A stretch of 64,000 bases of DNA, from positions 128,001 through 192,000 of the IMG/VR virus record IMGVR_UViG_3300011678_000001; one strand, 5' to 3'. The stretch is from a virus. Its lineage: Duplodnaviria; Caudoviricetes. Under the pieces are notes generated by a model. It was not told the origin of the DNA, did no database searches, and saw only the letters and a list, made by a program, of their open reading frames with translations. The position numbers and the translations under genes are program-made. Of the stretch, positions 1-64,000 are shown piece after piece (positions within the stretch are counted from its first letter, which is position 1; each line of letters begins with the position of its first letter).

Positions 1-1646
1 CCGGCGGCCACATTGACCATGTGCGCAATGCCTGCATCGAACACACTGCTGTCAGCGATCGCTTGACCGTTCCCAGTGAAGGTCACTTTAAAGTCCAATA
101 CGTAGTAGTAGACTCGCAGGATCTCCACACTGCCATCCTTAAGGCTTGCGGCCACTTGAACTGTAGTCCGGCCCGGTGCAATCTGAAACGATGGCACCTG
201 ACCTGGCAGGTACGATGGCGTCTGTGCGACCCAAACACGGCTCTCTGACGCGCCGGCGTAGATGCTCTCACTGTCAGCCATCCCAGCATAAAGCGGGTGA
301 TCACCGTACGTACTGCGCAAGAAGCCCACATTGACTGGTGTGCGGTTGTAGTCGCCTGAGAACCAGCAACCAAACCGGGTGATCAGACGGTTAGCCGTGT
401 TGAAGAATCCGCTCCGAGATGGAATGGCTTCTTCGATGGTGTTCAGGACGGGTCCGTGGTCAGTGATGACCATTAGCCCGTTGCCTTGCTCCCGGTACAG
501 GACCATGGCGTCAATGGCCTGTTCGGTGATCCGATCCGCGCTCAGTGCACTTTCACTTGACATCAGAATCACAGCAGCGTATTGGTTCAACTCAGCCAGA
601 GTCGGGTTGAGTTTGGCTTCTGGCCAATCGCTGGTGTCCTTGATGGTCAGCTGGACATTCGCCACTTTTGCCAGATGAAGGAAGCTCAGTGCAAAGTCAC
701 TCGCAACCGATGTGCCCTTGATCCAATAGCTTCCAGATGACTTATCACCCAGCAGCAAGATCTTGCGATTACCAGCGGCAAACTTAGTCGGATTGGCGAT
801 GAAGTTGATGGCGTTGTACAAGAACTTAAAGCTTGCGGTCAACTGCCCCATCGGGGTAACCACATCTTTGGAGATAAAGGTGTAGTTAGAGATCCCGGCC
901 TCTGGCACCGACATGGTTTCAGGCACAGCCAAGGTCCCATCGAACACGACGAACTTAACCGCGCCATTGCGATCAAGGACGTAGGCCTTTGACAGATAGC
1001 CGGTGAAGTATTCCGCTGTGTCACCTTCCATCGCAAAGGACCAATCGTACAGTGTCGTTCCCACGACGGGTGTCAGGTCAAATTCCCGATGGTACCATTT
1101 CTCTTTGGCGTATGCGGTGATGTCACGGCCTGCATGTGCGGCGATGCCATTCTGGTCAACAAGACTGTCGACATGCCGAAGCGTCGGTAATGATCCACCA
1201 CTCATCAGTGCATCCACACCCATGCGGATGTTTGAGCCGTATCCGTAAAGGTCGTAGACCAGTCGGTCACCTGCCACGATGGCTACACTGCCGCGGTTGA
1301 TCATCTCGTAGTAATGCGAATTGATCGTCGTGGATGTCGTGGTGCATTGGGTTCTCAGGCGGATGGCCTTTTCGAACGCATGTTGAGCCACGTCAGCAGG
1401 GGGCGCTGAGTTGTTGTAAAACTTCGGGAAGCCGCCGTCGTACACCACATTGCCCAGACCGTCTTGGGTCACCGCAATAAAGGGCACCGGTGGGGTGCTG
1501 GCATCATACGCCACGTATTTGGAGATGGAGGGTGCACCGGCGTTGACCGTGTACTGCACGCTTTCCACTTCACTCGATAACACCAACTGCACAGTGGCTG
1601 GGTCATCATAAAAGCCGGGTTGTTTATCGAACGATACGTTGGCCAT
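1..1646 (-). CDS. Virion structural / tail-tip-associated protein (phiKZ gp131-like family), truncated by window edge
   Basis: Absent from the ORF track because it has no stop in the window. Read by hand from ATG at 1646 (upstream AAGGGATAG): MANVSFDKQPGFYDDP...FIAVTQDGLGNVVYDGGFPKFYN...TASFKFLYNAINFIANP, motifs typical of phiKZ-like tail-associated proteins. Confidence 0.75.
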   Translation of the reverse strand, partial: MANVSFDKQPGFYDDPATVQLVLSSEVESVQYTVNAGAPSISKYVAYDASTPPVPFIAVTQDGLGNVVYDGGFPKFYNNSAPPADVAQHAFEKAIRLRTQCTTTSTTINSHYYEMINRGSVAIVAGDRLVYDLYGYGSNIRMGVDALMSGGSLPTLRHVDSLVDQNGIAAHAGRDITAYAKEKWYHREFDLTPVVGTTLYDWSFAMEGDTAEYFTGYLSKAYVLDRNGAVKFVVFDGTLAVPETMSVPEAGISNYTFISKDVVTPMGQLTASFKFLYNAINFIANPTKFAAGNRKILLLGDKSSGSYWIKGTSVASDFALSFLHLAKVANVQLTIKDTSDWPEAKLNPTLAELNQYAAVILMSSESALSADRITEQAIDAMVLYREQGNGLMVITDHGPVLNTIEEAIPSRSGFFNTANRLITRFGCWFSGDYNRTPVNVGFLRSTYGDHPLYAGMADSESIYAGASESRVWVAQTPSYLPGQVPSFQIAPGRTTVQVAASLKDGSVEILRVYYYVLDFKVTFTGNGQAIADSSVFDAGIAHMVNVAA

Positions 1647-1658
1647 GGTCACTATCCC

Positions 1659-2183
1659 TTACGCTGAGACAGGTTCAATCATGACGCGGACGTAGCACTC
1701 GATGGCTTTGCCAGATTCGTTTGCCACGATCACGTAACGGTTGTCTTTCACCCCATAGACCACATAGGCCTGAGCGTTGACAAAGGCACCCAGCGTGGGC
1801 GAGCCTGTGACCGTGTCCTTGACGCGCACTTCGACATCCACGTTAGTCAGGTCGTACTTGGCTGCATTGACCCCAAGCAGGGTTTGCAGGTCGTACTGCT
1901 TGACCTGATCAATGGTCATGTTGAGGGTTTCTTTAACAGTGACCGATGGACGGACCCGTTGTAGACCGGAAGCACTGAAGGCCACTTCGATTAGAACGTT
2001 CTCATCCCCATAGACCGCATCACTGCCATCTACGTCACCCACAAGTTTCAATTCAAATGGGTTGGTCAATTTGACCGCACTGGCGGCAGCTTCCGTCTTC
2101 CCGAGTTTGCCGTCGAGTTTATCGGAGATGGCTGCAAACAGCGCAGTGAATTTTGCTTTCACGGCATCGATGCTGGTTGACAT
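1659..2183 (-). CDS. Putative virion/tail-fibre-associated protein
   Basis: Likely start MSTSIDAVK at 2183. SAVKLTNPFELKLVGDVDGS resembles the tail-fibre A.KL...I.L.GDV.GS motif; adjacent to the tail-tip gene. Confidence 0.55.
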   Translation of the reverse strand: MSTSIDAVKAKFTALFAAISDKLDGKLGKTEAAASAVKLTNPFELKLVGDVDGSDAVYGDENVLIEVAFSASGLQRVRPSVTVKETLNMTIDQVKQYDLQTLLGVNAAKYDLTNVDVEVRVKDTVTGSPTLGAFVNAQAYVVYGVKDNRYVIVANESGKAIECYVRVMIEPVSA

Positions 2184-2267
2184 TTTTAAGTACCTAAATA
2201 GTACGACATGGGTGAATCGTAAAACTTTACATAGAATTGTCCGAAAAAATAAAAGGGATGCGGCATA

Positions 2268-2299
2268 AGTGCAGGAGAACCCGAAGGCTCTCCTGCACT
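2268..2299 (-). terminator. Intrinsic terminator-like hairpin
   Basis: AGTGCAGGAG/CTCCTGCACT stem, cUUCGg loop on minus strand, followed by TTATGCCG. Confidence 0.7.
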
Positions 2300-2302
2300 C
2301 TG

Positions 2303-3121
2303 TTAGATTGAGGCGTCGCGCCATTCGCGGATTTGCTCTTTGGTCCAGTGGGGCGACCGGCCTTTGAAACGGATCGGGTCAGGGAACGGCGGCTTGTGTC
2401 CGGGAACGTCTCCGCTGCGATAACGACTTAGCGTGGTATTGGCAATGTCCAGCATCATCATCACCTCTTGCGCGCTGGCGAGTTCGAACCACGGAATGTC
2501 ATGGACATGGACAGTACCTTCTTTGGATGCACTTGGTCCCAAGCGAGTATGCAGGCTATGCATGATGGCTTGCATCGCTGAATGCCATTGTGCTGTCACG
2601 CCTTCTCGGATGGTCCCTGCTGGAAAGGCTTCTAACGCATGATTGGCTGCGGTCTGACACTCCCGAATATAGTCCTCCACTGAGACCGCCTGACCATTGA
2701 AGAACAGGCCGCCGTTAACACCAATAGCCGCTGCATTGACTTTCAACGCCTGGAGAAATGACGGGGATGCAATACACAGACCGAAGTTTGTAACCACGTC
2801 CTCAGGTCCGTGTATCCACATCACGCGCAGACCCTCAGGTGATCCGAACGTATCGGTGTTGCCTGCATGGACCCCCAGCAGCCAGACCAGTTGTTTGAGC
2901 TTGAACTTCTGGTTGATCAGGACGTTGATCTGGTAGTCATAATCATCCATCCCACCGATGACCTGACGCAGGTAGAGGTTGGTCTCCTCCATTGTCATGA
3001 TCACTTCTGGTGTGCGTTGAAAGGGATTGACAGCGGTGACAATCACCTCGTCTCGAGAGCGAGTGGATTCAAGCTCTTCTAACTTACCGGTACTGCTGTT
3101 GAACACATAGGTTGGAAACAT
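2303..3121 (-). CDS. Hypothetical protein with C-terminal AlpA/excisionase-like winged HTH
   Basis: C-terminus EVMMMLDIANTTLSRYRSG...FPDPIRFKGRSPHWTKEQIREW matches the AlpA pattern; start MFPTY at 3121 with AAGGGG RBS. Confidence 0.6.
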   Translation of the reverse strand: MFPTYVFNSSTGKLEELESTRSRDEVIVTAVNPFQRTPEVIMTMEETNLYLRQVIGGMDDYDYQINVLINQKFKLKQLVWLLGVHAGNTDTFGSPEGLRVMWIHGPEDVVTNFGLCIASPSFLQALKVNAAAIGVNGGLFFNGQAVSVEDYIRECQTAANHALEAFPAGTIREGVTAQWHSAMQAIMHSLHTRLGPSASKEGTVHVHDIPWFELASAQEVMMMLDIANTTLSRYRSGDVPGHKPPFPDPIRFKGRSPHWTKEQIREWRDASI

Positions 3122-3171
3122 GGGCGGTCCCCTTGATGAGCTGACATAATGGCCCCCGAAGGGGCCACCTG

Positions 3172-3405
3172 TTATTTGACGTAGATGACGACTCCGGTAC
3201 AATCCCGGATGGCCACGATCGAATCGGTACTGACCTCATGCTGAGTCACAAAGGTCTTAACCTGCTCGACTTCCCATTTACGGGAGAACAACGCTTTGAA
3301 CTTGAAACGGTTATCGGCTTTGATAGACAGGTGGTGGGTGGGGGTTTCAACGGTGTAGTCCGGCCGGGAATGTAGATGCGGCAATACTAAGGTTAAACCA
3401 CTCAC
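3172..3405 (-). CDS. Hypothetical protein
   Basis: ORF with AGGAGG RBS in a tightly packed minus-strand operon. Confidence 0.6.
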   Translation of the reverse strand: MSGLTLVLPHLHSRPDYTVETPTHHLSIKADNRFKFKALFSRKWEVEQVKTFVTQHEVSTDSIVAIRDCTGVVIYVK

Positions 3406-3413
3406 ACGACCTC

Positions 3414-3716
3414 CTAGCGAAAGACGCTGTCACTGAGTTCAGATAACGGCAGGTAACCCGGCTTGATGTCATCCACAGTGATCAGCAACCCATAACCCGT
3501 CATCAAGCGCGACACCGGATCAGGACCGATTTCGTTGATCAGCAATATCGTGACGGCATCGTGCTTCAGGCGGTACGCCTCATTCACTTTGAATCGCGAA
3601 TAGTCTTGCTTGACCATCTCACGAGCTTTCTTCAAGTTAACCTTGAGACGTGTAGTGGGGGTGAAGTGCATCGCCGAGAGGCCATCTAACTCGTCGTCGG
3701 TTATATCGTCGGCCAT
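3414..3716 (-). CDS. Hypothetical protein
   Basis: ORF in operon, AAGGAA RBS. Confidence 0.6.
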   Translation of the reverse strand: MADDITDDELDGLSAMHFTPTTRLKVNLKKAREMVKQDYSRFKVNEAYRLKHDAVTILLINEIGPDPVSRLMTGYGLLITVDDIKPGYLPLSELSDSVFR

Positions 3717-4114
3717 GGAATATTTCCTTTGTCAAGGTGGTAGAGCGCCCACCACAGGTAGAAGAAGATAGCAGGGTAGTTCAGGCCACAATCAACCATG
3801 TGCTGCCACAGGGGTTTGTGGGTGTACTGCAATTTGTTCTGGCTGAGTTTGAGCAAGCCATTGACCTGATCACGCGGGATCTTACGCCAGCTCTGGTACA
3901 TCCAGAAGTAAAACCGTCCGGCGTTCCAGAAGGGAATGCGACCGACCCGGTATGTCCAGGTTTGTCCGGCGGTGTGAAACTCACCGGTCACTTGTGGGTA
4001 GCGGGTGCTGTGGACAATGTACGCAATGAGGACAGTGCCGATGAATGAAGCGACACTGATTAGAAAGGGGTCAAACATTTTAATTACGCCTGAAAAAGGG
4101 TGGTAGGGATTCAT
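3701..4114 (-). CDS. Hypothetical membrane protein
   Basis: Hydrophobic N-terminal segment FLISVASFIGTVLIAYIV. Confidence 0.55.
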   Translation of the reverse strand: MNPYHPFSGVIKMFDPFLISVASFIGTVLIAYIVHSTRYPQVTGEFHTAGQTWTYRVGRIPFWNAGRFYFWMYQSWRKIPRDQVNGLLKLSQNKLQYTHKPLWQHMVDCGLNYPAIFFYLWWALYHLDKGNIPWPTI

Positions 4115-4127
4115 AGAATCCCTATCC

Positions 4128-4141
4128 GGTGTAATTATTTA
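4128..4141 (-). promoter_or_regulatory. Candidate phage RNAP promoter (TAAATAATTACACC)
   Basis: Identical 14-mer at 49800-49813; resembles the phiKZ TAC-ending promoter consensus; intergenic and upstream of a minus-strand operon. Confidence 0.5.
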
Positions 4142-4142
4142 A

Positions 4143-4415
4143 TCAGTCGTCGAGTCTGTTTTCTTCCTCTTCGTCTTCATCATGAATGATCTGATCCATC
4201 TCTTGACGGTCGCGCTCGTCCGAGATCTTTTCCATGTAGTAATAGTAGATCTGTTCTTTGGTCATGCCATCGAACGTTCCTGCTTGCGCAAGCTCATCAT
4301 AGTCGTGCTGAGATTCGGGTTCGAACTCATCAACGCTCATGTCGAGTATATCTTTCATGATGCTATTCCTTTTCTGGTCTACATATCCGATCGAGCCAAG
4401 CCCGTCGGAATTCAC
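4143..4415 (-). CDS. Small acidic hypothetical protein
   Basis: Very D/E-rich ORF; true start probably MKDILD. Confidence 0.55.
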   Translation of the reverse strand: MNSDGLGSIGYVDQKRNSIMKDILDMSVDEFEPESQHDYDELAQAGTFDGMTKEQIYYYYMEKISDERDRQEMDQIIHDEDEEEENRLDD

Positions 4416-4884
4416 GGCGTTTACGCTTTACCATCGTCCTGACCGATACATCTCCACTGATGACTAAGTGGGCCTCGTCTGTCGTCAAGGCAATGTCCTC
4501 ATGGACGATTACATCATTGAACGACCAGAAGGCTTCACTGCCTTCGTCACCGTCTACTGCATGACACTGCGCACGGCTAATACCCAGTGTCGTTTCAAGG
4601 CCCCGTATCAACAGACTCCCGTAGCCACGGCGACGGTGGTCGTGGTGCACGTAGACCATGATCTGGTGTGTCCGTCTGTTGTATGCAGCGCAGCCCACCA
4701 AGGTGCCTTTGATCTCAAGGCCCACCACTTTCCAAGGGGAAGGGCGATGTCCGTCCCAAATGCCGTCCAAGGCGTCATGCAGGGTCCCTAACCGACCGTT
4801 GTTCAACTTGGCGTCAAGACAACGACCGGCGACGGTCACCTGATCCTCGTAAATGAACTTAGCGGTTTCGGCCACGGTATCCAC
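4363..4884 (-). CDS. GNAT-family acetyltransferase
   Basis: Motif A VYVHHDHRRRGYGSLLI; downstream AFW motif. Confidence 0.75.
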   Translation of the reverse strand: MDTVAETAKFIYEDQVTVAGRCLDAKLNNGRLGTLHDALDGIWDGHRPSPWKVVGLEIKGTLVGCAAYNRRTHQIMVYVHHDHRRRGYGSLLIRGLETTLGISRAQCHAVDGDEGSEAFWSFNDVIVHEDIALTTDEAHLVISGDVSVRTMVKRKRREFRRAWLDRICRPEKE

Positions 4885-5503
4885 CTCGTTTCATGTGCGG
4901 TATTCGTTCTGACCGCGGTCGCTTCACCCGTGCATCGAACGCCCGCAGAATATTGTCATTGTAGTACGCATTGTGATTCTCGACAGCCCGCGCACCGAAG
5001 GTACTGTTCTTTGCGATCGCCTCAGAATACAGACCGGGAGCTGCCATGGATTCTCTCAACTGACGGCTGATTTCCTCCTCTTTCTCCTCGTCTTCAATCT
5101 GACGCATCAGATCGCCCAACCTGCGGCCGATCTTGGCGCCTTGGTGAATCATGCGGTCCGCTTCCAGTGTATCGAGCGGCGATAGGGAATCGATGAGCAC
5201 CGTGGGTGCGTCTGGATGACTTTCGTGCGCGAAGAAGGATTCTCGCCAAGCCTCAACCGCCTCAGGCGATACAGCATGCTCCGTCAAACCCTCTATCTTC
5301 TTGCACAGTTGTTCGTCCTCAAAAGGGTCAGATTCAAGGTTGTAGTAGAGTTGTGTTTTAGACGCAGGCGTGTGGGCGAACAACCCGAGGCAGGACATCA
5401 GGGGTGTGCCGTGAAGGAGAACACTCGTGTCCATGACCGCTTTGACTGAGTCCATTGACGGACTGACCGTAACCAGTTTATCAAGAGGGTTGAATTTATC
5501 CAT
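4859..5503 (-). CDS. Hypothetical protein
   Basis: 214-aa ORF in operon. Confidence 0.6.
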   Translation of the reverse strand: MDKFNPLDKLVTVSPSMDSVKAVMDTSVLLHGTPLMSCLGLFAHTPASKTQLYYNLESDPFEDEQLCKKIEGLTEHAVSPEAVEAWRESFFAHESHPDAPTVLIDSLSPLDTLEADRMIHQGAKIGRRLGDLMRQIEDEEKEEEISRQLRESMAAPGLYSEAIAKNSTFGARAVENHNAYYNDNILRAFDARVKRPRSERIPHMKRGGYRGRNR

Positions 5504-5611
5504 GAGGTTGTGCTTCCGGGGGTCTTGACTAAGGTTTCAACTGGATAACATGCAAACGACATAAGTCAGAGGTCGCCAAGGACGCGGCTGCATCCTCAAC
5601 GACCCAACCGG

Positions 5612-5887
5612 TTAGCCGCCAGTATGCGGCTGTGTTAATTCAACGATGGGGCCGGTACCCCATTGATCAAACCGACGCTTCAGGTGCACGTAGCGCTCCG
5701 TCATCGTCAGTTGAGCAGTCAGACGTGAATGGCCCGGATCGCTTGTTGGCGTGTTGGCCAGTACACTGCGGTACCACTTGATATCCTCTTCCATGTCGAT
5801 GATCTCGCAACCGTGCAGAGAATGGCTGTTGAGTTCGTCGTATTGGGCAGGGGTCAGAGGCCCGGTGTTTTCAACATCAGTTTCCAT
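5612..5887 (-). CDS. Hypothetical protein
   Basis: Start METDVEN overlapping the end of the upstream gene. Confidence 0.55.
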   Translation of the reverse strand: METDVENTGPLTPAQYDELNSHSLHGCEIIDMEEDIKWYRSVLANTPTSDPGHSRLTAQLTMTERYVHLKRRFDQWGTGPIVELTQPHTGG

Positions 5888-6563
5888 GGTCGTTCTCTTG
5901 AGTAGGTGTAGGCGATGAGACGTGAGCGAGGGCCGCTTCAAGATTGGTCAGCGGTACCCTCCATTGTTTCCCATCTTCATCGCGATAGGTGAAAGGGTAG
6001 AAGAATTCGTCGAAGTCTTGGCGGGTCATCCACAATGTCTCGCCTGTTTTGAGGCGGCGACTGAAACACTCTCCCTCATCGACTTTAATGGTGGCGACAT
6101 ACCGTCCATGATGTAGCGTATCGTAGACGGCGTTGATGCGGACTTCCATGCCACTTCGCAGAAATGCCTTGGTCGGCGGTGCATCCGAATGGCGCGTCCT
6201 GGCGGCGATCATCATCTGATGCGCTGTCCAGTCTCCATACAGTCGGCCCTTATCAACCGGTTGCATCCATTCGGCGAGATCGGCGTCGGCCTGCTCCCCA
6301 ATGGTGACTTTGATAAGTGTCTGAGAGCCTCGCCCCAAGTTATGTCTGAGACTACCGGCGGCGGCACAGATCGCAAGCTCATTGGTCGAAGAGCCACGAT
6401 TGGTGTCGATCATATACTGCAACCAACGGATCTTGGTGGCCAGATCTTCGAAATTTGGTTCATAGTCCCTTACACATGAACGACAGAGGCCAAACTCATT
6501 CAGCGAGATTATACTCATGGCTTGTTTACATTCAATGCACGGTGCAGAATCGAGAAAATCCAT
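5877..6563 (-). CDS. Hypothetical protein with N-terminal CxxC..CxxC zinc finger
   Basis: CIEC...CRSC; GGAG RBS before MDFLD. Confidence 0.55.
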   Translation of the reverse strand: MDFLDSAPCIECKQAMSIISLNEFGLCRSCVRDYEPNFEDLATKIRWLQYMIDTNRGSSTNELAICAAAGSLRHNLGRGSQTLIKVTIGEQADADLAEWMQPVDKGRLYGDWTAHQMMIAARTRHSDAPPTKAFLRSGMEVRINAVYDTLHHGRYVATIKVDEGECFSRRLKTGETLWMTRQDFDEFFYPFTYRDEDGKQWRVPLTNLEAALAHVSSPTPTQENDHGN

Positions 6564-6637
6564 GGCTGATACTCCGACGTATAGGGTAGGTTCTCCTGAA
6601 TAATGTAGGGCCAAGAAAAAATCCATTCCGCTATAGG

Positions 6638-6658
6638 GCCAGAGGATAAACCTCTGGC
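6638..6658. terminator. Intergenic hairpin
   Basis: GCCAGAGG/CCTCTGGC followed by TTTATGTCG. Confidence 0.6.
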
Positions 6659-6669
6659 TTTATGTCGTG

Positions 6670-6966
6670 CTACATCGAGCCGAAGCCAAAGTCACCGGCC
6701 GCACTGATGCAGTGCGCGCTGATCTCGGTCTTACCGCCTTCAATGGCGGGTCTGAATTCAATACGGACTTCGTACTGCTCTGTGTCACCTACACACTCGG
6801 TGATTGTGATCTCCTCGTCACCCTGCATCTCCTTGTACTCGTTGATCAGACTGATCGTGAAATCACCTTCCAGTATTTCGACGCACTCCGCGCGCCAGTC
6901 TACATTGGGGTCATCCTTGAGTGCCAAGAGGTCCGTCCGGGTCATTGTCTGAGGGATCTTAATCAT
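6670..6966 (-). CDS. Hypothetical protein
   Basis: ATGA-coupled to upstream gene. Confidence 0.6.
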   Translation of the reverse strand: MIKIPQTMTRTDLLALKDDPNVDWRAECVEILEGDFTISLINEYKEMQGDEEITITECVGDTEQYEVRIEFRPAIEGGKTEISAHCISAAGDFGFGSM

Positions 6967-7187
6967 TGTGCGGTGTCCTCTTTCTCAGTGAACTGCTTCA
7001 TGAATAGCGATTCTGCGATTACCCAGATCTCACCCGCAGGGCGGTCGTGGGTAGGTGTCAGATTGGTGTACACCACCATCGGCCAGGAACAGTCCTGCCC
7101 ATGCTTGGCGCGGTGCAACACCTTAAACGGCAATCCCGACGGTGACAGGTACTCACAGTCTGTGCGGATCTCAGACAGGATTGTCAC
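6963..7187 (-). CDS. DUF1653-like small SH3-type protein
   Basis: YLSPSGLPFKVLHRAKH...MVVYTNL...IWVIAESLF matches the DUF1653 pattern; GTG start with GGAG RBS. Confidence 0.55.
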   Translation of the reverse strand: MTILSEIRTDCEYLSPSGLPFKVLHRAKHGQDCSWPMVVYTNLTPTHDRPAGEIWVIAESLFMKQFTEKEDTAQ

Positions 7188-7404
7188 GGTAATGCATCTC
7201 CGCCATGACTCGACCCTTGTCACTGAGCATGTTAGGCAGATCCTTGGAGTAGTCCTTCTTAGCTACCCCGAGGGTAATCAATTCAGCCATGCCTGACTTG
7301 CTGGGTAGGTCTCCATCGGCCTGCGGGCCGTGATGGTACAGTTTATACATGACATCGATGGCTGCCCCGCTGACCAGGATATCGCCGATTTGATGCTGGC
7401 TCAT
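7171..7404 (-). CDS. Hypothetical protein
   Basis: ORF with AAGGAG RBS. Confidence 0.6.
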   Translation of the reverse strand: MSQHQIGDILVSGAAIDVMYKLYHHGPQADGDLPSKSGMAELITLGVAKKDYSKDLPNMLSDKGRVMAEMHYRDNPV

Positions 7405-7413
7405 GGGAGCTCC

Positions 7414-7902
7414 TTAAGCAGTTGCAGGTTCGTTGCAAAGGGTTGTGATGCCCAGATGCGTTCCATCGAACGTCAGGCTGAAATCCTTGTGGTGATAGCG
7501 CTGAACCGGCACCCCGGCGTTCAGACGAGCCAGGAGGTTACATAGGTACATGCGCTGTGCCAATCCCTCCAGCAGGAAGGTTTCTTCATACCGACCGCAG
7601 TTGACCGTTACCACGGTGGCAGTGACCTGCTGACCGATGACTTCAAACTCAAACGAGCTGTATTTCGGTCGGTCGATCAAGCACATGATTTTCTTATCGA
7701 GAAACACCTCCCACAGCCAGCTTAACACGCTATGCATATCGAGGTGGCGCGGGCGGACATAGAGCTCGACAAACTCGGTCAGGACATCTAGGCGAATCTC
7801 GCCCAGCTGACTAAAGTCCGTGGTCGGTGAACCATTGACCGTTGAGGTGGCCTGGACCAAAGGCTCAAGACAATCGAAGAATTCCTTTGTCTCCGGTTTC
7901 AT
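7414..7902 (-). CDS. Hypothetical protein
   Basis: ORF in operon. Confidence 0.6.
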   Translation of the reverse strand: MKPETKEFFDCLEPLVQATSTVNGSPTTDFSQLGEIRLDVLTEFVELYVRPRHLDMHSVLSWLWEVFLDKKIMCLIDRPKYSSFEFEVIGQQVTATVVTVNCGRYEETFLLEGLAQRMYLCNLLARLNAGVPVQRYHHKDFSLTFDGTHLGITTLCNEPATA

Positions 7903-7911
7903 GACAGGTTC

Positions 7912-8121
7912 CTACTTCTGGTTGGGGTTGTTAAAGACCATGACAGGTTTGTTCTCCATGACTAAGTAATCTCCGATACGCTGACGACCCAGATGGCCAA
8001 GGGGGACTTCTTCAACGTCGATGGCCAGTGTCCGTGCCAATTCCGTCTTCCCTTCGGCTGATCCGTACTCGCCCGTTTCTGTGTTGTACACAGTGAATGT
8101 TCGGGATTCATCGTTTGTCAT
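7912..8121 (-). CDS. Small hypothetical protein (possible NUMOD1-like HTH)
   Basis: MTNDESRTFTVYNTETGEY...ELARTLAI; GAGGA RBS. Confidence 0.45.
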   Translation of the reverse strand: MTNDESRTFTVYNTETGEYGSAEGKTELARTLAIDVEEVPLGHLGRQRIGDYLVMENKPVMVFNNPNQK

Positions 8122-8143
8122 GCGGGTCCTCGTTTCATGGGGG

Positions 8144-8293
8144 TTATTTGTTGTTGGGCACCATGGGTAACGATAATGTTCTGGGCGACTCTTGTAACGC
8201 AACTTTGGTTTGTGCCATGGTGTATAGCGCCGATAATCCAATGATCAATACAGTGACTACGATCAACGACGGCCAGCCCTTATCGTGTTTCAT
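8144..8293 (-). CDS. Small membrane protein
   Basis: MKHDKGWPSLIVVTVLIIGLSALY, single TM helix. Confidence 0.5.
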   Translation of the reverse strand: MKHDKGWPSLIVVTVLIIGLSALYTMAQTKVALQESPRTLSLPMVPNNK

Positions 8294-8316
8294 GAAGATA
8301 CTACTGCTCTGACAAA

Positions 8317-8643
8317 TCAAAAAGAAATGAACTGAATGCACTCATGGTCAGCCGGAATCTCCAGCTGACCGAGGGTGGCGACGGCGTGCATGCCGTCCCC
8401 TGAGCGCTCCATGATGTGAATGGTCTGAATGATGGGGTTCCCGTACCCCGTGGTCAACGCCAACGTTCGATCACCGATCTTGATAAACACTTCCAAAGGG
8501 TAATCGAACGCGACGTGAAACTCGTACGTATTGCCTTTCACAGCCAACTTGGCAGGCTGTCCTTCAATCTCATAGTGCAGCTCATTGGGATTGAAGGACA
8601 GAATGAGGTTGGACTTGGGCATGGGTGGCTTCCTCTGGTTCAC
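8317..8643 (-). CDS. Hypothetical protein
   Basis: ORF in operon (start may be MPKSNL). Confidence 0.55.
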   Translation of the reverse strand: MNQRKPPMPKSNLILSFNPNELHYEIEGQPAKLAVKGNTYEFHVAFDYPLEVFIKIGDRTLALTTGYGNPIIQTIHIMERSGDGMHAVATLGQLEIPADHECIQFISF

Positions 8644-8935
8644 CGCACAGTTGGCGGTAGTGGGTGTCGGTTACAACCAAGTACACCCCTTCCATGGGTT
8701 CGATGATCCAGTCACCTGGCTCAACGACCACTTTACCCCGATTCGTATCAATGATCCCCATGGCCACGTAGGTCCAGTAAGGATATCCCTTAGAACAACC
8801 CGACGTCCCGTAGAGGTCGGCAATCTCCATGTAGTGCGTAGGGCGTACCGCTGGATGATCGGCATTGTCCCGAGTCCAAGCTGGTACGCCCTTCTCATCA
8901 GGGGTGTTCCATCGAGTGGCTTTAAATTGACGCAT
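8582..8935 (-). CDS. Conserved phage protein (PGDW/PGDYG-like)
   Basis: IIDTNRGKVVVEPGDWIIE motif. Confidence 0.55.
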   Translation of the reverse strand: MRQFKATRWNTPDEKGVPAWTRDNADHPAVRPTHYMEIADLYGTSGCSKGYPYWTYVAMGIIDTNRGKVVVEPGDWIIEPMEGVYLVVTDTHYRQLCGEPEEATHAQVQPHSVLQSQ

Positions 8936-8948
8936 GTGACGCTCCCTG

Positions 8949-9170
8949 TTAAACGCGGTGGGACTTCAGCAGTTCTGTGTTGGCGTAGACTTCCAACTCT
9001 GGCTCGGCTGAAGGCTCGTCCTGCTTCTCGATCTCACGGGCCATGTAGGCTGCCCAGTTGGACGTGCCGGTGAGAATGGTTGAAGGTTTGTTCAATTGCG
9101 CTTCAAGAATCCTACGCATTAATTGTTCTTGTGTCATGGTCATGCCTTTAACTGCTAGGGTGTGCCACAA
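8949..9170 (-). CDS. Hypothetical protein
   Basis: Short ORF in operon. Confidence 0.5.
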   Translation of the reverse strand: MWHTLAVKGMTMTQEQLMRRILEAQLNKPSTILTGTSNWAAYMAREIEKQDEPSAEPELEVYANTELLKSHRV

Positions 9171-9531
9171 TATCTAACGGCACGGTGACAGTGTCGCCTA
9201 ACAAGCCGCCCACATAGCCTCGTGCCAACCAAAGTAATACATCACCGGGTTCCCCGTCGACGTTGTCACGCCAATTGGGCCCTAGGTGCTCAATCAACCA
9301 TGTGGTGATCGTTCGCCAATGTCTGTCGATCAAAGGACCGGCTTGTTTCCAATCGACATCGGCTCTGAAGAAGCCTTGATCACCCTCCACCAGTATGCGA
9401 TGGCCCGACCCATAGACCGGTGGATGAACCGTGAATGGCATACCGCGGGCTTGGGCCATGGCGTACCGTAGTGCAGACCCTCTCAAGGTACTGACAACCA
9501 CGATCACCTGTTCTGACTCGACTGCTCCCAC
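9148..9531 (-). CDS. NinX/DUF2591-like phage protein
   Basis: LRGSALRYAMAQARG...DWKQAGPLIDRH pattern. Confidence 0.55.
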   Translation of the reverse strand: MGAVESEQVIVVVSTLRGSALRYAMAQARGMPFTVHPPVYGSGHRILVEGDQGFFRADVDWKQAGPLIDRHWRTITTWLIEHLGPNWRDNVDGEPGDVLLWLARGYVGGLLGDTVTVPLDIVAHPSS

Positions 9532-9542
9532 GTCCTGCTCCT

Positions 9543-9941
9543 TTATTGGGATCTACGTAACACTGACGCCTGACGTTTGGTATCCAGTAACCTGTCGTCT
9601 TTGGCGAGTGTGTATTCAACCGAGCCCTTGATGGCTTCACGGTCATGCCGGTTAAGCATGGGCGCTAACCAAATTCGGGCGTGTTCAACACGGGCTTTCT
9701 TATCTGGATACAGGCGCTTGTATGCACTGCTGTAACTGGCTTGCCCGTACCGTAGGTGTTCCAAGGTCCGGCGAATGCATTCGGTACGCATGACTGCAAA
9801 GCGCTCAGAGATACGGTCCTGCAACAAGATCAGGTAGTGGCTGTACGTCGGTCCCGGTAAGTCAGCGGCGTTGAACTTCTCGGTGATCGAATGTTCGGTG
9901 AAGACAGTCTCATGGACCGTCAGGGTGGGTCTGGTGTCCAT
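9543..9941 (-). CDS. Hypothetical protein
   Basis: ORF with AAGGAG RBS. Confidence 0.6.
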   Translation of the reverse strand: MDTRPTLTVHETVFTEHSITEKFNAADLPGPTYSHYLILLQDRISERFAVMRTECIRRTLEHLRYGQASYSSAYKRLYPDKKARVEHARIWLAPMLNRHDREAIKGSVEYTLAKDDRLLDTKRQASVLRRSQ

Positions 9942-9950
9942 TCAAGCTCC

Positions 9951-10625
9951 TTAGGAACAGATGGTCTCTTGTGTGCGGAGACTCTTGACGTACTCTTCCA
10001 TGGTAACCAAGAAATACGGGGTTTTGTCATTCCAGAGCTTCTGCCCGGCCTTGGTGAACATGGTCACACTGGACAGGAAGTTCGCCTGACCATCCATCAT
10101 GACCTCTTGGCTGATCGAATGTCCTAGACGTACTTCAATCTCGGCTCGTAAGTGCTCAATGATGATTTTTGGATCACCGGCACAGGATGCATAGAGCAGG
10201 TCCGCATCACGCAAGACCATTTCAAGCTTGTTACGTGGTTCAATCCGGAAGGGGAACTCGGTACAGCGGATGGCATCTTCGGCCATGTCCAGTTCTTCAG
10301 GGCGGACGCCTGCATTGATCAGCTTCTCTTGATGGAACCGAAGGCCAGCACGTGCACGGTAAATGTTGATGCTGTCTTCCTCGACCCCTGCGGTGTGGTC
10401 GAAGTCATGGAACAACGCCGCAATCGTCAGCACCACCTCAGGTCGGATGTTCTCCATCCCCAAGTCTTCTTTCTCAAGACGCCACAGGCCTTCAGTGATG
10501 CACTGCACACCCACCATGTGGTGGTTGTTGTGATACGGTGCCTTTGCTGAGCGATTGTGGGAATCAATAATCGCCATGGCTGCGCCGAGGATTTGGCGGT
10601 GTTGGATATGCTCGACGATGTTCAT
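9951..10625 (-). CDS. HD-domain phosphohydrolase (PDE-like)
   Basis: PYHNNHHMVGV, AALFHDFDHTAG, LRDADLL motifs. Confidence 0.8.
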   Translation of the reverse strand: MNIVEHIQHRQILGAAMAIIDSHNRSAKAPYHNNHHMVGVQCITEGLWRLEKEDLGMENIRPEVVLTIAALFHDFDHTAGVEEDSINIYRARAGLRFHQEKLINAGVRPEELDMAEDAIRCTEFPFRIEPRNKLEMVLRDADLLYASCAGDPKIIIEHLRAEIEVRLGHSISQEVMMDGQANFLSSVTMFTKAGQKLWNDKTPYFLVTMEEYVKSLRTQETICS

Positions 10626-10837
10626 GCAGGTTTATTCCCTTGGGTTCTGAAACAGTTCGTGATACGCTCAGCCATGACAACCACCCACAGAACAATCTGC
10701 AGGAGTGTTAAAACAGGCACCATCAAATACATCGCGAAGGTGTTGGCCTTCAGATTGGGTTCCTTATTTCCCTCTTCCAGCAAGCACCAGACGATGCACG
10801 CCAACCACAATGCCACGATCCATCCTAGGTATTCCAT
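10622..10837 (-). CDS. Small membrane protein
   Basis: Two hydrophobic segments. Confidence 0.55.
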   Translation of the reverse strand: MEYLGWIVALWLACIVWCLLEEGNKEPNLKANTFAMYLMVPVLTLLQIVLWVVVMAERITNCFRTQGNKPA

Positions 10838-10862
10838 TTGCTACCTTGCTCCTTACGTTCGG

Positions 10863-11105
10863 TTATTTACAGCCAGAGTGAGTTTCCACAGCGTCAAGTA
10901 ACAGTGGCCTAATCGCCACTTCCAACCCTGCCAAGTCAGCAGCGTTCATCCCCATGCCCCGAGCCAGAATCTGCCGTTGCAAGAAATCAATCTCCCGGTC
11001 AAGGATCTGTTTGATACCCTCAGCAGCAGATCGAACTTCTGGGTTGGGGTCTTGATCTTCAGCTTTGCGCAGCGGTGGTGGGAAACAATCGCCATCTGCA
11101 ACCAT
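10863..11105 (-). CDS. Hypothetical protein
   Basis: ORF with AGGAG RBS. Confidence 0.55.
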   Translation of the reverse strand: MVADGDCFPPPLRKAEDQDPNPEVRSAAEGIKQILDREIDFLQRQILARGMGMNAADLAGLEVAIRPLLLDAVETHSGCK

Positions 11106-11120
11106 GGTGACTCCTATTGC

Positions 11121-11408
11121 TTAGAACGGCGTTCTCGACGCCTTAATATCGTCCTCTGTGCGAGGAACCCCTAGTACGATCCAACTGCCAGTAACGCCCA
11201 GGACGATAGACGCGGCTATCCAGTAGATTTCAGTCGGGCGAGACTGAGCCAGCTCGTATTTATCCTGCTCAGCGTCGATCTCCTCGTTCATACGCCGCTC
11301 GAACTCAGCTAGCGACATCCGTCGAAGATTACGCGCTTGACGAATACGAGAGCTGACCGTGGTTGCGTTCAGGCTGCCCCATTGTTCAGACAGGGTCTCA
11401 TTGGCCAT
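11121..11408 (-). CDS. XRE-like helix-turn-helix protein
   Basis: SSRIRQARNLRRMSLAEF...YELAQSRP...ASIVLGVTGSWIVLG. Confidence 0.65.
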   Translation of the reverse strand: MANETLSEQWGSLNATTVSSRIRQARNLRRMSLAEFERRMNEEIDAEQDKYELAQSRPTEIYWIAASIVLGVTGSWIVLGVPRTEDDIKASRTPF

Positions 11409-11426
11409 ACGTGCTCCTTACAGTGA

Positions 11427-11450
11427 AGAGGGCGGGTAATCCCGCCCTCT
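11427..11450. terminator. Intergenic hairpin
   Basis: AGAGGGCGGG/CCCGCCCTCT followed by ATGCCG. Confidence 0.6.
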
Positions 11451-11460
11451 ATGCCGACTA

Positions 11461-11739
11461 TCAGTTTCGCTTAAGGTCGCGTAGCCATTCGATCAACATG
11501 CAACCCCACCAGAGGAGGACACAGAGCACCACCAAGAGCGCTGTGATCGGCCAGAGCGTCATCATCCACCAATACTGGTCGTCAGTGAACGCGATCAGAC
11601 CCGAGCCTCGCTGATTCCAGTTATGGGGATTGCGGCGATAGTAATCCTTCCGGTACCAATGAAAGCCCAATGCTCCAACCGTCCAGATTACGGCGGTTGC
11701 CAAGATAGACAACATGCTAATTCCCGCCACGTTGATCAA
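11461..11739 (-). CDS. Small membrane protein
   Basis: Two TM segments. Confidence 0.55.
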
Positions 11740-12032
11740 ACAGCCACTTTCGCGGCGATGTGAGGATGGGACTCGTAACCGACCAGATCAAAGTCGTCGA
11801 TGGTGAACCCAAAGATGTCCTTGACTGCCGGGTTGATCTTCATCTTCGGCAGCGGCATCGGTGTGCGGGTCATTTGCAGATCGGCCTGTTCCAGATGGTT
11901 GCTGTACAGGTGCGTGTCGCCACCGGTCCAGATGAACTCGCCAGGAACATGATCAGTGCACTGGGCGATCATCATGGTCAGCAGGGCATACGAGGCAATA
12001 TTAAACGGGACGCCCAAAAAGACGTCCGCGGA
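11736..12032 (-). CDS. thyA: Thymidylate synthase, exon 2
   Basis: [18 protein letters not shown]...GDTHLYSNH...[13 protein letters not shown], the canonical ThyA C-terminus. Confidence 0.95.
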
Positions 12033-12321
12033 CGCTATCTTCAGATAGGTTCGTTAGGCCTACCCCGCCTCTCAGTAGCAGGCAGCTGCATGTCGCCATG
12101 CAGGCGAGATCATATCACGCTCCACTTCCTGTGGAGCCCTCCCATTTCGAGGTCACTTGACCCCTACTCTACTCACCTTGTTTATCCATCATGGCAAGGT
12201 TTTCGATGATCGTTGAACGTTCCCTTGTACGGGGCTTCGCTGCTGATTGCCTCAGTGAGGGTTCCCAGCAATTAGAGAGGTTATTCAAGATAGCTTACGC
12301 TACCAGGGCGCACTTTACTTT
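12033..12321 (-). mobile_element. Group I self-splicing intron (289 nt, no internal ORF) in thyA
   Basis: 5' exon ends in U (CAG CGU) and intron ends in G. P AAUUGCUGGGAA, Q AAUCAGCAG, R GUUCAACGAUCA, S GAUAUGAUC; P1 GCGU/GUGC. Removal restores YQR-SADVFLG in frame. Confidence 0.93.
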
Positions 12322-13077
12322 ACGCTGGTACAGCTGGCAAGACAAACGACGCTTCGGCACGCCCTGGTCGTCCAAGTACTGATCGATCATCTGACCCAAG
12401 GCTTCGCCCTTGATGTTGTCATCGAGTTCGCACAACCAATTGGAGTACTCGCTATTGTGGCCGTCGTAACCTGGCTGAAGGATCTTCTCACGCTCTTGGC
12501 GTGTCAGCTTGACTGAGTAGAACTGGAACAGGGCATGACACGGCGGCAGGGCCATCTGATCCACCAAGGCAGGGTTCCACGCACTGACGATCAGGCGGCG
12601 ACTGTCTGGGTTCTTCTTCAGCATATCGATCAGGTTGGTAATCTGATCAATGCCTTCGTTACCACGACCCTTACACTTCGGACACGTCCACTCATTGAAG
12701 GAGACGTCGCCGAAGTCTGCATCGTTGCACTTACCCGTTCCACCACAGGTTTCGCACTTAACAGGGGTGGGCCAGCTGCGCCACTGGGCGCCATAGACCG
12801 GACCGAGTTCGCCGTTCTCATCAGCCCATTCGTCCCAAATCCGAACACCGTTCTCTTTCAGGTAACGAATGTTGGTGTCACCCTGCAGGAACCACAGCAG
12901 TTCGTGGATGATCGACTTCAGATGACACTTCTTGGTGGTCACGAGCGGGAATTGTCCTCCGCTCAGGTCAAACCGCATCTGATAACCAAAGACGCTGTAC
13001 GTTCCCGTGCCAGTTCTGTCTTCCTTGAATACACCATTGCTTCTAACGTGCCGCATCAAATCTAAATACTGCTTCAT
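12322..13077 (-). CDS. thyA: Thymidylate synthase, exon 1
   Basis: [45 protein letters not shown]. Confidence 0.95.
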
Positions 13078-13104
13078 CGTCCTTACTCCCCAGGTGTGTT
13101 AGGT

Positions 13105-13377
13105 TCAGCGAAAATAAAGTTTATGTCGGATGGGCGTTACTTGCTCAAAAGCAATCCCGGCCGTGACGCGGCACTGCTCGATGTGTTCAGCAGGAGACCA
13201 TGCCTCGGCAATGTTCTTCGTTGGGACTTCAACCGTCGTATACGCGCAGATGGCAAATGTCATCAACGCTAGACGCTCTTTATCTCGCGTGTTCCCATCG
13301 ACCATCCAGTACATCATCAACGCAAACGAAATGAATGCGAAGAGGAGGCTCAGAATGGATACGGTCCGAATGTTCAT
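13105..13377 (-). CDS. Small membrane protein
   Basis: N-terminal TM helix. Confidence 0.55.
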   Translation of the reverse strand: MNIRTVSILSLLFAFISFALMMYWMVDGNTRDKERLALMTFAICAYTTVEVPTKNIAEAWSPAEHIEQCRVTAGIAFEQVTPIRHKLYFR

Positions 13378-13481
13378 GGAGGGGTTTCCTTAAATGATGG
13401 CCAATGGCTTTCATATTCCACCCAACCTATCATCTATCTGATAGGCTGGATACGTTCAAAAACACATGGCGACTCGGCATA

Positions 13482-13505
13482 AGGGGAGAGCTTCGGCTCT
13501 CCCCT
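13482..13505. terminator. Hairpin terminator
   Basis: AGGGGAGAGC TTCG GCTCTCCCCT, flanked by CGGCATA and TATG. Confidence 0.7.
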
Positions 13506-13511
13506 ATGTTT

Positions 13512-13667
13512 TCAGATGAATCCGGTCATCTGCATGATGCGTTCCATCATCAGGTAGAACGCCCAGGGGAAGCAGAAGATACTGGCAACTGTTGACCAAA
13601 AACCCTTCGCCAAGACCACGCCGCCAACCCAGAAGGTAAAGAACAGAATCACGGTGAGGTAACGCAT
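13512..13667 (-). CDS. Small membrane protein (51 aa, below ORF-track cutoff)
   Basis: MRYLTVILFFTFWVGGVVLAKGFWSTVASIFCFPWAFYLMMERIMQMTGFI, read by hand. Confidence 0.55.
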   Translation of the reverse strand: MRYLTVILFFTFWVGGVVLAKGFWSTVASIFCFPWAFYLMMERIMQMTGFI

Positions 13668-13675
13668 TGCCCATT

Positions 13676-14344
13676 TCATGCTGGTGAATGATCCATGTGG
13701 CCGATGGTGCCGACGTTCACACGCTGTCCCGGTTGCAGGATCGTGGAGCGAGACGTGTAGAACGGTACACCGTCGAGAATGTTAGTGACAGACTGCACGC
13801 AATGAATCGGACGGGTGAAGCGCGGGAACTCGAACGCGCTCAGGTCGAACCGCTGCTGCATGGTAAGTGCACTGTAGTACACCGGAGCTGCCACGGTCGG
13901 CATGCCTTTGAGTGCCAGGTAAATCCCATCGTCTGCCGTCTCAGGCAGGTCAAGGGTCTCCAGGAAGTACGCTTCACGGCAACTCAGGTTATTCACGGCC
14001 CGATGACGGCGTAGAGCTGCATCGATGTCAGTTGCGGGCAGGAGGGAGATGAACATGAGGTCCTGAACCTCACTATAGCCGGCATTGTCAGCACGGGCTT
14101 GTTCGACGTCATTCATAGCGCGGAACAGGGAGTTCCAGCTGCCAGCCGGACGGATGCGGAACAACCGTGCATTGCGAGCCTTGAAGGTCTCGGCCACGGC
14201 TTTCGACGGACGCTTATTGTTATCACCCAGGATGAAGAACTCTTTGACAGCAGCCTGGCGCTTGACGATCGCTTCTGCTTGTTCGAAATTGTCGACAAAC
14301 AGAATGGCCACGCTTTGCAGCGTCAATGGATTGGTGGTGCTCAT
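13676..14344 (-). CDS. Hypothetical protein ending in an EF-Tu-like peptide
   Basis: Start MSTTNPL with AAGGGG RBS; C-terminus RVNVGTIGHMDH. Confidence 0.6.
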   Translation of the reverse strand: MSTTNPLTLQSVAILFVDNFEQAEAIVKRQAAVKEFFILGDNNKRPSKAVAETFKARNARLFRIRPAGSWNSLFRAMNDVEQARADNAGYSEVQDLMFISLLPATDIDAALRRHRAVNNLSCREAYFLETLDLPETADDGIYLALKGMPTVAAPVYYSALTMQQRFDLSAFEFPRFTRPIHCVQSVTNILDGVPFYTSRSTILQPGQRVNVGTIGHMDHSPA

Positions 14345-14381
14345 GACTTCCCCTTGTACTACGGTGTGTTGGCTAAAGTGG

Positions 14382-14699
14382 TCAGACGGCTTGCGCCATC
14401 TCAATTTGGTCTGGGTCGATCCCACATGATTCGGCGAATCGTGCTAAGAGGTTGACCGCTTCAGTTTTGGTGAAGGCAGAGGGCGAGACTTCTCGGATAG
14501 AGAGCCGGGCCATGACCTGTTCCAGACGCTGAGCGATCTCCGCTTTAGGTGTCGGCACATACTTTAACTGTATGGACTTCAGGATGCGCCAAACGGGCTT
14601 GACCTGTTCCAGGGCAGCGTACGATTTGACCTTCTCTAGTTCTTGGGTGAACGTGTCCACCAGGCGGAAGGTTTCGTACCAATTGTTCTCGATCATCAT
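14382..14699 (-). CDS. Hypothetical protein
   Basis: Start MMIENNW with GAGGA RBS. Confidence 0.55.
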   Translation of the reverse strand: MMIENNWYETFRLVDTFTQELEKVKSYAALEQVKPVWRILKSIQLKYVPTPKAEIAQRLEQVMARLSIREVSPSAFTKTEAVNLLARFAESCGIDPDQIEMAQAV

Positions 14700-14703
14700 G
14701 TCC

Positions 14704-15198
14704 TCATGATCGGCTGGCCACACGCTGTGGTTCAGCCTGTAGCGGTGACGATTGCATCTCTTCATTGCGGTGAGGAGAACCCGGTGGATAGACCACGGGC
14801 GGCATAGCAATCACGTTAAGCTCACCTTGTTCTGTTACCGCCCCAAATGTACCTTGACCCGACATCACTGCTCGGATCGCGTGGTATGGAATGGACAGGA
14901 CTTGATCAGCATGGTTAAGACGAATGCCCAAGGTCAGGACTTCATCGCCGAACTCCAACCGGGTGACAAACCCCGGCGAGATACAGATGGTGAGTTCCCC
15001 ATACCCACCTCCGTTAAAGGACGCAAGGAGCACATCTTTCAACAACGCATTGTCGATGAGAATGCACGCCCCCACGCTCCGTTCGGTAAAGTAGTCAATG
15101 GCTGCCTTGACTAAGTGTTTTGCCCAAAGTACAGGCACTGTACGATTCACTGGCAATACTCCGATGTCTGACGTTTCCGGTTTATACCATAGGATCAT
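14704..15198 (-). CDS. sspB: Stringent starvation protein B-like (ClpXP adaptor homologue)
   Basis: GELTICISPGFVTRLEFGDEVLTLGIRLNHADQVLSIPYHAIRAV aligns by eye with SspB GQIVLNIAPRAVGNLELANDEVRFNARFGGIPRQVSVPLAAVLAI. Confidence 0.7.
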   Translation of the reverse strand: MILWYKPETSDIGVLPVNRTVPVLWAKHLVKAAIDYFTERSVGACILIDNALLKDVLLASFNGGGYGELTICISPGFVTRLEFGDEVLTLGIRLNHADQVLSIPYHAIRAVMSGQGTFGAVTEQGELNVIAMPPVVYPPGSPHRNEEMQSSPLQAEPQRVASRS

Positions 15199-15211
15199 AC
15201 CTGCCTGTCTT

Positions 15212-15955
15212 TTATTCCCCTTCGAAGGCAATCAGGCCGGTTTCCTCATCGAGCGTAAGGTTTACCTTAGTGATTGAGTCCGGTTGGTCTCGCAGAAACA
15301 TCAGTGCTGCCAAGGCAACGTAATCAATCGAATGCTCCATGAAACGGTCGATGAGCCACGGCGCTTGATGCTGACGCAGGTGGTGGGTGGGGACGCCATT
15401 GATTTCAATAGTGACCGGGCGGTCGCACGTAGGTACCACATCCACCAACATGCCCATGTCGATCATTCCACCTTCGACATTGAAGAGCATCTTCATCAAC
15501 CCGACCTGAGCCGGTTTCATGAGGTCGCGCTGATGCACGAAGTTGCGGGTGTCAATGTCAGTGAACGTCACGCACTCGTCGACCATGTGTGGTTCACTGC
15601 CAAAGAACTCATGGACATGTCCCATCATCTTTGGACTGATCTTGAACGACAGTTCTTCAAAGTGACCCCAAGTGTCATCTTGGAAGCGCGCCGAATAACG
15701 GATCACGGTATCTTCGATTGTCGTGCCGTGATACGCACTTAATTCGCCCCGGTAGGTGACGCTGGCGTCGCCCTCGGACATGTGAGTCCCCGGCACTGCG
15801 ATACCCGTACGGGCAAAGAGCTCAACCGCATGGATCAGCGACAGGCTTTCGACCAGAGATGGACGCTCACCGGGTTCTTCTTGCAGCATCCGGTCCAGAT
15901 TGATGTCCAGACCTTTCATCATCAGCTCGAGTGCGACTAGGTTGTTAAGTGACAT
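15212..15955 (-). CDS. Hypothetical protein
   Basis: Start MSLNNLV overlapping upstream gene. Confidence 0.6.
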   Translation of the reverse strand: MSLNNLVALELMMKGLDINLDRMLQEEPGERPSLVESLSLIHAVELFARTGIAVPGTHMSEGDASVTYRGELSAYHGTTIEDTVIRYSARFQDDTWGHFEELSFKISPKMMGHVHEFFGSEPHMVDECVTFTDIDTRNFVHQRDLMKPAQVGLMKMLFNVEGGMIDMGMLVDVVPTCDRPVTIEINGVPTHHLRQHQAPWLIDRFMEHSIDYVALAALMFLRDQPDSITKVNLTLDEETGLIAFEGE

Positions 15956-16568
15956 CGATGTCATCCTTCTTGTACGTGACAATCGCGGTGGAAAGGGCAT
16001 TGAGAGAGGCAGTGTCCTTGAGGATGTCGGTATGTGAGATCCGTCCGTGGACAGTGCCGAGCTGTTTGGCCAGCTCATCGACGACGAAGTTGTTGTCTCC
16101 TTGCAGTTCCAGGGTCCAGACAAACTCTCCCGTAATAATGGCCGGGAAGGTGAATTTATCCAGCTTCAGGTTAAGGTCAATGTGCGGTTGATCGAAGATC
16201 TTGATGACCTTGCCGATCATGGTCTTGGCCAAGGACATCATCTGCTCGCCCTCTGGGGCAATGAAGTCATCGGGGGTGATCTGGAAGCTGACGTAGACCG
16301 TGGGTGCACCTTTGGCGTCAAAGATGAAGTAGTAGCGCTCACCGTCGACCACCGTGTAAGGGACGATGTGGATGGCCACCGGCCGGTAATGCGGCGGTTG
16401 TTCATCGTCCACGGTAAAGCAGTCGAGTTGCTCCCCGTTGGTGTCGATTTCCTCTGTCAACATGCGGTCGAGTTTGTACGACTCATCCGGGTTCTGGCTG
16501 AAACCAACCGAATCCAACAACCGAGCCATCTTGGCATCATCGAGCACAAATAACTTTTTCATGATCAC
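15945..16568 (-). CDS. Hypothetical protein
   Basis: ORF with AAGGGG RBS. Confidence 0.6.
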   Translation of the reverse strand: MIMKKLFVLDDAKMARLLDSVGFSQNPDESYKLDRMLTEEIDTNGEQLDCFTVDDEQPPHYRPVAIHIVPYTVVDGERYYFIFDAKGAPTVYVSFQITPDDFIAPEGEQMMSLAKTMIGKVIKIFDQPHIDLNLKLDKFTFPAIITGEFVWTLELQGDNNFVVDELAKQLGTVHGRISHTDILKDTASLNALSTAIVTYKKDDIDVT

Positions 16569-16576
16569 CCCTTACG

Positions 16577-17224
16577 TTATTTAGATTTCTTCGTCGCGTC
16601 ACGTTCGATGCGGTCGACTTTAGCTTCCATGATTTCCACCAGGTCAGCCACATCCTTCATTTTGGAATACCCTCGGACGAAGTAGTTGGTGCCAGGGTAA
16701 CGCTCCATGCCTTCGGTGTCATCGCTGCACTGCATCTCGATCACACGCGGTTGTCCGGAGAAGCCAAATTGCGGGAACAGCACCACCTTGCCCAAGAAGT
16801 AGCCTTTGTCGTGCTCTTTCATCCAGGCATTGGCGGCATCATGTTGAATTTTAAGTTCGTCTTCTTCATTCCAGCGATCATCAGCCTTGAGCCAGTTTTG
16901 CTGGGTGTTGAGTTTGACCGGGTAGATGGTCCGACACTTATGGCCTGTCATGATCATGCCGTGACAGCCGTCGTTAATGAACTGCTCAATGATCACCGCG
17001 CACTGTTCCACATGGTCAATGCAATAGTTCAGGTACTTGAGCGGGTTATCCGCCTGGATCAGGTCCATGAGCAGGTTACGCTGCACCGGTAGCGTGGCAT
17101 CTTTAAGCAGACGCACTGCCATGGAGCGGACTTTCTTGGGGTTCTTCAAGTTGGCGTCCTTGAAGATCTTGATGATGCCGGACTCTTGGGCCATGGAGTC
17201 AAGGTAAGGGGTTTGTTCGGACAT
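16577..17224 (-). CDS. Hypothetical protein
   Basis: ORF with AGGAG RBS. Confidence 0.65.
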   Translation of the reverse strand: MSEQTPYLDSMAQESGIIKIFKDANLKNPKKVRSMAVRLLKDATLPVQRNLLMDLIQADNPLKYLNYCIDHVEQCAVIIEQFINDGCHGMIMTGHKCRTIYPVKLNTQQNWLKADDRWNEEDELKIQHDAANAWMKEHDKGYFLGKVVLFPQFGFSGQPRVIEMQCSDDTEGMERYPGTNYFVRGYSKMKDVADLVEIMEAKVDRIERDATKKSK

Positions 17225-17291
17225 GTTCGTGCTCCTGTTGTCTATGCGTGAAACGAGGAGGGGCCTGACCCCTCCGGTTATGTTGAATGTG

Positions 17292-18077
17292 TTACTTATC
17301 CGTCACCAATTCGATTCCGGAAATCGCAGCCATGACCATCTGGTCTTCGCTGGGATTAACTGTTTTGCTCGATGGACTGGCCAAGATATCGTGAACCTCT
17401 TCCGGTTCCAGTTCCATCGATGCCGAACGAATCAATGCACGGGCAACACTCTTGCGCAGTGCCTCATTCTTGATGGCGTGTTCATCCACCAGAGGACTCA
17501 CGAACTTGTTGACGTAGTAGTCACCGGCTTCATGGGGCTGGTGTTTGGCGTACCCGTTGACAGCGGTTTCCAATTCGTCGATGTGCATGATCACCGGGAT
17601 GTTGAAATCACGGGTGACAATACGACTACCGCCTGAGTGAGCACCTGGCAGGTTACGGTCGCTGAACACGGCCCACTGCGTGGTGATGTTCTCCACCATG
17701 AAGTAGTTGGCCGCCATGACCGTCAGCAGGTCGTACAGCTCATCAGGGTTGATGTCTGTCTCAATCGCCGGGTTATGGTAGTCATCATGGAAGATGCGGG
17801 TGTGAGGCTGGTACCCGAGCAGTACAACCTTATCGCGCAGGGCTGACAAGACTGTGTTGATGCTCTGGTCTTCCCCGTCATAAAGGCCATACGCTTCGCC
17901 GATAAGCTCGATGGCTTCTTTAGCTGTCAGGGCGCTGCCTTCATCTTGCACCAGATCAAAGATGTCCGGATGCTCGGTGACTTCGAGGTCTAAGACAATC
18001 GACAGTTCTTGCAACGAAGGGTAATCGGTGACGTTAGAGAACTGGATACGATGATAGGACACAGAACAGACGTGCAT
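17292..18077 (-). CDS. Hypothetical protein
   Basis: ORF with AAGGAG RBS. Confidence 0.65.
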   Translation of the reverse strand: MHVCSVSYHRIQFSNVTDYPSLQELSIVLDLEVTEHPDIFDLVQDEGSALTAKEAIELIGEAYGLYDGEDQSINTVLSALRDKVVLLGYQPHTRIFHDDYHNPAIETDINPDELYDLLTVMAANYFMVENITTQWAVFSDRNLPGAHSGGSRIVTRDFNIPVIMHIDELETAVNGYAKHQPHEAGDYYVNKFVSPLVDEHAIKNEALRKSVARALIRSASMELEPEEVHDILASPSSKTVNPSEDQMVMAAISGIELVTDK

Positions 18078-18088
18078 GTGTAACTCCT

Positions 18089-18697
18089 TTAGAATAGACG
18101 GTGTTGTTCAACTAACTCATCAGCCACGCGATCGGCTCTATCGCATGAATAACGATCCACGTAAGACAAGGTACCCCACCCGCTGACACTGTAACCGATT
18201 AACTGGGCAAACTGACGCCATTCCTCGTCACTGAATTTACCCATACCCGCCATCAGGTTCATGTCCATTCCGCGTGGCTCTGCAAACCGGTACAGGTCTC
18301 TGACCATGCGATTCTCAAGGAACCGTATCACGCCGTGTGGATCGAGCCCGATCGGCTGCATCGGTTCTTCGTCGCCAATGTAGATTAATTGACCGGGGCT
18401 TAATTGATCAGCAATCAGCCTGGCTTTGATGCGAGAACATGGGTTCACGAAGGGCTGCTCCATCCACGTATGAAGATGCCACCCGAGCAATTGAGAGAAT
18501 TGCCGCCATTCTTCATCCGAATACTGGCCGGAGCTTTTCATCTCATCCATACCAAACCGCTGGTCAAGACCAAATAGGTACAGACTGAGAACCATTCTAT
18601 TCTCAAGGAATCGGACATCGCCGTTCGAATCGATACCGATGGGTTGCATCGGTTCTTCATCGTTGATGTAGATGAGCTGTGGATGATCGATCATCAA
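18089..18697 (-). CDS. Hypothetical protein with internal tandem duplication
   Basis: QLIYI.DEEPMQPIG.D..G..RFLENRMV...SDEEWRQF.QL.G occurs twice. Confidence 0.7.
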   Translation of the reverse strand: MMIDHPQLIYINDEEPMQPIGIDSNGDVRFLENRMVLSLYLFGLDQRFGMDEMKSSGQYSDEEWRQFSQLLGWHLHTWMEQPFVNPCSRIKARLIADQLSPGQLIYIGDEEPMQPIGLDPHGVIRFLENRMVRDLYRFAEPRGMDMNLMAGMGKFSDEEWRQFAQLIGYSVSGWGTLSYVDRYSCDRADRVADELVEQHRLF

Positions 18698-18705
18698 ACA
18701 CCTCG

Positions 18706-19125
18706 TTACTGGAAGATGTAACCCAAGAGGAACAGTTGCAGGGAGGGGTTAGGGAGTTTGGTCAACGCCGTTGGCAGGTAACTGGATTTCTGGAGCAAGG
18801 TGGCGCCTTGCGTATCATCAGGTACCTGTTGCAGCGCCAGGTGTTTGACCGTTTCCAAGTCATTCTGAATGCGCTGCAAGGCCCGGAGTAACTGGTCGTG
18901 TGAGTTGTTACCCAAGACCAGTGACCCTTTGATAGCTTTCTTGATGGCAATGATCTCATCGAGCGTTGCCTTGCCTATGTTGGGGATTCGCTTGGCCTCA
19001 TCCAGCGGCAGGTCCATGAAGCTTTGAAGGGTGAATATACCATCACCGCGCAAGGCCCCGGTCAATCGAACGGAAGGCTCGATTCCTGACACTTTGAAAA
19101 TCTCGGCACGTAGGGAGGTGTGCAT
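18706..19125 (-). CDS. RNA polymerase alpha-CTD-like (HhH) protein
   Basis: SVRLTGALRGDGIFTLQSFMDLPLDEAKRIPNIGKATLDEI vs RpoA CTD [41 protein letters not shown]. Confidence 0.65.
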   Translation of the reverse strand: MHTSLRAEIFKVSGIEPSVRLTGALRGDGIFTLQSFMDLPLDEAKRIPNIGKATLDEIIAIKKAIKGSLVLGNNSHDQLLRALQRIQNDLETVKHLALQQVPDDTQGATLLQKSSYLPTALTKLPNPSLQLFLLGYIFQ

Positions 19126-19193
19126 GGTGTAAATCCATTACAGGTTAATGACGAAGGGCATAGCGCGGTGGGACACCCCACCGCGACTACAGG

Positions 19194-19877
19194 TTACAGC
19201 GAAGGACGACTCCAGACAGTACCGAGTACGGTCATCAGGTGGGGGATCAATTGTGCAGTCACCTGCTCGAAGGACAGTTCCGCATTGATAACGGCGTAAC
19301 GATCCGGTGCTGCTGCCGCAAACGCCAAGAACAGTTCACGACTGTCTTGTTGGAACTTAAGGCTGGTGTTGTCCAGACGGTTCATATCGCCACGGGCTTC
19401 GAGGCGTTTACGGAACACTTCAGGAGCACCGTCAAGCACGATGGTCAGGTCAGGCCGGATATCGTCCAGAGCCTGCTTGTGAAGCGATTGGAGCAACGTT
19501 ACGTCCAACCCCCGGCCAGCGCCTTGGTAACAGAAGGTACTGTCACAGAAGCGATCTGTGACGACCACACGACCTTCATTCAACCTCGGCAGGACCAGTT
19601 CAGTTAGGTGTTGATGACGCGATGCCATGAACAACAGGGTCTCGGCCATGGGCGTCAGCTGGTCATAGGACGGGCGCTCGGTCAGGATGATCTCACGGAT
19701 GAGTTCTGCCATCGGCGTACCGCCTGGCTCACGGGTCATCACCGGGGTGATGCGATGGACTGAGAACCAGTCGTATATCCATTGCCGGGTGCTGGTCTTG
19801 CCGGCCCCGTCGATGCCTTCCAGTGCTAGGAAGAAACCTTTGTAAGGACGTGAAGGCGATGTGACTTGTTCATTCAT
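19194..19877 (-). CDS. tmk: Thymidylate (dTMP) kinase
   Basis: EGIDGAGKTS P-loop, TREPGGT, DRF.DST.CYQG; real start MNEQVT at 19877. Confidence 0.92.
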   Translation of the reverse strand: MNEQVTSPSRPYKGFFLALEGIDGAGKTSTRQWIYDWFSVHRITPVMTREPGGTPMAELIREIILTERPSYDQLTPMAETLLFMASRHQHLTELVLPRLNEGRVVVTDRFCDSTFCYQGAGRGLDVTLLQSLHKQALDDIRPDLTIVLDGAPEVFRKRLEARGDMNRLDNTSLKFQQDSRELFLAFAAAAPDRYAVINAELSFEQVTAQLIPHLMTVLGTVWSRPSL

Positions 19878-20526
19878 TCGGTATGGTCTCGATGGTTGGC
19901 ATATCGGGGATTGAGATCCCTCTCTTGGTGAGTTGGCCCTTGAGCCACTCGACAAACTTGGTGCGTTCTTCCTCGACGTAGAGGTTAATGCGAGGAATTC
20001 CATTCATTATGGAAATTTGAATACTTGTGTTAGTGCCGCCCTTCCAGCGCGTGCCTTTCTTGTTAGCCGGCTCGGCGTAGAACAGGGTGATCCAGCGAGG
20101 GTCTTCCAGCGTCTCTGAGAGGACTTGGAACGCATTGCGGGTGTGTAGTCCTACGCCGCTCGGAAACAGCCCCTCGAAGCTCCCACGGGCTTTAAACGCT
20201 ATGGCCTTGGCAGCTTCGTAGGTGTCGTACCGTTCAGCTTCGTGTTCACCGTGCATGGGGTCATGCCTTAAGCCTACCCGTTGCTTTTTCAAGCGCGTGT
20301 AGTAGACCTGAGCCGGTGGCATGTTGTCTTTCTTCCCTTGGTTGTAGCCCAAGTAGAAGTACGTATCGGACCCTGGGGCATCACCGGTGGACAATACCCC
20401 ACCAAGCAAGGCCATGCAGTGCCCGATCCAGACCAATAGAGGAACATGTTCAGCCGGGACCTCGCGAGTGCCCACACCGCACCAGACAAACGACCACTCC
20501 CAGCCCATGTTCTTCCAGAGTTCCAT
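19870..20526 (-). CDS. DprA/SLOG-family protein
   Basis: GVGTRE...LSTGDAPGSD...HTRNAFQVL...GGTNTSI. Confidence 0.7.
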   Translation of the reverse strand: MELWKNMGWEWSFVWCGVGTREVPAEHVPLLVWIGHCMALLGGVLSTGDAPGSDTYFYLGYNQGKKDNMPPAQVYYTRLKKQRVGLRHDPMHGEHEAERYDTYEAAKAIAFKARGSFEGLFPSGVGLHTRNAFQVLSETLEDPRWITLFYAEPANKKGTRWKGGTNTSIQISIMNGIPRINLYVEEERTKFVEWLKGQLTKRGISIPDMPTIETIPNE

Positions 20527-20528
20527 AC

Positions 20529-21077
20529 TCAGCCCTTCAATTGTTCACGCAAGACACAGGTGTCAGGGACCTTGAGTTCTGGCGTGGTGATGATCCCAGC
20601 GTACTTCTTGACCACGTCGTAGTGGGTGATCTCAAAGGGAATGCCAAAGTAGCCATTGGTGAGGATCGCTTGGAGCGTATCTTCGCCTTGGACGTCTTCG
20701 AGCAGTTCAGTGTCCACCACTGCCTGCAAGGTGACCGGTGGAATCAATTGCCCACGGTACTGCTGGGTGTTCTCAGCCTGACGCAAGGCCATCTTCAGAT
20801 GACCTGGCAGGACAGGGAAATCCCGGTTACCGCCATCGGCTTGTTCCATGATGGAGAAGGTGGCCATCAGACCCCAGTTATTCATCCACCAGATGAACAC
20901 GTGAGTCTCTTCATGACCTTCGACTTCGACAAAGCCTCGACCGGTGATGTCCAGTTTCCAGCGGCGGTCGTCTCGCAGGGTGTGGAAGATCTCATCGGCA
21001 TGCAACTTGCCGTCGAGAAAGGCCAGGTCAAGTTCAGCACGGGATTCAAATTCAATGACGCGGTTGGTGATCGACAC
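20529..21077 (-). CDS. Hypothetical protein
   Basis: GTG start with AAGGAA RBS. Confidence 0.6.
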   Translation of the reverse strand: MSITNRVIEFESRAELDLAFLDGKLHADEIFHTLRDDRRWKLDITGRGFVEVEGHEETHVFIWWMNNWGLMATFSIMEQADGGNRDFPVLPGHLKMALRQAENTQQYRGQLIPPVTLQAVVDTELLEDVQGEDTLQAILTNGYFGIPFEITHYDVVKKYAGIITTPELKVPDTCVLREQLKG

Positions 21078-21129
21078 GGCTATATTCCTTAAAAGGTAAG
21101 GGCACAGTATTGAGCAGGAGGGTTTGTTT

Positions 21130-21537
21130 TTACGGGAACAGCTTGGACAACCAAGGGATTACCATCCCGATTGAACCTGCCACCCCCACCACGGTCCAGA
21201 AGATCCATGGGAAGCGCTTACGGCGGCGCTGACGGGCTTGTTCCTCTGCTAGGCGGCGTTGGTTCCAGGCCGCTTCCCACTGCGCCGCTTGACGGGTGAT
21301 GAGCTCGTCATAGACGTCTTTATGCACCGCGCCTTCTGGCGCATGGGTCATGATGTCGTCATACGTGGGGAAGGTCTCCTGTTGCCAGTTGATGGTCTGA
21401 CGCCTGGCACCGTTTTCAAAGAACGCCCCGCCATACGACCGGACACTCCGATTACCCGTCTCCATGTTGGTGATAAAACAGGACCCGGCTAACCAACCAA
21501 ACTCGGTGAGGGTGAAACACTGATTGATCTGGTACAT
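21130..21537 (-). CDS. Hypothetical protein with C-terminal membrane anchor
   Basis: Basic stretch followed by FPWIFWTVVGVAGSIGMVIPWL. Confidence 0.6.
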   Translation of the reverse strand: MYQINQCFTLTEFGWLAGSCFITNMETGNRSVRSYGGAFFENGARRQTINWQQETFPTYDDIMTHAPEGAVHKDVYDELITRQAAQWEAAWNQRRLAEEQARQRRRKRFPWIFWTVVGVAGSIGMVIPWLSKLFP

Positions 21538-21565
21538 GGTACAATACTCGAACTGGCGGCATACA

Positions 21566-21583
21566 GGGAGGCCGAAGCCTCCC
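21566..21583 (-). terminator. Hairpin terminator
   Basis: GGGAGGC/GCCTCCC with UUCG loop on minus strand, then TGTATGCCG. Confidence 0.7.
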
Positions 21584-21592
21584 GCATGACAC

Positions 21593-21880
21593 TTACTTGT
21601 AGAACTTCAAGAACTTGGCCAACGGCATGGTGCTTGCATGTTTGTCCTCAGGCTTGTCCTTATAGGTCACCGTGTCCTTCTTCACTTGTGTCACGTAGAT
21701 CGACACCTTACGGCCATTACGGACGGTGGAGTAGAACTTGTTGACCTCGCCGGTGAACACCAAGGGTTCAGGCTGGGGCTGGGGTGCCGGCTTGATACCA
21801 TTGAGGTCCATCAATTTCCCGAGGCTGCTCAGCTCTTTGGTGCTGGGACGAGTCGGACGGGACAGCGTGTGTGTGCTCAT
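21593..21880 (-). CDS. Small basic hypothetical protein
   Basis: Start MSTHTLS with AGGA RBS. Confidence 0.55.
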   Translation of the reverse strand: MSTHTLSRPTRPSTKELSSLGKLMDLNGIKPAPQPQPEPLVFTGEVNKFYSTVRNGRKVSIYVTQVKKDTVTYKDKPEDKHASTMPLAKFLKFYK

Positions 21881-22610
21881 TCGTGTTTCCTGTTTCAGGG
21901 AGGGAATGGGAAGGGATTGAATGTGTGGGCAGATCGGATAAGTGACGCTTAAACGGGTTGGTGCCAAAGTCCGGATTTGGGATGAGTGTGACTTTGTTCA
22001 CCAGGACGCTGATCTCAGTCATGTTGAGTGAGATGTCGGCCTGTAAGGCCAGTCGAATACGCTCGATGTCTTCGTCATCGATCAGGGTATGTCGATTGTC
22101 TGAAAGTACTGACAACCGTAACACCCCTAATGGGTCTCCTGTCAGGTCAATGATCTCAGCCAGAATGGTGAACGGGGCATCCGGTCCGGACATCACGGTC
22201 AACATGTGGCTTTGGTGGGTGAACACCGTAAACGAGTTAGACTCGTAACGATGGATGAGTTTGGCTTCCCAGAACGACTCTGGGTTGAGCTTAAACCGGT
22301 ACTCGTTCAACAGACGGGCAGCGGGCCTGCGTTTGGAACCGAAGTGAAGGCTCACCTCGTTACCGACATGCAAGAGTCGCTTTTCCGTCAAATACTGAAT
22401 GAAGCCGGGCAAGGCTTCTTCGGTATAAATCTCACGAGTCGCGCGATTAATGCCCTCACAATACGTAGCCATCTCGGCACTGAGATCAATGTCTGCAATG
22501 GCCACGACTGTGATGTGTTTCTTCTTTTCAGGGATGGATTCGTCGTATGTAAAGGTGAGTATTTCTCCTGCCCGGACCTTTATCCTCCCCAGCGTGTGAT
22601 GATCAAGCAT
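21768..22610 (-). CDS. Hypothetical protein
   Basis: 280-aa ORF downstream of promoter-like motif. Confidence 0.6.
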   Translation of the reverse strand: MLDHHTLGRIKVRAGEILTFTYDESIPEKKKHITVVAIADIDLSAEMATYCEGINRATREIYTEEALPGFIQYLTEKRLLHVGNEVSLHFGSKRRPAARLLNEYRFKLNPESFWEAKLIHRYESNSFTVFTHQSHMLTVMSGPDAPFTILAEIIDLTGDPLGVLRLSVLSDNRHTLIDDEDIERIRLALQADISLNMTEISVLVNKVTLIPNPDFGTNPFKRHLSDLPTHSIPSHSLPETGNTNEHTHAVPSDSSQHQRAEQPREIDGPQWYQAGTPAPA

Positions 22611-22641
22611 CGCTTGGGACCTCAGGTTGTTGGTGCAGTTA

Positions 22642-22654
22642 GATAATGTAGCGT
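22642..22654 (-). promoter_or_regulatory. Candidate phage promoter (ACGCTACATTATC)
   Basis: Identical 13-mer at 51835-51847; both intergenic and upstream of accessory operons. Confidence 0.5.
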
Positions 22655-22659
22655 TTCAT

Positions 22660-24027
22660 TTAAGTCTGTTCGTCTAAGTACGCTTGGTACGCAGGCGACA
22701 GCCGATCGACCAACACCACCACTTCTGTGGTTGTCTGATGGACTTTCTGATGCAGACCTGTTCCTGCCAAGGCAGAGTAGGCATGCGCATGAACCACTAC
22801 AGCATTAACAAAGGCAGGCTCTCCATTGACAATGAATCCGACTTCGCACTGCAGCCCTGGGGTGATCAGATCAGGGTTACTGTTCTCCCACAGCATGACG
22901 AAGTACGCCCCATTACGTTCAGCCAATTTACTGGCCTCATGGAACGCGTTGGACGTGGCCATGTCTTCAGAAACCCTGGACATGGATGACCCTTTACGAT
23001 GGATTGCCTCGTACTCATTGGCGTTGTTAGTTCTTTTTGCCACGGCTTTGTTACCGGACACTTCGAAAAACCCGTCCATGGCCGTGCTGGTGTTGGCAAA
23101 TCGGGTGCCATTGCCTTCATTGAGCAACCGAGCCTCTGACGGGTCCAGGCGCTTGACGCCGCCGGTAATCAGGGCCACGAAATGCTTGTCCACCACCCGG
23201 TGCGTCAGCTCGATGCCTCGATACCGCTGCGAGGGCGCTAGAATAAACAACGCGGTGTATTCGGCTTCATCATAGCGCTTGTGGTTATACAGCGGCCAGA
23301 TGTACCAGTGACCCCCTTGCAAGTAGCAGCCAATCCCCGTGCTGTAGATGCCGCCGTATTGGGTTTGCAGCTTGTCAGCCACTTGGACCAATGGCGTGCC
23401 ATGGGGCAATAGCGTGTGGCGACGTTTGACTTGGTTGTTGGGTTCGACTGCATTAATGCCTTTGATGGCCACGGCCTGATCCAAGTCCATGTTCTTCATG
23501 GATTCAACCAAGAGCGACATGAGAACATCAAAAGGCCTGCAATCGGGGAATGTTCCACCCACCATTTCCGAGCGTACCCGGTCAAAGGCTTCTTCGACCA
23601 ACTGCACCTGCACAATACGAATGCCCGACAAATCCGCAGCAAACTGCGTGGCCGTCTCCGGACTGTCTGACAGCATACCGGTTTCAGCTTCCACAGGCAG
23701 ATGGACAATGAACGTCTGTTCCAACCGCGCTGAGGTAATGAAGGCGCCTGACCGAGCGATGGCTTGCCGCACCACGGTCATGCGAAGGTTTTCTTTGTAC
23801 GGCAAGACATGATGCAGGTATTCACCCCACGGCACTGCAACCTTGATCAGGACCTCATCGGCGACCGCCTTGCGGTAATCACGGATGCGGTCCACACTGA
23901 CCACCGACAGAACCGGAAGTTCTTTCTTGTCAGTGACGAAGGTCGCCTCGTACTGGTAGTACGTATCACGACCTTCGCGTTGGATCAAGTTGTACTCAGC
24001 GCCGAAGGTCGTTTGGGAAAATTCCAT
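22660..24027 (-). CDS. Virion structural protein, putative baseplate hub (phiKZ gp101-like)
   Basis: LQ..YGGIYSTGIGCY.Q...WYIWPLY and WENSNPDLI.PG motifs; synteny. Confidence 0.65.
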   Translation of the reverse strand: MEFSQTTFGAEYNLIQREGRDTYYQYEATFVTDKKELPVLSVVSVDRIRDYRKAVADEVLIKVAVPWGEYLHHVLPYKENLRMTVVRQAIARSGAFITSARLEQTFIVHLPVEAETGMLSDSPETATQFAADLSGIRIVQVQLVEEAFDRVRSEMVGGTFPDCRPFDVLMSLLVESMKNMDLDQAVAIKGINAVEPNNQVKRRHTLLPHGTPLVQVADKLQTQYGGIYSTGIGCYLQGGHWYIWPLYNHKRYDEAEYTALFILAPSQRYRGIELTHRVVDKHFVALITGGVKRLDPSEARLLNEGNGTRFANTSTAMDGFFEVSGNKAVAKRTNNANEYEAIHRKGSSMSRVSEDMATSNAFHEASKLAERNGAYFVMLWENSNPDLITPGLQCEVGFIVNGEPAFVNAVVVHAHAYSALAGTGLHQKVHQTTTEVVVLVDRLSPAYQAYLDEQT

Positions 24028-24042
24028 ACAGACCCTCTACAG

Positions 24043-24618
24043 TCACTTGCGTTTGTTACGATCTGCCAGCAACCGTTCAATGCGGTCCATGAGCGGGGCG
24101 GTTTCCTGCACGTCACCCATGCCCACACCTGTGGGGTTGAACAGGGCTTCAGCACCCGGAATGCCACCAAACAGCGTGGAGATCCGCTTGAGTTCCGGTA
24201 CGTCATCCACCTTAGGCTTAAAGCCTGTGACCTGATCCTTGATGGTCTTGGCGAAATCGCTCATCAGGTACAGGGATTCAAGCGGCGCATCTTTGACGTT
24301 CGGGTCGTGGTTGACATGGTCCGCCCACATTCCCAAGTGTGCCACCAGCACTTCATAGATGGTCACGATGTCCTCAGGGTGCAGGAACTTGATGTCCGCC
24401 CCTTGCTCGTAGAGCTTGAGGATGTCTGCGATGGTGCCGCCAATGTTGACGTACTCGGCCATGGCCGCCTGGTCCATCTTCTTGGACCCGGTGTGCAGGT
24501 GACCCACCTTCTCGTTGTACTCTTTCGAATACCGGTAGTAGCCGGGGATGGCGTACAGGTAGGTCTGGTGAAAGATGTGCCGGCGGACTTCGGCCGGGTC
24601 ATCGAACTTACGACTCAT
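24043..24618 (-). CDS. Conserved phiKZ-like protein (gp100-like)
   Basis: ATGA-coupled start MSRKFDD at 24618; synteny. Confidence 0.6.
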   Translation of the reverse strand: MSRKFDDPAEVRRHIFHQTYLYAIPGYYRYSKEYNEKVGHLHTGSKKMDQAAMAEYVNIGGTIADILKLYEQGADIKFLHPEDIVTIYEVLVAHLGMWADHVNHDPNVKDAPLESLYLMSDFAKTIKDQVTGFKPKVDDVPELKRISTLFGGIPGAEALFNPTGVGMGDVQETAPLMDRIERLLADRNKRK

Positions 24619-26012
24619 TTGATTCTCCGACGATACACCCGAAGCAGGGTGAACAAGATGGGGAAGTAATAGAACCGTTCCACGTTGTCCCAACGCGGGG
24701 CGTGGGTGCAGAGGAAGTCCAGCGTCCGGATGTCGATGGCATCGCCTTTCAAGGCAGCCATGGTCAAGGCTTCGAGTTTGCTCAGCGCCTGATCAGGCGT
24801 GTGCTCGTAGAAGGCCTGACTCAGGACGTAATAGTCATCTACCGTGACCCGCTTGATCTGCGGCGTGCGGACAGGTGACTGGGCTTCATAGACCTCAAAG
24901 CTTGGGTCCATCTCCAGCGTGGGTTTGAACAGGCGGTTCAGTTCACGAAAGCGTGCGCACCCTCTGACCAGGTCTTCGAGTTCCGGGTCGGTGAACCCCC
25001 GATACCCAGCATCGACGTTTGTCGGTGTCAGGTCTGGGTAGACCACCGCTTCCACACCCGAATAGTAAATGCTGTTCAGGGTAGGGCGGCCATTGAAGAA
25101 CTTGCACACGTCCACGATCCCGGCTTGATGCACGCTCATGTCAAGCAATGCATGGTCCATGGTCTCAAGGCAGTTCCACAGCGTGAACTCGTACATGGTC
25201 TGGTCGCCCTGTACATTGAGCTCAGCCATGTGGCGCATCAATGGGTGGTCATCGGTGGTGAGGATGGTTTTAACATACCGTACCAGGAACGGGTCATACG
25301 TAACCCGAGGTTGGTTCGGCACGAGTAAGGTTTTGCGATCCCGACTGAAGAAGTCATGGAAGTACAGGGTGATCAGACGCCCATAATGCTCGGCCATGTT
25401 GTTGACGAGCTGGGTGTGTTCCTCACTGAGCAGTGGGGTGTTGCCACTGTCCAGGAAGTTCTTGTGAAACACCACGGTCTCGACGGTCTTGCGGACCAAG
25501 TCTTCCCGCGTCTGAGCGCTGGAGAACTTGATCATGGTGTATTCGATCTGATACACCGCCGACATGTAATGCGACATCCGGGTGGTGGAGGTCACATGGA
25601 ACAAGCCTTCACGTCCGTCACCGATGTCAGCCAAGAACAGGTCGCCTTCCTTAGGGATCAGCACGCCATAGACGTTAGCAGAACCTGAGAGCGTCTGATC
25701 CTTGGTGTCATTGGCTTGGGTCGATTGCAGGTCTTGGGTGACCTTCAATTCAAAACCTTTGATCAGCTTGTACTGTTGGTACACCGGGTGCAGGTCAGAT
25801 TCAAACGGACGCGCATCGTCGTCTCGTCCCCGGATCAGGGAGAAGAAGTCAACGTCCCACGCTTGGCCTGCGATGTAGGTGGTCAGTTGATCGAAACGCA
25901 CTTCTTTAGTATCGACCGTGGCGCCCACAAAGGGTTTCGGTTGGATCTTCACCGGCTCGACCGCAGGGGTCTTGACCACGGTGTCCATGTTACTCGGCGT
26001 TGGCACTGGCAT
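24615..26012 (-). CDS. Virion structural protein (phiKZ gp99-like)
   Basis: QQYKLIKGFELKV, P.EGDLFLADIGDGR.GLF motifs. Confidence 0.7.
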   Translation of the reverse strand: MPVPTPSNMDTVVKTPAVEPVKIQPKPFVGATVDTKEVRFDQLTTYIAGQAWDVDFFSLIRGRDDDARPFESDLHPVYQQYKLIKGFELKVTQDLQSTQANDTKDQTLSGSANVYGVLIPKEGDLFLADIGDGREGLFHVTSTTRMSHYMSAVYQIEYTMIKFSSAQTREDLVRKTVETVVFHKNFLDSGNTPLLSEEHTQLVNNMAEHYGRLITLYFHDFFSRDRKTLLVPNQPRVTYDPFLVRYVKTILTTDDHPLMRHMAELNVQGDQTMYEFTLWNCLETMDHALLDMSVHQAGIVDVCKFFNGRPTLNSIYYSGVEAVVYPDLTPTNVDAGYRGFTDPELEDLVRGCARFRELNRLFKPTLEMDPSFEVYEAQSPVRTPQIKRVTVDDYYVLSQAFYEHTPDQALSKLEALTMAALKGDAIDIRTLDFLCTHAPRWDNVERFYYFPILFTLLRVYRRRIK

Positions 26013-27648
26013 TGTTTTCTACCCTGTTACGGTTCTGGGCGATGATCGTCAGGATCTCGACGTAAGGGACGTCAAAACGACCACCGAAAGAGGCGTCGTT
26101 GTCGTACCAACTCGGGTTGTCCAGACGATTGTTGTTAAGGTTGGTGCTGTGAGTCTGTGCCGGAGCACCGATCCGTTGGGCTTGCAAGAAGCCAAAGAAC
26201 CGTTTGATGTAACTGATGCTGAGCTTGCCGTCTTCTGACAGGTGGTTGGCAATGGCGTCTTCCACATCCAGACGATTGACCACGGTTTGGAACAGGCGCA
26301 AGGTCACCAGTCCATTCTCGTGCATGCTCATCAAAGCCTCGTCGGTGTACTTGCCCAACTCCGTGCAGAAGCTCATGCGCAGGTGATAGCGCTGGCGCAA
26401 ATCGGCTGGGGTCTTGACCCGGATCTCGAACGCAGACGGGGTGTCGACGTATTCAAGGTTACCGTCGTCAATGAACTGGGCATCCCGGTACAGCGCGAAA
26501 TGCAAGGGGCTGTGTCCTAAGCGCAGCATCTTACTGCCTTGGGCTTTCATGTACGCCAACACATCCGGCAGGAACTCGGTGGCCAGCACATCCGACTCAC
26601 CAAAGGCCAAGAACAGGTCCTTGGGCTCGAAGACGATCATCCAACTGATGAAGCTGGTGGTGTAGGGCACGACGTTAGCGGGAATCCACTCATCGTACTC
26701 CGGGACGCACAAGCCGCCGATTGGTTTCTGCGGAATCCGCGCCAGGTAATCGAAGTTATCCAAGGCGAACCGGTAATCGCTTTTGTACGTGGGCAGCAGC
26801 AGTGGGTCTTCGACCTTAGGCTTGACCACAATGTACTCCGGCGAGATGAGCTGGTTGTGCACCACTTGCGGGTAGACCACATTGAGCTCGACCGGCTTGC
26901 TGTAGCTGAACTTGTAGTTGAACTGCACGAGGTAGGACGGACCGCCTTCGTTCTTTTCTTCTTCAACTGGCAGGTCAAAGTCAAACCAGCCCTGCACGCC
27001 AAGTTGTTTCTCGCCAATCACCAACAAGGTGCTTTCCTGACTGCCCGCTTGGTTGGTCAGGACGGTGGCTCGTTTGGTGTAGTAGCGTTTTAAGTACTCG
27101 CCCAATGACTCACCGTAACCGGCTACGCCTTCACGCAAGGTGTAGATGTGTTTGAGCAGCATGGAGCAGAAGTTCGGGATCGGGAAATGGTACTCGACTT
27201 GATGCAGGTGCGATTGACGGTTGTCCGCCATGCGCACTTTGATGTCGTCACGCCAGATCACCGCTTCTTGCTTACTCTTAGCCCGGTAGGTGAAGTTCAA
27301 CTCCATCTCGGTGTTGCTGTAGACGGGTTTCAAGTGCACGCCAATCATCGGGTCAGCAAAAATAGGCTGAGCGTAGGGATGACGCACTTCGGCGTTGATC
27401 ACTTCGGTGTCGACGTAGGTCTCACGGAAGCTTACGATCACGCGCTCATCTTGAGCCAGACGGACTTGGGTGTTCTCATCGCCCAGTTCAGAACCCGGTT
27501 GCGCAGCCACTTGAGCCTCGCCTCGGATTTCAACCCGGCACTTCTTATCGATGTCACTGATGCGGATCACGTTGTCGATCACCGACTTAGCCACCCGGCG
27601 AGACACCGAGTCGTACGTCATGGGCAACGGGATTAATAGGTTAGGCAT
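25990..27648 (-). CDS. Virion structural protein (phiKZ gp98-like)
   Basis: 552 aa; YPQVVHNQLI motif; synteny. Confidence 0.65.
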   Translation of the reverse strand: MPNLLIPLPMTYDSVSRRVAKSVIDNVIRISDIDKKCRVEIRGEAQVAAQPGSELGDENTQVRLAQDERVIVSFRETYVDTEVINAEVRHPYAQPIFADPMIGVHLKPVYSNTEMELNFTYRAKSKQEAVIWRDDIKVRMADNRQSHLHQVEYHFPIPNFCSMLLKHIYTLREGVAGYGESLGEYLKRYYTKRATVLTNQAGSQESTLLVIGEKQLGVQGWFDFDLPVEEEKNEGGPSYLVQFNYKFSYSKPVELNVVYPQVVHNQLISPEYIVVKPKVEDPLLLPTYKSDYRFALDNFDYLARIPQKPIGGLCVPEYDEWIPANVVPYTTSFISWMIVFEPKDLFLAFGESDVLATEFLPDVLAYMKAQGSKMLRLGHSPLHFALYRDAQFIDDGNLEYVDTPSAFEIRVKTPADLRQRYHLRMSFCTELGKYTDEALMSMHENGLVTLRLFQTVVNRLDVEDAIANHLSEDGKLSISYIKRFFGFLQAQRIGAPAQTHSTNLNNNRLDNPSWYDNDASFGGRFDVPYVEILTIIAQNRNRVENNASANAE

Positions 27649-27702
27649 GGGGGACTCCCCGAATGAATGAGCTTTGTCATAAAATCAGGTAAAAGAACAT
27701 AG

Positions 27703-27726
27703 AGGAGAGGCCCGAAGGCCCCTCCT
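27703..27726 (-). terminator. Hairpin terminator
   Basis: AGGAGAGGCC CGAA GGCCCCTCCT. Confidence 0.65.
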
Positions 27727-27733
27727 GTTCTGT

Positions 27734-29146
27734 TTAGCGGTTGGTCGCTACGTACGCCTTGAGTTGCTCTTCTGCCACGTACAGCGAGGCGTGAAGCACA
27801 CGGAAGTGCGGATCACGGCAGACTTCTGCGTGGTAGTAGGCTTTGTCCAGGAAGTAGAACATCGCGTTGCACGCAATGTCCACCGCACGCCACAGCTCAC
27901 TGTTCATCTGTGGGAAGTCAGCGCCCTGCACCATGCCGACCAGACGCTCGTAGTCGTTGTTGGCTGCGCCCCAGGCTTCAACCAAGGTGTAGTAGTACAC
28001 GAAATCAAAGGTGTACTGCTTCTCCAGGTTGTCCGCCACGATGTCCAGGATCTCACGCAGCTCATTGAGGTCAACGGCTTTGCCCGACACCCGGCCAGTG
28101 CGACGATGACGTCCAAACAACTGGTTGGCTTCGATCAGGTTAACCAGTTCCATGATCCATTCGGCATCACGGTAGCGCGAACGGTAACCCATGGAGCCGT
28201 CGACGAAGTTGATCCCGCCGATGTCACGGCCGTACTTGACCGCTTTGCTGACCGGCAGTTCCTTGGTGACGTCTTTGTACATGCCACGGGCGATTTCTTC
28301 AGCGCCAACTTGGTCACGGGCGACCAGGATGGTGGGCAGCTTCGTACCCAAGGTCACCGAACGCTCGCTGGCGTCATCGGCCAGCTTGGTCACGCCGTAC
28401 TCGAGCAGCTTGTAGGTCTCGGTGAACAGCTTCTTCAGATCAGCGGCTTCGAACTCGATTTCCTTACCGTCGAGGTAGAAGTAGGCGGTCTCGGTGGTGT
28501 CGTAGCGCAGCGGCTTGCCAGGAATGCCGTACTCTTCCGGCAGGCTTTCCAGACGCTTCTGGCAGGCTTGCAGGCGGGCGATCAGTGCTTGCTTGTGAGT
28601 GAAACCTCGGCGCATGGAAATGCGGATGTTCTCCAGCTTTTCCTTGATCCACTTCTTCATCTTGGCAAAGGCCGCCTTGATGAAATCAAGCAGACCTTCC
28701 ATCGAGGCTTCTGTGACCTTACCGTCTTCAGCTTCAATGACCGGCACCGGTGTACCGGTTTGCAGCGCCACCGCGCCCAGTGCCTTGTTGGCCACTTCCA
28801 CGGTTTCATCAGTGATGCTTTCCATGGAGGCCAGCACGCCGAGCATTTCCAGTGAGGTCACCGCCGAGGTCACAACCTCACGGACTTCTTTGAGTTCACC
28901 GGCCGCGCGCGAACGGTCGAGTTCACCGGAGGCGAAGAAGTCTTCGGCCACTTGACGCAAGGTGGTCTCGTCGGTGTAACGCTCATCTTGCATGTGCTCA
29001 AGTACTTCCTGCTCGATTTGCTTGCTGTCAATGGTCAGCAGGCCTTCGACTGGACCTTCTTGCACTTCAGCGGTGTCAACCGACTGATTGAGTTCTTTCA
29101 GATCACTCAGCGACGCGGCGAGGATCGATTCGATACTGACTTTCAT
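27734..29146 (-). CDS. Internal head protein (phiKZ gp93-97 paralogue family)
   Basis: Acidic propeptide with S-x-E sites (VSIES, TSLE, ASMES, ASMEG) followed by amphipathic helix LLDFIKAAFAKMKKWI. Confidence 0.75.
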   Translation of the reverse strand: MKVSIESILAASLSDLKELNQSVDTAEVQEGPVEGLLTIDSKQIEQEVLEHMQDERYTDETTLRQVAEDFFASGELDRSRAAGELKEVREVVTSAVTSLEMLGVLASMESITDETVEVANKALGAVALQTGTPVPVIEAEDGKVTEASMEGLLDFIKAAFAKMKKWIKEKLENIRISMRRGFTHKQALIARLQACQKRLESLPEEYGIPGKPLRYDTTETAYFYLDGKEIEFEAADLKKLFTETYKLLEYGVTKLADDASERSVTLGTKLPTILVARDQVGAEEIARGMYKDVTKELPVSKAVKYGRDIGGINFVDGSMGYRSRYRDAEWIMELVNLIEANQLFGRHRRTGRVSGKAVDLNELREILDIVADNLEKQYTFDFVYYYTLVEAWGAANNDYERLVGMVQGADFPQMNSELWRAVDIACNAMFYFLDKAYYHAEVCRDPHFRVLHASLYVAEEQLKAYVATNR

Positions 29147-29161
29147 GAAGGCAGTTCCTTA

Positions 29162-30424
29162 TCAGGTATTGGAGAGGGATTTACGACCGTATGTCAACAA
29201 GCTGCGCGACACAGTCAACAGGTTGGTGGTCAGCTGATCCACAGGACCGACTGCCCAAGCGGCGTAATTGCGAACAAACCGCAGGACACTGAGGTCGTAC
29301 GAATCACTGACTTCGCTGGACCGGTTTTGGTACTGCTCACCGGCACGAAGAACATTCTTGATCTGCTGCTCAACGCGGCTGAGTTTCATGACCCGTTCTT
29401 GCTGCTCGATCAGATCCAGGATGTCAATGACGCGCCGGGCTAGGTGTTCGACCTGTTGACCTGAAGCGGTCTTGACGGTTCCTGTCAGTACGTTACTGCG
29501 GTTCACACTGGTCAGGGCAAACTTGATCCCAGTGGTCCGCAGGGCGGCAGCGAAGTTCAAGGGGTCGACTGAGGCCAGATCCCGTTGAGCTTGTTCGAGG
29601 GTCAGGAAGTACAGGGTCCAACCACCGATGATCGGCGGAGCCGCCATGGTCAGTCGACGTCCAAAGCGTGGGTCACGGTAGACCATGGCCTTGACTTGTG
29701 AGGCGATCTTGTCCAGAGGCATCTGGGTGAACAACTGGCAGGTCTCAGACAACATGTCCTGACCCGACTTACCCGACTGCAGCAGGCGCTCAAAGCGCTG
29801 ACCAATGTCAATCATCCCCGCCCCGTAATGGGTGGTGACAATCTTGTATTGATCCATGGCCGCCGAGATCGACCGGATCAGGGCATCAGGGTCATTGACC
29901 ACCGAGTTACCCACGATCAAGGACTTGATCTCCATGCCCAGCTCCACATTGGGGTTGCGCACAGTGATGTGACGACGCGCCCCAGCATGCTTGGCCAGGT
30001 GTTCGGCTGTCATGCGAAGCCGACCCCGGAACGATTTGATCCGGTTCCAGAACTCCCGCACAAAGGCGAGGATCTGAAGAATGGCGTTGACCAGATGGGT
30101 CCACAGCCCTTTCATTTTGTCTTTGAGCGACTCAGTGGAGACAGTACCTGCCTCGTGCCCTTCTAAGCTCGGTAGCAGGTCGTTAACGCTGATCCCTGAT
30201 TCGCCTATCAGGTTTTCGAAGCTGACCACTACGGCCTGTTTGTGAGCCTTTGAGACGATGTCGGTGGTGTCCAGGTGAGTGATCAAGGCTTCCAGTGAAT
30301 CAGTCGCATTGAGCAACGATTCCAACTGGGCCCTGGCTTGGAGCAGGTCGCGCTCAGCCTCTAGGACATCAACGAACCCCTCACTCTCATGGCCCAGGAC
30401 CTCGGGCGTTTCTTCTTCGGACAT
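29162..30424 (-). CDS. Internal head protein (paralogue family)
   Basis: DSLE, VSFE, PSLE, VSTES then LKDKMKGLWTHLVNAILQILAFV. Confidence 0.75.
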   Translation of the reverse strand: MSEEETPEVLGHESEGFVDVLEAERDLLQARAQLESLLNATDSLEALITHLDTTDIVSKAHKQAVVVSFENLIGESGISVNDLLPSLEGHEAGTVSTESLKDKMKGLWTHLVNAILQILAFVREFWNRIKSFRGRLRMTAEHLAKHAGARRHITVRNPNVELGMEIKSLIVGNSVVNDPDALIRSISAAMDQYKIVTTHYGAGMIDIGQRFERLLQSGKSGQDMLSETCQLFTQMPLDKIASQVKAMVYRDPRFGRRLTMAAPPIIGGWTLYFLTLEQAQRDLASVDPLNFAAALRTTGIKFALTSVNRSNVLTGTVKTASGQQVEHLARRVIDILDLIEQQERVMKLSRVEQQIKNVLRAGEQYQNRSSEVSDSYDLSVLRFVRNYAAWAVGPVDQLTTNLLTVSRSLLTYGRKSLSNT

Positions 30425-30490
30425 AGTGCATGCTCTTAAAAAGGATAGAGTGGATAATTCACCATAGAATTCGAACTTCCGGCATAAAAA

Positions 30491-30520
30491 ACATCTACCC
30501 GGCGTGAACCGGGTAGATGT
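30491..30520 (-). terminator. Intrinsic terminator
   Basis: ACATCTACCCGG/CCGGGTAGATGT with U-tract and ATGCCG on minus strand. Confidence 0.75.
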
Positions 30521-30537
30521 GTGCGTGCAGACTAGAC

Positions 30538-31881
30538 TCAGGCCGGGTTCGGCAGAGCCTTGGTGTCAGCATCGTTCGGCTCGACGTTCGGCTTGCCCTG
30601 TTCACCTTTGGCGTAGCCTTTGATGACCATGGTACCGAATGCAGCGGCAGCCTTAGCAGCACCGCCCATGAAGGACATGTACTGGTGGGTGCAACCGGCC
30701 GTCAGGCGAGCGACCTTGTTCATCTTGGCCAGCGCCGCTTTGGCTTGCGCGACTTCAGACTTCTGCAGGCCATTGCTCTTGGCAACGACAGCGTTACCTG
30801 CTGCAACGACGTCTTTGACGCCTTTCTCGATCAGACCCTGGACCTTACGGACTTCAGTCATCGATTTACCGATCTGAATGATGCCGTCAGCCATGGCGCT
30901 GATTTCTGCCACGGACGGCAGGTCGAGGTCGTAGCTGTCTTTCATCGCAGTCTTGTCCTGGGACAGCTTGAGACTGGATGCAGCCAGCATGTCGAGGCCG
31001 CTACCACCACCGACGGTGAGGTCGAACCAGTAACCACCAGGCAGCTTGCCTTTCATGTCGTCAGCGAGGACGCCATCGATCTTGATCGAGTCGCCTACGG
31101 ACTGAAGACTGCGCGGGGTGATGTCGCCTTTACGGACGGTGTCGAGCAGCGGGCTGACCGCTTTAACGACGTTGCCAGTGTATTGACGAACACCCACATC
31201 GAAGCCATGCACGATGGCCTTGAGGGCTTCAGCCGGGGCGATCTTGTCACCCACGACCAGGTACTGGGCATGAGCACGGCTCAGACCACCGGCCACTTTG
31301 AAGCTCTTGGCATCTTTGACCGCTTGGGCGCGCTTCTTCAGCGACTGACCAGCAGCAACGACAGCCGGACCGCTCTTGCCGATAGCGGCGTAGAAGTCTT
31401 TGGCAGCGTTCCAGGCACCTTCAACCGCAGAGCGGACGGCGTCCCAGATCTTGCCGAGCAGGGCTTTGACGTTGTCCAGGGCTTCCATCGAAGCAGTGAG
31501 CTTGTCGCCCGTGCCGCCGAAGGACTCAGTGGAAACGGTGAAGTCAGCGGCGTTGACCGGCAGCTTGCGGGTAGCGATCTGCAGGGCACGTGCATGCATG
31601 TCAGCCGTTTGCGGAGCCATGCCGCCGTCAGCGATGAAGCTTTCCAGCGAGCTGATCAGGCTTTCGAGGCTGTCGGCTGCGTCGGTGAGTTCTTCAACGG
31701 CTTCGTCGTGCTCGTCAACCGAGGCTGCGCCTTCACGCACTTCTTCGAGGAGCTCGTCGATTTCGACGATGGTTTCAGAGGTGACTGGATTGATTTCCTG
31801 GTTCTCAGCTTCAGCAGCCGATTCCAGGGACACAGCCAGCGCGTCTTGGAGAATCGAGTTACGCATTGGGTATTGCTCCAC
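30538..31881 (-). CDS. Major internal head protein (phiKZ gp93/95-like)
   Basis: VSLES, DSLES, SSLES, VSTES, ASMEA then LDNVKALLGKIWDAV. Confidence 0.8.
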   Translation of the reverse strand: MEQYPMRNSILQDALAVSLESAAEAENQEINPVTSETIVEIDELLEEVREGAASVDEHDEAVEELTDAADSLESLISSLESFIADGGMAPQTADMHARALQIATRKLPVNAADFTVSTESFGGTGDKLTASMEALDNVKALLGKIWDAVRSAVEGAWNAAKDFYAAIGKSGPAVVAAGQSLKKRAQAVKDAKSFKVAGGLSRAHAQYLVVGDKIAPAEALKAIVHGFDVGVRQYTGNVVKAVSPLLDTVRKGDITPRSLQSVGDSIKIDGVLADDMKGKLPGGYWFDLTVGGGSGLDMLAASSLKLSQDKTAMKDSYDLDLPSVAEISAMADGIIQIGKSMTEVRKVQGLIEKGVKDVVAAGNAVVAKSNGLQKSEVAQAKAALAKMNKVARLTAGCTHQYMSFMGGAAKAAAAFGTMVIKGYAKGEQGKPNVEPNDADTKALPNPA

Positions 31882-31968
31882 TTGTTTGCAAACAGGAGTA
31901 AGAATGTGCAGACAGACCTAGGCATTCTGCATCTCTGCACACCATAAGATGTAATTACCCGGAGGCGG

Positions 31969-32499
31969 TTAGACCGCCTCAGAGTGTTCGTGCCAGCCGT
32001 CTGGCAGGCCACCACCGACCAAGTACAGGGTCTGTACCAGGTCTGCCAAACCGTCTTCACGGCTCAGCCAGGCGCTCAACACCTCACCAGGGGTTGCTGT
32101 GAAGAACCAGCCCAGTGAGCGTTCACGGACCAGTTTCTCTGCATCGGCTTGAGCCACGTCCTTAGGGTGATACACCATCAGGTCGCGGTAGTTCTCCATG
32201 GCCATCTTGCGAGGACCACAGCCGTTGATGAAGTCAAGCGTCGAGAGGGTGAAGTCAAGCACCCAGCGTGAGCAGGGTGTCTTAACCTGATGAGCCAGAA
32301 CGAATCGGCCGTGACGGGTGAACAGCAGTTGCTTGGCCGCCTTCAGCACGTCTTGCAGGTAATCAAGATCGTGACCGAAGTCATGGGTGGTCTCCATGCG
32401 GTGATAGAGCGTGTCTACCAACGGCAAGTCGATGTACCCAGTGGGATGCGACGACTGCGTGTCCACCGAGAACCCACGATGGGTCTTCAGATGGCTCAT
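31969..32499 (-). CDS. Virion protein (phiKZ gp92-like)
   Basis: Synteny; WLSREDGLADLVQTL motif. Confidence 0.55.
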   Translation of the reverse strand: MSHLKTHRGFSVDTQSSHPTGYIDLPLVDTLYHRMETTHDFGHDLDYLQDVLKAAKQLLFTRHGRFVLAHQVKTPCSRWVLDFTLSTLDFINGCGPRKMAMENYRDLMVYHPKDVAQADAEKLVRERSLGWFFTATPGEVLSAWLSREDGLADLVQTLYLVGGGLPDGWHEHSEAV

Positions 32500-33383
32500 G
32501 CGTACTTCTCCTGCATCTTGGCGATCTTCTCCGCCGTCTTGTTCAGGTACTGCTCGTACTTCTCGATGGTGCGTTCGAGCTGCGCATCGTTCTTGCCTTC
32601 GGCTTGAAGACGCAGCTGCTCAAGGCGCAGTTGGATCGAACGGGCATCTTCCTTCAACCGCTCATAACGAGCGACTTGCAGGTGAGCAATCCAAATGCCG
32701 ACTGACATGGCCACGTGCGTCACACCCGGAATGAAGTTGTTCTTCAGCGGGTCGAGCTTGGTGTAGCCCACTTGCGGCACGATGATCTTTTCGTCATCAT
32801 CACTGATGGTGATGTCCGGGATGGACTCGATCAGGGCGGCGATCTCACGGCTGGGGCGACCGAAGGTGGTGAGCAGCGTCAGGAAGGCTTTCTGGTTTTC
32901 ACGCAGGTACGCCAACTCAGGACGTGGACGCTCTTGACCTTCGCCGTGCTCCTTGGAGACCACAGAGGCTTCAGCGACCAAGAGGTAGTGCAGCAGCTGC
33001 ATCGAGTAAGAAACCACGAAGTCCATGTACCCAATCGTGCGCAGCAGTTCCGCGCGCTTGTAGGTAATGCCTTCGATGACGATGTCCTGACCGTAGCTCT
33101 TCTCAGCAATCGCCGAGAGCAGTTCGGTGGTGATCGCCATGTTCGCCAACACCTGACGGATGTAACCGAGCACGGTCATCCTCGGTGGAAGACGAACGAC
33201 CTTGGCCGCTTCGGCTTCGAACTGCTTACCGGCCTTGGACTTGAACGAGGTGACGGTGGTCTCCGCGTTGATGTACGTCTCAATGGCTTTCTGCAGGGCC
33301 TGGGTGTAGACCCGGATGTTTTGTTTCAGTTCATCCTTGGTGAAGGATGCCGCCATACGGCGGAGGTAGTCGAGGATACGCAT
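32496..33383 (-). CDS. Abundant head/inner-body protein (phiKZ gp90-like)
   Basis: 295 aa, DPLK.NFIP motif and C-terminal coiled coil; synteny. Confidence 0.65.
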   Translation of the reverse strand: MRILDYLRRMAASFTKDELKQNIRVYTQALQKAIETYINAETTVTSFKSKAGKQFEAEAAKVVRLPPRMTVLGYIRQVLANMAITTELLSAIAEKSYGQDIVIEGITYKRAELLRTIGYMDFVVSYSMQLLHYLLVAEASVVSKEHGEGQERPRPELAYLRENQKAFLTLLTTFGRPSREIAALIESIPDITISDDDEKIIVPQVGYTKLDPLKNNFIPGVTHVAMSVGIWIAHLQVARYERLKEDARSIQLRLEQLRLQAEGKNDAQLERTIEKYEQYLNKTAEKIAKMQEKYA

Positions 33384-33411
33384 TTCAGGGGTTCCTTGGA
33401 GTGGGAGTGAA

Positions 33412-34782
33412 TCAGATGCGGCCAGGTGCCTTGCCGAGCTGGTACGACTTCAGAATGTCCATCAGTTCCTTGCTGTCAGACTTGCCAGCGGATTTGATGT
33501 CGTTCTTGGTCAGCTTGGTTGGCATTTCGATACCGCGGGTGTAGATGGTGACCGATTCCCAATCCGGGTCCACAACGATCATCAGCATGCTGAAGGTGTG
33601 GCCGAAGATTCCCTGACGGGTCTTGAAGTTGCTCAGTTGGCCGCTGATGCGACGTTCCAGTTCACCGGCGGTCTTGACATCCATAACGATGATCGACGAC
33701 GCAGTGGCCAGCGACGGGCCTCCAGCGATGGCTTGAGCAGCAGCGTTGTTGGCCGCACGACCGTAGACGGTCTTGTAGTAACCGGTTTCGTCTTTCATCA
33801 TGGCAGCACGGTGTGCATCGACACGGTCCATGGCCAGTACGAAGTCAGCCCAGAACTTGATCTCGCCGGCACGCCAGGCTCTCCAGCGGCTGGAGAAGGT
33901 CGCATCACGACCACCAACTGCCAGGGTCTCGCCCAGGACGTCAGACGGCATGGCTGCGACACGCAGACGGATGGTGACCGGAATGGTGACTTCTTTACCG
34001 TCTTCGCTGATGGTCACGTCAATGACGTTACCCACGGCCAGGTTGTTGACTTTCTCAACGTACTTGGCAGCGTTGGAGATCTGAGCGCCTGCTTTGCCCG
34101 AACCTTTGTTAGCCGCTTCTTCGCGTTTGCGATCGGCTTCATCAGCTTGCTTCTGACGGCGTTCGTTTACGGCACGGTCAGCCTTCTTCTCAGCTTCCGA
34201 GCGGGTGTCGTCATCATCGTCGCCAATGACATCAGCATAGATGGAGGCGGCAGCCATGTCGCCGTCGTTGACCGCTTCCATCGACGCTTGTTCGGCGAGG
34301 ATGTCTTCGATGAACGGCAGACCGAATCCTTCAGCCGAGGCTGCGATGGATTCCATGGAACTGGTCAGCATGGTCATGGTGGCTTCGTTCAGATCACGGT
34401 CAGTGGCGAACTTGTCCAGACGACGGCCAACGGAGACGTCATTGATCTTGGCGTCCAGCGAGACAGCCAAAAGCCAGTACCCGGTGAACATGTTGTACGC
34501 GGTGTGGACCACATCCTGAATGAACGGAATGTTAACGGCGCGCTTGTCCATCAACATAATGGGCTCAATCCGCGCAGATTGTGTGAAGCGTACCAAGTCC
34601 CCGGCTTGAGTGGCGGCCAGTGCTTCTTTGGATTTCTTGACCACTTCCCCGGCAGTTTCCTTACCAAGCTTGGCCACGATCGCTTTGGCGATTTGGGGTG
34701 AATAAACCGCCAAGAGACCAGCGCCGACCTTAAGTGCGGTGCCGAGCATCTCCTGGGATACAACTTTATTGTTCATGAACAT
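33412..34782 (-). CDS. Inner-body head protein (phiKZ gp89-like)
   Basis: ARIEP, NLAVG, RWRAWRAGEIKFW.D, IYTRG motifs; SMES/SMEA sites. Confidence 0.7.
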   Translation of the reverse strand: MFMNNKVVSQEMLGTALKVGAGLLAVYSPQIAKAIVAKLGKETAGEVVKKSKEALAATQAGDLVRFTQSARIEPIMLMDKRAVNIPFIQDVVHTAYNMFTGYWLLAVSLDAKINDVSVGRRLDKFATDRDLNEATMTMLTSSMESIAASAEGFGLPFIEDILAEQASMEAVNDGDMAAASIYADVIGDDDDDTRSEAEKKADRAVNERRQKQADEADRKREEAANKGSGKAGAQISNAAKYVEKVNNLAVGNVIDVTISEDGKEVTIPVTIRLRVAAMPSDVLGETLAVGGRDATFSSRWRAWRAGEIKFWADFVLAMDRVDAHRAAMMKDETGYYKTVYGRAANNAAAQAIAGGPSLATASSIIVMDVKTAGELERRISGQLSNFKTRQGIFGHTFSMLMIVVDPDWESVTIYTRGIEMPTKLTKNDIKSAGKSDSKELMDILKSYQLGKAPGRI

Positions 34783-34809
34783 TTCCCTTCATTAAAGGCG
34801 TGGTAACAA

Positions 34810-35967
34810 ATGAGCGAGGAATTTAAACTAATGAAACAAGTGCTTGACGTGATCGCCAAGCACGGAGGTTTCGACAGTGACGATGCAGTGATGCGGCGTC
34901 TGACTCGCGAGCAGGGAACCGGTGCCTTGGGCGCGCGCTTCCATGATCTGCTCGGCGGGTTTAACCGCACACAACAAGGGTCTGCAGTGCCAGCGAATAC
35001 TGACATGCAGGGGCTTACGTTTTTCACACGCCCGAATTTGAACCTGTCATACGATAACGTAATGGCAGTGCGACAATTGTCCGTTTTGGCCAGTGATAAC
35101 CCAAGGTCGTACAACCGAATCATCCGTCGGATGCTCTGGCCAGATAGCCAGAACTACGACAACGCCACCAAAGGTGACAACGTCATTTTCGACAACCGGC
35201 ATGCGTTCATGCCATTGCTGAGCAACGCCTTGACGAACATGTCCGGGTGGCCAGACCTGACCCTTCATGCCTACAGTTCTAACGAAGGCATGGCGAAAGA
35301 AGTCTGGATGATGAACGACACCATTGCCGAGATCAACGGTCGATTCGAATTGGACTGCACCTTCGAAAATACCCTAGGCGATCCTATATCATTGACGTTG
35401 TTTACGTGGCTCCTCTACATCGGGGGCGTGTACCTGGGCACGAAGATTCAGCCAGCTGGCTACAGCATCGTGCAAAACGAAATCGACTACATGACGCGCA
35501 TCTACCGATTCTCAATGGATTGGTCGGGTCGGTTTATTCAAAAATGGGCGGCCTGTGGTGCAGCCTTTCCGGTCGGTTTGTCCATGGGTACCTCGTTCAA
35601 CTACAGTCGAGACAACCCGTACAACGAAGCCAACAAATCGGTCCAGACATCCTTTGCCTGTACCATAGCTGAATACAACGACCCCATCACCTTGTGGGAG
35701 TTCAACAAGCTGGTGGTGATGTTCAACCCCAGCATGGGCGACGGTCGGCGGGAAAAGGAAATGGTCAAGTGCGACCCTGAAGAGCGCAAGCTGTTTAACT
35801 ACAAAGGGTTCCCGTGGATCAACCTCATGGGCAACAACGAATTGGAGTGGTGGGTCGATCGGTCAGAGTACGCCAGTGTCGTCAAAGGCGACCTGAAGCC
35901 TGGCACCGTCACCACCCTCAGCGCCCTTAACACCACCGGTCCAACCGACGGAACCGTGATCGTTTAA
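34810..35967 (+). CDS. Virion structural/baseplate protein (phiKZ gp88-like)
   Basis: GLTFFTRPNLNLS, SGWPD, IDYMTRIYR motifs; divergent orientation. Confidence 0.7.
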   Translation: MSEEFKLMKQVLDVIAKHGGFDSDDAVMRRLTREQGTGALGARFHDLLGGFNRTQQGSAVPANTDMQGLTFFTRPNLNLSYDNVMAVRQLSVLASDNPRSYNRIIRRMLWPDSQNYDNATKGDNVIFDNRHAFMPLLSNALTNMSGWPDLTLHAYSSNEGMAKEVWMMNDTIAEINGRFELDCTFENTLGDPISLTLFTWLLYIGGVYLGTKIQPAGYSIVQNEIDYMTRIYRFSMDWSGRFIQKWAACGAAFPVGLSMGTSFNYSRDNPYNEANKSVQTSFACTIAEYNDPITLWEFNKLVVMFNPSMGDGRREKEMVKCDPEERKLFNYKGFPWINLMGNNELEWWVDRSEYASVVKGDLKPGTVTTLSALNTTGPTDGTVIV

Positions 35968-35977
35968 TCTGGAGTCA

Positions 35978-38899
35978 GTGATGTCAAGAACAGACCTTAA
36001 TGGCCTGATTGAAGCAGCCAAGCTAAACCCCATGGCTGTCCAACGGGCCGGGATCGAATACCTCGAAGCCGTGTACAACGGCGAAGTCGAGATCGTCGAT
36101 GCCAGTAACGCCTTTGTCTACCTCATGGAAATGGGCGCGACCATGTTCACCAACCTGGCCCGTAAGGACGAGTTCCTTAATCGGGTGCAGTACCCTGAAC
36201 TGGCCATGACCCGTGAAGAACTGTACCGGCACATGAGCAACGTCGATTACATCAACGTCTTCTCAAGCCCTTCGGTAGCCCCGCTGTTGTTGGTCTACAG
36301 CATGACTGAAGTGCTGGAGAAAGCCGTCGAGACGGGCAATGCCGGTGTCCGGAAGCTGGTCATTCCCCGCCATACCAAAATCATGGCCGGTGATGTACCC
36401 TTCACGTTGCAGTACCCCATTGAAATTCGGGTGTTGCCGCATGGTGGGTTGCAGGTGGTGTACGACAACAGCCGTCCTTCACCGTTGCATCCGCTTGAGA
36501 GCAACAACGTTCACTGGAAGACGGTCAATTACAACATCGGTCGTGAAGACTTCATTCAACTGGAAGTGCCCACTCAGCAGATTGAGATCAAGAACTACAC
36601 CGCAGCCCTGTCGGCGTCCAAGGTCTTTAACAAGTCCTACGCCTACACCGATCAGTTCTACTACTGCCGTGTGTACGCAAGCGACGGCAAAGGTGGCTGG
36701 ACTGAAATCAAGACCACTCACAGCGATCAGGTCTTTGATCCCAATACCCCAACCGCGGTCCTGCAGTTGCTCGATGACAATCAACTGAACGTCTCGATCC
36801 CGCAGGTCTACTACAGCACCGGGCTGGTCAACCGCACCTTGCGCATTGACATCTACACCACCCGTGGGGCACTGGAGCTGGCGCTACAAGGCTTCAGCAC
36901 CGACATGTTCAAAGCGACCTACATGGACTACGACAACGATGACAATGGCCGTTACACAAGCCCTGTGTCGCGTCTGGTCACGGGTTACTTCATGTCTGCA
37001 GGCCCAGCAACTGGAGGGTCCAATGCCATTGGGTTTAACAAGCTCAAGGAGCGGGTGATTCACAACGCCCTGGGCAACATTGACCTGCCGATCACCAACG
37101 TGCAGATTCAGTCGCAGCTTGACCTGTTGACCGACGTCGGGTTCAGTTGTGTGACAGATGTGGACAACGTGACCAACCGCCTCTACGCGGCCAGTCGTGA
37201 ATTGCCTACGCCGGACATCAAGGAGATCTCCAGCGGCATTGGCGCCAACGTCATCGCCCTGTCCAAGACCATCGATCAGCTGCTCGCTTCGGCTGACGTC
37301 ATGAACAATGGCCAGCGGATCACCCTGCTGCCGTCGAACCTGTACCGGGACGAAGGCGGCTACCTGTCGGTGGTGGATAAGGAATCCCGTAACGCCCTGC
37401 TCAGTTTGTCCAGCGATGTCCTGATCGAGCAAGTGACCAACGGCAACTACTTCTACACCCCGTTCCATTACGTCTACGATGTGACGGACGATGTGTTCAG
37501 TGTGCGACCGTACTACTTCGGCTCGCCTGAGTTGTCGCAGCGGTTCTTCGTCATGGACAACGGCACCATGGGCGTTGGGGTCAACTCGAACAGTCACAAG
37601 TTTGCGCGCACTGACACGGGCTGGGTCTTGACCGTCATGACCAACAGCACCGATTCGTTGAAGACGCTGGATGACGATGGGTTGGTGGCACAGATTGCGT
37701 TCATTCCAGCCGGTGAATTGTCACGGGTATACTTGAACGGTACCTTGCTTGGACGTGACCCTAAAACCAAGGAATGGATCTTTGAGTTTCGGTTCAATTC
37801 CACCTGGGATGTGGACAAAGCCAACCGCGTCTACCTCGATGGGTTTGAAGCAGACGGCATTTCCCCTCACGCCTACCCGGCTGAGATGGACACGGTCTTT
37901 GACCTGTTCTACGGTGTACGCACTGAACTGGTGGACGTGGGTGAAGAAACGCAAATTGACCAAAACCTGGGCAAGTTCAAGTACGCCGATGCCATCACGG
38001 GTCTGTACCATGAACAAGTCACCCTGACCCTTGGCAACGTCCTAGACGGTTTGTGGGCGAGGGCACGGTCAACTGTAGGGGAAGAGCATTACCTGCGCCA
38101 TGACGTAGATGTCCCACTGACCTACACCACCAACGTACCTGCCCGTAACCCGGAAACAGGTGCGGTGATGATTGCTTACGACGAGGCTGGCAAACCCAGC
38201 ATTGTCTACGAGCATCGGGCAGGTGATGTGGTCATGGAAGGCGACAACATGGTCTACCTGCATCGTCGGGGCGACATCGTGTTGCACAACGGCGCACCGG
38301 TTGTGGTCAACCCTCGTTCTATCCTGCGGCAAGTCGAGCTGTGCTTGTTCGATGGCACCTACTACTTCGTCACCAACGAAACGGACCTGGCGTACCGCGA
38401 CAGTGTACCGGATCAGGTGGTCGAGTGGGTCAATGTCACCCTCAAGCCGATCCGCAACAAGCTCTTGGAGAAGACCAAACTCTGGTTCCATCCGAAAGCC
38501 ACCGTGGGTTTGATCAATGCATTGGTCGATGACAGCTTGGCCGTGTCTATCCAGGCGGCTCAGCACCTGACGGTGGAGTACTTCGTGTCCTCCTTGGTCT
38601 ATCGTGATGAAGCCCTCAAGGAAGAGCTGCGCAAGAGCACTCGCAAGGCCATCACCAAGGCCTTCAAAGAACCGCAAGTGACCCGCAACGGGCTCGAGAC
38701 GGCACTCAAAGACGTGATGGGCGCTGACATCCTCGGCGTGACCATTTCGGATCTGGGCGGCCCGCGGAACTACAGCGTCATCTCCATGGCAGATGAGTCC
38801 TCGCGACTGTGCATCGGCAAGAAGCTGGTTCAGTTGCCTAACGGTACCTACGGCGTGGAAGACAGCATCACCATCGAGTTCGTCAAGCACTCGGTCTAA
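35978..38899 (+). CDS. Large baseplate wedge-like virion protein (phiKZ gp87-like)
   Basis: 973 aa; YP.LA.T.EELY.HMS, F.LQYPIEIR, VDNVTNR motifs. Confidence 0.75.
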   Translation: MMSRTDLNGLIEAAKLNPMAVQRAGIEYLEAVYNGEVEIVDASNAFVYLMEMGATMFTNLARKDEFLNRVQYPELAMTREELYRHMSNVDYINVFSSPSVAPLLLVYSMTEVLEKAVETGNAGVRKLVIPRHTKIMAGDVPFTLQYPIEIRVLPHGGLQVVYDNSRPSPLHPLESNNVHWKTVNYNIGREDFIQLEVPTQQIEIKNYTAALSASKVFNKSYAYTDQFYYCRVYASDGKGGWTEIKTTHSDQVFDPNTPTAVLQLLDDNQLNVSIPQVYYSTGLVNRTLRIDIYTTRGALELALQGFSTDMFKATYMDYDNDDNGRYTSPVSRLVTGYFMSAGPATGGSNAIGFNKLKERVIHNALGNIDLPITNVQIQSQLDLLTDVGFSCVTDVDNVTNRLYAASRELPTPDIKEISSGIGANVIALSKTIDQLLASADVMNNGQRITLLPSNLYRDEGGYLSVVDKESRNALLSLSSDVLIEQVTNGNYFYTPFHYVYDVTDDVFSVRPYYFGSPELSQRFFVMDNGTMGVGVNSNSHKFARTDTGWVLTVMTNSTDSLKTLDDDGLVAQIAFIPAGELSRVYLNGTLLGRDPKTKEWIFEFRFNSTWDVDKANRVYLDGFEADGISPHAYPAEMDTVFDLFYGVRTELVDVGEETQIDQNLGKFKYADAITGLYHEQVTLTLGNVLDGLWARARSTVGEEHYLRHDVDVPLTYTTNVPARNPETGAVMIAYDEAGKPSIVYEHRAGDVVMEGDNMVYLHRRGDIVLHNGAPVVVNPRSILRQVELCLFDGTYYFVTNETDLAYRDSVPDQVVEWVNVTLKPIRNKLLEKTKLWFHPKATVGLINALVDDSLAVSIQAAQHLTVEYFVSSLVYRDEALKEELRKSTRKAITKAFKEPQVTRNGLETALKDVMGADILGVTISDLGGPRNYSVISMADESSRLCIGKKLVQLPNGTYGVEDSITIEFVKHSV

Positions 38900-38907
38900 C
38901 GGCATAA

Positions 38908-38929
38908 GGGGAGGGCTCAGGCCCTCCCT
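38908..38929. terminator. Bidirectional hairpin between convergent genes
   Basis: GGGAGGGC TCAG GCCCTCCC flanked by CGGCATA and TATG. Confidence 0.7.
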
Positions 38930-38939
38930 CTATGTTGTC

Positions 38940-40232
38940 TTACTGGACGCGGTACTGATGGATCAGCTTAGCGATGCGGCCAACGTGTAGGTTGATGTCG
39001 CACTGCACCCGGTGAGAAAACATCACCACGGAGTTCATAATCTGCAGGAAGGTAGCGCGTTCCTGAGCCTTTTGCAGTTCGCTCTCATCGAGTTTGGAGC
39101 TGACCAGCCGCTCAAACTTGTTGAGCTGATCCTCGATATGACGCAGCAGCGATGTGGTCTTCGGTGCCGGGTCTATTACCGCTTTGCGATACTTACTTAG
39201 GCCATCGGCCATCTTGTTAAGGCATTCAAAACCGTCACGCTTGGTCACCAAGTCGAAGGTCCTACCTGACTTGAGGAACAGACGTTGCGTGTCTGACAAG
39301 GCCGTCCGGATGACCGAAGCGTTCTGGTTCATGCGCGCCGAGCCGCGGGACTCACCCAGAGGGACAGCGTCCAGGTTGATGCTGAGTTTGCGATCATTCA
39401 TCTCGGAAACGATGTCCTCGATTCGATTAAAGAACCGCACTGCGTCTTGGCTTTTCAAGGCGTCACCGCAAGCAACCAGTAGCGCATCGCAGTTCGAACT
39501 CATCTTGCCCAATATATCGTCTTCGAAGAACCGAATATAGAGGTCCGGGATCGCAAGAGACAATTCCTCGCGGGCGACGTTGATCACTTTCTCGGCGGCT
39601 TCTACATCAGAGGCGCTATTGGCTTCAGTCACGGCCTTGGTGACGAGCGGCGCTGGCTTGTCAACAGGTTTCTCCGTCTGCCGACGGATAGCCTCGATCA
39701 GGGCAGCTTGAGTGACAGGCCTGTGATCTTTGATAACCAGGGTAGCGGCAGCCTTGGCTTGAGCAGCAACAACCGAATTACCGCGAAGCAGGCCCTTAAG
39801 CTCCTTGGCTTTCTCGCGGACGAACTGGATAATGCGCTTGATGGCCTCGATCACCGCTTTGACGATGTTGCCCACAATCCCTTCCATCGCAGGCTTGTAA
39901 TTCACCTTAGACGGCAGCTCAGTGAAGCTAGCGAGCGGCATGTTGTTAAAAGTGGTGTCGAAGCCTTCCATGGAAGCACTCATGGACATGATCGACTGAG
40001 CATCGGCTCGTGAGATCGACCCGGCTTCTTGAAGATCATTAACGATACCCATCAGGCTTTCCAGCGCAGGGGCAATGAGTTCTTCAGGCAGTTCGCCGTC
40101 TTCGACCTGAACGATGGTCTGTTCAACGGCATCGAGGTCTCCAAGCAGTTCTTCAAGCGACGCGCTGTCGATCTGCGCGAGTTGTTCTTCAGTCAGGTCT
40201 TCGTTGGTGTCTTCAGGGAGGTCGTTCTGCAC
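38940..40232 (-). CDS. Head protein with propeptide (phiKZ gp83/86-like)
   Basis: ASLE, PALES, ASMEG, SFTELPSKVNY..AMEG. Confidence 0.7.
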   Translation of the reverse strand: MQNDLPEDTNEDLTEEQLAQIDSASLEELLGDLDAVEQTIVQVEDGELPEELIAPALESLMGIVNDLQEAGSISRADAQSIMSMSASMEGFDTTFNNMPLASFTELPSKVNYKPAMEGIVGNIVKAVIEAIKRIIQFVREKAKELKGLLRGNSVVAAQAKAAATLVIKDHRPVTQAALIEAIRRQTEKPVDKPAPLVTKAVTEANSASDVEAAEKVINVAREELSLAIPDLYIRFFEDDILGKMSSNCDALLVACGDALKSQDAVRFFNRIEDIVSEMNDRKLSINLDAVPLGESRGSARMNQNASVIRTALSDTQRLFLKSGRTFDLVTKRDGFECLNKMADGLSKYRKAVIDPAPKTTSLLRHIEDQLNKFERLVSSKLDESELQKAQERATFLQIMNSVVMFSHRVQCDINLHVGRIAKLIHQYRVQ

Positions 40233-40292
40233 GATAAAATCCTCAGGGATAGATGGTAGATGAGGGACCTGAGTCCCTCATCGTACAGGCGC

Positions 40293-40724
40293 TTAGACCA
40301 CGAAGCGGCGAACGAACTCAGCAAGGTCAGAACGCAGCAGGTTGCCGTAACCCTGAGTCAGGACTTTGGCATGGACCGCGTCAACGGTCTGTTCGAACGC
40401 AGGGCGGGACAACTGAGCGCAGATGTCTTCACACGTCAGTTCACTCGGCACGTGGCAGAGGACGTAACGGTTGCGGTACACGTCGACGACCATGTTGTAG
40501 GTCACGTTGACGGAGAACGGGTAGAGGTTGTTCAGCTCGCCGATGACCTTCTTGGCGGCATCTGCATGGAACTGGTCGAAGTGAGCGACCACCGAATCCA
40601 CTGGTGTGGTCGGCAGAGCGAACGCGTAACCGAGTTCGATGGCCAGGGCCGTTTCAAGGAACGGTTTGCGCAGGTCGGCAGACGGGCAGGATTCGAGCAG
40701 TTGGAGTAGGCGATTCAGTTTCAT
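40293..40724 (-). CDS. Conserved hypothetical protein
   Basis: ORF in structural operon. Confidence 0.6.
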   Translation of the reverse strand: MKLNRLLQLLESCPSADLRKPFLETALAIELGYAFALPTTPVDSVVAHFDQFHADAAKKVIGELNNLYPFSVNVTYNMVVDVYRNRYVLCHVPSELTCEDICAQLSRPAFEQTVDAVHAKVLTQGYGNLLRSDLAEFVRRFVV

Positions 40725-40729
40725 GGTAA

Positions 40730-42103
40730 TTACACCGATTGCAGTTTGTTGGAGAGTTCGAAGAGACGGTTGTTCGCCAGCTCTTCCAGTTGGCGTTGGA
40801 ATTTCTGTTCAGCCGGACGACCGTTGAAGATACCCCGGAACCATTCCCCGACCAAAGCCGGACCGAAGTAGTGCTTGTGGGTCAGGGTGTTGACCACATC
40901 GTCAATGGCTTGAATCTGATCGACGAGCAGACGGCGTTGCTCGGTGGAAATGCTCTGGTCTTTCGACGAGGCAATGAGCTCACGCCGCATGGCACGATAA
41001 CGATGTTCGATCGGGTCGTATACGCCGAAGTCACCGCCAGAGAGCAGTACCAACAGCACACCGACCGCACCACCAATGATCAATGCCGGGGTCATCGCTG
41101 CCGCACCCGCACCGACGGCCAGGGTATATGCCCAAGCGCCGACAGAAAGACCGGTGAAGACATGGGTCGACCACTGGGCCAGAGAGGCCAGGTAGTTACC
41201 CATCCGACCGCGGTATTCAGTGATGTATTTCGGGTAGCACTTGTACATGATGTCCAAAGACTGAACGATCAGGTGTGCACCCCCGTGACGTGCCACGAAC
41301 TGGTCAGAGCTGAACTCAAATGCACGGCGGTCGTAGAACTTAGTGCCAAGCTCTGAACGAATACTTTCAACCGCGCCTGCCATGACGATCTGCTGGACAA
41401 CGAGCGGATCGGTTTTGGCGTTGATCTCGCCCAGGTCACGGAGACGCCAGCCAGTTTTCTGCTCAGCGACCCGGACCACTTCTTGGACCACCTTATCGCT
41501 CTCGCTTTCATGCTGCTTCTTGACAATCTCAGAGAGCACCACGTTCGAGAGGGTCAGCTTGCCCAGATAGCGTAGATAGGTGAACGCGTGTCCCATCTCA
41601 TGGACCAAGATGGCGGCGATGTGCTCAGCCTGAATGGCTTTGAGCGCTGGCATGGTGAAGAACTCGATGGCCAGGAAGATGTCAATCGGGATGTCAGCGT
41701 AGATACCCGAGACCTTACCGGTTTTGAGGTTGACTTCACCTTTGAACAGTTCTTGTTCGGACACCGGGCGCCCTAGACGACTGACCGTCTGTGCCACGTA
41801 GTCTGACGTCATGGGGTTGGAGGCGTTGCTGGAGCTCGGCGGGAACACAAATGCATCGGGTCCACCGGCACGGATGAAGTTGAACTTGAACGTCATCCCC
41901 GTGTGACGTTTGGCAATCGAGCTCATCGCCGTGCTGATTTTGTTGAAGGTGTCCTTGGAAGGGTCCTTCAGGGCGCTGGCCAGCTGCAGCGCCAGCTCAG
42001 GGATGAGCTTGGAATCTCGCTGGAAGTCGATTGCTTCCATCGAGGCGATAAGTACTTTGTTCATAGATGGTCTCATGATATTCAAGTTGGCGTGAAGAAC
42101 CAA
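40730..42103 (-). CDS. Virion zinc-metallopeptidase-like protein (phiKZ gp84-like)
   Basis: HEXXH (ILVHEMGHAF), EFSSDQFV.RHG, C-terminal LEELANNRLF, hydrophobic segment; ASMEAIDFQ processing site. Confidence 0.7.
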   Translation of the reverse strand: MVLHANLNIMRPSMNKVLIASMEAIDFQRDSKLIPELALQLASALKDPSKDTFNKISTAMSSIAKRHTGMTFKFNFIRAGGPDAFVFPPSSSNASNPMTSDYVAQTVSRLGRPVSEQELFKGEVNLKTGKVSGIYADIPIDIFLAIEFFTMPALKAIQAEHIAAILVHEMGHAFTYLRYLGKLTLSNVVLSEIVKKQHESESDKVVQEVVRVAEQKTGWRLRDLGEINAKTDPLVVQQIVMAGAVESIRSELGTKFYDRRAFEFSSDQFVARHGGAHLIVQSLDIMYKCYPKYITEYRGRMGNYLASLAQWSTHVFTGLSVGAWAYTLAVGAGAAAMTPALIIGGAVGVLLVLLSGGDFGVYDPIEHRYRAMRRELIASSKDQSISTEQRRLLVDQIQAIDDVVNTLTHKHYFGPALVGEWFRGIFNGRPAEQKFQRQLEELANNRLFELSNKLQSV

Positions 42104-42193
42104 TCATAGAGATTGGCGTAAATTCTTACTTGGCGTATATATCTCTTTGACAAAGAGAAGAACTCTCCACCGCTTAACCACAGGACACCCCTC

Positions 42194-43957
42194 ATGTCGG
42201 CAGTAAAGAAAGCTCCACTCTTCGACAAGGAAGAGGTGCTCGGACTTGAGTGCAAACACGCCATTTATACCGAAAGCGCCCTGAACCCTGATGACGATCT
42301 CCTGACGGTCAAGGAACTGGTCCATCTGAAGGATGGGCGTAAGATTCCTCGGCTACGGTTCTATAAGAATCGGAAGCGTCCGTTTGGAATAACTAAAGAA
42401 AAGTACCGAAACCACAAAGACAAGAAGGAAGTCGAAGACCTGGACAAGCTGGTGCTGGTGGAGTGCACCCAGAGGGAGCTGCGCAGGTCCATCGTCAAAC
42501 GTTTAGGTTACGGCAACCCCAACGGTCAGCTTCGCATGTTGTGTCGCTCTCCGTTCATCTACGGGGCTGATATCACCCCACCGACATTGATCAAACAGCA
42601 GTACCGCGAGAAGTGGCCTGGGTTGTTCTACTCCAACCAAGTGGCCGTACTCGACACCGAAACCGACATGTGGAACGGCGACGGTAAGGACGTGATCATT
42701 TCCACGGTGACCTTCAAGAAGAAGGCCATCATCACCATTCTGGACACCTGGATTGCAGGGATACCGGATGCGGTGAACACCATCCTCAAGGCCTTGGATC
42801 AAAATCTAGGTCACATCACCAAACCACGTGGCATTGAGTTTGAGATTCAGATTCAAAAGTCGGGTGGGGAGATGATCAAGACGTGCATCGATCGGTGTCA
42901 TGAATGGATGCCTGACTTTGTCAGCTTCTGGAACATGGACTTCGACATGACCGTGATGATTCGGGAACTGGAGCGCAGCGGGTATAACCTCGCCGATGTC
43001 TTCAGTGCGCCTGAAGTGCCACCGGAGTTTCGTTACTTCCGGTATAAGCGCGGTCCTGACCAGAAGGTGAAAGCAGACGGTAAATCTGAGAACCTCGCCT
43101 GGTACGACCGCTGGCACGTGGTGGAGACCCCTTCAAGCCACTTCTGGATTGACTCGGCAGCTGTTTACCGGAACATCCGTCGGGCTAAAGGTAAGGAGCC
43201 CAGCTACTCGCTGGATAACATCCTGAAGAAGAACCTAGGCGCGGACTGGGGTAAGTTGTATTTCCCCATGGGAGACTCCACTGCCTCACCGGGTAGTGTC
43301 GAATGGCACCGTCAGATGCAGAAGGACTACAAAGTCAACTATGTGGTCTACAACGTCTACGACTGCTTGGGGGTCGAACTGCTGGATGAGAAGGTCACGG
43401 ACCTGAACACCCAGATCGGGATTCTCTCGGAGAGTTCGGAGTACAGCATCTTCAACTCCAACCCGAAGCGTAACGTCAACGCGTTCTACTTTGACATGCT
43501 CAAAGAGAACATGATGGCCGGTACGTTATCGGATCAGATGGAGGATGAGCTGGATAAGCTTCTGTTGGGTAAAGACGACTGGATTGTCACCTTGCCGACG
43601 AGCCTCGTGGAGGCGAACGGCGTCTACATGATCAGGGACCTACCATCGGTTCGCAGTTATGTACGGCGCTATACATCGGACGCGGACATCGGGTCGACCT
43701 ATCCAAACGGCGAGATCATCCTCAACCTCTCGAAGATGACCACCATGTACGAGGTGGGTCGGATTGCAGGCGTCACAGCCAGCAAGCAACGGCTGGTCGG
43801 GGTCAACCTCACAGGTGGGCCGGTGAACTCCATTGAGATCATGACCGAGGTGATGAAAGCACCCGATCCATTCCAACTGCTGGAAGCGTTCGAGGCGGAG
43901 TTGGCTGCAGAGGAAACCCCGGTGCAGAAAACACTTCGGTTGAGTTCGGTAGTCTGA
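42194..43957 (+). CDS. Split family-B DNA polymerase, exonuclease/N-terminal subunit (phiKZ gp82-like)
   Basis: ExoI DTETD, ExoII WNMDFD, ExoIII YNVYD, motif A DADIGSTYP near the C-terminus; motifs B and C absent. Confidence 0.85.
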   Translation: MSAVKKAPLFDKEEVLGLECKHAIYTESALNPDDDLLTVKELVHLKDGRKIPRLRFYKNRKRPFGITKEKYRNHKDKKEVEDLDKLVLVECTQRELRRSIVKRLGYGNPNGQLRMLCRSPFIYGADITPPTLIKQQYREKWPGLFYSNQVAVLDTETDMWNGDGKDVIISTVTFKKKAIITILDTWIAGIPDAVNTILKALDQNLGHITKPRGIEFEIQIQKSGGEMIKTCIDRCHEWMPDFVSFWNMDFDMTVMIRELERSGYNLADVFSAPEVPPEFRYFRYKRGPDQKVKADGKSENLAWYDRWHVVETPSSHFWIDSAAVYRNIRRAKGKEPSYSLDNILKKNLGADWGKLYFPMGDSTASPGSVEWHRQMQKDYKVNYVVYNVYDCLGVELLDEKVTDLNTQIGILSESSEYSIFNSNPKRNVNAFYFDMLKENMMAGTLSDQMEDELDKLLLGKDDWIVTLPTSLVEANGVYMIRDLPSVRSYVRRYTSDADIGSTYPNGEIILNLSKMTTMYEVGRIAGVTASKQRLVGVNLTGGPVNSIEIMTEVMKAPDPFQLLEAFEAELAAEETPVQKTLRLSSVV

Positions 43958-43983
43958 CTGGCAACAAAGAAAAAAAGAAAGAT

Positions 43984-44027
43984 ACATACATCCCTCCTGA
44001 TCCGTTAAGATCAGGAGGGATGTATGT
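43984..44027. terminator. Perfect 19-bp inverted repeat, bidirectional terminator
   Basis: ACATACATCCCTCCTGATC cgttaa GATCAGGAGGGATGTATGT between convergent genes. Confidence 0.75.
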
Positions 44028-44031
44028 CGAG

Positions 44032-44658
44032 TCACCAACGAAAAGCCGCAGGTAGGGCTTCAAACGAGATGTTATCAAGCGGGTCACCGGGTTTAAGCTT
44101 ACCCTCGGCAATCAGCTTATGGTACTTGTGACGCAGGAGATCACGTTCACTGTCCATGATCATGCGAAAGAGAAACCCTCGTCCTCCAGCATACTTACCG
44201 GCTATGAGGTCGTTCCGATAGGCTGTAAATTGAGCCTCAGTCATGACCGTGGCGACCTGTTCGAGGACAGCTGCGGTGATCGTGATCTCTTCTGTTTCCT
44301 CCGGAACGACGTCTTTGTTGTAAGTGTATTCTTCGATGTCAGGACTGGACCCATATCCCACCGCCAACCGAGGCAACACGGCCCGATAGACGTAGGTCTT
44401 CTGCCCACGGGCGAGTTTCTTCAGTTCGGTCATGGCGGTTGTTACAACGGCAAAGCCGCCCGATGGAATGTGGTACATCGTCTTAATGCTGGTATTGCGA
44501 CGACACCATTGATACACCGCCCACTTAAATGCGTTGTCTCGACTGCCCCAAAAGAAGATAGCCCATTCAGGTTTAGCCCACCGATGCCCCATGTTGATCC
44601 CAACGGGTTTGAGCACGGACAGTTTCTTATCTGACCCATGGTAGTAGGTTTTATACAC
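44032..44658 (-). CDS. Putative ADP-ribosyltransferase-fold protein
   Basis: YYHGS N-terminus, YVY strand, IEEY acidic motif; C-terminal SFEALPAAFRW. Confidence 0.55.
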   Translation of the reverse strand: MYKTYYHGSDKKLSVLKPVGINMGHRWAKPEWAIFFWGSRDNAFKWAVYQWCRRNTSIKTMYHIPSGGFAVVTTAMTELKKLARGQKTYVYRAVLPRLAVGYGSSPDIEEYTYNKDVVPEETEEITITAAVLEQVATVMTEAQFTAYRNDLIAGKYAGGRGFLFRMIMDSERDLLRHKYHKLIAEGKLKPGDPLDNISFEALPAAFRW

Positions 44659-44732
44659 AGCTGTAACTCCTCATGAATACATACCATGTCCTGCAAAAAT
44701 AAAAGGAGGGCCGAAGCCCTCCTGATGTCGCG

Positions 44733-45125
44733 TTACACCCCAATCAAGCGGTGTGTCTCGATCTCTTCATCCGTCAGGATGTAGAAGGATTCGAGCGGTC
44801 TCGCCTCCCCGAGTAGCTCGCCGTCCTTGAAGGTCGCCAAGATACGCGCCATGGCATGGACACGCACCTCATGGAACTGACTCAGGACCTTGGCCACCTG
44901 CACCACCTCTTCTTGCGTCTCAGCAAAGAAGTTCGGCTGGTTACCCACTTGCAGCTCAATGCGCAGTGGATGGTACAGGGTCTCGGTCGACTCCATCGTG
45001 AACTCCTTGCCTTTAAAGCAAGGAAGTTCAAAGCGCCAGTCCTCAGCGACTACCGCGACACCGTCGATGACAGCCTTGACCAGTGGCCCGTAGTTGACAT
45101 TGTCAATGATCACATTCTTACGCAT
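44733..45125 (-). CDS. Hypothetical protein
   Basis: Start MRKNVII with AAGGAG RBS. Confidence 0.6.
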   Translation of the reverse strand: MRKNVIIDNVNYGPLVKAVIDGVAVVAEDWRFELPCFKGKEFTMESTETLYHPLRIELQVGNQPNFFAETQEEVVQVAKVLSQFHEVRVHAMARILATFKDGELLGEARPLESFYILTDEEIETHRLIGV

Positions 45126-45159
45126 GGTGTTCTCCTTAAGAACGGGGTATTGGAATTGA

Positions 45160-45588
45160 TTACTTGTTGTCGTCTGTGTCAAAGTCTTCGTCGACGGTCA
45201 GGTCTTCTTCCTCTGGCCAAGAACCGTCATCATCCTCATCATCCGGATAGCTGGCAAGTTCTTCATCCAGCAGCTTGTCCTCCTTCTGACTGCAGGTCGG
45301 ACAGACATCGTAGACCGGCCCATTGGACCCTTCATCAATGTCTCGCCGAGACCGGAGATCGTCACTCTCCTCACCACACCAGTCGCACGGACCAGACGCT
45401 CGCATATTGCGAATCGCATCCGCGCGTTCATTGATGTGTTCAACGCAGTAGAATTCCCACTCCACCCCCATCGAGTCCACTTCACCAGCGACTTTGCCAG
45501 TGGCTTTCTCGTTGCAGTCTTCGTGTTCGCAGAAGTTCTCGTTTTCATGGCCATACAGGGAACGCTCGGCACCAGGTAGAACGGACAT
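45160..45588 (-). CDS. Acidic zinc-binding protein
   Basis: CEHEDC, CVEH, CDWC, CPTC; D/E-rich tail. Confidence 0.6.
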   Translation of the reverse strand: MSVLPGAERSLYGHENENFCEHEDCNEKATGKVAGEVDSMGVEWEFYCVEHINERADAIRNMRASGPCDWCGEESDDLRSRRDIDEGSNGPVYDVCPTCSQKEDKLLDEELASYPDDEDDDGSWPEEEDLTVDEDFDTDDNK

Positions 45589-45631
45589 GGTAGACTCCTT
45601 AAGTCTTGGTTATGGGTATGACACCGCTATC

Positions 45632-45641
45632 ATGTATCGTT
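45632..45641 (-). promoter_or_regulatory. Candidate early promoter (AACGATACAT preceded by T-tract)
   Basis: Same 10-mer at 61630-61639, both upstream of small stand-alone genes. Confidence 0.5.
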
Positions 45642-45671
45642 ATAAAAAGTTTCAATCAAACAAAAAAGAAA

Positions 45672-45689
45672 GGGAGGCCGAAGCCTCCC
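45672..45689. terminator. Hairpin terminator
   Basis: GGGAGGC CGAA GCCTCCC; A-tract on one side, TTATGCCG on the other. Confidence 0.7.
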
Positions 45690-45700
45690 CTTATGCCGCG

Positions 45701-45850
45701 TTACTTACTGCTCGAATCCATGCGCTGCTGGAATCGAAGGTTGCGTTTGAACAGGTTCTTCTTGAACCGTGAAGAGTTGTTATAAAGGTTCCGGTTGCGT
45801 TTCGTGGAGCCACCACCCAGGGCTATGTCATCCGGGTCCCAGGTAAACAT
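45701..45850 (-). CDS. Possible small basic protein (49 aa)
   Basis: MFTWDPDDIALGGGSTKRNRNLY...; fills the gap before the terminator, weak RBS. Confidence 0.35.
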   Translation of the reverse strand: MFTWDPDDIALGGGSTKRNRNLYNNSSRFKKNLFKRNLRFQQRMDSSSK

Positions 45851-45864
45851 GCCCGCCGGAAGCT

Positions 45865-46308
45865 TCACAGGTCCACCAGATGATCGAGCAGCGCCGTCAG
45901 CGCCTTGAACGTCTGGCGTTCTTCCAGCGGTGTGCCGTCGCGGCCGTTGGCACTGGACAGGATCGTCTGCATGAAGACCACGGGGATAAAACCATGCTCC
46001 AAGGCCTTAACGAGCGCGTCCTTGACCGGCTGGGTCAGTTCCGGTAGCTCAGGGTCTGCCACGTGCAAACTGTCGATCAGCAGCTCGTTACCGGGCACGC
46101 CTGCAAGTTGCTGCAGGAAGCTGTTGCCGATGTGGAACGCGTACCACTGCTGGTAACCGCCGGTCATGAGGGTGATTGGAATGGCCGTGCCTTTAGGCGA
46201 TTCCACCGAGCCTGCAAAGATACGGTTCTCATAATGCATGAATTGGCTGGGATCACCCATCACTACGTTCATGAATTCGATGAGGTTGTCTTCACTCTTG
46301 AAATGCAT
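45865..46308 (-). CDS. Hypothetical protein
   Basis: ORF with AAGGA RBS. Confidence 0.6.
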   Translation of the reverse strand: MHFKSEDNLIEFMNVVMGDPSQFMHYENRIFAGSVESPKGTAIPITLMTGGYQQWYAFHIGNSFLQQLAGVPGNELLIDSLHVADPELPELTQPVKDALVKALEHGFIPVVFMQTILSSANGRDGTPLEERQTFKALTALLDHLVDL

Positions 46309-46317
46309 ACCGAATCC

Positions 46318-46554
46318 TTATTCGATGATGGTAAGGTTGTCGAGCGACATCACGTTGGGCAGGCTGGTGTCGGCCTCAAGCCCTGTGAGGAAGAAGACCG
46401 GCTCTTGGGTGCCATGGGCCACAAAGACCGCGATCATGCCTTCATGACCTGGGTCTTCATTGCGCTCTACCACTTCGGTGATGAAGTCTGGGATGTTGGC
46501 AAAGCTGACTTTAGCGCCGACTTGTAACTTGGCAAGTTTCTCTTCGGGGGTCAT
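46318..46554 (-). CDS. Hypothetical protein
   Basis: ORF with AAGGAG RBS. Confidence 0.6.
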   Translation of the reverse strand: MTPEEKLAKLQVGAKVSFANIPDFITEVVERNEDPGHEGMIAVFVAHGTQEPVFFLTGLEADTSLPNVMSLDNLTIIE

Positions 46555-46565
46555 GGGACTGCTCC

Positions 46566-46976
46566 TTACTTGTAATCTTGGAAGGCTTCGATCAGGTCCT
46601 GCATGCTGAATTTCTTCTGCATGCCAATGATCGGGATGGAAATCAGCTGGCTGTTGCTCCCGTAAGACTTGGTGTACTTGATGCGGGTCTCACGCTTGAA
46701 CTTCCACTCGCCCTTGGACAGCTCGATCTGACCCCAGTACATATTCTTGCTGTAGAGGTCCTTGTTGCAGAGTATCGACGACGGGGAGTCTGCCAGCGGC
46801 TTAGCCGACACGAGGGTCAGTCTTATCAGGGTCGGGGTAACGATCTCCACGGTGTACATGCAGCGGTCGGCCACTTTAAACAGGCCATCGTGTGCAGTCA
46901 CGAGGTTATTGACAGCCTGGTTGATGGTGTTGAGGATCTTCTTGCGAATGGCTTTGCGTTCTGGGCGAGTGCTCAT
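46566..46976 (-). CDS. Hypothetical protein
   Basis: ORF with AAGGAA RBS. Confidence 0.6.
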   Translation of the reverse strand: MSTRPERKAIRKKILNTINQAVNNLVTAHDGLFKVADRCMYTVEIVTPTLIRLTLVSAKPLADSPSSILCNKDLYSKNMYWGQIELSKGEWKFKRETRIKYTKSYGSNSQLISIPIIGMQKKFSMQDLIEAFQDYK

Positions 46977-47049
46977 GGTGACTTCCTTCTAGGGGTGAGG
47001 CGGCATATGAGGTAGGCGAACCTACCTCTTAGCCAATGGGTGTTAGGTG

Positions 47050-47445
47050 TTACGCAATCATGGTCGACAGTTCGCTCACGGAGGCGGGACTGGTCAACAC
47101 AACGTGCTCAAGCACGTCAAACCGCTCGTTCTTCAACAAGCAGGCGATCATCTGGGCGGACTTGAGGTCACAGGGGCGTTTCGGCTCCAGGTCCCAACCA
47201 AACTTACTGATGATCTTTTCAATGATCGGGTTGTTCGCCAGGTCAATGCTGGTGATTTCCAGCGACATGACCAGTTGTTCGACCCCATCACTGTCTTCGT
47301 CCATTTCAGCAGTCTTAAGCTTGACTGCCCCAAGTTCTAATACGGCGCTGAACGAATTACCGATGCACATGAACTTACGCAGAAGCTCATTGCTTTCAGC
47401 ATGTTCGTTGCTCAGAACTGGGTGGAGAAGGAAATACTGCTGCAT
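47050..47445 (-). CDS. Hypothetical protein
   Basis: ORF with AAGGGG RBS. Confidence 0.6.
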   Translation of the reverse strand: MQQYFLLHPVLSNEHAESNELLRKFMCIGNSFSAVLELGAVKLKTAEMDEDSDGVEQLVMSLEITSIDLANNPIIEKIISKFGWDLEPKRPCDLKSAQMIACLLKNERFDVLEHVVLTSPASVSELSTMIA

Positions 47446-47468
47446 GTCTTAAAGCCCCTTATACTGCG

Positions 47469-47880
47469 TTCCGTGAAGTGTGATCGTTACCGATCCCTAG
47501 TGTTAGCAAGGCATTGTTGTTATCGCATACTGTAGTCGTACGCTGTCTTTTATAACTCCCGCGCATACACGCCCGCTGCCTACAAAAGAGACAGCGGGCG
47601 TACAGAGGCGGTCCGGTAACTGTTCTACCGTAGTCACATGCCGCGTCTGACCCGGAAGCCAGTCGTACGACAGCCCATCTGGGGACACCAGCGCTACGCA
47701 GAGGATGGGCCTCTCTACGGCGGTTGACTGAGCGTGCACTCTCAGCCGTGTGTTTAGATTCCATAGGCCGGTGAAGGGCTAATAAATTAGTCCTACCCTT
47801 ACTTGTCAGACAGAGGTTTCTCAGGCCGCACGTCTGCTTTCTCTTCTTGGGCCTCGCCGTCTGAGTAACGGCTCCCGGAA
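47469..47880 (-). ncRNA. Unclassified large structured RNA (~415 nt)
   Basis: Closing helix UUCCG-GGAG/CUUC-A-CGGAA; many hairpins including a 16-bp stem (47566-47604) and a GUAA tetraloop hairpin (47482-47495); G-U pairs mostly favour the minus strand. Confidence 0.6.
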
Positions 47881-47888
47881 AACTGATT

Positions 47889-48000
47889 TCTCGATGGCGG
47901 GACTTGAACCCACAACCTCCGCAACAGCACTCCGCCAGCATACCCGAGCTTCGCGGGGCACAACGGACCATACGGTGTTCTAACTTAGAACTACATCGAG
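47889..48000 (-). tRNA. tRNA-Pro-like RNA with anticodon loop replaced by a 47-nt extension (non-decoding tRNA-like element)
   Basis: Acceptor CUCGAUG/CAUCGAG-A73, U8A9, D-stem GUUC/GAAC, anticodon stem CCGUA/UGCGG, variable AGGUU, T-arm GUGGG-UUCAAGU-CCCGC. Confidence 0.75.
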
Positions 48001-48007
48001 AAAGGGG

Positions 48008-48415
48008 TTACATTGGATGACTGTTTGCCCAGTCCGTGAGGAAGGCATCGGTCGCCCAATCAAAATGAGCCAGGGACTTGAACATCCCGTGTTGCCTGAG
48101 CGTCTTGTGAAAGGCGTCAAGCTTGGGGCGATCCCCGGCAGCTGCCATCCGTTCAAAGATGACGTCACGTTGCATGTCAGTCAGACGTACATCGTAACTG
48201 CTGCAGAACATCTGTGGAACCGGAATGCCCTTCTCCGCGCAGATGCGCTCAAGATCAGCCTGCGCCTTACGGAAGTCCTCGACCAGCTGCAAGGTGCGCT
48301 GGCGACTGGCTTCACTGGGCCTGGGCTTGGGCAGGTCACTCAATCGAACGGATGGGATCATCTCAGGCCTCCAAGGGCGCCAGAGCGCGCGCTTCTTCTT
48401 CAGTGGCCCGTTCAC
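48008..48415 (-). CDS. Hypothetical protein
   Basis: ORF in operon. Confidence 0.55.
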   Translation of the reverse strand: MNGPLKKKRALWRPWRPEMIPSVRLSDLPKPRPSEASRQRTLQLVEDFRKAQADLERICAEKGIPVPQMFCSSYDVRLTDMQRDVIFERMAAAGDRPKLDAFHKTLRQHGMFKSLAHFDWATDAFLTDWANSHPM

Positions 48416-48584
48416 ACAGACCGATGCGTTTATGCGTCAAAGCCATGGTGAGGACAAACTGAAACCCGCCGAGGATCAAGCCTGCGGTCAGGGAGAAGAG
48501 CGCACCAATTGCGAAGCTGAGCAGTACTGCAAAGACTACGAAGGTAGTGCGTAACACGATGAATTCCATGGCATCGCGAGACAT
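48363..48584 (-). CDS. Small membrane protein
   Basis: Long hydrophobic segment. Confidence 0.5.
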   Translation of the reverse strand: MSRDAMEFIVLRTTFVVFAVLLSFAIGALFSLTAGLILGGFQFVLTMALTHKRIGLCERATEEEARALAPLEA

Positions 48585-48589
48585 CTTAC

Positions 48590-49015
48590 TTAATCCACCA
48601 TTTCCAAACGTTCATTGAGGAGCTCGATCAATGCTTCAGTGTGCTTTCGCTGACGCATCGTGATCGAGTAACGGGGGTGTAGCGGTTGCATCTGGTTCAG
48701 CTCGGCAAACAAGGACGCAAGTTTGCTCTCCAGCTGAGCGCGCTCGGCCAGCAGCTTCAACGCCCAATCGGGTGTGTCCGGCTGATCGCCCAACGGCAGG
48801 TTGGTCTTCTTAAACACCTCTGCAGGGCACCAGCTGATGTAACCGTCGTGGGCATGGTGATTGCTCTCACCGCCGTCGAGGTACTCTACCAGGAAGCCCG
48901 GTTCTTCCAACACTTCACCTGCCAATCGCGGCTGCCCGAGGTAGAGGTTATACTCTTCACGGGTCATCGGTCTGGCCTTGACAATTTTAACGCCTACGTA
49001 GTGCTGGAATTGCAT
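48590..49015 (-). CDS. Conserved phage protein (YxGxK...GYxSWxP domain plus crAss001_48-like helical hairpin)
   Basis: YVGVKIVKARPMTREEYN...GFLVEYLDGG...GYISWCPAEVF, then WALKLLAERAQLESKLASL...LLNERL. Confidence 0.65.
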   Translation of the reverse strand: MQFQHYVGVKIVKARPMTREEYNLYLGQPRLAGEVLEEPGFLVEYLDGGESNHHAHDGYISWCPAEVFKKTNLPLGDQPDTPDWALKLLAERAQLESKLASLFAELNQMQPLHPRYSITMRQRKHTEALIELLNERLEMVD

Positions 49016-49042
49016 CGATGGTTTCCTTGGTTACGAATAGGC

Positions 49043-49780
49043 GGGGAGGCCCTGTGGCAGCCCTGTCAGATGCACCGACGGGAAGATGCGACAGGGAACG
49101 GGTTAGATGGACCCTCTACCGGGCCTCCCCTGTTCTGGACGTTGTGGGCGGGAACCGAAACCCGCTCTTCTGCGAAAGAGTCTTCACCGGCATGCGACCG
49201 GCTAGCTTAGGTGCATTGCCCTTGCCTTCTTTAACAGCGTTCATGCGTAAACTACCACAACGAACTGGGTTGGAAACCCTGCAACCACACCAACGGCTGC
49301 GATCTCGCTGCCCACCTATTAGGCTGCACGTAGCTGCCCAGGGACTGGTCGTTGGCTGCAAGGTTTCCAATTGGGAGGAGGGACTGTGCGTCAAGCGGAC
49401 TTGGGGAGGAGTCGTCCCTTCCACGCTGGCTGCTGAAGACCATTGTGAAAACCACTCTTTACACGCAGTCCCTCCAAAGGGATGGAGGGGTTGAGACGCA
49501 GGTGATGGCACCTGGGGGAGGGTTCCATGCCGAGCTGCTGAAGGCTCTGCAAACCACCACCCTAACCTCAACCCCTCCAAAAGGACGGGAGAGCTGCCTG
49601 ACTGGCCGAAGGGGACCAATCCAGCACCAGCCACCGGAAAGCCGTGAAGAAAACCGGGTGGCAACTCTCCCTAAACTGTTTAAGCCAATCGTCAGAACGG
49701 CGGTCACCTCTTCAGCGTACATATCCTGCACACTGCTGACGATCGGAGTGCTTCGAGAGCACCCAATGGTAGGGTGCTCT
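49043..49780 (-). ncRNA. Array of seven tandem, individually closed structured RNA domains plus a 5' hairpin
   Basis: Terminal stems at 49043-49130, 49140-49262, 49270-49370, 49377-49475, 49483-49579, 49587-49671, 49685-49746, with 6-13 nt linkers; G-U wobble pattern indicates the minus strand; no credible CDS. Confidence 0.75.
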
Positions 49781-49799
49781 GTCGCATAGATTACACCTT

Positions 49800-49813
49800 G
49801 GTGTAATTATTTA
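49800..49813 (-). promoter_or_regulatory. Candidate promoter for the RNA array
   Basis: TAAATAATTACACC identical to 4128-4141; followed by TATG at ~49785-49788. Confidence 0.5.
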
Positions 49814-50266
49814 CGATTCTTCAGCGGTCTCGATGTGAGCCTCGTAGTATTCCACCAGTTGACGGTAGGTGTAGCGATCCAGCACGCCTTCTTTGATGGT
49901 GGCCAGTGTACGGTCACGACGGACCCCATCGCCGAACATCAGCGATTCCAACGTGTCACAAACCGTGAAAGAGCGGAACCGGCCTTCGCCGCAGTTGACG
50001 TAGATCAGGCCCTTGTCTTTGTGTTCTTCCACAAAGTCGAAGATCTGTTTGGCGATCTCTTGGTTCATCGCATACTGCTTCTGATCCTCGGTGATGTGGT
50101 CACCGGGGAAGAACTCCACCCGCAGCAAAGGGCGCTTGTCTTTGTTCGGAATCGCAGCGCCGTCACTGTAGCGGTCACTGATCGAGATCAGAGGGGCGTC
50201 GTGCGGGATCTTCTGGACGGCTTGTTTGCTGATGTTGGTCAGACGCAGGGTGGTCGAAGTGCTCAT
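49811..50266 (-). CDS. CX5R (PTP/dual-specificity-type) phosphatase
   Basis: LISISD, IYVNCGEGRFRS catalytic loop. Confidence 0.75.
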   Translation of the reverse strand: MSTSTTLRLTNISKQAVQKIPHDAPLISISDRYSDGAAIPNKDKRPLLRVEFFPGDHITEDQKQYAMNQEIAKQIFDFVEEHKDKGLIYVNCGEGRFRSFTVCDTLESLMFGDGVRRDRTLATIKEGVLDRYTYRQLVEYYEAHIETAEES

Positions 50267-50433
50267 TTACTGGCTACCTTAGAGGTGAGGGGGCGTTGTT
50301 GACGAATCTTGGCACACTTGACATGACTGTAGCGTTTATCACAGCGGCGATGACCACAGATGTCGCACAAGGCGGTTTGCGGGCGACCAAAACCACTGCT
50401 GTTAAAACCACGGGCCATACTGACATGTTCTCC

Positions 50434-50901
50434 TTAGATGTGGTTATAAACCGTGATGTTGTCAGATTCAAGGCCGAACGTTACGCGCAGCTCGGCGTTT
50501 CTGGGCGTGTTGAATGTGAGCGATCGCATGGCAAGAAAGGAGAAATCCTTCAGCTGTAGGGTAATCGTCTTGTCTTGCAACCGGATGTCGTGCGAGGCAT
50601 AGACAATCTCAGGATGAGCTATATTCGGATAGAGGCGATGGCTATGGTTTACCGAACAGAGCACAACGGTGCGGTCACCTACACGAGGAATGGTCTCATC
50701 GACCCCGAGTTGTTTCTCAACGCCTGAATTGGCCGCGAGCTCCAGTGCACGAGTGACAATCTGATTGTTGACGAAGATATCTGCTGCGATCTGGATGTGG
50801 TGGCGGGCAGTATCCACATCGACTGCATCGAAAACGGAGAAGGTCGTACCAGCATCCGGATTCTCTACGTGCTCGACATTATAGATTTTCATGAAGCACA
50901 T
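50434..50901 (-). CDS. Hypothetical protein
   Basis: ORF in operon. Confidence 0.55.
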   Translation of the reverse strand: MCFMKIYNVEHVENPDAGTTFSVFDAVDVDTARHHIQIAADIFVNNQIVTRALELAANSGVEKQLGVDETIPRVGDRTVVLCSVNHSHRLYPNIAHPEIVYASHDIRLQDKTITLQLKDFSFLAMRSLTFNTPRNAELRVTFGLESDNITVYNHI

Positions 50902-50903
50902 GA

Positions 50904-51350
50904 CTACTTCTCTCCTAAGCAGGCAATGAATGAGGCTTCAACAAACGGCAACATCGACAGGTAGACGTAGCGAATGTCGTTGTCCCAATCTAAACCGCCG
51001 TTACCACATCCCATGGGCGGGAGGGCAATGGTCTTGAACTTGTCGGGATGGCGGTTAACCAGATTCACCAGCTTGTTAAAGTTGTGGATCACCAAGTCGC
51101 GAGGAGAGGGGTCTCGCCAATCGAGCTTGGTTGGCACTAAGAGGTATTTCACACCGCCGTGCTGATACAGAATGAACTGCGTCGGGTCAAGACCCTGATA
51201 CATCTTCTTGTAGTGCTTGTACAGTCCTGGGATGGTGTCCCGTGCAGTCTTGGCAACGCCGGCCCCCATTGCCCCGCGCATGTTGGTGGTCACGATTTTG
51301 GTGTCAGCCTCAACGCTGAACAGGTCTTGTGCCAGCTGAGTATATGACAT
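50904..51350 (-). CDS. Macrodomain ADP-ribose hydrolase (DarG/TARG1-like)
   Basis: DLF...NMRGAMGAGVAK, PTKLDWRDPS, IALPPMGCGNGGLDW; start MSYTQL at 51350. Confidence 0.85.
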   Translation of the reverse strand: MSYTQLAQDLFSVEADTKIVTTNMRGAMGAGVAKTARDTIPGLYKHYKKMYQGLDPTQFILYQHGGVKYLLVPTKLDWRDPSPRDLVIHNFNKLVNLVNRHPDKFKTIALPPMGCGNGGLDWDNDIRYVYLSMLPFVEASFIACLGEK

Positions 51351-51831
51351 TGTCAATCGCCTTGATAAACTCTGCAACGAACAGGGCGCGCAGACTGTCC
51401 TTAGTGCAAGGGATGCGAATCGTCCAGACAAAGGTCGGGGTACGCTTCTTACCCGGATAGCGGTGACGCACAGACATCGACACCTGTCGAGCCCAGATGG
51501 CCGTCTCAGGGTTTTCCATGAACTCTTCAACCAACTGGACATAGACGTCCGAGAAGGCAGCGAGGCCTGGTTCTGTCACCAAGGCGGCGACATAGAGGAA
51601 TGTCTTATCGGTACCCGGATGACAGCAACAGCAATCGGTGGTGGCAATGCCTGGAATGCTGTTCAGTCGATCGATGATGGGGCGCATGGCCCGATCAAGT
51701 TTGGGGTAACCGGCAGCCACGAACTCCTGGTTAGCTTCGAGCTGGCGCTGGAACAGGAGCGGATCAGAAATGAAATGGGTCGGCACGCAGAAAGGCTCCT
51801 TATGAGAAAGCATATTGAAGTGATTGATCAA
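51310..51831 (-). CDS. Hypothetical protein, TYW3-like N-terminal motif
   Basis: LDRAMRPIIDRLNSIPGIATTDCCCCH resembles TYW3 D..I..L...IN......TTSSC.GR. Confidence 0.5.
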   Translation of the reverse strand: MINHFNMLSHKEPFCVPTHFISDPLLFQRQLEANQEFVAAGYPKLDRAMRPIIDRLNSIPGIATTDCCCCHPGTDKTFLYVAALVTEPGLAAFSDVYVQLVEEFMENPETAIWARQVSMSVRHRYPGKKRTPTFVWTIRIPCTKDSLRALFVAEFIKAIDNVIYSAGTRPVQR

Positions 51832-51888
51832 ATTGATAATGTAGCGTCTGCGGCAAGTCGGATAGAAAGGAGGGGATAACCCCTCCTC

Positions 51889-52383
51889 TTATCTTTTCTT
51901 ACCCGTGGCGCTGTTGACCAGGTCATTGACCTCTGTGTCTTCTTTGGAGGACACGACATCGCAGCGTTTGAGAATGGCCTCCGCCCGGTCCCGTGGAAAC
52001 TTCAAGAAGGTCTGGAAGTCTATCCCGGTGTACTTCAGCACATTAGTGACCATGTACCTGTCCAAGTACACGTCAAAGGGGTCGACCGCACACAAGTCTT
52101 CTGCCTCGTGCATGGCCACAAGGGCATAGTTCGATGAGCCTCGGCTGCTGGTTTCGTATATGCCGAAGTATTCATCGTAACACTCTGTCGCCACGATCTG
52201 AGCGGCAATGCTGTCAAGCGTCTTTTCAGAGGTTGACAGCACTTCGTCCAGGACCGTGGGTTCGTCCTTGTTGTCCAGCTTGGCAATCCCAAACGAGCGA
52301 TCACCTACATGGTGCCCCATTGACAGTGTTAAACTGCCACGCCTTCTACTTGGCTGATCTTCAACGCGGCTAGGGTAAAAAAA
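51889..52383 (-). CDS. Tail assembly chaperone GT-like extension (probably reached by -1 frameshift; internal ATG at 52320 lacks an SD)
   Basis: Open in the -1 frame across a T8 run; VLKYTGIDFQTFLKFPRDRAEAIL resembles GT/T4 gp51-type C-terminal motif. Confidence 0.6.
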   Translation of the reverse strand, partial: FFYPSRVEDQPSRRRGSLTLSMGHHVGDRSFGIAKLDNKDEPTVLDEVLSTSEKTLDSIAAQIVATECYDEYFGIYETSSRGSSNYALVAMHEAEDLCAVDPFDVYLDRYMVTNVLKYTGIDFQTFLKFPRDRAEAILKRCDVVSSKEDTEVNDLVNSATGKKR

Positions 52384-53936
52384 ACGTAGCCTATGTCGAC
52401 AGGGATCAGGAACGGATGAGTGGAGTCTTCCGCTTCGCCTTGGCACGACGGGCACTTGACCTTCGGCAGGGCAATGTAAGACACAGTCGACTTCTTAATC
52501 CAGTCAAGGATCTCGGTGGTCAACTTGTGACTTACAGCGGGGTCTTCACTCAACACTTCCAGGATGCGATCCTTGGCTTCGAAGTCCTCATGGATCTGAG
52601 GTGCGGAGTCCGGATCGATGCTGTGTTCGAAGGCAGCTACCCAGTGACTGTACTGACGCAGGTTGGAAATGGCACCCGAGCGCATGATGTGGCGCACCCG
52701 ATCCATTTCCGATAGACGCGCACCGAAGGCTTCGTTGGTGGCTTTGGCAATACCGTCCACCCACAGGTGGCCTGCATTGATCTGTTCAGCCAGCGACGGT
52801 ACACGCAAGACGGCGGTTAAGCCATTGCCGACCGAGAGACGCTTTTCGAAGAAGGTGAATTCCTTCTGGTACTCAGCCAACCAGGCCGCATCACGCTTGG
52901 TGCTACGCGAAGCCATCATCAGGGCTTGCTTGTCGGTGACCTTATCGCGGTCCACGAAGCTCATCCTGGCGAAGTTAAGCAGCACTTCATCGATGTGGTT
53001 GCACTTCTCAGGATCAGCCACGCACGGTTGACGCAGCGGGTAGCCGTCTGGGTACATGGCGCACACCAAGCCCCACAGCACTTGCTGGTAATCACGGGAA
53101 CGGATCACTTCCATCAGCTCGTCAACGGTCTCGCCGGTTTCGAACTTGTAGTTGACCGCCACCATGTGTTCCAGTGCAAACCGCACGTAGGTCTCAACGG
53201 TGTACACCTCGATGCTGGAGAACGCCATGCCGTTGGCTGAGCGACCCAGGTTCATCTTTTCCAAGCGGATGCGCTGTTCGAAGTCGAGCAGGGCTTGAAC
53301 CGCCGGGGCACGGAAGGTGATCCACAGACCGGTGTTCCACAAAGGCACCTGGACCATCGAGCCTTGGCCGAAGGAAGCACGGATCGCCATGACCGGGTCC
53401 TTCATGTTGGCCGGCTTGACTTTACCGGCCCCCAGACGCGTTTCGTTGTGCGTCACGTACTGGCCCCAGTTACCTTCCTTATCGATGTCATCGAAGTACA
53501 GGTTCTGGAAGATGCCCGACATGCTGCGCGACAGGTTGACCAGGCGCTTTTCTTCCTTGGTCAGCTTCTCGGCGCGCTCATCGCTGATGTCATGCAGACC
53601 ACGGGCTTCGAGCAATGAGTAGACCTCATCAGCCCCGACCTTCAATGCAGCGAGGAACGGCTTGAGAGGGTCGTGCTTCTGACGCCGCATCAGCGGGTTG
53701 TCAACCGTGACGTGAGGGTTCTCGTTGTTGAGTTGGTCCCACATGCCATCAGGCTCAGGGATCTCGGACTTCTCATCCGTCTGAGGGGTACCTGCATCAG
53801 CAGCGTGTTCAGTGGCGGCTTCGAATGCAGCTGCCGTGGATTGGCCATCCACATCGAGTACCATCGTCTCTGTCAGATCGACGTCAACGGTGTCCATGCC
53901 ATCGTCAGTGGGGTTGTTGTTCAGTTCGTCCGTCAT
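52329..53936 (-). CDS. Putative tail assembly chaperone / T4 gp26-like protein (phiKZ gp77-like)
   Basis: 535 aa; PLWNTGLWITF, MYPDGYP, CPSC zinc motif, ends ...GYVFF at a slippery site. Confidence 0.65.
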   Translation of the reverse strand: MTDELNNNPTDDGMDTVDVDLTETMVLDVDGQSTAAAFEAATEHAADAGTPQTDEKSEIPEPDGMWDQLNNENPHVTVDNPLMRRQKHDPLKPFLAALKVGADEVYSLLEARGLHDISDERAEKLTKEEKRLVNLSRSMSGIFQNLYFDDIDKEGNWGQYVTHNETRLGAGKVKPANMKDPVMAIRASFGQGSMVQVPLWNTGLWITFRAPAVQALLDFEQRIRLEKMNLGRSANGMAFSSIEVYTVETYVRFALEHMVAVNYKFETGETVDELMEVIRSRDYQQVLWGLVCAMYPDGYPLRQPCVADPEKCNHIDEVLLNFARMSFVDRDKVTDKQALMMASRSTKRDAAWLAEYQKEFTFFEKRLSVGNGLTAVLRVPSLAEQINAGHLWVDGIAKATNEAFGARLSEMDRVRHIMRSGAISNLRQYSHWVAAFEHSIDPDSAPQIHEDFEAKDRILEVLSEDPAVSHKLTTEILDWIKKSTVSYIALPKVKCPSCQGEAEDSTHPFLIPVDIGYVFFTLAALKISQVEGVAV

Positions 53937-53947
53937 GATGCAACCTT

Positions 53948-54343
53948 TTAATTAGCGGCAGCTATTTTTTCTAAGCTGGCAGCATCCGCCGCCAACAGTT
54001 CAATCAACTCACCGACCATGGGGCTCAGCGCAGCTGTAGCATCGTCGATGAAATTAACGTATTCACCACCGGCCTGGAGCATCTCCGGATGATGAGGATG
54101 GGCCAGGACCTTACCTGAAAGCGCACGATGGTGCTCACCAATGCGGTCCAGACGCGACTTGAATTCCACCAGGTCACGCTTGATGTAGGAGGCAAGTTGT
54201 ATGCAACGGGCGCGCTTATCAGCGTCGGTCCAGCGGTGCATGGCCATGTCGCGAGTGGATTCTGCGAAACGGTATAGAAGATTCCGTGATTCTTGCTGAA
54301 GCTGGTCAAGACTCTGTCGAGGAGTCATACGGGAACTGGACAT
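53948..54343 (-). CDS. Conserved helical hypothetical protein
   Basis: ORF; synteny. Confidence 0.55.
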   Translation of the reverse strand: MSSSRMTPRQSLDQLQQESRNLLYRFAESTRDMAMHRWTDADKRARCIQLASYIKRDLVEFKSRLDRIGEHHRALSGKVLAHPHHPEMLQAGGEYVNFIDDATAALSPMVGELIELLAADAASLEKIAAAN

Positions 54344-54439
54344 GAACTGCAACCCTAGTGAAATGGAAAATGGACTGGCCAATAATTTGTACTTTACTCA
54401 TATTAGGTCGGGTAAACTTTTTTTATTAAGGATCGAACA

Positions 54440-55273
54440 ATGTTTGAAGAACTCTCCGATATCCTCAAAGGTAGGGTAGACCCGGCCGTATGGACTGGTA
54501 TCAACGCAATCGCTGTCGCACTGGAAAAGCACAATGCTAACCAGTGGCAGGAACGCATCATTGTCCTGCGCATGGATGCTAACAACCACGACATGGCCAG
54601 TGCCGTGGAAAAGGCGCAACACATTATCTACGATCAAGTCCGGGCTTTGCTGCAACAAATGCAGATCACCTTGGAACTTGACACCCTGGACATGGATCGG
54701 CTGGCATTGATCCTAGAAGCGCTGGTCTTTGCACCCAGCGACATGGACGATGAAATGCTGGCAGCTATCAAAGCCGGCGAAGACACCATCGAGACCTTCA
54801 CCGATGTGTTGGCGATCTACCTGAACGTCATCCCGGAAGAACTCATGGAATACATCATCGATGTGTCCAACCAGACCTTGTTGGCCATCCAGGAGAAGCT
54901 CGAGCAAAACCTCAGCTACCATGTATCGGCTGTCGAAGGTGTGGCTGAGACTGTGCGGTTACTGAACCGTCATCAGCAGCTGATGGGTGTGACGTTGTCG
55001 GTGGGCATGGAATCATTGAACAGCGGTACAGAACCGGGTGCTGACATGACCACCATGGTCCAGTCGGTGAAAGAACGCTTAAGCAGCGCAGAACCCGAAG
55101 CCTTGGTCGACGAACTGCTGTCCTTGGCCATCTTGGCTAAGACCCCATACGATGCCCTGGAAGATGAAGTCATGCACTTTGTCGAAGGCATCCAACACGA
55201 CCCCTTTATGGTGCAACGTGCGTATAAACGAGTCCGTTCAAGGATCGGTGCGTTGTCGGAGAACCCTGTATGA
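54440..55273 (+). CDS. Virion protein (phiKZ gp79-like)
   Basis: Acidic 277 aa, ATGA-coupled to the RNAP subunit. Confidence 0.6.
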   Translation: MFEELSDILKGRVDPAVWTGINAIAVALEKHNANQWQERIIVLRMDANNHDMASAVEKAQHIIYDQVRALLQQMQITLELDTLDMDRLALILEALVFAPSDMDDEMLAAIKAGEDTIETFTDVLAIYLNVIPEELMEYIIDVSNQTLLAIQEKLEQNLSYHVSAVEGVAETVRLLNRHQQLMGVTLSVGMESLNSGTEPGADMTTMVQSVKERLSSAEPEALVDELLSLAILAKTPYDALEDEVMHFVEGIQHDPFMVQRAYKRVRSRIGALSENPV

Positions 55274-56586
55274 AGAAGCAAGATTTCTACATCCAAGCCC
55301 TGCTAGACGGTGCTTACCGTCGCAAGGAGTGGGTCATCAGTGCCTTCTCTGTCGTCAGGCAGGTGGAGACTACCTTGATCACCAAAGCGCCGTTGCCGTT
55401 CAGCATTCGGTACGGGCGGGATGTGACCGAAGTGTACGTCCCAACGTCGGAAGGTTCTGCTTGGGTCAGCATCAGCGACAGCCCGCCCATGAAGCAGTTG
55501 TTCTTCCCAGGTGATCCATTGACGGTGACCCCTGAGATGATCCCTAACTGCAAAGCCCCTGTGGAATCGACTTACGGCGATATGCTGTTTAACTACATTG
55601 CGTTGGTTGAACCCTTTGGCCATCGGATCGAGTATCAGGTTGGTCCGGTGAACATTCGGAAGATCGAACGGATCATCGCCAGTAAGCTGGTGGACGATTC
55701 TGAAGTCGCAGGGCGAATCCCGGCAGACGATGAGATCCCGGTCAATATGTACATGCGCTTTGGGCGGTGCATGGGAGCCTTGGCAGGCTTTACGCAGATC
55801 TTTGTACCGACGTTGAGCCCTAAGGCGCTGACCACTGACCCACGGGTTCGGGAGAAACGAGCCGAGCTGCTGGAGAAGAACAAAGAACGTCTGCATGACC
55901 CGGTCGTGGTTGCAGGGATTCAGAACGAGCTGATTGCGATCGACAAAGAGTGGATCAAAGACGATCCGTCTGAAGGCTTCCTCATCTCCAACAAGACCTT
56001 CGGTACAGCGCGCAAGCGGATGTTCCTCATTCACGGACCTGAAGCCGGGTTCAATGAAGGCGGTAACGCAGAGCTCGTGGTCAACAGCCTGAACGAGGGT
56101 TGGGACACCGATAAGCTCGTGGCCATGTTCAACTCCACGCGGGCCGGTTCCTTCTATCGTGGTGCGTTGACAGCACTGGGTGGGGAAGCGGTGAAGTTCT
56201 TCATGCGGGTGTTCCAGAACACGGCAGTCAGTGAAGAGGACTGTGGGACGACCTTGGGTGTGGTGCGGACCGTAGAACCGGGTCAAGGCGAGTACTACAT
56301 CGGCATGTGGGAAATGCTGCCGGACAAGAGCGTCAGGGTTGTGGATGCGGCGCGGGCTAAAGCGCTGGAAGGCAAGACATTCCTCAGCCGTTCACCCTCG
56401 TTCTGTAAGACTGGAGCGACCGATTTCTGTGAACGCTGTGTGGGTGAAGCCTTGGCAGCAATCCCGCATGCACTGGGCGCCGAGAACGTCTCGGTGGCAT
56501 CAAAGTTCATGGACATCATGATGGCCTCGGCTCACGCTAAAGAACTGAAGACGGCCAAACTCAACATCCTGGAAGCCTTTACTTAA
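55270..56586 (+). CDS. Virion RNA polymerase beta' C-terminal subunit (phiKZ gp80-like)
   Basis: NSLNEG, RAGS..RG..TALGG (bridge helix), EEDCGT, RSPSFCK...FCERCVG zinc site, trigger-loop-like MDIMMASAH. Confidence 0.88.
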   Translation: MKKQDFYIQALLDGAYRRKEWVISAFSVVRQVETTLITKAPLPFSIRYGRDVTEVYVPTSEGSAWVSISDSPPMKQLFFPGDPLTVTPEMIPNCKAPVESTYGDMLFNYIALVEPFGHRIEYQVGPVNIRKIERIIASKLVDDSEVAGRIPADDEIPVNMYMRFGRCMGALAGFTQIFVPTLSPKALTTDPRVREKRAELLEKNKERLHDPVVVAGIQNELIAIDKEWIKDDPSEGFLISNKTFGTARKRMFLIHGPEAGFNEGGNAELVVNSLNEGWDTDKLVAMFNSTRAGSFYRGALTALGGEAVKFFMRVFQNTAVSEEDCGTTLGVVRTVEPGQGEYYIGMWEMLPDKSVRVVDAARAKALEGKTFLSRSPSFCKTGATDFCERCVGEALAAIPHALGAENVSVASKFMDIMMASAHAKELKTAKLNILEAFT

Positions 56587-56598
56587 AAGGGTACACCC

Positions 56599-59535
56599 AT
56601 GAGTAACAAGTACAACGGAACTTACCCAACGGCCTGGTCGGCGCGTGACATCAGCGTCTACGAGGAGTTGGGGAAAGAACCTGCCAAGACCACCAATGGT
56701 CTCTGGGTCAGTGACGTGGAGCGTGAAGCCCGTGACCTGAGTCAGTGGAGCATGGCTGAACTATATGCCCTGGCCAACAACGAGCTGATGACGCAGTACG
56801 CCTCAGGCGATGACGTCTTCTACCGTGCCCTACGGACCAAGGCCTTGCTGGAACACCGCGATGCCTTGAAGTGGGGCGAGGAAGACCTTTACGACTGGTT
56901 GATGTACGAGAAGACTCCGGCCCGTAGTCCTGGCGGGCACTTCATCAATGATCCGGATCGCTGGGTCAAAGATGCAGCCCTCTGGGATGACAGTGAGCTG
57001 TCGGATCTGGGTGCAGGCTACTTTGGGGAACTGGAGCGCAATCACTACTACATCCTCGATGAAGCCTGTGAGCGGTTTGGTCTGCCCCTTGGGATCACGT
57101 GGGACGAGTACTGCGCGTACATTCAACGCAAGGTCGAACCTGAACTCACCAGCACCGGCGTGTTGATGAACGACCGCAGGCGCGCGCTTAAAGACCTGGA
57201 CGAATGGACTGAGGCGGAGCTTAAAGCCTACGCCCTCGGTGAGATCGAGGTCGACTCCAAAGACCAGGCTCTGTTGGAGCGGGCCATTGAAACGTTCGGT
57301 GGCGAATGGTACTGGGACCGGCTGTCGTTGATGGTGTGGGTAAAGCATGGCGAGATCCCTGACTTTATTCATGACTACGACAGTTACAGCGAAGCGAAAC
57401 TCAAGCGTCTGATCCGTGAGAACAATGACCAAGGGGCATTCGATTGCCTGGCATCGTATCACTTGTCGGAAATGGATTATACGTGGTGGAACGAAGAGCA
57501 GCGTCGTGCCTATCTGTTGGACGGCATTGTTCCAGAGCCCCCTGTGGTCGAAGAAGAGGTCATTGAAGATGAGCCAGAAGCAGAAGTTGCAGATGAAGAC
57601 GGGCGTACTGGGACTGTGGTACAGCCTGAAGTCGAAGAGCTCGAAGAACCAAGCGAAGACCCCGAACCTGAACTTGGCGATGGAGGAACTGGAGAAGCAG
57701 TACCTGAAGTCGAACCTCAGTCAATGGTTTGGACCGACCTTGTTGAAGAAGGCTCTGAGCTTTTTGATGCGCTGTCGATCGGTACTTCTCAAGCGCTGAT
57801 CGCAGACGACGAACACCGTCAGTTCCTCACGGCGTCAAAGTGGAGCATGGGTGAGTTGATTGCCTGGGCACGGGACCTGATTCCTGCTGGCATGAACTCC
57901 ACGCCCTCTACGCTTGTGACCGCTCTACGGCGCTTGTGTGATGCGATCACTCCGAACTGGACCGATGATGCTGTCAAAGCATTCTTTGGTCGCCTAGAGC
58001 TTCCTGAGGGCCTTGAGACAGGGATGCTGGTCCATGATGCTGTCAGGGATCGGAAACATCCGGGTGATTGGTCCGATGACGAGCTTAAAGCGTGGGTAAA
58101 AGGTGACATCCGCTCTGCACATGCGGTGCAAGATGTCTGGTTCAGTGTTCGTGTGCATTATCGAGTACCGGATTGGCTCACTGAAGACCAAGCCCGTGAC
58201 TTTATCCTGACGGGGACACTCCCGGCTGAAGAGGTACCTCCTATTGTGGCCGGTCAAACGGTGTCTGACAAGCAATTGCAGGCATGGCTTAAGGGCGAAC
58301 TGACCATTGACGATACGGTCGATGAATCGGTGCTCTTTGCTATCGCCCGGCAACGGTATAAAATCGATGTGCATTGGACCGATGCGCACATTCTGGCCTG
58401 GATTCGGAATAAAACTGAACCTCGGGCCTTGGATGACGGCATTCTCGTGGAAGATCGCTTACGGGACTTGAGTACGCCAACCAACTGGTCGTGGAAAGAG
58501 CTGCGGGCGCTGGCACTGGGCCTGATTGACGCTGACTTTGAGGTCACAAGTGAGGCAACGATCAACCGGATACGGCGTCTGATCGACGTGCAGTTCGGCG
58601 TGAGCCCTGCTCACTGGTCAGATGAAGAAGTCCTGACCTACGTGAAGACTCAAACCGTCCCTAAGGCACTGGAAAACGGCGTGTACATCAATGACCCGAC
58701 ACGGCACCGCAAACAGGCCAGTGAATGGCGTGATGTGGAGCTTAAGGCTTGGCTCAAAGGTGAGATCGACGCGACCGTCAGTGCCACTGAAGAGGATTTG
58801 TGGGAGGAGATCTACGTACGGTTCAAGGTGCCGGTGTTCTGGTACCGTGAAGATGCACGATCCTATGTATTGGACCGTGTCATGGTGCCGTCGACTCTCT
58901 CAGGGATCTACGTCCGTGACCGTAACCGTGATGCGCGCCGGGCTCAACACTGGACGCGTCGTGAAGTCAAAGCCTGGTGCCGTGGCCAAATCCTGCCGGG
59001 TATCCACGCCAATGCTGAACAGTTGCTTGAACGCGCTAAAACCCTGTTCGGCATCTCCCATTATCTCGATGCTGACGCCGTGAAGAAACGGGTCAGTGAC
59101 ATTACTGAGGAATCCATGACCATGACTGTCAAATTCGTTGATGAAGACCTGAAGAGCTACGAAGCAGGTCGGACTGAAGCGGGCGACAACACCGATAAGG
59201 CTGCGGCCTATCAATCCCTGCTGGACCGCTGCATCAATCGCGTGCTGCGTCTGGACGGTGAAGACTTCGTGCAGGGTTGGACTGAATTGCTGAACTTCTT
59301 CCACAAGAACAGCAAGGGCATCTGCTCGGCCAAGAAGATCTACACCGGTGTAGGTAAGATGTCGATCACTCCGAAAGGCCTGCGGACCTTCCAGAACATG
59401 ACGGCCATCCTGACCAATACCTGCGACCCTTCGACTCGCGACCGTTCGGTCAACATGATCGATTGGAACGCGGCGCTGAAGGACGTGGTTAACGAGAAAG
59501 CACGCCAAAATCTTTTGCACTATTATGGAAAATAA
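56599..59535 (+). CDS. Large tandem-repeat protein with conserved C-terminal domain (phiKZ gp81-like)
   Basis: About nine D..R......W...EL.A...G.I repeats; acidic Pro/Glu linker; C-terminal domain without repeats. Confidence 0.7.
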   Translation: MSNKYNGTYPTAWSARDISVYEELGKEPAKTTNGLWVSDVEREARDLSQWSMAELYALANNELMTQYASGDDVFYRALRTKALLEHRDALKWGEEDLYDWLMYEKTPARSPGGHFINDPDRWVKDAALWDDSELSDLGAGYFGELERNHYYILDEACERFGLPLGITWDEYCAYIQRKVEPELTSTGVLMNDRRRALKDLDEWTEAELKAYALGEIEVDSKDQALLERAIETFGGEWYWDRLSLMVWVKHGEIPDFIHDYDSYSEAKLKRLIRENNDQGAFDCLASYHLSEMDYTWWNEEQRRAYLLDGIVPEPPVVEEEVIEDEPEAEVADEDGRTGTVVQPEVEELEEPSEDPEPELGDGGTGEAVPEVEPQSMVWTDLVEEGSELFDALSIGTSQALIADDEHRQFLTASKWSMGELIAWARDLIPAGMNSTPSTLVTALRRLCDAITPNWTDDAVKAFFGRLELPEGLETGMLVHDAVRDRKHPGDWSDDELKAWVKGDIRSAHAVQDVWFSVRVHYRVPDWLTEDQARDFILTGTLPAEEVPPIVAGQTVSDKQLQAWLKGELTIDDTVDESVLFAIARQRYKIDVHWTDAHILAWIRNKTEPRALDDGILVEDRLRDLSTPTNWSWKELRALALGLIDADFEVTSEATINRIRRLIDVQFGVSPAHWSDEEVLTYVKTQTVPKALENGVYINDPTRHRKQASEWRDVELKAWLKGEIDATVSATEEDLWEEIYVRFKVPVFWYREDARSYVLDRVMVPSTLSGIYVRDRNRDARRAQHWTRREVKAWCRGQILPGIHANAEQLLERAKTLFGISHYLDADAVKKRVSDITEESMTMTVKFVDEDLKSYEAGRTEAGDNTDKAAAYQSLLDRCINRVLRLDGEDFVQGWTELLNFFHKNSKGICSAKKIYTGVGKMSITPKGLRTFQNMTAILTNTCDPSTRDRSVNMIDWNAALKDVVNEKARQNLLHYYGK

Positions 59536-59556
59536 GCAAAAAAGAAAGGGTGTTTG

Positions 59557-59584
59557 ATAGATGGAGGCTTCGGCCTCCATCTAT
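59557..59584. terminator. Bidirectional hairpin
   Basis: ATAGATGGAGGC TTCG GCCTCCATCTAT between convergent genes. Confidence 0.75.
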
Positions 59585-59588
59585 TCCG

Positions 59589-60290
59589 TTATGCCCGTCT
59601 CCATGTAGGATACGTATCTAGTGAGGTACGGTACCTAACCACTGTTTCTGATACACCGAGCGAGTTCGCAGCAGCTCGAATGCTCGGGTACTCAGCACCG
59701 TCGATTATAACGACCTGTCTGTTGACAATGTCGCTCTCGGCTCTAGGGCCTCTATTTAGTGCCGCCTGACGTATACGATCTTTGTGGTCATCCGAGAACA
59801 CACGGCCCTTTGATGCAGCCCCTATCTTGCTCTTCGTCTCATCTGACATAGGCGGTCGTTTCAGCGCTGCAACAGATAGTCTCCGTTTAGTCTCTTCGCT
59901 CTTCGGGCGACCTCGGTGAGCATTACCTATCTTCTCTCTTATCTCCTCAGGCATCCCATCACTCCACAAGGAGATAGACCCCGTGCCAATGTTAGCGCAG
60001 TCAGGATCATTCTTATTGAAACGAAGCAATGACTGCTCCAGTACTTTGGACTTCTCTGGGGTGTCTACTTGAATGTATTCGACCTCAACGTTGTCCCAGT
60101 GAGTGAATCCTTCTTGCATCTTGGTGTTAGGGTGCCGTCCTGCTTGAAGACGTAATTTGTGTTCTTGAAGTCTACGCTCAAGATTACTGGTGCTTCCGAC
60201 GTAGAAACGGTCGGTCTGGGTGTCTGTGATTTTGTAAGCCGCAATAATGGATTCATCTGCGCTCATGGAGTACCTCGTGCGATCAACCAT
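59589..60290 (-). CDS. Free-standing GIY-YIG homing endonuclease with NUMOD3 repeats
   Basis: AAYKIT...FYVGSTSNLERRLQEH, EQ, N; SEETKRRLS and SDETKSKI repeats; C-terminal YPSIRAAANSLG HTH. Confidence 0.85.
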   Translation of the reverse strand: MVDRTRYSMSADESIIAAYKITDTQTDRFYVGSTSNLERRLQEHKLRLQAGRHPNTKMQEGFTHWDNVEVEYIQVDTPEKSKVLEQSLLRFNKNDPDCANIGTGSISLWSDGMPEEIREKIGNAHRGRPKSEETKRRLSVAALKRPPMSDETKSKIGAASKGRVFSDDHKDRIRQAALNRGPRAESDIVNRQVVIIDGAEYPSIRAAANSLGVSETVVRYRTSLDTYPTWRRA

Positions 60291-60402
60291 GGATCATGTC
60301 AATAATGTATCATCACAATATTCTTTATTCATCCTCTCTTACTACGGGAAATAACAAAGAAAAAACATAAGGGGAGGGCCGAAGCCCTCCTCTTATGCCG
60401 TG

Positions 60403-60687
60403 TCACCTGCCAGCTACCACATCGGTGAGTACATCGATGACGTGGGGCATTTTTTGATCGGCTACGCGCTTTGACCGTTTAGCCATGGCGATAAAATCCA
60501 GGCCGCCAGTCTTTTCATTGTAGACCCCAGACTGGATTAGACTGGCATGCATGTGACGAACCTCAGCCCGCCATCTGAGCTTACCAGCCAGAGACAAGTT
60601 CTGGTACCGATGTCGCATCTTGCGCTTGATACGAGGATGAGCCGGGAACTTAAAATCGACCAAGTCGTGTATGTACAACCCCTTCAT
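60403..60687 (-). CDS. Small basic hypothetical protein
   Basis: ORF with AGGAG RBS. Confidence 0.55.
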   Translation of the reverse strand: MKGLYIHDLVDFKFPAHPRIKRKMRHRYQNLSLAGKLRWRAEVRHMHASLIQSGVYNEKTGGLDFIAMAKRSKRVADQKMPHVIDVLTDVVAGR

Positions 60688-60701
60688 CGCAGTGGCTCCT
60701 G

Positions 60702-61295
60702 TTACAGGTTATCGATCTCTTTACGCTGCTCGGCTAACTCATCATTAAACGCATCCAGGTACAGCTTCGGATACCGTGCGTACCCACCGGTACCAAACTT
60801 CTCTTTGATGTGTTGAATCGACGGCATCACTGCCGCATTGAACGAATCGCCCTTACCCATCCGGTATTGAACCGCCCGCTCTACCATCGCAGGTACATTT
60901 CCTGGAAGCTCCCGGTCTGCGGCACACATCAGTTCAGCGAACTGGCAGGTAAACGGATCTTTACCTGAAGCCCGATGTTCACGACACCCAGCCGCTACCA
61001 ATTCACGTTGATGCTCGGTCAACGTATCGACCAGATCATAATCGGTGGTCATGATCCACTCAGCGCTTAACAAGTGATGATTGAACCGACTCCACGCAAA
61101 CATGTCATGGAAGAACGCTGAGAACAGGATCAGTACCGGTTCATGCTCCAGCCCTAAGCGGTTATTGATTTCATTGGCACACACTTCCACTGCACTGAAA
61201 TGCTTGAATCGATGGGCTTCATCATTGATCTCCCATGCCTTTGAGAAATCCTGCACAATCGCATCACGAATCGAATCGAGTTTAATGTTTAACAC
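60702..61295 (-). CDS. HD-domain phosphohydrolase
   Basis: AHRFKHF, FFHD, EHRAS, AADR. Confidence 0.8.
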   Translation of the reverse strand: MLNIKLDSIRDAIVQDFSKAWEINDEAHRFKHFSAVEVCANEINNRLGLEHEPVLILFSAFFHDMFAWSRFNHHLLSAEWIMTTDYDLVDTLTEHQRELVAAGCREHRASGKDPFTCQFAELMCAADRELPGNVPAMVERAVQYRMGKGDSFNAAVMPSIQHIKEKFGTGGYARYPKLYLDAFNDELAEQRKEIDNL

Positions 61296-61410
61296 GGTTA
61301 CAGTTCCTCACTGTGGGATATTCACGTGAATGATGTAGGGTCCAGATGCGCTGGAATCAAAGAAAAAAAACAGCGATGATGCCGGGGGCCCTAAGACCCC
61401 CTGATCGGCA

Positions 61411-61572
61411 TTAGAACGAGAAGTTACGCTTCATGACCCAAAGGCCACTGTTGTAATCTTCTTCGCGCTGCTTTTGTTCAGACTCAAGACGCTCAACTTC
61501 AGAATCGAATTCGTTCATCAGTTCGTCAAGGGACAGGGTAGCAAAGTTGGATGTAGTGTTAGTGCAAGGCAT
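61411..61572 (-). CDS. Small acidic protein (53 aa) in its own transcription unit
   Basis: MPCTNTTSNFATLSLDELMNEFDSEVERLESEQKQREEDYNSGLWVMKRNFSF; GGAG RBS, promoter motif at 61630, hairpin at ~61380-61410. Confidence 0.6.
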   Translation of the reverse strand: MPCTNTTSNFATLSLDELMNEFDSEVERLESEQKQREEDYNSGLWVMKRNFSF

Positions 61573-61698
61573 GAGAGTCAACTCCATGTAAGGTTAATTG
61601 GAAGATCGTTCTTCCTACTCACTGCTAATATGTATCGTTGAAATAATTTCGAATCGAATAAACGAGGGGCTTCCTAGCCCCTCGCTATGTCGACTCTG

Positions 61699-62700
61699 TT
61701 AGACGGTACCAGGTTGTCCTGCCAGCTCGAGTTCGTGTGCGGTCAGTGCTTTGTCGATAAGGCTGTCCATGTCAGCCAAGAGGTCGTTCACCAACAACGG
61801 GTTCTTCCACCAGTTGTAGACACTGCGTCCACGGTGGCGCTCGAAGGGGGTGCCTTCCTTCTTCTCCTGTACATCGACGGTCAGCAGTAAACTTTCATGG
61901 AAATTCCAGTCACGCTGGGTGTTGAAGGACAGGGTGTAGTCTTTCCAGTCGATCGTTGCAAAACTGTACTCGCCCTTGCCGTACAGACCAGCGTTGACCA
62001 AGTGGCGCAGTTGGATGAGGGGGTGATCCCCCGGCAATTCGATTGGAGCGTCTTTGGTACCGAAATAGTGGTGGATGAGCAGGGCCTTAGGCTCTTCTAC
62101 CGGCCGGCGCTCCGGACCGACCAGGAACTCGAACATAGGACTGTACAACACCCTGTCCAAGTAAGCAGAGTCGACTTCAACGGTATAGGGTTCGTGGAAC
62201 AGTGGACCGTTCACCTCACCCCGACCGAGGGTAACATTCGGCAGCCTCAAGCTCAGTGCACAATCCTTCCAGGAGATATGGACCTCAAGGGATTCAAAGT
62301 CGATGCGGGCAAAGGTCGTGAGGGTGGCTTCGTCTGTCGTGAGCTCGAGGGTCGTTTGGGACAGTCCTCGGTACTCACGGGCATATTTCACGATGCCCGC
62401 CAAAGGCCGATCACACGAGCCATACCACTGCTGCTGACCAATCGATTTCAATATCCCTTCAGGCAGAGCGTGGGTCTGTTTATATTGGAGCGCGTACAGT
62501 TTGGCCGCTTCCGTCTTACCGTACAGCGCTTCATCACGCTGTGTCATGAGCATGATGCCGACCAGGTTCTGCAGGTTGGCCTGAAGGCCATAAAAGACCC
62601 CAGACAGCTGCGGGTACGCTGAAAAGGCATGGCCGTCATTCAGGCTGCCGGCCAGGGTCTCGATGGCTTTTGCAATAGCTAGTTCGTTACTGGGGATCAT
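61699..62700 (-). CDS. Hypothetical protein
   Basis: 333-aa ORF with AAGGAG RBS. Confidence 0.65.
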   Translation of the reverse strand: MIPSNELAIAKAIETLAGSLNDGHAFSAYPQLSGVFYGLQANLQNLVGIMLMTQRDEALYGKTEAAKLYALQYKQTHALPEGILKSIGQQQWYGSCDRPLAGIVKYAREYRGLSQTTLELTTDEATLTTFARIDFESLEVHISWKDCALSLRLPNVTLGRGEVNGPLFHEPYTVEVDSAYLDRVLYSPMFEFLVGPERRPVEEPKALLIHHYFGTKDAPIELPGDHPLIQLRHLVNAGLYGKGEYSFATIDWKDYTLSFNTQRDWNFHESLLLTVDVQEKKEGTPFERHRGRSVYNWWKNPLLVNDLLADMDSLIDKALTAHELELAGQPGTV

Positions 62701-62790
62701 GGCTAGTCTCCTTGAGGCGGATTGGTCTGTACAGATAGGTCGGGTTGGTTTTTGGTGACTCGCAAAATAGGAGAGGGGCCGAAGCCCCTT

Positions 62791-63522
62791 TTAGGAGTCC
62801 AGGTAAAAGTACTCTGGGAATCGTTCGTCTTCAATCCTAACTATGATAGTACGGCGAGTAACTCTAATAGCCTCAGCAGCCCGCTGAGCGTTACTGTAAA
62901 CGACACCGTTCATACTGACCTTCTTGCTTGCTGTACCGCTTCTGGCAAGTTGAGCAGCACGCATGTTGGCACGATGCTCATCGCTGAATACACGCCCCTT
63001 TACACGTTCGCGACTGTTGGCTATACGTAGCTTCTCCCTGGTCTCTTCAGAGATCGGAGGGCGGTTCCGATAGACAGATGGGTCTCGTGCCAATGCACGT
63101 TCTCTCATTAGTGCGATAGTTTCAGGAGAATGTTTCTTCCCCGACATGTAAGTATTGCCTGCATGAAGCGTTTTGTTGCGCTCTGACGTAGCCTCACGCC
63201 AGTTACGGGGCATCGTGCCGGGTTTCCAGCTATTGATTGCATCGTTCAATCGATTTAGACAATCTGGATGTCCTACATGGAGATCGAGCTCAGATTGCTC
63301 AATGATGTACGCGGCATCCCGATCTGGAGTCGTAACGAATTCAATGTGTATATCTTGATCATCATCGTACAAGGACTGGAGTTGATGATTCTTGTGTATA
63401 CCGGCCCGCAGATGTGACAGATGTACGTGGAAGCGTTCGTACAGGTTGACTGTACTTCCAATGTAGAATTTACCAGAACTGATGTGATTGAGGATATAGC
63501 ATCCAGGTTCTCGTGGAATCAT
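62791..63522 (-). CDS. Free-standing GIY-YIG homing endonuclease with NUMOD3 repeats
   Basis: GCYILNH...FYIGSTVNLYERFHVH, EQ, N; GKKHSPETI and SEETREKL. Confidence 0.85.
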   Translation of the reverse strand: MIPREPGCYILNHISSGKFYIGSTVNLYERFHVHLSHLRAGIHKNHQLQSLYDDDQDIHIEFVTTPDRDAAYIIEQSELDLHVGHPDCLNRLNDAINSWKPGTMPRNWREATSERNKTLHAGNTYMSGKKHSPETIALMRERALARDPSVYRNRPPISEETREKLRIANSRERVKGRVFSDEHRANMRAAQLARSGTASKKVSMNGVVYSNAQRAAEAIRVTRRTIIVRIEDERFPEYFYLDS

Positions 63523-63569
63523 GGCTGGTTCCTTTCGGAATAAAAAGAGGGCCCGAAGGCCCTCATGAT

Positions 63570-64000
63570 CTAGCGGAGCGACAGTGTGTATTTCGAAATT
63601 ACTTTCATGTGACTGACCACCTTATTTCTGAAGAATTCCTCTTTGTTACGTCCATATTTTTGATGCTGCTCAATCTCGATGCAGCCGAAGTAAATGAACT
63701 CCGGGGTGACATCTGGCCAGTCTTTCAGTGGACGGGTCCGACCTAATACCTGCTCGTTGGACTGCCGTGAATCAATGGCGGTCGTCATGAAACTGGTGCG
63801 CAGGTTCTTGATGTCAATGGCGGTACCGCCAGAACCAATGGTGGTCACGCCGACATCGGCTTCGAGCAGTTCTTCGTACGAGTCGCCTTCAGATCCCACG
63901 TACCGAACGACGTTCAGCTCCGGGTACATCTTCTTCAAGCGTTCGACCATCAGGGTGCACATGTCCACACGGGCAAAGAACACCAGTGCCTTCTGTCCTT
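63570..64000 (-). CDS. SF2 (UvsW-like) DNA helicase, C-terminal part (phiKZ gp75-like), truncated
   Basis: GQKALVFF, motif V TTIGSGGTAIDIKNL, motif VI QVLGRTR; runs off the window. Confidence 0.85.
   Translation of the reverse strand, partial: GQKALVFFARVDMCTLMVERLKKMYPELNVVRYVGSEGDSYEELLEADVGVTTIGSGGTAIDIKNLRTSFMTTAIDSRQSNEQVLGRTRPLKDWPDVTPEFIYFGCIEIEQHQKYGRNKEEFFRNKVVSHMKVISKYTLSLR

Follow-up and report, generated by a model that had tools for sequence, protein, structure and literature searches.

The locus and its setting

What does a jumbo phage keep in 795 nt that hold no credible gene, between the stop codon of a phosphatase-like gene and the ATG of a gene of the DUF2829/crAss001_48 type? 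The stretch lies in a window of 64,000 nt, the whole length of DNA analysed here, which corresponds to bases 128001–192000 of a complete 269,790-bp genome (IMG/VR). The phage is a phiKZ-type, nucleus-forming, tubulin-encoding jumbo phage; its genome encodes a tubulin-family (PhuZ-like) protein, and its nearest named relative is Pseudomonas phage pPa_SNUABM_DT01 (DT01 below). An earlier note on this DNA had taken the region for a row of separate structured RNAs cut from one precursor.

Both flanking genes are on the minus strand, like the array itself. The upstream one (49811–50266) encodes a CX5R cysteine-phosphatase-like protein of 151 aa with a conserved CGEGRxRS motif, and the DT01 annotation calls its orthologue a putative protein tyrosine phosphatase. 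The downstream one (48590–49015) encodes 141 aa with a DUF2829-like N-terminus and a crAss001_48-like (PF21825) C-terminus; it matches phrog_872, its tblastn matches are annotated DUF2829, and PF21825 is significant in the orthologue from the related locus L003 and weak in the window gene. DUF2829 is the family of the anti-Thoeris sponge Tad2. A macro-domain protein gene is also found in the neighbourhood. Neither flanking protein has a solved-structure relative detectable by sequence. The setting is a probable anti-defence gene cluster.

Seven closed modules on the minus strand

Positions 49746–49043 of the minus strand are tiled by seven self-closed domains of 62–123 nt, here called U1 to U7, with closing helices of 8–18 bp. 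The seven helix pairs quoted in the earlier note are all present on this strand where it had placed them, closing seven domains, and the linkers, described there as 6–13 nt long, measure 13, 7, 7, 6, 7, and 9 nt in order from U1 to U7; their 3' halves are A/U-rich. U1 (49685–49746, 62 nt) has an 11-bp closing helix and two inner hairpins, with no N-CC tail. The 13-nt linker CUUAAACAGUUUA (49672–49684) leads to U2 (49587–49671, 85 nt), a cloverleaf-like fold with a 12-bp closing helix (GGGAGAG..), three inner hairpins, and the conserved core GGUGCUGGAUUGGUCCCCUU. U3 (49483–49579, 97 nt) is closed by 14 bp and has the tail UCCC; its conserved elements are a CAGC hairpin loop, CA(N)GGAAC, and CCCUCCCCC. 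Its paralogue U4 (49377–49475, 99 nt) has a 10-bp closing helix and the same tail. U5 (49270–49370, 101 nt) has a closing helix of 17–18 bp, a conserved GGGCAGCGAGAUCGCAG hairpin, and the tail CCCA. U6 (49140–49262, 123 nt) has an 8-bp acceptor and the tail U-CCA and is a remodelled tRNA, and U7 (49043–49130, 88 nt) is a three-way junction on a 10-bp closing helix.

Measured against shuffled sequences, the whole region (801 nt) folds far better than expected on the minus strand (z = −7.45, vs −4.86 on the plus strand), which bears out the structured RNAs proposed earlier. Single units on the minus strand gave, from U1 to U7, z scores of −4.25, −3.16, −4.20, −4.05, −5.02, −1.70, and −4.84, and the plus strand folds clearly worse than the minus for U1, U2, and U5. 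The U6 value is not significant by energy alone, and U6 is supported by covariation. Where consensus pairs depart from Watson-Crick pairing, counted over all families, G-U accounts for 112 cells and A-C for 11, in line with the G-U pairs reported on the minus strand before, though this ratio is somewhat biased because the minus strand was the one folded. The unit energies and the G-U excess argue for an RNA of minus-strand sense. The region is non-coding: two long ORFs overlap the array in the window, of 184 and 158 codons, and both are disrupted in the related loci L003, L005, L016, L017, and L018, so the earlier claim survives the check for a conserved ORF.

Compensatory changes, with both sides of a pair altered, are found in every family with enough variation. 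They affect 7 of 23 pairs in U1 (with 114 of 114 cells paired), 6 of 29 in U2, 16 of 33 in U3/U4, 6 of 31 in U5, 11 of 27 in U5b (a module found in relatives), 8 of 35 in U6 (244 of 245 cells paired), and 12 of 27 in U7. For U7 and U3, none of 500 column shuffles attained the observed covariation score or paired fraction, and sliding the partners by 1–3 columns lowers pairing from 84–91% to 39–54%. The structure of the array is under selection.

Selection on helices might concern processing alone. Hairpins that serve as RNase III or RNase E cleavage sites and as stabilisers occur between the early genes of phage T7, and the long stems here could likewise be cleavage or stability signals instead of functional RNAs: U3, U4, and U5 contain near-perfect stems of 14–24 stacked bp, and the A/U-rich halves of the linkers would suit such enzymes. 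There are, however, no genes between these hairpins to separate, the inner multi-branch structures and loop sequences are themselves conserved, with covariation, and tRNA-like modules are present (see below). This explanation is unlikely.

Related loci and module turnover

The region had no megablast or blastn match among 50,697 phage records, and IMG/VR locus searches with single flanking proteins found nothing. Related contigs were found by an alignment-based search with the flanking phosphatase-like protein, and three more with a U7 pattern; the same protein alignment found nothing among metagenome contigs. The same slot is present in 10 related jumbo-phage loci, between a phosphatase-like (or macro-domain) gene and a DUF2829/crAss001_48-type gene. 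It is non-coding in the relatives and made of the same kind of closed modules, with the exception of L014/L011, where it includes one ORF. One to nine modules occupy the slot, always in the same order, and at least 11 families are represented; the gains and losses are of entire modules.

Including a 5'-terminal hairpin (H0) considered below, the window reads H0 U1 U2 U3 U4 U5 U6 U7. L003 has H0 U1 UX U2 U3 U5b U6 U7, and L005 has H0 U1 UX U2 U3 U5 U6 U7. In L014/L011, H0 is followed by a 176-codon ORF replacing U1 and then by UX U2 U3 U5b U6 U7. Another module, tL, appears in L016 (H0 tL U1 UX U2 U3 U5b U6 U7) and L017 (H0 tL U1 U2 U3 U5b U5 U7). Shorter versions are H0' U3 U7 in L018, H0', a U1-like module and U7 in DT01, and H0' U7 in both L019 and L023. 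The earlier note had raised the number and order of units as points on which relatives might differ; the number does vary, by whole modules, but the order does not. Between lineages whose module loops stay invariant, the flanking protein is 35–70% identical.

Two traces of this turnover may be seen in the window. In L003, L005, and L016 the place between U1 and U2 reads UUUAAAUU-UX-UCUCAGUUA, where UX is 130 nt long with a canonical T arm; removing UX leaves CUUAAACAGUUUA, and this unusually long linker can for that reason be taken as the remnant left by loss of a tRNA-like module. U4, for its part, aligns with U3, is given 71 bits by the U3 covariance model (R2, whose matches are confined to the array locus), and is found only in the window genome, being absent from L003, L005, L016, and L017. 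The only direct repeat in the array is a 16-nt, two-copy junction of U3 and U4 with the end ..CCCUCC-UCCC. U4 arose from U3 by tandem duplication. Beyond this one junction the array has no repeats, in keeping with the earlier statement that the locus is not CRISPR; nor does it fit an RNA anti-CRISPR repeat mimic, which would show direct repeats with spacers between them.

tRNA-like ends and interiors

Bacterial RNase P reads N-CC after a stacked helix, with U at position −1. Among 47 distinct modules from all loci, 62% have N-CC directly 3' of the closing helix, vs 6% of 291 closed domains obtained from the rest of the window genome with the same prediction method, and 60% of array modules have U at −1, vs 24% of the control domains. 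Within the window, N-CC immediately follows the helix in five of the seven modules. The tails are UCCC in U3 and U4, CCCA in U5, UCCA in U6, GCCU in U7, and GUCC, offset by one, in U2; U1 lacks an N-CC tail, and U2 has one in some relatives only. About half of the tails are CCC instead of CCA.

Some interiors are tRNA-like as well. Read from sequence and fold, U6 is a remodelled tRNA: its 8-bp acceptor is followed by UA and a 4-bp D-like arm, a branched insert takes the place of the anticodon arm, and a T-like arm (GCGGG-UUUCGGUU-CCCGC) and U-CCA complete it. The tL modules of L016 and L017 score 41–42 bits on the Rfam tRNA model (RF00005, cut-off 29), and their anticodon arm is a 4-bp stem with a loop of 3–4 nt, vs the 7-nt loop on a 5-bp stem of a tRNA. 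ARAGORN called one of them "tRNA-???" with the anticodon (gc) and missed the other. UX has a canonical GUCGGUUCGACUCCGAC T arm. Across the 269,790-bp genome, the window included, ARAGORN detected no tRNA, and RF00005 matched none of U1 to U7, so that U6 was missed by both. The earlier description of the units as not tRNA thus holds for U1 to U7 as far as ARAGORN and Rfam calls go, but not in the stricter sense, with U6 a remodelled tRNA and tL above the Rfam threshold in relatives. Taken together, the N-CC tails, U6, and tL and UX in relatives show that this phage, which lacks an ordinary tRNA, has clustered RNAs that do not decode and are tRNA-derived or tRNA-ended.

A specific resemblance is found in U3. 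Pseudomonas putida has an 85-nt class II tRNA, probably tRNA-Tyr, whose acceptor stem and discriminator are identical to the first 7 bp of the U3 helix and the next base (GGAGGGG..CCCCUCC-A). The identity is lost in L003 (GGAAGGG), and as a lead to function it is a weak one.

Such a cluster could also be a set of phage tRNA genes in decay, relics with no present function. The window genome is without a canonical tRNA, DT01 has tRNA-Asn and tRNA-Asp genes 1.4 kb away from its array, with further closed modules upstream of these two genes, and tL, UX, and U6 keep tRNA parts, as relics would. On the other hand, most modules have no tRNA interior of any kind, and compensatory changes keep the helices, and loops stay invariant, across flanking-protein identities of 35–70%. 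Decay is very unlikely to account for the array.

The earlier note had likened the units to the RNase P-matured antisense RNAs C4 (phages P1 and P7) and CI (P4), acting in trans by pairing with phage or host transcripts. The architectural side of this comparison stands, in that the acceptor-like helix, the 3' N-CC, and the mostly present U at −1 are RNase P substrate-like features and the helix with its N-CC tail resembles those RNAs; homology to C4 or CI was not found, with no C4-type match in Rfam up to E = 10. C-rich loops (CCUCC) could in principle pair with ribosome-binding sites. The proposed role as antisense guides fared worse: the phage genome has no complement of at least 16 nt (with up to two mismatches) to the conserved cores, and matches in a P. 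putida genome were at chance level, comparable to a reversed-pattern control. An antisense function is accordingly highly improbable.

Putative promoter and transcript

The promoter-like 14-mer TAAATAATTACACC (49800–49813, minus strand) shares bases with the phosphatase-like gene's stop codon. At this site every relative keeps CGTAAA(A/T)AA(T/G)TAC(C), followed by about 12 nt, then GTAAT(C/G)TATGCGA(C), and then directly by H0. The TATG motif is at 49785–49788 on the minus strand, within (C/G)TATGCGA(C), which is kept in all relatives. H0 (49749–49786, minus strand) is a 5'-terminal hairpin with the core AGAGCACCC/GGGUGCUCU at 49780–49756; it comes directly after TATG in every relative, with compensatory changes in its stem. 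One other copy of TAAATAATTACACC is found in the genome, at about 4158–4145, where it overlaps a terminator-like hairpin, and TCTATG comes after both copies. The promoter-like element noted before is confirmed as to its position upstream of the array and its second copy, and it is retained in all relatives.

The middle promoters of phiKZ carry AAanTTACc around −24, with initiation by the non-virion polymerase (nvRNAP) at the G of TATG (PMC4666361). By analogy we infer a promoter here, with transcription starting at the G at 49785 and giving an RNA with a paired 5' end. The strict phiKZ pattern, AA-N(1–2)-TTAC..TATG, is not enriched in the whole genome (one site vs 3.8 expected), and the promoter reading therefore rests on conservation in relatives and not on a genome-wide motif. 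No terminator-like site was found within or after the array, including the stretch from U7 to the gene, so the transcript probably continues into the DUF2829-type gene. The array is then probably also the 5' leader of that gene, on the same transcript.

The module next to the gene

Between the end of U7 and the downstream ATG lie 27 nt in the window; wherever the flank is present, U7 ends 10–30 nt before the ribosome-binding site of the DUF2829-type gene. With its covariance model (R1), U7 is found in 10 loci, and five complete genomes have exactly one copy apiece. Little or no variation is seen in the single-stranded flanks of U7 (AACA-GGGG and CCCC-GCCUAU) or in its loops AUCUA and YCCCGUCG. 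A first, strict U7 pattern matched nothing, and a looser one was then used, giving 21 metagenome and 11 bacterial-genome matches, of which the covariance model rejects all but L040. With these matches false, there is no bacterial U7, and U7 is not a general DUF2829 leader; it is absent upstream of DUF2829 genes in other phages. U7 nevertheless holds a fixed position before one gene family, as a cis-regulatory leader does, and judging from this placement it behaves like a gene-linked leader element. A comparison with riboswitches found no Rfam class, no terminator, and no conserved pairing with the ribosome-binding site. Pairing of the C-rich U7 loop with the ribosome-binding site was considered as a candidate and set aside, as it is lacking in L005 and not conserved.

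These properties raise the question of whether the whole array might be a leader and nothing else, an unprocessed 770-nt structured 5' UTR controlling the stability, translation, or localisation of the DUF2829-type mRNA, with U7 as a sensor or regulator, possibly riboswitch-like. A single promoter-like element upstream, no terminator before the gene, and a U7 that is universal, single-copy, and always 10–30 nt from the ribosome-binding site all fit this, as do the minimal loci L019, L023, L018, and DT01, which retain H0 and U7, and the aptamer-like look of U7's invariant single-stranded flanks and loops. Less easily fitted are whole modules that come and go without effect on the gene, N-CC tails and tRNA bodies with no obvious role in a leader, U7 loops that have neither conserved ribosome-binding-site pairing nor an Rfam riboswitch match, and the lack of U7 before the DUF2829 genes of other phages. 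A purely cis-acting role is possible but doubtful. U7 may instead be the structured 5' end or leader of the downstream mRNA, with the variable upstream modules as cargo.

A model for release and function

The reading preferred here, at a probability of roughly 0.55, is that the locus is a co-transcribed array of independent RNAs on tRNA scaffolds, released by host tRNA-maturation enzymes. The promoter-like element (..TTAC.., about 12 nt, ..TATG) would start an RNA at about 49785 with H0 as a protective 5' end, and the transcript would pass through the seven modules into the DUF2829-type gene. The module ends are tRNA-like, each a long acceptor-like helix followed by N-CC(A/C) and usually with U at −1, and U6, tL, and UX are visibly rebuilt tRNAs in which the anticodon arm has been replaced or truncated. 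Given such ends, host RNase P, trimming, and CCA addition are the most likely means of release: RNase P would cut 5' of each closing helix, and the 3' ends would then be trimmed and completed with CCA, giving stable RNAs of 60–125 nt, much as in tRNA punctuation of a polycistronic transcript. U7 would remain with the mRNA, attached to it or alongside, and serve as its structured leader or 5' end, or would protect it. No CCA-adding enzyme, Ro/TROVE protein, or RtcB was found in the phage genome, and all of this processing would therefore have to be the host's, outside the phage nucleus.

Several features of the locus sit uneasily with release by tRNA enzymes. Closing helices of 14–18 bp exceed the 12-bp acceptor/T stack and could be RNase III substrates. 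U1 has no N-CC tail, and the CCC form makes up about half of the tails. TAAATAATTACACC is rare in the genome (two sites), and the strict link of U7 to the downstream gene would equally fit a purely cis role.

The released RNAs cannot decode. From the sequences of the exposed conserved loops (YCCCC tracts, CAGC, AUCUA, CCCGUCG), a protein or small-molecule partner is suggested. As to purpose, we infer a function that is probably in host takeover or counter-defence, a prediction based on the macro-domain, phosphatase, and DUF2829-type neighbours and on a turnover of modules of the kind seen in accessory anti-defence loci. A more specific version is that the modules are RNA counter-defence cassettes on a tRNA scaffold, decoys or sponges that are swapped like anti-defence genes and work alongside the macro-domain, phosphatase, and DUF2829-type proteins; this is speculative, and unlikely in so definite a form. 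As decoys they could engage immune enzymes of the host whose targets are tRNA bodies or tRNA acceptor/CCA ends; U3, for example, reproduces the acceptor stem and discriminator of a class II tRNA from Pseudomonas. As sponges they could be aptamers for immune signalling nucleotides. U7 might sense an immune signal and switch on the downstream gene. A sponge for Rsm/CsrA was also considered and rejected, since GGA motifs in loops are too few and not conserved (the U1 loop has GGU in L005). Should the modules prove to be RNA decoys or sponges, anti-defence agents would gain a new class; should they serve in processing or stability and nothing more, the array would be a case of tRNA punctuation at work in a bacterial virus. 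The cultured relative DT01 carries a minimal array, which makes these questions directly testable.

Comparison with known systems

No Rfam 15 family matches the array at its gathering score, and nothing credible appears up to E = 10; among the families named as candidates in the earlier note were C4, GOLLD, and ROOL, and the absence of a known family that it anticipated is borne out. For Y RNA (YrlA) with Ro/Rsr, there is no TROVE domain in the genome and no Rfam match. The array falls outside all of the families and systems compared, namely tRNA, C4, GOLLD/ROOL, Y RNA, CRISPR, and known riboswitches.

C4 and CI are hairpin-closed RNAs whose 3' tail makes them RNase P substrates. Each is a single RNA, whereas the array has seven multi-branched modules, no C4 match in Rfam, and no antisense targets found. 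GOLLD and ROOL are also large, ornate, phage-borne non-coding RNAs near tRNA-type elements, but they are single large folds, in contrast to autonomous modules that vary by presence and absence and have no covariance-model match. In the tRNA punctuation of mitochondria and the tRNA-miRNA units of murine gammaherpesvirus 68, non-decoding tRNA-like structures are handles by which host tRNA enzymes free other RNAs from one precursor, as would happen in the array. Those systems are eukaryotic; in the array the "cargo" would be inside the tRNA-like closing helix, and its processing is predicted from the sequence features described above.

Closer to this phage, phiKZ has ncRNAs of about 100 nt from the 3' UTR of PHIKZ298 and about 180 nt from a 5' UTR (PMC8545117). 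They share with the array an origin in mRNA UTRs of a nucleus-forming Pseudomonas jumbo phage, but they are simple two-hairpin species, and no array of about 700 nt of tRNA-ended modules is described there (PMC8545117).

The nearest parallel in kind is with RNAC and RNAD, species 1 and 2 of the T4 tRNA cluster, which, like the modules here, are phage-encoded, non-decoding, structured, and associated with tRNA genes. RNAC and RNAD undergo tRNA-type maturation. There is no sequence or model relationship between the two, and the array differs in being a row of seven to nine different modules, with a content that varies between relatives, in a phage without canonical tRNA and inside the leader of a protein gene. 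The function of RNAC and RNAD is still unknown (PMC9697503). Stable RNAs of this type beside tRNA genes have been unexplained for decades, and the array is a richer comparative case, adding at least 11 new structured-RNA families, with covariation support and a fixed genomic address in nucleus-forming jumbo phages. Overall, the comparison suggests that the array belongs with the stable RNAs of phage tRNA clusters, as a set comprising many new RNA families.

Structured elements around the array

A further block with a tRNA-like element lies downstream of the seven-module RNA array. About 1 kb away, beyond the DUF2829-type gene and small ORFs, is a tRNA-like element (window 47889–48003, minus strand) with an acceptor, a D arm, a T arm (GUGGGUUCAAGUCCCGC) and a long insert at the anticodon position, and after it comes a structured stretch of ~415 nt (47469–47880, minus strand). 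The block is 88% identical across 552 nt to positions 5941–6494 of the related jumbo-phage locus L005, which have no gene call, and is retained in part in L003, L014, L016 and the cultured Pseudomonas phage pPa_SNUABM_DT01 (L002). The 170-aa and 135-aa ORFs listed at the block have no family matches. DT01 also has closed modules akin to those of the array (4940–5351; z = -5.05), immediately 5' of a tRNA-Asn/tRNA-Asp pair, and just 3' of this pair a tRNA-like element that is not annotated and whose T arm is canonical (5763–5835).

In one lineage (L014, positions 3563–4090, and likewise L011), a 176-codon ORF without a Pfam family replaces module U1 between the 5' hairpin H0 and the tRNA-like module UX; the RNA slot therefore takes protein-coding cargo too. 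A macro-domain protein is encoded two genes upstream of the array (50904–51542, minus strand), and in L023 (978–1445) a macro-domain gene is immediately 5' of H0'-U7.

The promoter-like element upstream of the array, TAAATAATTACACC..TCTATG, has just one further copy in the genome, at 4112–4158 (minus strand). There a hairpin (GGAUAGGGAUU/AAUCCCUACC) has the TATG in its loop; with CCCUUUUU after it, this hairpin looks like a terminator, so that the motif may be a combined terminator/promoter junction.

Comparison with known RNAs

A Group I intron is found at 12086–12331 (minus strand; Rfam RF00028, 53 bits against a gathering score of 50, E = 1.2e-10). Within the array, the outer 7 bp of the U3 helix and the base after them (GGAGGGG..CCCCUCC-A; U3 at 49483–49579, minus strand) are identical to the acceptor stem plus discriminator of a Pseudomonas putida class II tRNA 85 nt long, probably tRNA-Tyr, and the U2 helix GGGAGAG + G is similar to tRNA-Ser (GGAGAGA/GGAGAGG + G). 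These likenesses are not kept across all relatives and could be due to chance.

Follow-up and report, generated by a model that had tools for sequence, protein, structure and literature searches.

Between two protein-coding genes of a jumbo phage lies a strongly folded non-coding stretch, and the question that it raises is what the units of this array encode: are two neighbouring units, which the initial annotation described as structural paralogues, indeed copies of one RNA module, and if so, what might the module do? The stretch of DNA analysed here (64,000 nucleotides; hereafter the window) corresponds to bases 128001-192000 of a 269,790-bp IMG/VR jumbo-phage record that is rated complete. 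The large genes of this phage match phiKZ-type PHROG families, including the split RNA polymerase beta subunit. Non-coding RNAs are not foreign to such phages: according to a 2026 review of jumbo phages (PMC13282480), phiKZ expresses non-coding RNAs, and the authors 'suggest potential roles' for them in regulation.

Read 5' to 3' on the minus strand, the array consists of two hairpins followed by U1, U2, A, B, U4, U5 and U6, the latter being seven stem-closed units of 62-123 nt (Table 1). Its orientation is that of both flanking genes. Inside the array we detected no convincing promoters or terminators, and units A and B carry no flanking signals of their own. Searches of the units against Rfam 15, even at E 10, yielded no family at the gathering threshold, so the RNA module is undescribed there; the best scores are at chance level (mir-629 with 20.7 bits, where 72 are needed, and SNORD35 with 15.6 bits, where 36 are needed).

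Table 1. Features of the array and of its two flanking genes, in window coordinates.
Feature	Position	Strand	Remarks
CX5R phosphatase-like protein, 151 aa	49811..50266	minus	upstream of array; 50.7% identical to 'putative protein tyrosine phosphatase' of phage DT01
Non-coding array, 795 nt	49016..49810	minus	between the phosphatase-like and Tad2/DUF2829-like genes; MFE z -9.9 vs shuffles
U1	49685-49746	minus	array unit
U2	49587-49671	minus	array unit
Unit A, 97 nt	49483..49579	minus	P1 (13 bp), 3x3 internal loop, P2 (9 bp), junction with P3 and P4; orthologue covariation, z -4.2
P3 hairpin of A	49528..49551	minus	8-nt loop CUUCAGCA at 49536-49543, identical in 5 lineages
Tail of A, GGAACCCUCCCCCAGGU, 17 nt	49510..49526	minus	near-invariant; single change in 5 lineages is one inserted C
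Unit B, 99 nt	49377..49475	minus	diverged tandem duplicate of A; covariance-model match; this phage only
P3 hairpin of B	49419..49450	minus	stem UUUCAC..UGGU / GCCA..GUGGAA; loop CUUCAGCA at 49431-49438
P4 of B, then CAAGU	49399..49418	minus	GGGA/UCCC, loop CGACUCC; UCCC predicted paired, probability ~0.9
U4	49270-49370	minus	array unit
U5	49140-49262	minus	array unit
U6	49043-49130	minus	last array unit; abuts ribosome-binding site of Tad2-like gene
DUF2829 (Tad2-like) protein, 141 aa	48590..49015	minus	crAss001_48/'Sequestin' C-terminal domain; downstream of array

The assignment of the downstream gene follows a preprint in which Tad2 is equated with DUF2829 (bioRxiv 10.1101/2023.05.01.538930). 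Searches of solved structures with both flanking proteins returned no match. Two genes upstream of the array, at 50904-51542 on the minus strand, a macro-domain protein is encoded (Pfam PF01661, E 1.5e-5; PHROG 335, 'phosphatase'), and its presence near the array fits a counter-defence neighbourhood directed at nucleotides or ADP-ribose. Elsewhere in the window, at 12086-12331 (minus), we detected a group I catalytic intron (Rfam RF00028, 53 bits, E 1.2e-10).

As judged by ARAGORN, neither the window nor the whole 270-kb genome contains a tRNA gene. In the distant relative DT01 a tRNA-Asn and a tRNA-Asp sit just downstream of the homologous locus; this genome has none. At 47889-48003 (minus) the window holds an RNA that resembles a tRNA in its acceptor stem, D arm (UAGUUCUAAGUUAGAACA) and T arm (GGGUUCAAGUCCC) and has a long hairpin where the anticodon loop would be; after it comes a long region, 47469-47880. 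A 170-aa ORF that overlaps this RNA (47459-47971) has no match in Pfam or PHROG, and Rfam is blank there at E 1. In relatives, we also observed two units that the window does not have: a 130-nt one (L006:3591-3720, with equivalents in L004, L011 and L015) with a perfect T arm, GUCGGUUCGACUCCGAC, and an acceptor-like stem, and a tRNA look-alike (L014:3483-3553, minus) that scores above the Rfam tRNA threshold (41 bits) and has an 'anticodon' arm of 4 bp with a 3-nt loop. ARAGORN called neither of the two.

To place the array among its relatives, we searched 50,697 deposited phage genomes in near and distant mode and found no close DNA relative. The sole relative at the protein level, which is also the sole cultured one, is Pseudomonas phage pPa_SNUABM_DT01 (DT01), with ~50% protein identity; its gap is 258 nt long, lacks unit A and has U6 as the only recognisable unit. 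Starting from homologues of the phosphatase, we reached metagenomic contigs with identical gene order and a gap of ~800 nt in which no gene is called; three more contigs, from IMG/VR and 92-254 kb long, came from a motif scan. Orthologues of A are present, one in each, in four related lineages of ~250-kb jumbo-phage contigs. The array is modular: whole units are gained or lost among the relatives, and another lineage carries a different U4. In one lineage an insertion of ~570 nt replaces U1 (L011:830-1430; L015, reverse strand, ~3700-4270 of the oriented locus) and holds a 172-aa ORF with no match in Pfam. Pattern searches of wider collections added no further member: the exact bipartite pattern has one match in IMG/VR, which lies inside a coding region and is due to chance, and a looser pattern gave six new IMG/VR and more than 80 metagenome matches, none of which passes the covariance model, with the best (L034, 21.7 bits) being unstructured (z -1.5) and located within overlapping ORFs.

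The structure of unit A was scored on the five-lineage alignment as 29 pairs: 13 bp in P1, 9 bp in P2 and 7 bp in P3. All 29 are kept, with standard pairs in 145 of the 145 pair cells and double compensatory changes at seven pairs, although, the orthologues being a small set (five lineages in two or three deep branches), these covariation counts rest on few independent events. When, as a control, the 3' partners were slid by 1-3 columns, pairing fell to 39-52%. RNAalifold, applied to the same alignment, independently recovers the helices P1-P3 and adds a 3-bp P4 (ACC/GGU) that presents the loop CUCCCCCA. Furthermore, unit A folds far better than shuffled sequences, none of 200 shuffles being as good. 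Substitutions between lineages are confined to the helices, where they are compensated, or to the internal loop, and P3, its loop and the tail are essentially constant. The closing pair of P3 covaries among lineages (A-U vs G-C), and a third P3 stem, GGGC/GCCC, is seen in orthologues next to the GAGC/GCUC of A and the UGGU/GCCA of B. The initial annotation had read a constant loop on changed stems as the mark of a functional recognition element; that the element is under constraint is supported by the orthologues and, as described below, by unit B.

On which strand is the RNA made? For unit A taken alone, folding does not discriminate, the plus strand being equally good (-53.6 vs -52.3 kcal/mol), and the strand call for A rests, therefore, on G-U pairs and context. 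Read from the opposite strand, four G-U pairs in P1 and P2 (G13-U85, G18-U81, U21-G78 and G23-U76) would turn into A-C mismatches, and their conservation places the RNA on the minus strand, in the sense of the flanking genes. A coding reading is excluded, since 1-nt indels separate the lineages within the unit and no gene is called in the gap of the relatives.

Unit B proved to be a second copy of the same module. The boundaries initially annotated for the two units are exact, as their ends coincide with the inverted-repeat arms that close A (49483-49508/49554-49579) and B (49377-49395/49457-49475), and both units carry on the minus strand, in the order originally described, GUGGUUU, CUUCAGCAGC, GCRUGGAA and CUCCCC(C)ARGU. 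Aligned with each other, they have 63 identical, 26 mismatched and 16 gap columns. Their P3 stems differ by two double changes and one wobble, and the loop CUUCAGCA is predicted to be unpaired in both (probability >0.9). The 10-mer CTTCAGCAGC, for which 0.09 occurrences are expected in the window, is found there three times; A and B account for two of these, at equal relative offset. The helix of B comprises 10+4 bp, a loop and then 6 bp, and the unit as a whole forms ~30 base pairs; none of 200 shuffles folds as well (z -4.05).

The initial annotation had also suggested searching the phage genome with a covariance model. A model built from the A orthologues only, with B left out, recovers B at 35.3 bits (E 6e-6), and B is its only other sense-strand match, both in the window and in the whole 270-kb genome. 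The antisense of A scores 31-37 bits in the same model via its palindromic stems; part of B's score is thus generic helix, the score alone overstates the case, and the paralogy argument is carried by the exact common 10-mer and the matching motif order. Sought in all related genomes and arrays, B is absent, each of them having exactly one copy, A. B is followed by UCCCAAU, the spacer that relatives have behind A, and the spacers that precede A and B resemble each other. Taken together with the absence of B from the relatives, the matching spacers indicate that 'spacer plus unit' was duplicated in tandem in the lineage of this phage. The proposed structural paralogy is therefore upheld by the covariation among orthologues, by the covariance-model match to B and by the structure retained in B: a single conserved and folded RNA module is present twice in this phage, as A and as its lineage-specific duplicate B.

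How might the module work? The initial annotation proposed translational silencing, in which exposed C-rich tracts (CCUCC/UCCC) would base-pair with the Shine-Dalgarno sequences of host or phage mRNAs and the CUUCAGCA loop would make a second contact. C-rich apical loops are indeed present and conserved (CCCUU in U2, CUCCCCCA in A, and CCCGUC in U6, as far as DT01); C accounts for 37% of the hairpin-loop bases of the array as compared to 16% of its other unpaired bases; and with the ribosome-binding consensus of the phage being UAAGGAG, any CUCC could pair in principle. The exposure of the tracts needs qualifying: in A the tract is predicted to be partly unpaired (0.4-0.8), and in B UCCC is predicted to pair with the inserted GGGA, with CUCC sitting in a 7-nt loop. 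The silencing itself finds no counterpart among the sequences of the phage: with the 707 phage start regions, the A and B tracts form duplexes no better than shuffled tracts do (e.g. 92 sites at -14 kcal/mol vs 141 for shuffles), and no UGCUGAAG of the whole phage genome has a GGGGAGG-type motif within 60 nt, except on the antisense of the units. Moreover, a CUCC match of 4-5 nt is too short for specificity, and the promoter and terminator that classical sRNAs possess are missing from the units. We consider translational silencing by this route quite unlikely, and this part of the initial annotation finds no support here.

Three further explanations compete with a trans-acting RNA. One is that B is a decaying, functionless copy of A, its common motifs being residual identity. 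That B is present in this phage only would agree with decay, as would the loss of part of the otherwise invariant tail, which in B reads GGAA, an 8-nt insert and then CUCCUCCCCAAGU. The fold says otherwise: after 26 substitutions and 16 gap columns the ~30 base pairs still form, P1 and P3 have diverged by compensatory changes and the loop has stayed the same. When copies of A were given 26 random substitutions in a simulation, 5 of 1000 folded as stably as B, a result which argues that the helices of B are maintained by compensation, with the loop, GGAA and the CUCC-containing loop kept; decay we hold to be quite unlikely. Function at the level of DNA, as a signal for replication, packaging or recombination, is suggested by palindromes that are long and perfect and, in A, fold equally well on both strands. 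This explanation is most improbable given the conserved G-U pairs, which the complementary strand would turn into A-C mismatches, the greater stability of most units on the minus strand (by 3-14 kcal/mol) and the tRNA-like members of the same array in relatives.

The remaining explanation, that the array is an intercistronic leader, deserves more weight than these two, and we would still call it unlikely. The main effect of the array could be exerted in cis, on the gene that follows it: its hairpins would control the processing, stability or translation of the Tad2-like mRNA, or shield an untranslated stretch, with A and B serving as interchangeable spacers. The shared orientation of the array with both flanking genes and the lack of signals of its own are as expected of a leader, and so is the position of U6, which abuts the downstream ribosome-binding site and is the only unit kept to DT01. 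U6 is kept there (L002:4300-4379) via the motifs GUAGAGGG..CUAACCCGUU and CCCGUC, and may be a candidate cis element for the Tad2-like gene; in a U6 alignment (MAFFT and RNAalifold) the 3' halves were misaligned and gave no usable consensus. For the array as a whole, cis control is difficult to reconcile with three features. Spacer hairpins need neither an invariant 8-nt loop nor a 17-nt tail while their helices change at no fewer than 12 positions; seven to nine different conserved modules, some of them tRNA-like, exceed what cis control requires; and the way in which close relatives have gained or lost units as a whole points to autonomous cargo.

We also considered specific partners for the constant parts. 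Pairing of the A/B loop with GCUGGA of U2 was a candidate kissing contact (a 6-bp duplex of -8.3 kcal/mol, reached by 0.3% of shuffles), and it is weakened by RNAalifold, which pairs GCUGGA internally; both sides are constant and thus offer no covariation. U2 itself contains a 22-nt segment, CUGGUGCUGGAUUGGUCCCCUU, that is invariant across six sequences, with a covarying closing stem. Pairing of the loop with GCUGAAG of U1 was rejected, as U1 reads GCGGUAA in the L006 lineage with the loop unchanged, and so was internal pairing of CCCUCC with the 5' strand of P1, as the tail has no change to match that of P1 from G4-C94 to A4-U94. Conserved 3' CCA tails on the units were set aside, the bases after P1 differing by lineage (AUCCC vs UCCCA). 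Hammerhead and other self-cleaving ribozymes were discarded likewise: Rfam gives no match, and CUGAAGA of U1 is not conserved. Finally, mimicry of a host RNA was dismissed, as the 17-nt tail occurs 47 times in 185,579 prokaryote genomes, in unrelated high-GC taxa, where ~70 occurrences are estimated by chance. The core pattern has no match in the same genomes, and similarity to any E. coli genome was not found.

With moderate confidence, we favour a polycistronic array of folded modules from which A and B are processed out to act in trans on a partner via their constant loops. Such an array would be a set of stem-closed RNAs in a small clade of phiKZ-like jumbo phages (with an RNA polymerase split into several subunits), transcribed on the minus strand along with the phosphatase-like and Tad2-like genes. 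The long closing helix of each module would insulate its folding and would probably be the handle for host RNase III; otherwise, RNase E may cut the U-rich spacers, and either way a stable small RNA would be freed. A genome-wide search for RNase III, RtcB, Rsr/TROVE and reverse transcriptase genes found none encoded by the phage. The working surface would be the invariant part, namely the P3 hairpin with its loop CUUCAGCA, the adjacent GGAA and the C-rich P4 loop, which, displayed at a three-way junction, may bind a protein or RNA of host or phage, plausibly in host takeover or counter-defence. For B, this reading would have a tandem duplication of 'spacer plus unit' followed by compensated divergence of the helices with the surface kept, and the outcome may be a higher dose or a slightly altered specificity.

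A more specific form of trans action is possible, and we put it forward tentatively, as more improbable than not: A, B and the other units with C-rich loops would be decoys or sponges of an early counter-defence operon, their loops capturing a host RNA or RNA-binding factor. They would do so either through an anti-Shine-Dalgarno-like surface that titrates G-rich ribosome-binding sites or as bait for a defence nuclease or sensor of the host, and the tandem duplication in this phage would then be an adaptation of dosage or specificity.

Whichever partner applies, the locus provides a concrete conserved RNA module with a defined fold, outside Rfam, in a giant phiKZ-like phage, located among likely counter-defence genes in a phage clade without ordinary tRNAs. 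The natural duplication reveals which parts are selected (one 8-nt loop, GGAA and a C-rich loop), and this offers a precise experimental handle on the array: two loops, one unit.

How does the module compare with known systems? Units A and B themselves are not tRNAs, as the Rfam tRNA model is blank on them at E 10, the P3 loop has 8 nt and the T-loop motif is absent; other units in relatives show part of the cloverleaf that defines a tRNA, with its D and T arms, its acceptor stem of 7 bp and its anticodon loop of 7 nt. An array associated with a retron or reverse transcriptase was sought through the RVT_1 domain, which is absent from the genome. Likeness to type III antitoxin arrays (ToxI/pseudo-ToxI, direct repeats of ~34-36 nt) was rejected, as the units here have 62-123 nt and are mutually different, with only A and B related, at ~60% identity. 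Y RNAs (YrlA, RF02553; partners of Rsr/Ro60) resemble the module in forming arrays of ~100-nt RNAs with a long 5'/3' stem that contains an internal loop, as well as in a pyrimidine-rich segment and in tRNA-like modules that are adjacent in phages; they differ in that RF02553 has no match here at E 10 and that A and B have no tRNA-like domain. A TROVE/Rsr domain was not found in the 270-kb genome, with control genomes being positive.

The C-rich-loop sRNAs of Firmicutes, S. aureus RNAIII and RsaE and B. subtilis RoxS, pair with Shine-Dalgarno sequences; each is an independent gene, equipped with a promoter and a terminator, and has demonstrated mRNA targets. Several hairpins of the array likewise present C-rich (UCCC/CUCC) apical loops, whereas the units are embedded in an operon, show no target enrichment among phage mRNAs and have one tract that is predicted to be paired. 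The closing helices, in turn, bring to mind the processing helices of RNase III, as in the R sites of phage T7, the stems flanking rRNAs and the 23S intervening sequences. Substrates of this type have an end-formed helix of at least ~20 bp with an internal loop, and units A and B both have one; in general, the likeness consists in helices of ~22-25 bp with a small internal loop, formed by the ends of the cargo and repeated along a polycistronic transcript. The differences are that an RNase III gene is missing from this phage, that the cargo is a conserved junction and not an mRNA or rRNA, and that cleavage is here a proposal.

Finally, in phage T4 the small stable RNAs rnaC and rnaD (species 1 and 2), for which we know of no function, are co-transcribed and processed with the tRNA cluster. 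The present phage differs in having no decoding tRNA, in the absence of a tRNA-like 3' domain from A and B, and in the location of the array, which sits between phosphatase-like and Tad2-like genes and not in a tRNA cluster. Compared by description, the two systems are alike in being phage-encoded, protein-free and stably folded RNAs of ~100-140 nt that share one transcription unit with tRNA or tRNA-like genes.
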